Shown piece by piece: positions 1 through 32,000 of a stretch of DNA of 32,000 nucleotides. Under the pieces are notes generated by a model, which had not been told where the DNA came from, did no database searches, and saw only the letters and a program-made list of their open reading frames with translations. The stretch lies in NCBI RefSeq assembly GCF_017753665.1, contig NZ_CP072524.1, positions 260,281 through 292,280 on the forward strand, given 5' to 3'. This stretch comes from Neisseria sicca (GTDB taxonomy: Bacteria; Pseudomonadota; Gammaproteobacteria; Burkholderiales; Neisseriaceae). A program made the position numbers and the translations under genes. Within the stretch, counting starts at the first letter, position 1, and each line of letters starts with the position of its first letter.

Positions 1-111
1 TTCCAGACGGTCTTTAAAGAAGCAGTCGAACAAATACATGCCAATGGGGTGGGATATAGGGTATTTGTGGAGAGGCTGGAGAAGTTTTTGAAGGAAGAGG
101 TTTTTTTGTGA
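1..111 (+). CDS. 3' end of an ORF truncated by the window edge; unknown function
   Basis: Frame 1 is open from base 1 to TGA at 109-111 (..FQTVFKEAVEQIHANGVGYRVFVERLEKFLKEEVFL*). It is AT-rich like the two genes that follow and too short to classify. Confidence 0.3.
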   Translation, partial: FQTVFKEAVEQIHANGVGYRVFVERLEKFLKEEVFL

Positions 112-158
112 GTTATTGGTTTTGTTTGAATACATTTTTTATGGGGTAATTTCTCCGT

Positions 159-167
159 TGTTATAAT
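159..167 (+). promoter_or_regulatory. Candidate extended -10 promoter element (TGTTATAAT) for the ATPase/PIN cassette
   Basis: TGnTATAAT match at 159-167, about 48 nt upstream of the ATG at 215. It lies after the upstream ORF stop (111), with AAAGG at 201-205 as a possible SD. No convincing -35. Confidence 0.35.
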
Positions 168-214
168 GTAGATATTTCTCCGGTGAGAATGGAATATTCG
201 AAAGGTATATACAA

Positions 215-1507
215 ATGCTTCAAAAGATCCATATACAAAATTTTAAAAGTTATAAAAATCAGGATTTACACCTTGCTCCATTGACTTTAATGATTGGTGC
301 AAATGCTTCCGGTAAAAGTAATGCGATTGAAGCTTTTAGATTTTTATGTTGGTTGGCTGGCGGCCAGAAATTATCGGTTTTACAAAATGCAGTTAATGAT
401 TCAGAAAAAATTATTCGAGGGAATGTATGGGATTTATTTTACCCTGAGTCAGGCTCCTTTGTTTTAGGGGGTACTACGGATGATAAAGCATGGAATACTT
501 TCGAAGTGGAGTTGGATTTAAGAAATAATGAAGAATTACATATAAAGCAGGAAAAAATCACTGCTGTTGATGAGAAAGTGCCTTTGTATGAAATTAAGCA
601 AATATCGAAGGGTTTGGGAACAGATGTCAGCGTGGCATACAATAATTTTGCTAAAGGAATGAAACCTCAAATTCGCTGTACAGACCAAATCACTATCATG
701 AATCAACTATCCGGTCCGGCACCGTTTGCGGCAAAAGATAAAAAAGCGCAAAAAGAAATTCCAAAAATTACTAATAGATTTCAAGAATTACTTAGTAATA
801 CCTTATTTTTAGACCCTGTTCCATATTTAATGAGAGAAGATAGTTATCCGAATAGAAGGCTTCAGGGGAATTGCTCGAATTTGTCCGGTGTACTTTATAC
901 GCTATGGGAAAATGAAAAGAATCGACCGGCTATTCTTGATTTCATAAAAAGTTTGCCAGAGCAGGATATCAAAGATATTCGATTTTCAAAAAATGGTAGG
1001 GGGGAAGTTTACTTAGAATTGGTTGAAAATTTTGGAAATCAAGAACGAAGTCAGTCTGCCGGATTACTTTCAGATGGTACTTTGCGTGTCTTGGCTATTG
1101 CCGCCGCTTTGTTGTCAGTTCAGGAGGGTTCGACTGTTGTGATAGAGGAGGTTGATAATGGAATTCATCCTTCAAGGGCAAGGCAGTTGCTGGAAACTAT
1201 GCAAAGACAAGCCGAGAAAAGAAAAATCAGATTATTGCTTTCAACTCATAATCCTGCTCTGATGGATGCACTTCCTGATAATGCGTTAGGTGATGTGGTC
1301 TTTTGTTATCGCGATATGAAAGAAGGGGATAGCCGTTTAATTAAACTATCTGACTTATCCGATTATCCTGAGTTGATTCTGCAGGGTAAGTTGGGAGGAT
1401 TGGTCACAAAAGGTATTGTTGACCGTTTTGTGAAAAATCCTGTTGATAAGGAAGAGAAAAAGCGGAAGGCTTTAGCATGGCTGGAAAATATCAAGGGGAA
1501 TTCGTGA
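215..1507 (+). CDS. ABC/SMC-like ATPase of the AAA_21/AAA_15 type (430 aa), candidate defence-system ATPase
   Basis: Walker A GANASGKS (res 28-35), signature-like LSDGTLRVL, Walker B/D-loop VVIEEVDNGIHP and H-loop LSTHNP, in the order typical of stand-alone ABC-type ATPases paired with nucleases. AT-rich codon usage unlike the neighbouring core genes. Confidence 0.85.
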   Translation: MLQKIHIQNFKSYKNQDLHLAPLTLMIGANASGKSNAIEAFRFLCWLAGGQKLSVLQNAVNDSEKIIRGNVWDLFYPESGSFVLGGTTDDKAWNTFEVELDLRNNEELHIKQEKITAVDEKVPLYEIKQISKGLGTDVSVAYNNFAKGMKPQIRCTDQITIMNQLSGPAPFAAKDKKAQKEIPKITNRFQELLSNTLFLDPVPYLMREDSYPNRRLQGNCSNLSGVLYTLWENEKNRPAILDFIKSLPEQDIKDIRFSKNGRGEVYLELVENFGNQERSQSAGLLSDGTLRVLAIAAALLSVQEGSTVVIEEVDNGIHPSRARQLLETMQRQAEKRKIRLLLSTHNPALMDALPDNALGDVVFCYRDMKEGDSRLIKLSDLSDYPELILQGKLGGLVTKGIVDRFVKNPVDKEEKKRKALAWLENIKGNS

Positions 1508-1992
1508 TGAATTCGATATGTATTATTGATACCAGTGTTTTTTTGAATATTCTAGATGTGCCGAACAGAAATAATGAGAAAGAGAGAGTAATTAATAATT
1601 TTAAAGAATATATTAACTTAGGAGCGACGTTTATGTTACCTATGGCTACTGTTTTGGAAACAGGAAATCATATTGCTCAAAATGGAGATGGTAATGTGCG
1701 GAGAAAAACGGCACAGAGATTTTGTAATCATGTTCGTCAAGCTATAACAGGGGAAGCTCCTTATCGGACCAGTGATTTTCCAGATACGGGAGAGGTATTG
1801 AAATGGTTGGCTGAATTTCCTGATTCGGCAGGTAGAAATAAGACTCCTGATAGACATGAAGGAACAAGTTTTGGGGATTTAAGCATCATCAAGGAATATG
1901 AGAAAGCCAAATTCAAATCTCCTATGAGTGAAATTTGGATTTGGTCTCTTGATAGTGATTTGAAAAATTATCATTACAAGCCTAATCAATAA
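1507..1992 (+). CDS. Small PIN-like domain protein (161 aa), putative nuclease partner of the ATPase
   Basis: The ATG at 1507 shares its A with the ATPase stop (GTGATGA, 1504-1510), with AAGGGGA at 1494-1500 as SD. The N-terminus MNSICIIDTSVF resembles PIN strand 1. The acidic positions D8, E51 (LETGNH), D124 (FGDLSII) and D149/D151 (SLDSDL) have PIN-like spacing. The track ORF starts 30 nt earlier at 1477, which I consider less likely. Confidence 0.7.
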   Translation: MNSICIIDTSVFLNILDVPNRNNEKERVINNFKEYINLGATFMLPMATVLETGNHIAQNGDGNVRRKTAQRFCNHVRQAITGEAPYRTSDFPDTGEVLKWLAEFPDSAGRNKTPDRHEGTSFGDLSIIKEYEKAKFKSPMSEIWIWSLDSDLKNYHYKPNQ

Positions 1993-2026
1993 TAAACTCA
2001 CATAACCAATACAGTGAACCTTACCT

Positions 2027-2061
2027 TTCAGACGACCTCCCGAATCCAAACGCCGTCTGAA
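2027..2061. terminator. Inverted DUS pair (TTCAGACGACCT ... GCCGTCTGAA) at the island/core boundary
   Basis: Reverse AG-mucDUS at 2027-2038 and forward GCCGTCTGAA at 2052-2061 form an imperfect hairpin downstream of the PIN-like gene and upstream of gcvP. Confidence 0.55.
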
Positions 2062-2114
2062 ACATCAAAACACCTGCCTTCGCGGCAGATTCCTACAACA
2101 CCGAAGGAGTAGAA

Positions 2115-4967
2115 ATGAAACTATCCGAACTGTTTAACCCCAACGAATTTGCCGCGCGGCATTTGAGTTTCGGCGACGAGGCTGCGCTTTTGGAAGCGCT
2201 CGGCGAGAAGAACATGGACGACTTTGTCGGCAACACCGTGCCGCAAAGCATCCGTATGCCGTCCGAACTCGACCTGCCCGAAGCACTGACCGAGGCGGAC
2301 GCTTTGGCGAAGCTGAAAGCCATTGCGGCGAAAAACGTGATCAACAAATCCTATATCGGTTTGGGCTATTACCCGACCCGCGTGCCGAATGTAATTTTGC
2401 GCAACGTATTGGAAAATCCGGGTTGGTACACTGCCTACACCCCGTATCAGGCGGAAATCGCACAGGGACGTTTGGAGGCTTTGTTGAACTTCCAACAAGT
2501 GTGTATCGATTTGACCGGTTTCCCTGTGGCAGGCGCGTCTTTGTTGGACGAGGCAACTGCCGCCGCCGAAGCGATGGCGATGGCGCACCGAGTGGGCAAA
2601 GTGAAATCCGAGCGTTTCTTTGTGGATGCGCGCGTCTATCCGCAGACTTTGGACGTGATGAAAACCCGCGCCAAATATTTCGGCTTTGAACTGGTGGTCG
2701 GCGATTTTGCCCAAGCGGATGAAGGCGAATACTTCGGCGCGCTGCTCCAATACGTCGGCAAAGACGGCGATGTACAAGACTTGCAGGATGTTATCGGCCG
2801 TCTGAAAGCCAAAGGTACAATCGTGGCCGTTGCCGCCGACATCATGAGCTTGGTTTTGCTGAAATCACCTGCTGAGTTGGGTGCAGACATTGCTTTGGGC
2901 AACACCCAACGCTTCGGTGTGCCGATGGGCTTCGGTGGTCCGCACGCTGCTTATTTCGCGTTTAAAGACGAGTTCAAACGTTCCGCTCCGGGACGCATCA
3001 TCGGCGTATCCAAAGATGCATCGGGCAAACCTGCCTTGCGCATGGCTTTGTCCACACGCGAGCAACACATCCGCCGCGAAAAAGCGACATCCAATATTTG
3101 TACCGCACAGGCATTGCTGGCGAACTTGGCGGGCATGTATGCCGTCTATCACGGCCCTGAAGGTGTGAAACGCATTGCCAACCGCATTCATGCGCTGGCT
3201 TCTGCCTTTGCCGATGCGCTGGTTTCAGACGGCCTGAATGTGGTTCACAAAGTCTTCTTCGATACCGTTACTGTCGATTTCGGTAGCAAAGAGAAAGCAG
3301 ACCAAGTGTTTGCCGCTGCTTTGGAATCGGGTTACAACCTGCGCCGCGTTAACGATACTCAAGTTGCGGCTGCATTCCATGAAACGTCGGCATACGAAGA
3401 TTTGGTCGATTTGTACCGCGTGTTTACCGGCAAGGATACGTTCACATTTGCCGATGATGTCAAAGGCCGTCTGAACGCCGAATTACTGCGTCAGGACGAC
3501 ATTCTGCAACATCCTGTGTTCAATAGTTACCATACCGAACACGAAATGTTGCGCTACCTGAAAAAACTCGAAGACCGCGACTTGGCGATGAACCGCAGCA
3601 TGATTTCATTGGGCAGCTGCACCATGAAACTCAACGCGACTGCGGAAATGTTGCCGATTACTTGGGCTGAGTTCACCGACATCCATCCTTACGCTCCCGA
3701 AGCGCAAACCGCCGGCTACCGCGAATTGCTTGCCGATATGGAAAACAGCCTGAAAGCCATCACTGGCTTTGACGCGATTTCCTTCCAGCCCAACTCCGGC
3801 GCGCAGGGCGAATACAGCGGTATGCTCTCTATCCGCCGCTATCAGGAAGCCCAAGGCGAAGCGCACCGCAATATCTGCCTGATTCCCAAATCCGCACACG
3901 GCACCAACCCCGCCACCGCCGCCATGCTCGGGTTGAAAGTCGTCGTTGTCGATACCGACGAACACGGCAACGTCAACATCGACGATTTGAAAGCCAAAGC
4001 CGAACAACACCGCGACGCCTTGTCCGCCATTATGATTACCTACCCGTCCACCCACGGCGTGTACGAAGAAGGCATCCGCGACATCTGCCGCATCATCCAT
4101 GAAAACGGCGGACAGGTTTACATGGACGGCGCCAACCTCAACGCCCAAATCGGCATCATGCAGCCCGCCGAAGTCGGCGCGGACGTGTTGCACATGAACC
4201 TGCACAAAACCTTCTGTATCCCCCACGGCGGCGGCGGCCCGGGCATGGGTCCCATCGGCCTGAAAGCCCACCTTGCCCCGTTTGCCCCAGGCCATACCTT
4301 GACCGACACGCACAGCGCAAGTGCCGGGCAAACCGCCGTTTCCTCCGCCGCCTTCGGTTCCGCGTCCATCTTGCCGATTACCTGGATGTACCTGACCATG
4401 ATGGGCAAACAAGGCATGGAACAGGCAACGCGCTGGGCATTGCTCAACGCCAACTACGTCGCCAAACGCCTGAGCGAAGACTATCCCGTTCTCTACACAG
4501 GCAAAAACGGCCGCGTCGCGCACGAATGCATCGTCGATTTGCGCCCGCTCAAAGCCGAAAGCGGCATCACCGAAACCGACATCGCCAAACGCCTGATGGA
4601 CTACGGCTTCCACGCCCCGACCGTCTCCTTTCCCGTTGCCGGCACGCTGATGATCGAACCGACCGAAAGCGAGAGCAAAGCCGAACTCGACCGCTTCATC
4701 GCAGCCCTGAAGCAAATCAAGCAGGAAGTGTTGAAAGTCGAGAGCGGCGAATGGCCGAAAGACGACAACCCGCTGGTCAACGCCCCGCACACCGCCGCCG
4801 ACGTAACCGGCGAATGGGCGCATCCGTACTCCCGCGAAGAAGCCGTCTTCCCGCTGCCTTTCGTGCGCGAAAACAAATTCTGGCCGAGCGTCAACCGCGT
4901 GGACGACGTGTACGGCGACCGAAATCTGGTCTGCTCCTGCCCGCCGATGGAAGCGTATGAAGATTAA
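2115..4967 (+). CDS. gcvP: Glycine dehydrogenase (decarboxylating), glycine cleavage system P protein
   Basis: 950-aa ORF with the characteristic GcvP sequence throughout ([27 protein letters not shown], the PLP-lysine region [16 protein letters not shown]). AGGAG SD at 2105-2109. Confidence 0.97.
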
Positions 4968-4981
4968 GGTTTGACATGAAG

Positions 4982-5020
4982 AAAGGCCGTCTGAAAATTT
5001 CAGACGACCTTTGTTTTAAA
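4982..5020. terminator. DUS inverted-repeat terminator after gcvP
   Basis: AGGCCGTCTGAA (4984-4995) and TTCAGACGACCT (4999-5010) form a hairpin followed by TTGTTTT. Confidence 0.8.
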
Positions 5021-5070
5021 AAACATTCATTCAGAAGGTAGCGCGATTACGCCTTATCTGTTTGTCAGTT

Positions 5071-5229
5071 TTATTTTTTCTTGCCAAAAATCAGGGACAA
5101 CACTGACAAAATCAGGAAACCGACAAACAGGATTTTAGCGATACCTGCCGCGCTGCCTGCAATACCACCAAAGCCCAGTACGGCTGCAATAATGGCGATG
5201 ACGAAGAAAACAACTGCATAATGAAGCAT
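5071..5229 (-). CDS. DUF1328/UPF0391 family small membrane protein (52 aa); absent from the ORF track
   Basis: Minus-strand translation gives [52 protein letters not shown]. The GFGGIAG..A.IAK core is typical of YtjA-like proteins. SD-like GGAAAAAAC precedes the ATG. Confidence 0.8.
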
Positions 5230-5645
5230 GGTTTTTTCCTTTCTGTTTGGTGTGCAAACGGTTTGATGTGCAAACGGTTGAGGGAGATCTGTCCGTTTTT
5301 TGTAGGTGTTAACAGTTTTAATTACTTAATCAACTATCTTATTGATTAATTTAATACTCACGGATGTAACCGCTTATAGTACACCTTATCGGATAACCTC
5401 CGACTTAGCAAACCGTAACAATACAAATTTTCAAGAAATCAGCCCATTTATAAAATAACCAAACCATAAATCAACAACTTACATACAGACGTTAAGTTTT
5501 GAAAACATTTATATTTTATCAATTAAAGATTGCAGAGGAAATTTTCTTGTTAAATCAATATGAAAAAATAAGGATATATTAATATTGAAGGAATGTTTTG
5601 AAACCGTTTATTTGGATATTTTAGAAGAAGCGGAGCAGGAAAGAC

Positions 5646-5680
5646 AAAAGGTCGTCTGAAAAATTTCAGACGACCTTTTG
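5646..5680. terminator. DUS inverted-repeat terminator downstream of the U32 peptidase gene
   Basis: AGGTCGTCTGAA (5649-5660) and TTCAGACGACCT (5665-5676) form a perfect hairpin flanked by A/T runs, directly after the minus-strand stop at 5682. Confidence 0.8.
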
Positions 5681-5681
5681 A

Positions 5682-7034
5682 TTATTTGATGACCCGTGCC
5701 AACAAGGCTTTTTCTTTGCCCTGCATATTCGGGATTTTGACTTGGATGCCGTTGCCTGGGGCGACTTCGACGGCTGCGCCTTTACGGGTCATTTGTTCCA
5801 GCGTAATGGTTTGGTTGCCTTCGGGATGGATGATTTCCAAAGTATCGCCGACGGCGAAGCGGTTTTTAACTTCCACCGTTGCCCAGCCTTCGGCGTCGAT
5901 TTCGGTAACATGTCCGACGTATTGGCTTTGTTTGGCGGTGGAATGGCCGCTGAGGTAGTTTTGATAGTCTTGGGTTTGGTGGCGTTCGAGGAAGCCGCTG
6001 GTGTAGCCGCGGTTGGCGAGGCCTTCGAGTTCGCTCAGCAAGCCGTAGTCGAACGGGCGGCCTGCGACGGCATCGTCAATCGCTTTGCGGTAGGACTGGG
6101 CGACACGGGCGACGTAGTAGAGCGACTTGGTGCGGCCTTCGACTTTGAGGCTGTCCACGCCGATTTTGGCGAGTTTTTCAACGACTTCGATACCGCGCAG
6201 GTCTTTGGAATTCATGATATAGGTGCCGTGTTCGTCTTCCATAATCGGCATCATTTCGCCGGGACGGTTGGACTCTTCAATCAGGAAGACTTTGTCGGCG
6301 TAGGGGTGGCGTTTCTGACCGTTGATGCCTTCGAAGTTTTGGTTGGCTTCTTCTTGGGCTTTTTCAAAGTTGAAACCTTGCAGAAGCTGGGCGTCGCCCG
6401 CATCGCTTTCAGTGGCGTTGTGGACTTTGTAATCCCAACGGCAGGAGTTGGTACAGGTACCTTGGTTGGGGTCGCGGTGGTTGAAGTAGCCGGAGAGCAG
6501 GCAGCGGCCTGAATAGGCGATGCACAATGCGCCGTGGATGAAGACTTCGAGTTCGATGTCGGGGCATTCTTGGCGGATTTCGGCGATTTCTTCCATGCTC
6601 AATTCGCGCGACAGGATGATGCGTTCGACGCCGATGTTCTGCCAGAATTTCACGCCCCAATAGTTGGTGGTGTTTGCCTGTACGGACAGGTGGATCGGCA
6701 TTTCCGGCCATTTTTCGCGCACGGTCATAATCAAACCCGGATCCGCCATAATCAGCGCGTCGGGTTTCATGGCAATCAGCGGCTCCATGTCGGCGACGAA
6801 GGTTTTGAGTTTGGAATTGTGCGGCAGGGTGTTGACGGTCAAAAAGAATTTTTTGTTGCGCTCGTGCGCTTCTTTAATGCCTTGCTCGAGGACGTCGAGT
6901 TTGGCAAATTCGTTGTTGCGGGCGCGCAGGGAGTAACGCGGGCTGCCGGCATAAACGGCGTCTGCGCCGTAATCGTAGGCGGCGCGCATACGTTCGAGGC
7001 CGCCGGCGGGAAGGAGGAGTTCGGGTGCTTTCAT
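5682..7034 (-). CDS. yegQ: U32 family peptidase / tRNA hydroxylation protein (YegQ/TrhP-like)
   Basis: 450-aa ORF. The N-terminal PELLLPAGGLERMRAAYDYGADAVY and the central cysteine-rich CIAYSGRCLLSGY...GTCTNSCRW motif are typical of U32 (PrtC/YegQ) proteins. Confidence 0.9.
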   Translation of the reverse strand: MKAPELLLPAGGLERMRAAYDYGADAVYAGSPRYSLRARNNEFAKLDVLEQGIKEAHERNKKFFLTVNTLPHNSKLKTFVADMEPLIAMKPDALIMADPGLIMTVREKWPEMPIHLSVQANTTNYWGVKFWQNIGVERIILSRELSMEEIAEIRQECPDIELEVFIHGALCIAYSGRCLLSGYFNHRDPNQGTCTNSCRWDYKVHNATESDAGDAQLLQGFNFEKAQEEANQNFEGINGQKRHPYADKVFLIEESNRPGEMMPIMEDEHGTYIMNSKDLRGIEVVEKLAKIGVDSLKVEGRTKSLYYVARVAQSYRKAIDDAVAGRPFDYGLLSELEGLANRGYTSGFLERHQTQDYQNYLSGHSTAKQSQYVGHVTEIDAEGWATVEVKNRFAVGDTLEIIHPEGNQTITLEQMTRKGAAVEVAPGNGIQVKIPNMQGKEKALLARVIK

Positions 7035-7052
7035 GTTCGAGCTTTATAAAAG

Positions 7053-7096
7053 GTTTCAGACGACCTTTTGAATCACGGGGAAAGGTCGTCTGAAAA
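7053..7096. repeat. DUS inverted pair (reverse then forward) upstream of the yegQ-like gene
   Basis: TTCAGACGACCT at 7055-7066 and AGGTCGTCTGAA at 7083-7094, separated by a 16-nt spacer. Confidence 0.8.
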
Positions 7097-7392
7097 GGTG
7101 TTTAAGGATGGGCGGATTATCCGCCTTTTTGTCGGGACGGTCAATTTTGCGGGGGTATGTGTGGATTGTTTTGCGTTGTTTTTTCAGAAGAAAACGGATT
7201 TAAGAGTGGCAATGGGCGGATGGGCGTGACGGGCGGGGAAATGTAAAAAACGGACGGCAACCCGATTAATTTAACAAAAAGGCATTCAAAGAATGTATTT
7301 TCTTGTAAAATATCGAGTTTCATTTTTCCAATGTTCGGGAATCGGGCGGCTGCCGCAAACCGTTTCCCGGAGTTTTAGACAGGCGGACGAGT

Positions 7393-8139
7393 ATGGATTT
7401 TCGGTTTGACATTATTTACGAATACCGCTGGATGTTTTTCTACGGCGCGCTGACGACGCTGGGCTTGACCGTAGTGGCGACGGCAGGCGGCTCCGTATTG
7501 GGTCTGCTGCTCGCGCTGGCGCGCTTGATTCATCTGGAAAAGGCGGGTGCGCCCATGCGCGCGCTGGCTTGGGTTTTGCGTAAGGTTTCGCTGCTGTATG
7601 TAACGCTGTTCCGCGGTACGCCGCTGTTTGTGCAGATTGTGATTTGGTCTTACGTTTGGTTCCCGTTTTTCGTTCATCCTACCGACGGTTTGCTGATTAA
7701 CGGCGACGAGGCGGTGGAAATCCGACGTTCTTACGGCGCGCTGATTGCCGGTTCGCTTGCCTTGATTGCCAACTCCGGCGCGTATATCTGCGAGATTTTC
7801 CGCGCGGGCATCCAGTCCATTGACCGCGGTCAGATGGAAGCGGCGCGTTCGCTGGGGCTGACTTATCCGCAGGCTATGCGCTATGTGATTCTTCCGCAGG
7901 CTTTGCGCCGTATGCTGCCGCCGCTTGCCAGCGAATTTATTACGCTTTTGAAAGACAGCTCGCTCTTGTCCGTTATCGCCGTGGCGGAGTTGGCTTATGT
8001 GCAAAGTACGATTAGCGGCCGCTATTCCGTTTATGAAGAACCGCTCTATACCGTCGCGCTGATTTATCTCATGATGACGACTTTCTTAGGTTGGGTGTTC
8101 CTGCGCTTGGAAAACCGTTACAACCCGCAGCATCGTTGA
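7393..8139 (+). CDS. Amino-acid ABC transporter permease (His/Glu/Gln/Arg/opine, HisMQ-type), apparently orphan
   Basis: 248-aa multi-TM ORF with the EAA-like loop (EAARSLGLTYPQAMRYVILPQALRRMLPPL) typical of polar amino-acid permeases. No adjacent ATPase or binding-protein gene. Confidence 0.88.
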   Translation: MDFRFDIIYEYRWMFFYGALTTLGLTVVATAGGSVLGLLLALARLIHLEKAGAPMRALAWVLRKVSLLYVTLFRGTPLFVQIVIWSYVWFPFFVHPTDGLLINGDEAVEIRRSYGALIAGSLALIANSGAYICEIFRAGIQSIDRGQMEAARSLGLTYPQAMRYVILPQALRRMLPPLASEFITLLKDSSLLSVIAVAELAYVQSTISGRYSVYEEPLYTVALIYLMMTTFLGWVFLRLENRYNPQHR

Positions 8140-8178
8140 TTTCCGAATAAGCCGATTGTTTTCGGTCGGGATAATGTC

Positions 8179-8223
8179 AAAAGGTCGTCTGAAAACCGAT
8201 TTGGGTTTTCAGACGACCTTTTA
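8179..8223. terminator. DUS inverted-repeat terminator between the convergent permease and selO genes
   Basis: AGGTCGTCTGAA (8182-8193) and TTCAGACGACCT (8208-8219). Confidence 0.8.
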
Positions 8224-8283
8224 GTTTTTGGGGCTTACAGACCGAATAGGGTGATTTTGCCTTTGCCTTGTTGGAAATCTCAT

Positions 8284-9753
8284 TCAACTTGAACAACTGA
8301 CGCAAACCGGAATGCTGCCTTCGGGCGGCGGTTCGGCAAGGTCGGCGAACTCTGCCTGTTCGTCAAAGGGACGGGCGAGGCAGCGACGCAGGCGTTCGAT
8401 TTCGCGGTAGTCGCCGTTTCGGGCTTGGGCGATGGCTTGTTCGGCAAGGTAGTTGCGCAGGATGTAGAGCGGATTGGTTCGGTTCATACGCAATGCGCGT
8501 TCGGCGGGGTCGCTGTTTTCCGCACGCAGGCGTTGGCGGTAGCGTCCGAGCCAGCGGGTGAAGGCGGGCGGAACGCCGTTTTTGAAGGTTTGTTCGAGTT
8601 TGGGCGGGATGGGTTCGCCGTGCATATTGCTGACTTCGGACAGGTTTCTGAAAAACAGGGTGAAGTCGGTTTTTTGATCTTGCAGGGCGGCGAAGAGGTC
8701 GGCGACAAGGCTTTCGTCGTCTCTTTTGTCTGCTTGCTGCAAACCGAGTTTGCGGCGCATTTTCTCTAAATAGGTCGTCTGAAAAACTTCTGTCCAGCCG
8801 TCGATGAGTTGTTCGAGGTTGTCGTGTGGGACGAGGGTGTCAAAGCAGGAGGCGAGGGCGGCGAAATTCCAATCGGCGACGTGGGGCTGGGCATTGTAGG
8901 CGTAGCGGCCTTGGGTGTCGGAGTGGTTGCAGACGTGACGGCGGTCGTAGTCGTCGAGGAAACCGAATGGGCCGTAGTCTATGGTCAGCCCCAGTGCGGA
9001 CATGTTGTCGGTATTCATCACGCCGTGGCAGAAACCGACGCTTTGCCATGCAGCGACGGTATCGGCTGTGCGGTTGCGGATTTGTTCCAACAGGGCGGCG
9101 TAGGGATTGTCAGCATCTTGGCAGTCGGGGTAGTAATGCCGGATGAGGTAGTCGGCAAGTTGTCGGACTTCGGCTTCGCGGCCGGTGTAATAGAAGTATT
9201 CGAAATGGCCGAAACGCAGAAAGCTCGGGGCGATGCGTGTCAGGACGGCGGCGGTTTCGACGGTTTCGCGATAAACGGGGTCGTCGCTGCCGCACAGGGC
9301 GAGGGCGCGGGTTGTGAGGATGCCGAGACCGTACATGGCTTCGGAACAGAGATATTCGCGGATGGAGGAGCGCAAGACGGCGCGCCCGTCGGCAAAGCGG
9401 GAATAGGGCGTTTTGCCTGCGCCTTTGAGCTGCCACTCTTGGCGTTGCCCTGCGGCATCGATGGAGTCGCCAATCAGAATGGCGCGTCCGTCGCCGAGGC
9501 GCGGGGTATAAACGCCGAACTGATGGCCGCTGTAAACACTGGCAATGGGCGCGGGCGCGTATTGCGGTGCGTTGCCGCTGAGGTAGGCAAGATTGGAGGT
9601 CGTCTGAAAATCCGTGTTCAGATTCAACTCTGCCGCCAAATCGGTGTTGAAGGCGACCCAGTAGGGCGCGGTCAACGGCTCGGGGGCGACGCGGGAATAG
9701 AAAAACGGCGAGAGTTCGGTGAATTGTTGGGTAAGCAGGGAAAGTGTGTGCAT
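8284..9753 (-). CDS. selO: Protein adenylyltransferase SelO (YdiU/UPF0061 family)
   Basis: 489-aa ORF with YSGHQFGVYTPRLGDGRAILIG, QLKGAGKTPYSRFADGRAVLRSSIREYLCSEAM and HGVMNTDNMS motifs characteristic of SelO/YdiU pseudokinase-fold AMPylases. Confidence 0.92.
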   Translation of the reverse strand: MHTLSLLTQQFTELSPFFYSRVAPEPLTAPYWVAFNTDLAAELNLNTDFQTTSNLAYLSGNAPQYAPAPIASVYSGHQFGVYTPRLGDGRAILIGDSIDAAGQRQEWQLKGAGKTPYSRFADGRAVLRSSIREYLCSEAMYGLGILTTRALALCGSDDPVYRETVETAAVLTRIAPSFLRFGHFEYFYYTGREAEVRQLADYLIRHYYPDCQDADNPYAALLEQIRNRTADTVAAWQSVGFCHGVMNTDNMSALGLTIDYGPFGFLDDYDRRHVCNHSDTQGRYAYNAQPHVADWNFAALASCFDTLVPHDNLEQLIDGWTEVFQTTYLEKMRRKLGLQQADKRDDESLVADLFAALQDQKTDFTLFFRNLSEVSNMHGEPIPPKLEQTFKNGVPPAFTRWLGRYRQRLRAENSDPAERALRMNRTNPLYILRNYLAEQAIAQARNGDYREIERLRRCLARPFDEQAEFADLAEPPPEGSIPVCVSCSS

Positions 9754-9848
9754 GGGATTCCTAGCGGGCGCGGGCGGATTTGTATAACGCGCGGGTATGT
9801 TTATTGTGTTTTAGAGTTGGATGCTGTGAGTTTGATTTTCAAGCATTT

Positions 9849-10928
9849 TCAAAACAATGCTTGTTGCCGTTGTTTCAGATAATCCGCCAGCGGTTTGGGC
9901 AAGCCGTAATCCGCCAAGTTTTCGGGTTTCACCCAAAGGCGGTTTGGCGGCAAGGCTGTATTTTCAGGCGAGCTGGTTTGCGCTTCAAGTGGCGTAATCA
10001 TCAATAAACGATGCGTCAGGCGGTGGGTGAGGGAGGCTTGCTCGGAAAGGTCGTCCCACGGGGAGGCTGCGCACTCTGAAAAAATGCCGAGTTTTTCGGC
10101 GCAAGCGTATGTTTCGTCCAGTTTTTCAAAACACGGCACGCAATACAGCCCGCCCCAAATGCCTTTGGCAGGACGTTTTTCCAGCAAGATTGCGCCGTCT
10201 GGGTTGCGGATAATCAGCCAGTAAAGCGGCAGGGTTTGTACTTCGGGGGCGTTTTTTTTACGCGGCAGCTCGGCGATGCGGTTTTGCTTTTTCGCTTCGC
10301 AGATGTCCGCCATCGGACATTGGTGGCACAAGGGTTTTGTCCGTTTGCACACGGTTGCGCCCAAGTCCATCAAGCCTTGCGTGTAGGCGGGCATATCGGC
10401 GTTTTCAGACGGCAGCAGGCTTTCGGCAAGCGTCCAGAGTGAGTTTTCGAATTTTTTGTCCTGCGGATTGCCGTCGCGGGCGAACACGCGGCAGAGTACG
10501 CGTTTGACGTTGCCGTCCAAAATGGTTTCGCGGCGGTTGAAGGCGAAGGCGCAAATGGCGGCGGCGGTGCTTCTGCCTATGCCGCAGAGGGTTTCCAAGT
10601 CTTTACGCTCCGACGGAAACGTGCCGTCGAATTGTTCGAAGACTTGTTGCGCGGCTTTGTGCAGATTGCGCGCGCGGCTGTAATAGCCCAAGCCCGCCCA
10701 CAACGACAACACTTCGTCTTGCGGCGCGGCGGCAAGCGTTTGTACGGTCGGGAATTTTTCTAAGAAACGCGGATAGTAGTCTAAAACGGTGGCGACCTGT
10801 GTCTGCTGGAGCATGATTTCGGAAAGCCAGATGCAATAAGGGTTTTTGACCTGCCAAGGGAGGTGGTGGCGACCGTGTTGTTTTTGCCAGCGGATGAGCC
10901 GTTCGGAGAAGGGGATGGGTGTGTTCAT
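9849..10928 (-). CDS. mutY: A/G-specific adenine DNA glycosylase MutY
   Basis: HhH-GPD motifs (WLSEIMLQQTQV, GLGYYSRARNL, GIGRSTAAAI), a 4Fe-4S cysteine cluster (C..C..C..C near CKRTKPLCHQCPMADIC) and a C-terminal NUDIX-like domain. First ATG at 10928; the track extends to a TTG at 10937. Confidence 0.93.
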   Translation of the reverse strand: MNTPIPFSERLIRWQKQHGRHHLPWQVKNPYCIWLSEIMLQQTQVATVLDYYPRFLEKFPTVQTLAAAPQDEVLSLWAGLGYYSRARNLHKAAQQVFEQFDGTFPSERKDLETLCGIGRSTAAAICAFAFNRRETILDGNVKRVLCRVFARDGNPQDKKFENSLWTLAESLLPSENADMPAYTQGLMDLGATVCKRTKPLCHQCPMADICEAKKQNRIAELPRKKNAPEVQTLPLYWLIIRNPDGAILLEKRPAKGIWGGLYCVPCFEKLDETYACAEKLGIFSECAASPWDDLSEQASLTHRLTHRLLMITPLEAQTSSPENTALPPNRLWVKPENLADYGLPKPLADYLKQRQQALF

Positions 10929-11090
10929 TAATATCAATCGGGGGTTTTATTTATATTCAAAACAACATGTTATGGTATAACATCGTGAAAATAATTCTTA
11001 TTGACTTATTTTTTGTAGGGGTATATAACTCATATAAAGAGACTTTATTGCGGTATTGAAATTATTTATCAACAAGCAAGGAGTATCAGC

Positions 11091-11417
11091 ATGAAAGCAA
11101 TGGTTTATCACGGCGCAAACGACATCCGTTTTGAAGAAAAACCCCGTCCGCAGATTATCGATCCGACCGACGCAGTGGTGAAAATCGTCAAAACCACGAT
11201 TTGCGGTACCGACTTGGGTATTTGGAAAGGCAAAAACCCCGAAGTTGCCGACGGCCGTATTCTCGGTCATGAAGGCATCGGTATTGTAGAAGAAGTCGGC
11301 GAGGCTGTAAAAAACATCAAAGTCGGTGATAAAGTCATTATTTCATGCGTCAGCAAATGCTGTACTTGCGACAACTGCAAAATCCAACTCTTGTATATCG
11401 GAACTCCCGTATCATAG
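11091..11417 (+). pseudogene. 5' fragment (about 100 codons) of a Zn-dependent alcohol dehydrogenase gene, truncated at the IS110-family insertion
   Basis: MKAMVYHGANDIRFEEKP...GHEGIGIVEEVG...CVSKCCTCDNCK matches the N-terminal catalytic and structural Zn region of MDR-family ADHs. Reading then runs into unrelated sequence and stops at 11415-11417. No nucleotide-binding domain follows anywhere before cstA. Confidence 0.8.
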
Positions 11418-11549
11418 CAACAAACCGCCAGGCCGCCACCCGCATCCGACCAAGGCAAACAACCGTTGAGTAGCTCAGGGAGCGGTCGGGCAACCCATCG
11501 ACACAACCGGACAGTTGCCAGACAACACAACCGAATGCAAGGCAGGTTT
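11400..11549 (+). ncRNA. Candidate bridge (guide) RNA in the IS110 left-end non-coding leader
   Basis: A leader of about 150 nt sits upstream of the transposase ATG. It has complementary arms CCGACC (11446-11451)/GGTCGG (11484-11489) and GGCAAC (11489-11494)/GTTGCC (11514-11519). The position matches where IS110-group elements encode their bridge RNA. Confidence 0.4.
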
Positions 11550-12506
11550 ATGATGAGTACCCAATACCATTACGCAGGCATCGACATCGCCAAACGAAAC
11601 TTCGTTATTGCCGTTTCGTCTTTGTCTAAAACCAAAACCGAAACCAACAACCCAAAAGGTATCGCCCATACTATCGAGTACCTTAAAAAACACAACGTCG
11701 CCCTCGTCGTGATGGAAAGCACCGGCGGTCTCGAAATCCCCGCCGCCAAAGCCATCCACCGCGCAGGCATAGCCGTGATTATCGCCAACCCGCGTCAGAC
11801 GCATCAGTTTGCCCAATCGCAGTCGCTGACCAAAACCGATGCCAAAGATGCCCAAATGCTCGCCTTCTTCGCACAGATGATGACGCAGAAAGAAGGTTGG
11901 CAAACCATGCTCTACCAACCGCCCACCGAAGCGGAGGAAGTGTTGGAAGCATTGGTCAACCGCCGCAACCAACTGGTGGATATGCGGACTGCCGAGAAAA
12001 ACCGTCTGCATCAGGTTCATGAAACGCAAGTCGAAAGCGTCAAACAACTGATTGCCCATTTTGACCGGCTGATTGACGAATTGGACAAACAAATCGATGA
12101 CCACACCCACACGCATTTTGACGGCAAAGCCAAAGTGGCGGAACAAATCAAAGGCATCGGTTCGATAACGACGGCTACGCTGATGGCGATGCTGCCCGAA
12201 TTGGGACGGCTGAGCCACAAACGGATAGCGAGTTTGGTCGGTATTGCCCCACATCCGAGGGAGAGCGGCGAAACCAAATTCAAAAGCCGCTGCTTCGGCG
12301 GAAGGTCTGCGGTGCGTAAGGCACTGTATATGGCTACCGTGGTAGCGACACGTTTTGAACCGCTTATTCGGGATTTCTATCAGCGCCTACTGTCCAAGGG
12401 TAAGCCGTATAAGGTTGCCGTTACGGCATGTATGCGCAAACTGCTGACGATATTGAATGCCCGGATGCGTGATTATTTTGCCGAAAACGGTATCCAAACG
12501 GCTTGA
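11550..12506 (+). CDS. IS110 family transposase (DEDD/RuvC-like N-domain plus C-terminal Tnp domain)
   Basis: MMSTQYHYAGIDIAKRNFVIAV (the first D of DEDD in GIDIAK), MESTGGLE, and C-terminal GIGSITTATLMAMLPELG....IASLVGIAP...SG. Start taken at the ATG at 11550 after AAGGCAGG; the track begins at an upstream TTG (11466). Confidence 0.92.
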   Translation: MMSTQYHYAGIDIAKRNFVIAVSSLSKTKTETNNPKGIAHTIEYLKKHNVALVVMESTGGLEIPAAKAIHRAGIAVIIANPRQTHQFAQSQSLTKTDAKDAQMLAFFAQMMTQKEGWQTMLYQPPTEAEEVLEALVNRRNQLVDMRTAEKNRLHQVHETQVESVKQLIAHFDRLIDELDKQIDDHTHTHFDGKAKVAEQIKGIGSITTATLMAMLPELGRLSHKRIASLVGIAPHPRESGETKFKSRCFGGRSAVRKALYMATVVATRFEPLIRDFYQRLLSKGKPYKVAVTACMRKLLTILNARMRDYFAENGIQTA

Positions 12507-12952
12507 TTTGAGTTTTGGTATTTTTGCCCGACGGGGTGAAAAATACAGTTGCTTATATATTGCCACCCGAAAGGGACGACCTTTTTGTTTATGGGGCTGA
12601 TTGAATTGGGATGGCGTGGCGTTAACCTTTTAGCCATATGCAACTGGGCAGTGTGGCTTTATGGCATTTGTAAAGAGTCTGTCAAAAAATAAGCGGTAAT
12701 ATCGTAATGAATGACGATTGCTTGAGTTAAATCTAGCCCGCACATTATCGGATTGTGTTAACCTTACGCTAGGCTTGATAATAGTTAACATTCTAGGGTT
12801 TTGGTTCCCTTGTTTATTAATTATCTCAAGCCAGGGTTCCCGCACCATCATCGCTTCATTTTTTTCTTCCATAAATGCTTCGGGATGCAGTTTGTCCCCC
12901 CGCAACAATAAGAACCCGAACATTCTCACTCTTGTATTTTAAGGATTAAACA

Positions 12953-15034
12953 ATGAAATCGCTCAAAACGTTCCTTATTTGGGGCATTGTGGTTTTGGTC
13001 GGCGTAGCGTCCTTTACCACTTTGGCCCTCAGTCGGGGCGAGCAGGTCAGTGCGGTATGGATGGTCACCGCCGCCGTGTCGGTGTACTGCATCGCTTACC
13101 GTTTTTACAGTCTCTACATCGCCAAATATGTGATGCAGCTTGATCCGAACCGCCTCACGCCCGCCGAGCGGCACAATGACGGTTTGGACTATGTGCCGAC
13201 ACACAAAGGCGTATTGTTCGGACACCACTTTGCCGCGATTGCGGGCGCAGGTCCCTTGGTCGGTCCCGTGCTGGCTGCGCAAATGGGTTATCTGCCGGGT
13301 ACGCTGTGGATTATCTTCGGCGTAGTGTTTGCCGGCGCGGTACAAGACATGATGGTCTTGTTCGTCTCCATGCGCCGCGACGGTAAGTCTTTGGGCGATA
13401 TCGTAAAACAAGAACTCGGCACTGTACCCGGCGTGATCGCGTCCATCGGTATTTTGATGATTATGGTTATCATCATGGCGGTGTTGGCGTTGATTGTGGT
13501 GAAAGCACTGGTTCACAGCCCTTGGGGTACGTTTACGATTGCCGCCACCATGCCGATTGCGCTGTTTATGGGTATTTACACCCGCTATATCCGTCCGGGC
13601 AAAATCGGCGAAATTTCCATCGTCGGCTTTATCCTGCTGATGCTGGCGGTTATTTACGGCGACAATGTGGCGCACAGCTCCATCGGTCACTGGTTTGACC
13701 TTGACGGCATCCAGCTCACTTGGGCGATTATGATTTACGGCTTCGTAGCATCAGTATTGCCGGTATGGCTGCTGCTGACACCGCGCGACTATCTCTCTAC
13801 CTTCCTGAAAATCGGTACGATTGTCGCACTCGCCATCGGCATCCTCATCGTCAGCCCTGCGCTGCAAATGCCTGCCGTGACCCACTTTATCGACGGTTCC
13901 GGCCCAGTATTCTCAGGTGCATTGTTCCCGTTCCTCTTCATTACCATCGCCTGTGGTGCGGTTTCAGGCTTCCACGCGCTGATTTCTTCCGGTACTACGC
14001 CGAAAATGCTGGAAAACGAAACCCACGTCCGCATGATCGGTTACGGCGGTATGTTGATGGAAAGTTTCGTGGCCATTATGGCGCTTGCCGCTGCTGCATC
14101 GCTTGATCCCGGCGTGTACTTCGCCATGAACAGCCCTGCTGCCTTGATCGGCACAGACGCCAATACTGCCGCCGAAGTAATTACCACCAAGCTGCAATTC
14201 TCTGTCGATGCCGCAACCCTGTTGCACACCGCTAAGGAAGTCGGCGAAAACACCATCCTATCCCGTGCGGGCGGTGCGCCTACCCTCGCAGTCGGTATGG
14301 CGCACATCATGAGCCGCCTGATTCCGGGCGAAGCCATGATGGCATTCTGGTATCACTTTGCCCTGTTGTTTGAAGCCTTGTTCATCCTGACCGCCGTCGA
14401 TGCCGGTACCCGCGTCGCACGTTTCATGATTCAAGACTTGGGCAGTATCTTCTACAAACCTTTCGGTAACACCGACTCCATCCCTGCCAACCTGATTGCG
14501 ACCTTCTTCGCCGTGGCATTGTGGGGCTACTTCCTTTACACCGGCGTGACCGACCCGTTGGGCGGCATCAACTCGCTCTGGCCTTTGTTCGGCATCGCCA
14601 ACCAAATGCTGGCAGGCGTAGCCTTGATTATGTGTGCCGTTGTGTTGATTAAGATGAAACGCGACCGTTATGTCTGGGTGGCACTCGTTCCTGCCGTCGG
14701 CGTACTGTTTGTAACCTGCTATGCCGGTCTGCAAAAACTGTTCCACAGCGACCCGCGTGTCAGCTTCCTTGCCCATGCCGGCAAATACAGCGACGCATTG
14801 GCTAAAAACGAAGTCCTCGCGCCCGCTAAAGACATCGGCGAAATGTCGCAAATCATCTTTAACGACCAAATCAATGCCGGTCTGACCGCATTGTTCCTCT
14901 CCGTCGTCGTCGTCGTTGCCATCTACGGCGTGCGTACCGCCATGAAAGCACGCAAAGTCGGCTGGTCAACCGCTAAAGAAATTCCGGCGGTGTACCGCGA
15001 CGGCAAACAACCGGAGGCACAAAGTGAAGCGTAA
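12953..15034 (+). CDS. cstA: Carbon starvation protein A (peptide/pyruvate transporter CstA)
   Basis: 693-aa polytopic membrane ORF with conserved CstA blocks (YRFYS.YIA, HFAAIAGAGPLVGPVLAAQMGYLPG, GAVQDM, ACGAVSGFHALISSGTTPKM). Confidence 0.95.
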   Translation: MKSLKTFLIWGIVVLVGVASFTTLALSRGEQVSAVWMVTAAVSVYCIAYRFYSLYIAKYVMQLDPNRLTPAERHNDGLDYVPTHKGVLFGHHFAAIAGAGPLVGPVLAAQMGYLPGTLWIIFGVVFAGAVQDMMVLFVSMRRDGKSLGDIVKQELGTVPGVIASIGILMIMVIIMAVLALIVVKALVHSPWGTFTIAATMPIALFMGIYTRYIRPGKIGEISIVGFILLMLAVIYGDNVAHSSIGHWFDLDGIQLTWAIMIYGFVASVLPVWLLLTPRDYLSTFLKIGTIVALAIGILIVSPALQMPAVTHFIDGSGPVFSGALFPFLFITIACGAVSGFHALISSGTTPKMLENETHVRMIGYGGMLMESFVAIMALAAAASLDPGVYFAMNSPAALIGTDANTAAEVITTKLQFSVDAATLLHTAKEVGENTILSRAGGAPTLAVGMAHIMSRLIPGEAMMAFWYHFALLFEALFILTAVDAGTRVARFMIQDLGSIFYKPFGNTDSIPANLIATFFAVALWGYFLYTGVTDPLGGINSLWPLFGIANQMLAGVALIMCAVVLIKMKRDRYVWVALVPAVGVLFVTCYAGLQKLFHSDPRVSFLAHAGKYSDALAKNEVLAPAKDIGEMSQIIFNDQINAGLTALFLSVVVVVAIYGVRTAMKARKVGWSTAKEIPAVYRDGKQPEAQSEA

Positions 15035-15218
15035 ACTCGCCGCTTGGTGGAAAACCGCCAAACTTACCGCCAACCTCATGGCAGGCGTGCCCGATTATGA
15101 AAACTACGTTGCCCAACAGCGCAAACATAATCCCAACGCCCCCGTCATGACCGAGCTGCAATTTCAAGACTACTGCCGCAAACGCCGCTGCGGCGCAAAC
15201 GGCGGAAGATGTTGTTAA
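15024..15218 (+). CDS. ybdD: YbdD/YjiX family small protein (DUF466), CstA-associated
   Basis: 64 aa with GVPDYENYVAQQRKHNPNAPVMTELQF, the DUF466 core. It overlaps the cstA 3' end by 11 nt, the conserved cstA-ybdD arrangement. Confidence 0.88.
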   Translation: MKRKLAAWWKTAKLTANLMAGVPDYENYVAQQRKHNPNAPVMTELQFQDYCRKRRCGANGGRCC

Positions 15219-15233
15219 TCGCTTGAACGGTTG

Positions 15234-15271
15234 AAAAAAGGTCGTCTGAAAGTTTTCAGACGACCTTTTTA
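15234..15271. terminator. Bidirectional DUS-pair terminator between ybdD and prmB
   Basis: AGGTCGTCTGAA (15239-15250) and TTCAGACGACCT (15255-15266), flanked by A and T runs. Confidence 0.85.
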
Positions 15272-15298
15272 TATCAATGCTGCTTGAAAAAGGACGGG

Positions 15299-16204
15299 TT
15301 AGTATTCGCCCAATAGCTGCTCGCGGGTCAGTAAGAATACGAATCCGTCGCCGCCGCTGGTTTCCAGCCAAGTAAACGGCAGCTCGGGATAGGCGGCTTC
15401 CAATACATCGCGGTTGTGTCCGATTTCGACCAGCAGTACGCCTTTGGGATTGAGGTATTTGGCTGCGTGCAGCAGGATTTGGCGGGTGGCGTCCAAACCG
15501 TCTTCGCCGCTGCCCAAGGCGAGTTCGGGTTCGTGCAGGTATTCGTCGGGCAGCATATCGACCGATTCGGCATCGACGTAGGGCGGGTTGGAAACAATCA
15601 GGTCGTATGTGCCTTCCAATCCTTCGAACAAGTCGGTGTGAATCAGGTTAATGCGCTCTTCCAAACCATAATCTTCAACGTTGATGGCGGCTACTTCCAG
15701 CGCATCCAAACTCAAATCGACGGCGTCAATTTCAGCGGCGGGGTAGTGGTGTGCCATTTGGATGGCGAGGCAGCCGCTGCCGGTGCATAAATCCAATGCG
15801 CGGTGAACCAATTCGGGATGCTCTATCCATGGGGTGAGGCTGTCGCCGAGCAGTTCGTAAATAAACGAGCGCGGTACGATGACGCGTTCGTCAACATAAA
15901 AATCGAAATCGCCTTGCCATGCCTGATGGGTAAGGTAGGCGGCGGGGATGTGTTCGACTGCGCGGCGTTCCAGCACTACCAACACTTCTTCTTTCTCGCT
16001 TTGCAGCAGCTTGGCGTCGAGGTAAGGCTCCAGCGTGTCCAGCGGCAGGTTGAGGGTGTGCAGAATCAGGTAGGCGGCTTCATCGTGCGCGTTGTCCGAG
16101 CCATGCCCGAAAAACAAACCGGCATCGTTGAAACGGCTGACGGCGAAACGCAGGATGTCGCGGACGGTGGTCAATTCTTGGGCTGCTTGGGTAAACATAT
16201 TCAT
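15299..16204 (-). CDS. prmB: Ribosomal protein L3 N5-glutamine methyltransferase
   Basis: SAM-binding LDLCTGSGCLAI and the catalytic VSNPPYV motif, with a PrmB-type N-terminus (TVRDILRFAVSRFN). Start chosen at the ATG at 16204 (MNMFTQ..) preceded by TAAGGA; the track extends to 16228. Confidence 0.9.
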   Translation of the reverse strand: MNMFTQAAQELTTVRDILRFAVSRFNDAGLFFGHGSDNAHDEAAYLILHTLNLPLDTLEPYLDAKLLQSEKEEVLVVLERRAVEHIPAAYLTHQAWQGDFDFYVDERVIVPRSFIYELLGDSLTPWIEHPELVHRALDLCTGSGCLAIQMAHHYPAAEIDAVDLSLDALEVAAINVEDYGLEERINLIHTDLFEGLEGTYDLIVSNPPYVDAESVDMLPDEYLHEPELALGSGEDGLDATRQILLHAAKYLNPKGVLLVEIGHNRDVLEAAYPELPFTWLETSGGDGFVFLLTREQLLGEY

Positions 16205-16285
16205 CAAAATCCTTAATGGTCGGAACACCGTCCTTCGGGCGGCGGAATCGGGAAGTCATTTATTGCAAAGCGGAGCGATTATAAC

Positions 16286-16321
16286 AGAGGTCGTCTGAAA
16301 GCATGGTTTCAGACGACCTCT
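16286..16321. terminator. DUS-pair hairpin between prmB and the cytochrome c gene
   Basis: AGGTCGTCTGAA (16288-16299) and TTCAGACGACCT (16308-16319). Confidence 0.8.
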
Positions 16322-16336
16322 TGATTGCGGGAGCGG

Positions 16337-16735
16337 TTATTTTTTGCCTTTTGCTGCTTTCACATCTTTTTCGGTGATGGTGCCGCCACCGTTATCAAAT
16401 GCATTCATGATGTAGGTCGAAACTGCTGCTACGTCCGCTTCGTTGATGGCTGTTGCGGGCATGAAGCCGTTGTAGGGTTTGCCGTTAACCTTGATCGGGC
16501 CGTTGATGCCTTTGAGCATGCTGTTCAACAGTACTTGCGGTTTTTTCATGATGTAGTCGGAACGGAACAGGGGCGGGAACATTGCGCCTCTGCCTTCGCC
16601 TTTTTTACCGTGGCAGGCAGCGCAGTTGGTTTCGTAAATTTTCTGCCCTTGCGCCATCTGTGCGGCATCGGCGGCGAAAGTTGGGGCGGAAAAGCAGGAG
16701 AGTGCGGCAAGAGTCAGGATGTGGATGGTTTTCAT
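16337..16735 (-). CDS. Periplasmic class I c-type cytochrome (mono-haem)
   Basis: Signal peptide MKTIHILTLAALSCFSAPTFA/AD, haem motif CAACH, and a distal Met region (NGFMPA). Start at the ATG at 16735 after AAGGACAAACC; the track ORF is extended to 16795. Confidence 0.88.
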   Translation of the reverse strand: MKTIHILTLAALSCFSAPTFAADAAQMAQGQKIYETNCAACHGKKGEGRGAMFPPLFRSDYIMKKPQVLLNSMLKGINGPIKVNGKPYNGFMPATAINEADVAAVSTYIMNAFDNGGGTITEKDVKAAKGKK

Positions 16736-16798
16736 GGTTTGTCCTTGCAGATGGTCGGGATGTTTTTGTTTTAGAGGAATAGGGCAATCATACAATAA

Positions 16799-16842
16799 AG
16801 GTCATCTGAAAACCTATCCTGCCTAAGCTTTTCAGACGACCT
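16799..16842. repeat. DUS inverted pair; the forward copy has one mismatch (AGGTCATCTGAA)
   Basis: 16799-16810 AGGTCATCTGAA and 16831-16842 TTCAGACGACCT, lying between the cytochrome c gene and hemH. Confidence 0.75.
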
Positions 16843-16873
16843 TAGATTTAAGTCAAACAAACGGAAGGATACT

Positions 16874-17884
16874 TCAAACCCATCCGCGCAAATTGCGCCG
16901 CACCAAATCTGCCAGCGCGCCTATCCATTCTGCGCCGTCGTTCAGGCAGGGGATATAGCGGTATTCTTTACCGCCTGCGGCGTGAAATTGTTCGCGCCCC
17001 ATCAAAGCGATTTCTTCCATCGTTTCCAAGCAGTCTGCCATGAAGCCCGGACAGAAAACGTCCAATTTCGTTATGCCTTGTTTCGGTAGTTCGTCAAACA
17101 GAACCTGCGTACTCGGTTTAACCCATTTTGCCTTGCCGAACTGGCTTTGGAAGGAAACGATATATTCCTGCTCAGTGAGCTCCAAGGCTTCGGCAAGCAG
17201 TTTGGCGGTATGGCGGCATTCGTCGGGATAAGGGTCGCCTTCGTCGTACTGTTTCTGCGGTATGCCGTGAAAACTCAGCATCAGTTTTTCGCCGCGCCCC
17301 TGTTCCGCCCAATATGCCTGAATCTGCTTTTTCATGGCTTCGATATAGCCTGCATCATCGTAGAAACGGGATACCGTGCGTATGCTGAGTTGGTTGCGCT
17401 GGCGCAGTAATTGCAAGAATACTTTATCCAAAGCCGCGCCTGTGCTTGATGCCGCATATTGCGGATAAAGCGGGACTACCAAAAGATTACCGATGCCTTG
17501 CGATTTCAATTCCGCCAAGACGTCGTCAACGCCCGGTTTGCCGTAAGTCATGGCGTAGCGGACGGTTATATCCGGCAGTAGTTGGTCCAAGGCTTCGGCT
17601 TGGCGTGCGGTATAAACCAATAAGGGCGAGCCTTCTTTAAACCAGATTTTTTCATAGGCATGCGCACTTTTTTTCGGGCGCAGCGTCAGTATCAGGCCAC
17701 GCAAAATCGGTTGCCACAACAGCTTCGGCAGTTCTACCACGCGTTGGTCGGATAAAAAGTCGCGCAGGTAAGGTTTGACGGCTTGCGCGGTCGGAGCATC
17801 CGGTGTGCCGAGGTTAAGCAGTAGGACGGCGGTACGGGTTTGGTCGGTGTACGGGAGGGGAGGCTCTGGCAGGAAACGGGGCAT
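16874..17884 (-). CDS. hemH: Ferrochelatase
   Basis: 336-aa ORF with LLLNLGTPD, the PLYPQY-type block VVPLYPQYAASSTGA, the LSFHGIP block LMLSFHGIPQ, and SFQSQFG..WVKPST, all hallmark HemH blocks. Confidence 0.95.
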   Translation of the reverse strand: MPRFLPEPPLPYTDQTRTAVLLLNLGTPDAPTAQAVKPYLRDFLSDQRVVELPKLLWQPILRGLILTLRPKKSAHAYEKIWFKEGSPLLVYTARQAEALDQLLPDITVRYAMTYGKPGVDDVLAELKSQGIGNLLVVPLYPQYAASSTGAALDKVFLQLLRQRNQLSIRTVSRFYDDAGYIEAMKKQIQAYWAEQGRGEKLMLSFHGIPQKQYDEGDPYPDECRHTAKLLAEALELTEQEYIVSFQSQFGKAKWVKPSTQVLFDELPKQGITKLDVFCPGFMADCLETMEEIALMGREQFHAAGGKEYRYIPCLNDGAEWIGALADLVRRNLRGWV

Positions 17885-17922
17885 GGTTTCTTTCTTTAAT
17901 ATTGAATGATATTTTGTGCAAA

Positions 17923-17974
17923 AGGTCGTCTGAAAAGCAAAGGGTCAATCAAGATAAATGTTTTCAGACGACCT
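17923..17974. repeat. DUS inverted pair between hemH and tgt
   Basis: AGGTCGTCTGAA (17923-17934) and TTCAGACGACCT (17963-17974), with a 28-nt loop. Confidence 0.8.
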
Positions 17975-17993
17975 CGATAAGCATAGTTAAATC

Positions 17994-19118
<1,125 letters not shown>

Positions 19119-19365
19119 CTATAATGTAGAAAACGGCGTGCGAAGCCGCCGTGCAGTCAAACGATTGAGGTAAAAACGCGATTATAAAGGATTTTCATCG
19201 CAATAGCGGTGTTTGAATATTTCAGACGACCTTAGTTCGTATCGAGATGTTCACTGTTGAAAATGTTTCAAAAAAATCACAATGTTTCGACAATGTCGTC
19301 TGAAACCTCATTTTCATGCTTGCCATCGCGTCAAAGTATCGTCTATAATCCAAACCCTATTAAAC

Positions 19366-19442
19366 AGGCACGTAGCTCAGTTGGTTAGAGCACCACCTTG
19401 ACATGGTGGGGGTCGTTGGTTCGAATCCAATCGTGCCTACCA
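19366..19442 (+). tRNA. tRNA-Val (anticodon GAC), CCA encoded
   Basis: Manual cloverleaf: acceptor AGGCACG/CGTGCCT, D arm GCTC-AGTTGGTTA-GAGC, anticodon arm CCACC-TTGACAT-GGTGG, variable GGGTC, T arm GTTGG-TTCGAAT-CCAAT, then ACCA. Length 77 nt. Confidence 0.93.
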
Positions 19443-19451
19443 AATTTCTCA

Positions 19452-19476
19452 AACGGCATTTATGCCGTTATTTTTT
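19452..19476 (+). terminator. Rho-independent terminator-like hairpin after tRNA-Val, 20 nt before thrS
   Basis: AACGGCA (19452-19458) / TGCCGTT (19463-19469) with loop TTTA, followed by a T6 run at 19471-19476. Confidence 0.65.
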
Positions 19477-19496
19477 AATGTTTTGGAGCTTGTTTG

Positions 19497-21410
19497 ATGT
19501 TGAACATTACCTTGCCGGACGGCTCAGTCCGCCAGTACGAATCGCCCGTTACCGTGGCACAGATTGCCGCGTCTATCGGAGCAGGTTTGGCGAAGGCGAC
19601 AGTGGCGGGTAAGGTAAACGGTAAATTGGTCGATGCATGCGATCCGATTACCGAAGATTCAACCGTCCAAATTATTACCCCGAAAGACCAAGAAGGCGTC
19701 GAAATCATCCGCCACTCTTGCGCCCACCTTGTCGGTCATGCGGTCAAGCAGCTCTATCCTAATGCAAAAATGGTTATCGGCCCCGTCATTGAAGAGGGCT
19801 TTTATTACGATATCGCAACGGAAAAACCGTTTACGCCTGAAGATGTCGCTGCCATCGAAGCGCGTATGAAAGAATTGATTGCTCAGGATTATGATGTAGT
19901 CAAAATTATGACTCCGCGCGCCGAAACCATCAAAATTTTCCAAGATCGCGGTGAAGAATACAAGCTGCGCTTGATTGACGATATGCCCGAAGTTGAAGCA
20001 ATGGGTATGTATCATCATCAGGAATATGTCGATATGTGCCGCGGTCCGCACGTTCCGAACACCCGTTTCCTGAAAAACTTCAAGCTGACCAAGTTGGCAG
20101 GTGCATACTGGCGTGGAGACAGTAATAATGAAATGCTGCAACGTATTTACGGTACGGCTTGGGCGACAAAAGACGAATTAAAAGCCTATATCCAGCGTAT
20201 CGAAGAAGCAGAAAAACGCGATCATCGCAAATTGGGCAAACAACTGGATTTGTTCCACTTGCAAGACGAAGCGCCGGGTATGGTGTTTTGGCATCCCAAA
20301 GGTTGGGCTTTGTGGCAGACTATCGAGCAGCATATGCGTAAAGAGCTGAATGCCGCCGGCTATAAAGAAGTCAAAACTCCCCAAATCATGGATAAAACCT
20401 TTTGGGAAAAATCCGGTCACTGGGATAACTACAAAGACAATATGTTCGTAACCAGTTCGGAAAAACGCGAATATGCGGTTAAACCAATGAATTGCCCCGG
20501 ACATGTTCAGATTTTCAATAACGGCTTGCGCTCGTACCGTGATTTGCCGATGCGTTTGGCAGAGTTTGGCTCTTGCCATCGCAACGAGCCGAGTGGTGCA
20601 TTGCATGGACTGATGCGTGTTCGCGGTTTTGTACAAGACGATGCGCATATTTTCTGCACCGAAGATCAAATTGTCAGCGAAGCGCGGGCATTTAATGAAT
20701 TGCTGGTTCGTATTTACAAGCAATTCGGTTTCCACGATGTATCCGTCAAGCTTTCACTGCGTCCTGAGAAGCGCGCCGGTTCAGACGACGTGTGGGATAA
20801 GGCAGAACAAGGTCTACGCGAAGCATTGACTGCTTGCGGCGTGGAATGGGACGAGTTGCCGGGTGAGGGCGCGTTCTACGGACCTAAAATCGAATATCAC
20901 GTCAAAGACGCATTGGGACGTTCTTGGCAGTGTGGTACGCTGCAACTGGACTTTGTATTGCCGGAACGCTTAGATGCAGAATATGTAACCGAAAACAATG
21001 ACCGCGCCCGTCCGGTAATGTTGCACCGCGCCATTTTGGGTTCTTTGGAACGATTTATCGGTATTTTGATTGAAAACCATGCAGGTTCTTTCCCGTTGTG
21101 GTTGGCGCCGGTTCAAATGGTGATTATGAATATCACCGAAAATCAAGCGGATTACTGCCGTGAAGTGGCTGCCAAATTGCAAGCCGCAGGCTTCCGTGTG
21201 GAGCTGGATTTGCGTAACGAAAAAATTGGCTACAAAATCCGCGATAACAGCCAATACCGCTTCCCTTATCAAATCGTTGTCGGCGATAAAGAGAAGCAGG
21301 AAAACAAAGTGGCCGTGCGCCGCAAAGCAGAAGACTTGGGTTCTTTGGATTTGGATGATTTCATTGCACAACTACAGCAAGAAATCGCGGATGCCCTCGT
21401 CAACCATTAA
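19497..21410 (+). CDS. thrS: Threonine--tRNA ligase
   Basis: TGS domain N-terminus ([17 protein letters not shown]), editing-domain HSCAHL, class II motifs ([44 protein letters not shown]). ATG at 19497 after GGAG (19485-19488). Confidence 0.97.
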
Positions 21411-21430
21411 TTTTTATAGGAGTATTCATC

Positions 21431-21949
21431 ATCGCTCAAGAACGCGAAGCACGAATCAATGGCGAAATTACCGCCAAAGAAGTGCGTTTAATCAGTGAGT
21501 CAGGCGAACAGCTTGGTGTCGTATCGGTTCGTGAAGCTTTGGCTATGGCCGAAGAGCAGGATGTGGATTTGGTAGAGATTTCCCCTACTGCCAAACCGCC
21601 CGTGTGCAAACTGATGGATTACGGTAAATATAAATACCAACAAGCCAAGAAACGCGACGAAGCCAAGAAAAATCAGAAGCAGGTGCAAATTAAGGAAATC
21701 AAATTCCGTCCGGGTACCGATGAAGGCGATTATCAAATCAAAATGCGCAACATCAACCGCTTCTTGGCTGACGGCGATAAAGTCAAAGTAACACTCCGTT
21801 TCCGTGGTCGTGAAATGGCTCACCAACAACTCGGTGCGCAACTTTTAGAGCGCGTAAAAGAAGATTTGGCGGAAGTAGCCCAAATCGAATCCTTCCCTAA
21901 AATGGAAGGCCGTCAAATGGTGATGATGATTGCACCAAAGAAAAAATAA
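21431..21949 (+). CDS. infC: Translation initiation factor IF-3, with a non-AUG (ATC) start
   Basis: The IF-3 sequence ([31 protein letters not shown]...) extends in frame upstream of the track ORF start (GTG 21482) with no in-frame ATG. AGGAG lies at 21418-22, followed by ATC ATC at 21428-33. The exact start (21428 or 21431) is uncertain. Confidence 0.85.
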
Positions 21950-21962
21950 AGTTATAATTTTT

Positions 21963-22009
21963 AGCTTAATCCGATTGCCGCTTCGGAGTAAGCTTTTGAT
22001 TGGCGGCAA
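21963..22009 (+). promoter_or_regulatory. Candidate structured leader (interleaved stems, pseudoknot topology) upstream of rpmI-rplT
   Basis: AGCTTA (21963-68) pairs with TAAGCT (21989-94), and TTGCCGC (21975-81) pairs with GCGGCAA (22003-09). The arms interleave. The location matches the L20 translational operator position in E. coli. Confidence 0.3.
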
Positions 22010-22095
22010 AAACCGTGGCATTTTGGGTTCAAGTGTTTGAAACCAATGTTTTAAAACCCCCTGATGCCTTATCTAATAACGAATGGAGTTTTCCC

Positions 22096-22293
22096 ATGCC
22101 TAAAATGAAAACCAAGTCTAGCGCGAAAAAACGCTTCAAAGTACTGGGTAACGGCGGTGTAAAACGCGCTCATGCGTTCAAACGCCACATCTTGACTAAA
22201 AAGACCACTAAAAACAAACGCCAATTGCGCGGTACCTCTATGGTAAACGATCGCGATTTGGCTTCTGTTGCTAAAATGTTACCCTACGCTTAA
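22096..22293 (+). CDS. rpmI: 50S ribosomal protein L35
   Basis: [46 protein letters not shown]..., the canonical L35. GGAG at 22085-88. The track ORF is extended upstream to 22000. Confidence 0.95.
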
Positions 22294-22305
22294 GGAGTTT
22301 AGAAT

Positions 22306-22665
22306 ATGCCACGCGTAAAACGCGGTGTAACCGCTCGTGCCCGTCACCAAAAAATCTTCGCGTTAGCCAAAGGCTACCGCGGTCGTCGTAAAAACGTATA
22401 CCGCGTTGCCAAGCAAGCGGTAATGAAAGCCGGTCAATACGCATACCGTGACCGTCGTCAACGCAAACGCCAATTCCGTCAACTGTGGATTGTCCGTATC
22501 AATGCAGGTGCCCGTGAAAATGGTCTGTCTTACAGCAAATTCATGAACGGTCTGAAACGCGCCTCTATCGAAATCGACCGCAAAGTATTGGCTGATCTGG
22601 CTGTATTTGACAAAGCCGCTTTTGCACAATTGGTTGAGAAAGCTAAAGCTGCTTTGGCTGCTTAA
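22306..22665 (+). CDS. rplT: 50S ribosomal protein L20
   Basis: [66 protein letters not shown], the canonical L20. Confidence 0.97.
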
Positions 22666-22682
22666 TCCAAAAAAATTTAAAA

Positions 22683-22706
22683 AGGAAGCTACGGCTTCCT
22701 TTTTTC
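22683..22706 (+). terminator. Rho-independent terminator after rplT
   Basis: AGGAAGC (22683-89), loop TACG, GCTTCCT (22694-700), then TTTTT. Confidence 0.85.
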
Positions 22707-22821
22707 TTTGTTTGAAGAAAGTCTATGTGATTGATTTTCTTTCTTTAAAGTCTATTTTTTTAAATTGATTTGCGTTAAAATACGCCGATTCTATCAAACG
22801 GATTGGCCGTAAACAGATAAA

Positions 22822-23903
<1,082 letters not shown>

Positions 23904-24086
23904 GCGATTTTAACTTCATTGCATCTGCTATTTCAGGCGGTTTGAACCTAAAAAGTAGCCTTAGTAGCCTTACTTGCCTTTCAAATAGCTTGAAAATGTC
24001 GGATTTGTTAATCTAGGCTACAAGCCTAAACCTGATTTTCCAGCAATTGTTTATTTTCCTATTGTAAAGACAAGGATGCCGAAATT

Positions 24087-24707
24087 ATGGATACTCTGAT
24101 TATCAACGCACACCCTGACCCGTATTCCTCTGCTTCCGCCACCAATCGCATGGTTGCACACCTGTTATCCAAACTGCCCGTAGGTAGTGCACAAACTGTT
24201 AATTTGGCAGAGACTGACATACAGCCGCTGGACAAAGCGGTTCTGGAAATGTTTGTCGCAACTGTGTTCCAAGAGCAGCAGCCGAATGCGGAACAGACCG
24301 CTTTGCTGGCACGACTGATGTCGGTAGTAAATCAAGTCAAATCCACCCGCCGACTCGTCATTGCCTATCCGATGTACAACTTCGGCATTCCCGCCCGTTT
24401 GAAAGACTGGTTAGATAATTTAGTTGTGCCTGGCGAAACGTTCCGCTACGGAGCGGATGGTACACCGCGAGGGCTGATGAGTGCGCACAAAGTACTACTG
24501 TTTCAGGCTAGTGGTAGTGTTTATACTGATGGACCGATGGCGCAAATGGATTTTGCCTCGAGCTATCTGAAAACGCTGCTTGGCGGCTTTTTAGGTTTTG
24601 CTTCAGTGGACACTATCTATGCCGAAGGCACGGCGAGTAACTGGGATGTAGCGGTTCAACGCGCCTGTGCAGAAATTGATGTTGTATTCGGTAGTTTTAC
24701 GGCCTAG
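24087..24707 (+). CDS. azoR: FMN-dependent NADH-azoreductase / flavodoxin-like quinone reductase (AzoR family)
   Basis: 206 aa. The N-terminal INAHPDP and the YPMYNFGIPARLKDWLDNLVVPGETFRY block match the AzoR/Flavodoxin_2 signature. Confidence 0.8.
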   Translation: MDTLIINAHPDPYSSASATNRMVAHLLSKLPVGSAQTVNLAETDIQPLDKAVLEMFVATVFQEQQPNAEQTALLARLMSVVNQVKSTRRLVIAYPMYNFGIPARLKDWLDNLVVPGETFRYGADGTPRGLMSAHKVLLFQASGSVYTDGPMAQMDFASSYLKTLLGGFLGFASVDTIYAEGTASNWDVAVQRACAEIDVVFGSFTA

Positions 24708-24791
24708 TTGCTCAAACTGGTTAGTTATATCCACGCGGATTACAAGTAGCCTAGCAATACTGGGCTTACTAAACCAATATAGAAAAACGTT

Positions 24792-25199
24792 ATGGAACAG
24801 CATATTAACTACATCACGCTCGGCGTAGGCGACCTTGCTATTTCCCGCCGTTTTTACCAAGACATATTCGGTTGGCAGGAAACGGTGGACAGTAATGAAA
24901 ACATTGCGTTTTTTGAAACAGGAAGCGCGCTGCGGTTTGCTCTGTTTGGTAAGGAAGCCTTAGCGCAAGACGCGCAGGTATTAGTGCAGGGTAGCGGTTT
25001 TCCATGTTTTACGTTGGCGCATAATGTCGGCAGCGAAGCTGAAGTGGATGCATTGTTTTCTGAGCTCGCCTCAAAAAATGTGAATATCGTCAAAGCCCCG
25101 CAGAAAGTATTTTGGGGCGGATACAGCGGCTATATCGCCGACCCCGATGGCTTTTTATGGGAAATTGCCTTTAATCCGTTTTTGCAGAAATTACGCTGA
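24792..25199 (+). CDS. VOC (glyoxalase/bleomycin resistance/dioxygenase) family protein
   Basis: 135 aa. INYITLGVGDLAISRRFYQDIFGW and the C-terminal GYSGYIADPDGFLWEIAFNP are typical of the VOC fold. Confidence 0.8.
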   Translation: MEQHINYITLGVGDLAISRRFYQDIFGWQETVDSNENIAFFETGSALRFALFGKEALAQDAQVLVQGSGFPCFTLAHNVGSEAEVDALFSELASKNVNIVKAPQKVFWGGYSGYIADPDGFLWEIAFNPFLQKLR

Positions 25200-25277
25200 A
25201 ATAGCACGATAAAGGTTACTTGAAAACGGCAGCTTCAGCGAAGTAAAAATCAAATTTGCTTACCCGAAAGCCGAGTC

Positions 25278-25583
25278 ATGAAACGCTATATCGCTCCATC
25301 CGTTTGCTATGCACTTGCTGTTGCGCTGTGGTTGCTGTCCATCTATTGCGAAATCCGTGCTTTGTCGTTAGCCGATTTGAAAACCCTGACCGGTGACGAT
25401 GTGGAAGGTGCAATAAGGTGGTCGAATTACGGATTTAGCGCATTTGCCGTATCCTGTTTTGCCACCGCGATCGGCAGTTGGTTGATGCCGCGGTTTAAAA
25501 GCTGGGAGCGTGTAGCGTTTACAGTGAGTGTCACCTTAGGATATACCTTGCTGGCGTGGTTCGTAACAATATTATTGATTTGA
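25278..25583 (+). CDS. Hypothetical small membrane protein (3 predicted TM segments)
   Basis: 101-aa ORF with three hydrophobic stretches and no recognisable family. Coding status is supported only by length and hydrophobic periodicity. Confidence 0.5.
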   Translation: MKRYIAPSVCYALAVALWLLSIYCEIRALSLADLKTLTGDDVEGAIRWSNYGFSAFAVSCFATAIGSWLMPRFKSWERVAFTVSVTLGYTLLAWFVTILLI

Positions 25584-25719
25584 TTGCTTAAGGTTTGAAA
25601 AGACTATCTGAAAGCGACAGCCCCAACAAAGTTAAAAAGCAGCCTGCACCCCACCAAGCAAACAGGTCGTCTGAAAACAAAATCTGATAAAAAGTTAATT
25701 AGTTGATTGAGAACATAAC

Positions 25720-28083
25720 ATGCAATTCTCCTATTCATGGCTGAAAACCCAAGCCGATACCGAACTTTCCGCCGATAAGCTGGAACATCTGTTAACCATG
25801 TCCGGCTTGGAAGTGGAAGAAGCCGAGACTGCCGCGCCGGCGTTTACAGGCGTGGTGATTGCCGAAGTGAAATCCGTTGAAAAACATCCGGATGCCGATC
25901 GTTTGAACGTTACCCAAGTTGATGCGGGTACGGGTGAGTTGGTGCAGATTGTGTGCGGTGCGCCGAATGTGAAAGCGGGCATCAAAGTGCCGTGTTCGTT
26001 GCCGGGCGCGGTGTTGCCGGGCAATTTCAAAATCAAGCCGACCAAGATGCGCGGCGTGGTGTCGAACGGGATGTTGTGTTCCACTGATGAACTTGGTCTG
26101 CCCGACGACGGCGTGAACGGCCTGCACATTCTGCCGCAAGACGCTCCCGTCGGCACAAACATCCGCGAATATCTGGATTTGGACGACACGGTGTTCACGC
26201 TGAAAATCACGCCGAACCGTGCCGACTGCCTGAGCATCAAAGGCATTGCGCGTGAAGTGTCCGCGCTGACCGGCTGCGCGTTCAAGCAACCTGCAATCCA
26301 TGCCGCGCCAATCACAGGTAGCCGCAAACAGCCTGTGCAGATTGATGCGCCTGCCGATTGCGGCCGCTTTATCAGCCGCGTGATTGAAAACGTGAACGCG
26401 CGCGCCGCTACGCCGGATTGGATGAAGCAGCGTTTGGAGCGCAGCGGTATCCGCAGCCTGTCTGCGCTGGTGGATATCGGCAATTATGTGATGCTGGAAA
26501 TCGGTCAGCCGATGCATGTTTTCGATGCCGACAAACTTTCAGGCAGCCTGCACATCCGCCGCGCGCGCGAAGGTGAAACGCTGGAATGCCTGAACGAGAA
26601 AACCGTCTCCCTGTCTGAAAACACGCTGGTAGTGGCCGATGAAAAAGGCGCGTTGAGTTTGGCAGGCCTGATGGGCGGCGCGGCAAGCGCGGTTTCAGAC
26701 GACACACAAAATATCGTGCTGGAAGCGGCTTGGTTTGCGCCTGAAATCATCGCCGGCAAATCGCGCCAATACGGTTTTGGCTCGGATTCGTCGTTCCGCT
26801 TTGAGCGCGGCGTGGATTACCGTTTGCAGGCCGATGCCATCGAGCGCGCTACCGAATTGGTTTTGCAAATCTGCGGCGGTGCGGCAGGCGAAATGGTGGA
26901 AGCGTTGGGCAGGCTACCTGAAAACAAACAGGTTGAATTGCGTTTGGGTCGTCTGAAAACCGTGTTGGGCGTGAATATTCCTGCCGAGCAGGTGGAAACC
27001 ATTTTGCAGCACTTGGGCTTGCAGCCTGAAAAAACGGCGGAAGGCTTCCGCGTTACCGCGCCGAGCTTTCGTTTCGACATCGAAATCGAAGCCGATTTGA
27101 TTGAAGAAATCGGCCGCGTTTACGGCTATGAAAATATCCCCGACGATTACACGTCAGGTCGTCTGAAAATGCTGGCGCTGCCCGAAACCCGCCGTCCGCG
27201 TTTTGCCGTTTATAACGAAATGGCGGCGCGCGGCTACCGCGAAGTGGTCAGCTATGCCTTTGTTGACGAGCAGTGGGAACTTGATTTTGCCGCAAACGAC
27301 AACCCCATCCGCCTGCAAAACCCGCTGGCGGCGCAGTATGCCGTGATGCGTTCCACGCTTATCGGCGGCTTGGTGGAAATTTTGCAAAACAATCTGAACC
27401 GCAAGCAAAACCGCGTGCGCGTGTTTGAAATCGCCCGCGTGTTCAGCAAAGGTTCAGACGACCGGTTTGTGCAAAACGAACGCATCGGCGGCCTGTGGTA
27501 CGGTGCGGCGATGCCCGAACAATGGGGTGAGAAAACGCGCAACGCGGATTTTTACGACATCAAGGCCGATGTAGAAAATCTGTTGAAAAACAAAGCAGTT
27601 GAGTTCGTCAAAACCGAACATCCCGCCCTGCATCCAGGCCGCGCTGCCAATATCGTTTCAGACAGACAGGTCATCGGCTTTGTCGGCGAATTGCATCCGA
27701 AATGGCTGCAAAAATACGACTTGCCGCAAGCACCGCTGGTATTTGAAATCGATATGGCAGCCGTGTTGGAACGCGAAAAAACGCGTTATCAGGCAGTATC
27801 GAAATTTCAGCCGGTGCGCAGGGATTTGGCTTTTGTGATGCCTGAAACCATGACCCATGATGATTTGTTGGCCGCCTTGAACGGCGCGGCAAACAAGTTG
27901 GTACAGGAAATCAGCGTATTTGACGTGTATCGCGGTACGGGACTGCCTGAAGGGATGAAGAGCATGGCGGTTAAAGTGATTTTGCAGGATATGGAAAACA
28001 CGCTGACGGATGAAACAGTCGAGCCGGTTATCGGAAAACTGATTGACGCGGCAACTGCTGCGGGAGCGCAACTTCGCAGCTAA
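25720..28083 (+). CDS. pheT: Phenylalanine--tRNA ligase beta subunit
   Basis: 787 aa. MQFSYSWLK start, tRNA-binding (EMAP/OB) domain (HPDADRLNVTQVDAG..QIVCGAPN), B3_4, B5 and the C-terminal FDX-ACB domain. Confidence 0.97.
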   Translation: MQFSYSWLKTQADTELSADKLEHLLTMSGLEVEEAETAAPAFTGVVIAEVKSVEKHPDADRLNVTQVDAGTGELVQIVCGAPNVKAGIKVPCSLPGAVLPGNFKIKPTKMRGVVSNGMLCSTDELGLPDDGVNGLHILPQDAPVGTNIREYLDLDDTVFTLKITPNRADCLSIKGIAREVSALTGCAFKQPAIHAAPITGSRKQPVQIDAPADCGRFISRVIENVNARAATPDWMKQRLERSGIRSLSALVDIGNYVMLEIGQPMHVFDADKLSGSLHIRRAREGETLECLNEKTVSLSENTLVVADEKGALSLAGLMGGAASAVSDDTQNIVLEAAWFAPEIIAGKSRQYGFGSDSSFRFERGVDYRLQADAIERATELVLQICGGAAGEMVEALGRLPENKQVELRLGRLKTVLGVNIPAEQVETILQHLGLQPEKTAEGFRVTAPSFRFDIEIEADLIEEIGRVYGYENIPDDYTSGRLKMLALPETRRPRFAVYNEMAARGYREVVSYAFVDEQWELDFAANDNPIRLQNPLAAQYAVMRSTLIGGLVEILQNNLNRKQNRVRVFEIARVFSKGSDDRFVQNERIGGLWYGAAMPEQWGEKTRNADFYDIKADVENLLKNKAVEFVKTEHPALHPGRAANIVSDRQVIGFVGELHPKWLQKYDLPQAPLVFEIDMAAVLEREKTRYQAVSKFQPVRRDLAFVMPETMTHDDLLAALNGAANKLVQEISVFDVYRGTGLPEGMKSMAVKVILQDMENTLTDETVEPVIGKLIDAATAAGAQLRS

Positions 28084-28156
28084 AAAATAAATATTCGCTT
28101 GAATTTTAAATAGAAATTAGTAATAATCTGCACCTGTTACAACAGAAGGTAATAAT

Positions 28157-28459
28157 ATGACATTAACTAAAGCCGAATTGGCCGATATTTTGGTAGATAA
28201 AGTCAGCAATGTAACCAAAAACGATGCCAAAGAAATCGTCGAACTCTTTTTTGAAGAAATCCGCAGCACTTTGGCACGCGGCGAAGAAATCAAAATTTCC
28301 GGTTTCGGTAATTTTCAGTTGCGCGACAAACCGCAACGTCCCGGCCGTAATCCGAAAACCGGCGAAGAAGTACCGATTACCGCCCGCCGCGTAGTAACTT
28401 TCCATGCCAGCCAAAAACTCAAAGGCATGGTGGAGCATTACTATGACAAACAACGCTAA
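28157..28459 (+). CDS. ihfA: Integration host factor alpha subunit
   Basis: [12 protein letters not shown]...[41 protein letters not shown], the canonical IHF-alpha sequence. Confidence 0.96.
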
Positions 28460-28760
28460 TCCCGTTATTCCTGCAAAACGTTATTTCTCGCTGGACGAAA
28501 TGTGCGAACTGGTGCAAATCAGCCCGTCACAATTTGCCCAGTGGCAACATGAGAACGGTATCGTTGTCGGTTACGGCGGCGATCGTTACACCCGTTCCGA
28601 TGTGGTGAAACTGTTGAAGCTGAAAGATACCTTTGCGCCTTATGTCGACCGCTTCAGCCGTGATTCTTTGGATGCAAACGGTCATCCTGCTGCAAAGGCG
28701 GAAGAAGTTAAAGCCGGGTTAAATTCTATATTGGCAGATTTACAAAAAGCACTTGCTTAA
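28443..28760 (+). CDS. MerR-like HTH protein downstream of ihfA
   Basis: 105 aa from the ATG at 28443, overlapping the ihfA end by 17 nt. [28 protein letters not shown] resembles a MerR-type HTH. A conserved small MerR-family gene follows ihfA in several proteobacteria. Confidence 0.65.
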
Positions 28761-28773
28761 TTTATTAGATAAA

Positions 28774-28813
28774 CAGCCGCTTCCTTATCTAAGGGAAGCG
28801 GCTGTTTGTTTTT
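28774..28813 (+). terminator. Rho-independent terminator after the ihfA operon
   Basis: CAGCCGCTTCC (28774-84) / GGAAGCGGCTG (28794-804), followed by TTTGTTTTT. Confidence 0.88.
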
Positions 28814-29109
28814 ATGGATTTTGGGGCTTGCTATGTATTAGAAAATATTTACCTAGTTTATAAGCATCCTTAATAAATATGATAGGTACCTGTTTTTAAA
28901 TGATGTATTGATGCTGCTTGTATTGAATTGAACCATTTTTCGAAGTTATTGTCTTTTATATCAACAGCCTGCACGGATATTGTGTTTAACAATCCATGCT
29001 ATGAAAGTTATAATGATACAAACACAATGATGTGTCGTCGGAATACTTCAATCTGCACATTTAATCTAAGGAGCGATATTATTGGCTCCAGTTTCCGGAT
29101 AATCTGACA

Positions 29110-29847
29110 ATGATTCAATATTGGCAAAAAAGTTTGGCTGCCGTACTGCTTTTAGGCGTATTTTCTCAAACATGGGCGCAATCCCATTCTGTTTATTTTA
29201 ATCAACATGGCAAAATTACAGCAACGATGTCATCGGTTGCATATGTCCGACAATATACGGTTCAATCAGGTATTGCCAAGGCGCAGGATTTTTATTACCC
29301 GTCCATGAAGAAATATTCTGATCCGTATGAAGTTCCTGCAGAGCAAATTAAAGTGTTTGTTCCTGTGTTAGATAATGGGGCGTTGACGCTTTGGCATTTT
29401 AACGGACAGAAAAAAATGGTAGGGACTTATAGAAACAGCAAGCCGAACGGTGAATGGACAAACTGGTATCCGAACGGTAAGAAATCTGCTGTGATGCCTT
29501 ATCAAAACGGTTTGAGCGAAGGAACCGGTTCGCGATATTACCGTAATGGGGTGAAGGAAAGCGAGATCCAGTTCAAACACGACAAAGCCAACGGTTATTG
29601 GAAGCAATGGTATCCGGACGGCAGTCCGAAGATGGAAATGAATATGGTCAACGATAAACCGACTGAGATTTTGAGTTGGGACGAAAATGGTCGTATTTTA
29701 TCGGAAATCAGCATTTCTAATGGTCGTCGTAATGGTATTGTTTTGGAATGGTACGAAGATGGGGCCAAAAAGTCAGAATCGGTTTATTCCAACGATCAGC
29801 TGGTGAAGAAAACGCATTGGGATAAAGAAGGTTATGTTGTTGAATAA
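29110..29847 (+). CDS. Exported MORN-repeat-variant protein (YwqK-like family)
   Basis: Signal peptide MIQYWQKSLAAVLLLGVFSQTWA/Q. Repeated G.W..WY.NG.K motifs (GEWTNWYPNGKK, GYWKQWYPDGSP, GIVLEWYEDGAKK) are typical of MORN-variant/YwqK proteins. AT-rich. Confidence 0.75.
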   Translation: MIQYWQKSLAAVLLLGVFSQTWAQSHSVYFNQHGKITATMSSVAYVRQYTVQSGIAKAQDFYYPSMKKYSDPYEVPAEQIKVFVPVLDNGALTLWHFNGQKKMVGTYRNSKPNGEWTNWYPNGKKSAVMPYQNGLSEGTGSRYYRNGVKESEIQFKHDKANGYWKQWYPDGSPKMEMNMVNDKPTEILSWDENGRILSEISISNGRRNGIVLEWYEDGAKKSESVYSNDQLVKKTHWDKEGYVVE

Positions 29848-29960
29848 CCGTTAAAATACATGAAAAAGAAGTACAGGTAAGGTTTAATGCCTTATCCGTA
29901 TTTCTTTTTTATGAAAAGGTATTTGGAGGGAACTTGCGATATTTTTAAAATAGTGTATAA

Positions 29961-29975
29961 TGTTATATTATAACA
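29961..29975. promoter_or_regulatory. Zur box (TGTTATATTATAACA) overlapping the rpmE2 promoter
   Basis: Perfect palindrome TGTTATA-T-TATAACA abutting a TATAAT at 29956-61, 24 nt upstream of the L31 type B start. It fits the Neisseria Zur consensus TGTTAT-N3-ATAACA. Confidence 0.8.
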
Positions 29976-29998
29976 TATTAATTATGGAGTATTGATTG

Positions 29999-30274
29999 AT
30001 GAAACCGAATATTCATCCTGATAATTACCGTACTGTTTTATTTTTCGACAGCGGTGCAAATGAAGGCTGGCTTATCCGCTCTTGTGCGGAGACGCATGGT
30101 AAGACGATGGTTTGGAAAGATGGAAAAGAATACCCGCTTTTCGCGCTGGATACGTCGTCTGCATCTCATCCTGTGTACACCGGCAGACAGCGAAACGTTA
30201 ACACTGAAGGGCGTGCGAGCAAGTTCAATCAGCGTTTCCAATCGATGATGTCTTCATTTAGAAAGGACAAATAA
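29999..30274 (+). CDS. rpmE2: 50S ribosomal protein L31 type B (zinc-independent paralogue)
   Basis: [29 protein letters not shown]...HPVYTG, an L31 lacking the CxxC zinc motif, with a C-terminal extension typical of type B. GGAG at 29986-89. Confidence 0.92.
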
Positions 30275-30399
30275 TGCAAGTTTTATCTTCACTGAAAACA
30301 GCGAAAAAACGCCACCGCGACTGTCAAATCGTCCGCAGGAAGGGTAAGGTTTACGTTATTTGTAAGAGTAACCCGCGCTTTAAGGCACGTCAGCGTTAA
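30274..30399 (+). CDS. rpmJ2: 50S ribosomal protein L36 paralogue (type B); absent from the ORF track
   Basis: ATG overlaps the rpmE2 stop (TAATG). Translation is [41 protein letters not shown], which is L36-like with a partly degenerate Zn-ribbon. Confidence 0.88.
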
Positions 30400-30418
30400 A
30401 TACCGGTTGGATCGACTG

Positions 30419-30448
30419 TCCGCACCTGAAAATGGTGCGGATTTTTTT
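30419..30448 (+). terminator. Rho-independent terminator after rpmJ2
   Basis: TCCGCACC (30419-26) / GGTGCGGA (30434-41), followed by T7. Confidence 0.88.
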
Positions 30449-30620
30449 GGTAATCATGTAAACTCATGTTGGTTAATATCATTAAAAATATCTTTTTTGC
30501 CTGCAAACAACCGGTTTTAGGAATATCGGGTAAATTAGCGTAATCCCGCTTGTTTGGAGGTGGAGATGTTTATAACATGGCAGCGCATTTAGCAGACAAA
30601 TTCCTATTTAGGAGATATTT

Positions 30621-31085
30621 ATGAAATCAAAAGTATTACTGGCTGTTGCCGCCGCATTATCCCTTGGTGCCTGTGTCGCACCCGACATGGATTATGATTT
30701 CGAACGTGGTTCCCGTCACGAGCATCGCCATGAACACCGTTACGACAATCGTGATGATAATTACGATCGTAACGAGATGCGCCGTGAAGAGCGTCGTTAT
30801 GAAGAAAACCGTCGCACATCAGAGTCCCGCCGTTTGCGCACTTTCTCTTGTGAGAACGGATTGTCTGTTGATGTCCGCAACTTGAATAACGATCAGTTGG
30901 AATTGCGCCTTGACGACAAGCGCGCTGTATTGTCATCCGATGTTTCCGGTTCCGGCTCGCGCTACACTTCCAACCGCGGCCTGTTCGGCAAAGGTGCGGA
31001 ATGGCATGAGAAAAACGGCGAAGCATCCTTCAGCTTTACCGATCCGTACGGCAACCGTGTAGAAACTTCTTGCAGCGTGCGCTAA
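30621..31085 (+). CDS. Lipoprotein with a C-terminal MliC-type (lysozyme-inhibitor fold) domain and a His/Arg/Glu/Asp-rich linker
   Basis: Lipobox LSLGAC after MKSKVLLAVAAA. Residues about 25-70 are low-complexity charged (RHEHRHEHRYDNRDDNYDRNEMRREERRYEENRR). The C-terminal C....V.V......L.L......SGSGSRYTS.....KG.EA.F......C pattern resembles MliC. Confidence 0.7.
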   Translation: MKSKVLLAVAAALSLGACVAPDMDYDFERGSRHEHRHEHRYDNRDDNYDRNEMRREERRYEENRRTSESRRLRTFSCENGLSVDVRNLNNDQLELRLDDKRAVLSSDVSGSGSRYTSNRGLFGKGAEWHEKNGEASFSFTDPYGNRVETSCSVR

Positions 31086-31101
31086 ATCCCAAATATCCTG
31101 T

Positions 31102-31139
31102 TAAAGGTCGTCTGAAAATATTTTCAGACGACCTTTTTT
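31102..31139. terminator. DUS-pair terminator after the MliC-like gene
   Basis: AGGTCGTCTGAA (31105-16) and TTCAGACGACCT (31123-34), followed by a T run. Confidence 0.85.
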
Positions 31140-31278
31140 CTATTTGGTGCAGTGTGCCCCTACATTACAGGTAATCTTTTGGATATAACGAAATCATCTT
31201 TAAATCGAACAAACCATTCTTTCCCATTTTCAGACGACCTGATTAAAGTAGCTCCAAACTGAGAATAAGGAGCACCCT

Positions 31279-32000
31279 ATGACTACCACCGCCGACCCGC
31301 GCGCCAAACTGCCCGACACCCCGCTTTCCGGCAACGAAGCCCTGAAAGACCGCAGCGACTATCTGCACGGTACCATCAAAGACGATTTGACCGACGACTT
31401 TACCGGCGGCTTTACCGCCGACAATTTCCAGCTTATCCGTTTCCACGGCATGTACGAGCAGGACAACCGCGACATCCGTGCCGAGCGTACCGACCAAAAA
31501 CTCGAACCCTTAAAAAACATGATGTTGCGCTGTCGCTTGCCCGGCGGCATCATCACGCCGGCGCAGTGGCTGGGCATAGACGAATTTGCCGGCGACCACA
31601 CCATTTACGGTTCCATCCGCCTGACCAACCGCCAAACCTTCCAATACCACGGTATTTTAAAAACCGATTTGAAACTGGCGCACCAGTCCCTGCACAAACT
31701 CGGCCTCGATTCCATCGCCACCGCCAGCGACGTCAACCGCAACGTACTCTGCACCAGCAATCCCGTTCAAAGCCCGCTGCACCAAGAAGCCTACGAATGG
31801 GCGAAACGCATCAGTATGCACCTTCTGCCGCGCACCATGGCTTACGCCGATGTCTGGCTGGACGGTGAAAAAGTGTTCACCACCGAACCGACCGAGCCGC
31901 GCAACAAAGAAATTGCCGACGACGTCGAACCGATTTTGGGCAAAACCTACCTGCCGCGCAAATTCAAAACCGCCGTCGTCATCCCGCCCGACAACGATGT
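31279..32000 (+). CDS. cysI: Sulfite reductase (NADPH) haemoprotein beta subunit, 5' part; runs off the window and is absent from the ORF track
   Basis: AAGGAG at 31267-72, then ATG at 31279. Translation [33 protein letters not shown]...[21 protein letters not shown]...[32 protein letters not shown] matches CysI N-terminal blocks. The frame is open to base 32000. Confidence 0.9.

Follow-up and report, generated by a model that had tools for sequence, protein, structure and literature searches.

The window analysed here, a 32,000-nt stretch of Neisseria DNA, opens on an AT-rich island that carries two same-strand genes, A and B. The features needed for what follows are these:

Immediately before the window start (L090 3311-3323): left arm of the bracketing inverted DUS pair, GAGGTCGTCTGAA.
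Positions 1-2025: AT-rich accessory island, delimited by empty-site alignment and GC.
Positions 159-167, plus strand: extended -10-like element TGTTATAAT upstream of A, read from the sequence.
Positions 215-1507, plus strand: gene A (PDC-M07A), 430 aa, ABC-type (AAA_21/AAA_15) ATPase.
Positions 296-319, plus strand: Walker A of A, GANASGKS (G28-S35).
Positions 1067-1081, plus strand: signature of A, LSDGT within LSDGTLR (L285-T289).
Positions 1133-1156, plus strand: Walker B/D-loop of A, VVIEEVD (I310/E311/E312/D314).
Positions 1244-1255, plus strand: H-loop of A, T344-P347 within STHNP.
Positions 1493-1509, plus strand: coupling junction, with SD-like AAGGGGA at 1493-1499, the A stop TGA at 1505-1507 and the B ATG at 1507-1509.
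Positions 1507-1992, plus strand: gene B (PDC-M07B), 161 aa, PIN-fold putative metal-dependent RNase.
Positions 1528-1530, plus strand: catalytic candidate D8 of B, invariant in 48 sequences.
Positions 1657-1659, plus strand: catalytic candidate E51 of B, invariant in 48 sequences.
Positions 1876-1878, plus strand: catalytic candidate D124 of B, invariant in 48 sequences.
Positions 1951-1953, plus strand: catalytic candidate D149 of B, invariant in 48 sequences.
Positions 1957-1959, plus strand: catalytic candidate D151 of B, invariant in 48 sequences.
Positions 2027-2038, minus strand: right arm of the bracketing inverted DUS pair, AGGTCGTCTGAA.
Positions 2050-2061, plus strand: second right-hand DUS, ACGCCGTCTGAA.

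The first-pass annotation had described two same-strand reading frames that share a stop/start base, with AAGGGGA upstream, and our coordinates agreed: base 1507 belongs both to the TGA of A and to the ATG of B, an overlap of one base. Gene callers gave a longer B of 171 aa that begins at the ATG at 1477; the start kept across the B family corresponds to the ATG at 1507, not 1477. Genes A and B were neighbours in 79 of 80 genomes from Gamma- and Betaproteobacteria and Cyanobacteria, and the stop of A overlapped the start of B by 8, 4 or 1 nt in 71 of the 77 scorable loci. This conserved synteny supports the view, also advanced in the first-pass annotation, that the two genes form a translationally coupled unit. 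The cassette had further been credited with an extended -10 of its own. The element TGTTATAAT is indeed present, but it stands as a sequence match only, and a generic sigma-70 promoter scan did not call it at 159-167 because its -35 is poor. An SD-like GAAAGG lies at 200-205, upstream of A. Further upstream is an ORF of 54/72 aa that lacks any Pfam match and is missing from the Kingella locus described below.

Protein A matched the PADLOC PDC-M07A model PDLC04392 at E 2.5e-206 (residues 1-428 of the 432-position model) and four further PDC-M07A models at E <= 6.8e-90. Searches of Pfam returned AAA_21 at 8.4e-32 (111.9 bits, cut-off 27) and AAA_15 at 2.1e-18. The core residues of GANASGKS, LSDGTLR, VVIEEVD and STHNP, together with the Q-loop residue Q51, were invariant across 43 A homologues; the full ABC/AAA_21 motif set originally reported for A was thus upheld. 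Foldseek matched the AlphaFold model of A (pLDDT 85.3) to the SMC head, Septu/retron PtuA, Rad50 and OLD at E about 1e-12, and the modelled fold is that of an ABC head. The SMC and Rad50 head matches, weak matches to the NCBIfam RecF and RecN profiles, and the name RecF borne by one homologue in UniRef would suit a housekeeping pair for DNA repair or chromosome maintenance, that is, a RecF/SMC/Rad50-like ATPase working with a structure-specific nuclease. However, the RecF and RecN scores fell far below their cut-offs, and neither A nor B exceeded the cut-off of any NCBIfam profile. The model of A has no coiled-coil arm, the base composition of the locus is foreign, and the pair is embedded within R-M and Wadjet operons elsewhere. 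Its distribution is patchy and driven by horizontal transfer, with presence/absence polymorphism inside Neisseria. We consider a housekeeping role highly improbable.

Protein B matched the PADLOC PDC-M07B model PDLC04395 at E 1.8e-75 (residues 1-159 of the 161-position model) and five further PDC-M07B models, and it had no other PADLOC matches. The 22 best-ranked Foldseek PDB matches of its AlphaFold model (pLDDT 91.7) were PIN proteins throughout, including VapC (4xgq), FitB (2h1c), VapC20 (5wzf), Nmd4 and PAE0151 (E about 3e-3, TM 0.5-0.67, most probabilities 0.97-1.00). A PIN-like B with acidic residues D8, E51, D124 and D149/151 had been predicted at the outset, and the modelled fold and the invariance of these residues agree with that prediction. 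Pfam models of the PIN clan stayed below the gathering threshold (PIN_12 15.8 bits vs 32; PIN 12.7 vs 23.6), and sub-threshold PIN_12 matches occurred in 35 of the 48 B homologues. Single-sequence and profile searches of the PDB with B gave chance matches only, to a GMP synthase and a chemoreceptor coiled coil, so the PIN assignment rests on fold and motifs, and the likeness of the model to PIN proteins is one of fold level. Structure prediction and conservation together support B as a PIN-fold putative RNase with a complete acidic tetrad. The family also has invariant motifs of its own, LPMAT-x-LETGNHIAQNG-x-G and EGTSFGD.

B resembles VapC and FitB (N. gonorrhoeae FitB, 2h1c, among them) in predicted fold and acidic tetrad, and UniRef names one homologue 'Type II toxin-antitoxin'. 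The pair might accordingly be a selfish, TA-like addiction module in which B would be a VapC-like toxin and A its ATP-dependent neutraliser, with stabilisation of the carrier DNA (plasmids, R-M operons, islands) as the chief effect rather than action against phage. Solo genomic contexts are common for the pair, plasmids carry it (on a 9-kb mobilizable Acinetobacter plasmid it adjoins a RelE/ParE TA pair), and the analogous system HEC-03 is toxic upon induction (bioRxiv 10.1101/2024.01.29.577857). In contrast to VapBC and FitAB, no small DNA-binding antitoxin of the VapB or FitA type is present; its place upstream of B is taken by an ABC ATPase of 430 aa whose catalytic motifs are intact. The B family motifs also lie outside the VapC Pfam models, and the Pfam PIN scores are sub-threshold. 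That the pair recurs in one slot within operons of type I R-M and of Wadjet fits defence modules such as PrrC, and TA and abortive-infection roles can coexist. We regard such a selfish module as unlikely.

The pairing had been proposed as undescribed, and this proposal fell. Judged by profile matches, the Neisseria cassette is a new copy of the catalogued PDC-M07 family and not a new kind. Both proteins matched PDC-M07A and PDC-M07B models over their full length, and the pair therefore corresponds directly to a system that already has a name, albeit one of candidate rank; what survives of the earlier claim is that it does not map to a validated system. In PADLOC-DB v2.0, PDC-M07 is CAS_00050 (FAM_00005>>FAM_01367), a family defined from copies inside BREX, DISARM or type I R-M; it has a count of 406 in the candidate table and is among 145 candidates listed as untested by Payne et al. 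2024 (bioRxiv 10.1101/2024.01.29.577857). A main-text literature search for 'PDC-M07' returned no papers ('M07' matches were CLSI document numbers), and in the literature on validated defence candidates, where other candidates were assayed, we found no PDC-M07 experiment. Two other PADLOC candidates, PDC-M63 and PDC-S04, failed on testing. The Neisseria pair showed no family-level difference from PDC-M07, sharing its gene order and same-strand adjacency. Particular to this copy are its solo, non-embedded position, the DUS-flanked island in which it lies and a fast-evolving B allele. The family as a whole is best explained as a two-gene module, widespread and mobile by horizontal transfer, in which an ABC-type ATPase is co-translated with a PIN-fold nuclease.

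We compared the pair with named systems of similar design. HEC-03 of Pseudomonas cichorii combines an ABC ATPase/DUF3696 protein with a PIN protein, and phage defence has been shown for it, with both genes required (bioRxiv 10.1101/2024.01.29.577857). Its genes overlap like those of the Neisseria pair, and in both the first encodes an ABC ATPase (about 430-460 aa) and the second a PIN-fold protein (about 160 aa). HEC-03A is collinear with A over 400 aa at 22% identity (E 2e-10), which is similarity at the superfamily level only, and it was absent from A's 25 best PADLOC matches. HEC-03B was not detectably homologous to the B family (hhalign probability 3.7%), and B had no PADLOC match to HEC-03B at E <= 1. 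These comparisons indicate that HEC-03 and PDC-M07 have analogous architecture and are different, non-orthologous families. In PARIS, too, an ATPase scaffold or sensor is joined by a separate nuclease effector, and A is similar to AriA (PADLOC AriA, 1.6e-30, residues 175-351). The PDC-M07A models nevertheless score far above AriA on A, and AriB is a TOPRIM/DUF4435 protein, whereas B has a PIN fold and its PADLOC matches are confined to PDC-M07B. According to PARIS structures from 2024, the AriB effector is reportedly released to cut tRNA. Among solved structures, those nearest to A included the PtuA chains 8eea, 8ee4, 9n6b and 9nnb of Septu and retron systems (E about 1e-12), but their TM-scores were only 0.4-0.55, the NCBIfam PtuA profile gave A 26.3 bits vs a cut-off of 500, and PtuB is an HNH nuclease, which B is not.

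Co-occurrence of the pair with other defence genes had been suggested as a check, and the loci surveyed support this association in other genomes. Type I R-M genes lay within 5 kb in at least 26 of 80 loci, in the usual order hsdM-hsdS-[A-B]-hsdR, which recurred with overlapping genes; in two of the 80, the pair lay between jetC and jetD of Wadjet. The RefSeq annotation of plasmid pAQU1 gave independent confirmation of the R-M arrangement. An R-M or Wadjet gene next to the pair went undetected in 52 of the 80 loci, and the association counts are a lower bound, given locally built HMMs and the shortness of many contigs. Within our window, no recognisable defence gene lay beside the Neisseria copy, the remainder being housekeeping.

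The slot between hsdS and hsdR recalls PrrC/RloC, the latter from the Rlo 'restriction-linked ORFs': the prr locus has the order hsdM-hsdS-prrC-hsdR, and there, too, an ABC-type NTPase is combined with an RNase (putative in PDC-M07). In PrrC and RloC a single polypeptide includes the nuclease, which is of HEPN type, whereas PDC-M07 comprises two proteins with a PIN domain, and the Neisseria cassette has no adjoining R-M genes. PrrC occurs almost exclusively inside type I R-M (bioRxiv 10.1101/2024.01.29.577857). By extension, PDC-M07 could be a type I R-M accessory, a PrrC-like sentinel that fires when R-M is inhibited, and the Neisseria copy would then be a partnerless orphan in the course of losing function. 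The rates of evolution bear on this point. Across 113 close pairs both genes were under purifying selection (omega about 0.03-0.3). Among Neisseriaceae, omega was 0.7-1.1 for B vs 0-0.13 for A, in one comparison B had 17 non-synonymous changes to 6 synonymous ones, and A had 0 to 19 (Fisher p = 5e-7), and one metagenomic copy of B was frameshifted. The elevated omega of B and the frameshifted copy could reflect relaxed constraint, as the orphan scenario has it. Yet no intact B allele from Neisseria or Kingella has lost a family-invariant residue, and the strong purifying selection on A is unexpected in an orphan remnant. The many loci where R-M was undetected beside the pair (read against the lower bound given above), and its occurrence in Wadjet and on small plasmids, also speak against a strict R-M accessory, which we think quite unlikely.

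The AT-rich patch beside gcvP was as marked as first described, with a GC of 0.33-0.43 over positions 1-2100 vs 0.54-0.64 in gcvP. A metagenome scan anchored on tag supplied empty tag-gcvP sites, and in an alignment with three of these (L104, L103 and L123) homology stopped at window position -13 and restarted at 2026. The full insert is 2,038 bp long, starts 12 nt before the window and takes the place of a 37-bp spacer present at the empty sites. Contigs with an identical GcvP all carried the cassette, so no empty site was found among them. Other cargo at the tag-gcvP site consisted of a TonB_C protein, an MFS transporter, a GDSL lipase and hypotheticals; it had no PADLOC matches, and we rejected the site as a defence hotspot.

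The host DUS dialect is AGGTCGTCTGAA (24 of 37 DUS-like sites) and not GCCGTCTGAA, and on this count it reads as the mucosa/sicca type. The reported absence of DUS from 1-2026 was borne out. The argument built on it is weak, since other parts of the window also go 2.5-4.8 kb without a DUS, and we rejected DUS depletion as a sign of foreign origin because gaps of this length make it uninformative. The informative DUS fact is the inverted pair on either side of the island. Kingella carried a near-identical copy of A at another locus, in the order valS-A-B. Between Neisseria lineages the cassette was 99.8-100% identical and the flanking genes 94-96%, and the pair was present in some Neisseria and absent from others. 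It also occurred on eight plasmids, four of them conjugative; no phage in the INPHARED set carried B. These observations support horizontal acquisition of the cassette, whose probable route between strains and genera is natural transformation together with homologous recombination in the flanks.

Weighing the above, we favour with moderate confidence the explanation that the cassette is a PDC-M07 member whose co-translated ATPase and PIN nuclease act by an abortive-infection mechanism. Its most likely function, by analogy with the systems compared above, would be that of an ATPase-controlled RNase in abortive infection. Protein A would serve as sensor and regulator, holding B in check until a cue from a phage or plasmid (perhaps an anti-restriction protein, perhaps foreign nucleic acid) altered the ATP-dependent state of A. 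The four-acid Mg2+ site of B would then cut host or invader RNA (tRNA or rRNA, like VapC-type PINs). Translation would stop and the infection would abort. We infer the sensing, the sequestration and the RNA targets wholly from such analogies. In this Neisseria the module stands alone as a 2-kb island that has a promoter-like element of its own and is set between the arms of an inverted DUS pair in the tag-gcvP spacer.

An extended version of this abortive-infection explanation, which we put forward tentatively and think doubtful as a whole, holds that PDC-M07 is a genuine immune back-up to restriction. The ATPase would sense phage counter-defence, such as anti-restriction proteins, or else DNA that R-M or Wadjet had failed to stop, and the PIN RNase would thereby be freed; as a part of the same joint proposal, and equally speculative, this RNase would belong to a family distinct from VapC and HEC-03B. 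In the naturally competent Neisseriaceae the module would be a free-standing, DUS-bracketed 'minimal mobile element' exchanged between genera, and the effector surface may be under diversifying selection, perhaps from phage-encoded inhibitors; on this view the omega of about 0.7-1.1 for B, vs about 0-0.1 for A, would be its trace.

The discovery value of the locus is limited because the family was already catalogued and its architecture has experimental precedent. New here are the R-M and Wadjet contexts, the DUS-bracketed insert, the empty sites and the Kingella locus. If PDC-M07 works as predicted, it would constitute a second, independent ABC-ATPase plus PIN lineage beside PARIS, Septu and HEC-01/02/03, and its recurrent hsdS-hsdR slot suggests a link to anti-restriction sensing. 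The Neisseria island offers a clean example of defence-type cargo that DUS-mediated transformation would carry into a polymorphic intergenic site; if the predicted function is true, the cassette would be one of few candidate abortive-infection modules in commensal oral Neisseria species.

We designate the first gene of the cassette A and the second gene B; their coordinates in the window were as follows.

215..1507, + strand: gene A, a 430-aa open reading frame
1507 (ATG) to 1992, + strand: gene B, a 161-aa open reading frame

The two same-strand ORFs overlap as the first-pass annotation had placed them: read from the sequence, base 1507 is common to the TGA of A and the ATG of B, and AAGGGGA lies 8–14 nt 5' of the junction. 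Gene callers favored an alternative in-frame start for B (ATG 1477, 171 aa); the N-terminus conserved across 48 homologues is that at ATG 1507. GC content was 0.33–0.43 over 1–2100 versus 0.54–0.64 in gcvP, bearing out the AT-rich patch noted earlier, and the proposed extended -10 is present as a sequence match (TGTTATAAT at 159–167); a generic scan for promoters made no call there. A second AT-rich patch (GC 0.30–0.32) occupies 5250–5700, between a 52-aa post-gcvP ORF and a peptidase U32 gene. Separately, tag overlaps at its 3' end with a 54/72-aa ORF that extends into the left edge of the AT-rich island (window 1–110 plus upstream; 9734–9952 in locus L083). The NCBI record does not annotate this ORF, the Kingella locus lacks it and Pfam gave no match; it is unlikely to be a real gene.

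Gene A encodes an ABC ATPase. Pfam searches matched AAA_21 (8.4e-32) and AAA_15 (2.1e-18), and the core residues of Walker A, Q-loop, signature, Walker B/D-loop and H-loop were invariant in 43 homologues (62–69% identity), in agreement with the motif set first read from the sequence. A protein search found >4,000 relatives at E <= 1e-20. In the AlphaFold model (pLDDT 85.3) the first insert is rich in beta structure and a coiled-coil arm is lacking; the model's Foldseek matches were SMC heads, Septu and retron PtuA, Rad50 and OLD (E ~1e-12); a rival reading of the cassette would give it a function in repair.

The product of B, whose family comprised 908 clusters in a protein search, had no above-threshold Pfam match (PIN_12 reached 15.8 bits, below its cut-off of 32), and sub-threshold PIN_12 matches occurred in 35 of 48 homologues. 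Its confident AlphaFold model (pLDDT 91.7) has a PIN fold: the 22 best-ranked Foldseek matches in the PDB were all PIN proteins, including VapC 4xgq, N. gonorrhoeae FitB 2h1c, VapC20 and Nmd4, with probabilities mostly of 0.97–1.00 and TM <=0.67. The spaced acidic residues that had suggested a PIN-like protein (D8, E51, D124, D149, D151) were invariant in the 48 homologues, together with 40 further positions of 161. By sequence, the motifs DTS, LETGNH, GDLSII and SLDxDL appear to resemble the four VapC motifs.

Compared with PADLOC-DB v2, A matched PDC-M07A (E 2.5e-206, residues 1–428 of 432) and B matched PDC-M07B (E 1.8e-75, residues 1–159 of 161), and the cassette is almost certainly a member of this family of phage-defence candidates. 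The first-pass annotation had thus identified a real feature and its parts, an ATPase and a PIN protein, and erred in calling the cassette undescribed. PDC-M07 is cassette CAS_00050 (listed count 406) among 145 'phage defence candidates' collected from genes that sit inside BREX, DISARM or type I R-M, which Payne et al. themselves present as untested (bioRxiv 10.1101/2024.01.29.577857). The main text of the literature searched did not mention PDC-M07 by name, and the validation studies examined assayed other candidates. The pairing of ATPase and PIN protein has an experimental precedent: HEC-03, validated in the same study, combines an ABC ATPase with a VapC-like PIN protein, needs both genes and is toxic when induced (bioRxiv 10.1101/2024.01.29.577857). 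Using HEC-03 sequences from the supplement of that study, we found that HEC-03A was 22% identical to A (E 2e-10), whereas HEC-03B had no detectable relation to the B family (hhalign probability 3.7%). That is, the two systems are alike in architecture but belong to different families.

We examined synteny in 80 genomes with B, from Gamma- and Betaproteobacteria and many Cyanobacteria. A lay directly upstream of B in 79 of them, the lone exception being truncated by a contig end. In 47 loci stop and start overlapped by 8 nt; a 4-nt overlap occurred in 22 loci, and two had the 1-nt overlap of the window junction. Translational coupling is therefore conserved, and the pair is a conserved, co-translated unit of ABC ATPase and PIN-fold protein, as first proposed. 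Both genes were under purifying selection in 113 close locus pairs (omega ~0.03–0.3). The pair frequently sits inside defence operons. Type I R-M genes lay <=5 kb away in 26 of the 80 loci, typically in the one-strand order hsdM-hsdS-[A-B]-hsdR, and on the conjugative plasmid pAQU1 these five genes overlap and form one operon in that order (RefSeq annotation). In the prr locus, prrC holds the same hsdS-hsdR slot. A further rival would make the pair an R-M-dependent sentinel, orphaned in this Neisseria copy. In two of the 80 loci A-B sits between jetC and jetD of Wadjet.

L001, 5341–11657, and L010, 5317–11656: Wadjet-embedded A-B (Oceanobacter, Parathalassolituus)

The pair is also mobile: eight plasmids carried it, including a 9-kb mobilizable Acinetobacter plasmid, and no phage record did. 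On that plasmid (NZ_CP039153.1, 9,137 bp; A-B at 3167–4988 of locus L182), the pair adjoins a RelE/ParE toxin-antitoxin pair and a qac efflux gene. A third rival holds that A-B is purely an addiction module.

The window sequence is the same as that of NCBI GCA_001812225.1 KV808180.1, and apart from the cassette, in the order gcvT-gcvH-tag-[A-B]-gcvP, it holds housekeeping genes. A metagenome scan anchored on tag showed that the tag-gcvP junction is polymorphic, being empty (58 or 139 nt on some contigs), occupied by A-B (five contigs) or filled with other cargo of 0.6 to >6 kb (a TonB_C protein, an MFS transporter, a GDSL lipase, hypotheticals) that had no PADLOC matches.

L103, L104, L123, L127, L134: empty tag-gcvP sites

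Alignment with empty sites delimited the insert to window -12 to 2025 (2,038 bp), where it takes the place of a 37-bp AT-rich spacer exactly between two inverted DNA uptake sequences (DUS). The host dialect AGGTCGTCTGAA, which points to the N. mucosa/sicca group, accounts for 24 of the window's 37 DUS-like sites, the first of which is at 2027; the canonical GCCGTCTGAA occurs only 7 times. Many of these sites form inverted pairs 3' of genes. Positions 1–2026 do lack a DUS, as first reported, but this absence alone is uninformative as an argument for foreign origin, because DUS-free gaps of 2.5–4.8 kb occur elsewhere in the window. The cassette was 99.8–100% identical between Neisseria lineages versus 94–96% for gcvT, tag and gcvP, and Kingella denitrificans carries an A gene 97% identical in nucleotides at another locus (valS-A-B). 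These sequence comparisons fit a recent spread by lateral exchange through transformation, and the island resembles the 'minimal mobile element' described for Neisseria. The gcvT-gcvH junction is a second variable site of the same cluster; in some Neisseria contigs (7384–8628 in both L084 and L085) it contains an additional ORF of 414 aa that matched nothing in Pfam. The pheS-pheT gap, a classic minimal mobile element site, spans 1.8 kb here (23904–25719) with a 206-aa Flavodoxin_2/FMN-reductase ORF at 24087–24707. We concluded that the window cassette is a new, solo, DUS-bracketed copy of a catalogued candidate family whose architecture has experimental precedent.

Within Neisseriaceae the two genes evolve unevenly. 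A is almost frozen, even between Neisseria and Kingella (omega 0–0.13), whereas B is mosaic and fast-evolving (omega 0.70–1.1 in close pairs), with two allele classes of ~70% amino-acid identity.

Window 1507–1992; L083, L099, L102, L118: loci with the B asymmetry

Between the window and Kingella, dS was 0.53 for B and 0.10 for A; one comparison counted 17 non-synonymous against 6 synonymous substitutions in B, and 0 against 19 for A (Fisher p = 5e-7). Outside Neisseriaceae, A and B alike were under purifying selection. Intact Neisseriaceae B alleles keep every family-invariant residue, and the rapid change could reflect diversifying selection on an effector surface or relaxed constraint. In one metagenomic Neisseria copy (L155, 1962–2449) B is frameshifted near residue 47; this copy may be a genuine pseudogene, or the assembly may have joined two B alleles into a chimera.

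By analogy with HEC-03, PARIS and VapC biochemistry, A would sense a cue and control B, a Mg2+-dependent RNase whose activation would arrest translation and cause abortive infection. We consider it fairly likely that the cassette works in defence or abortive infection; a specific model in which A sequesters and releases B is more tentative, and we would lean slightly against it. What the locus still offers is a recurrent slot in type I R-M operons, a clean empty-site comparison and an evolutionary asymmetry between effector and ATPase.
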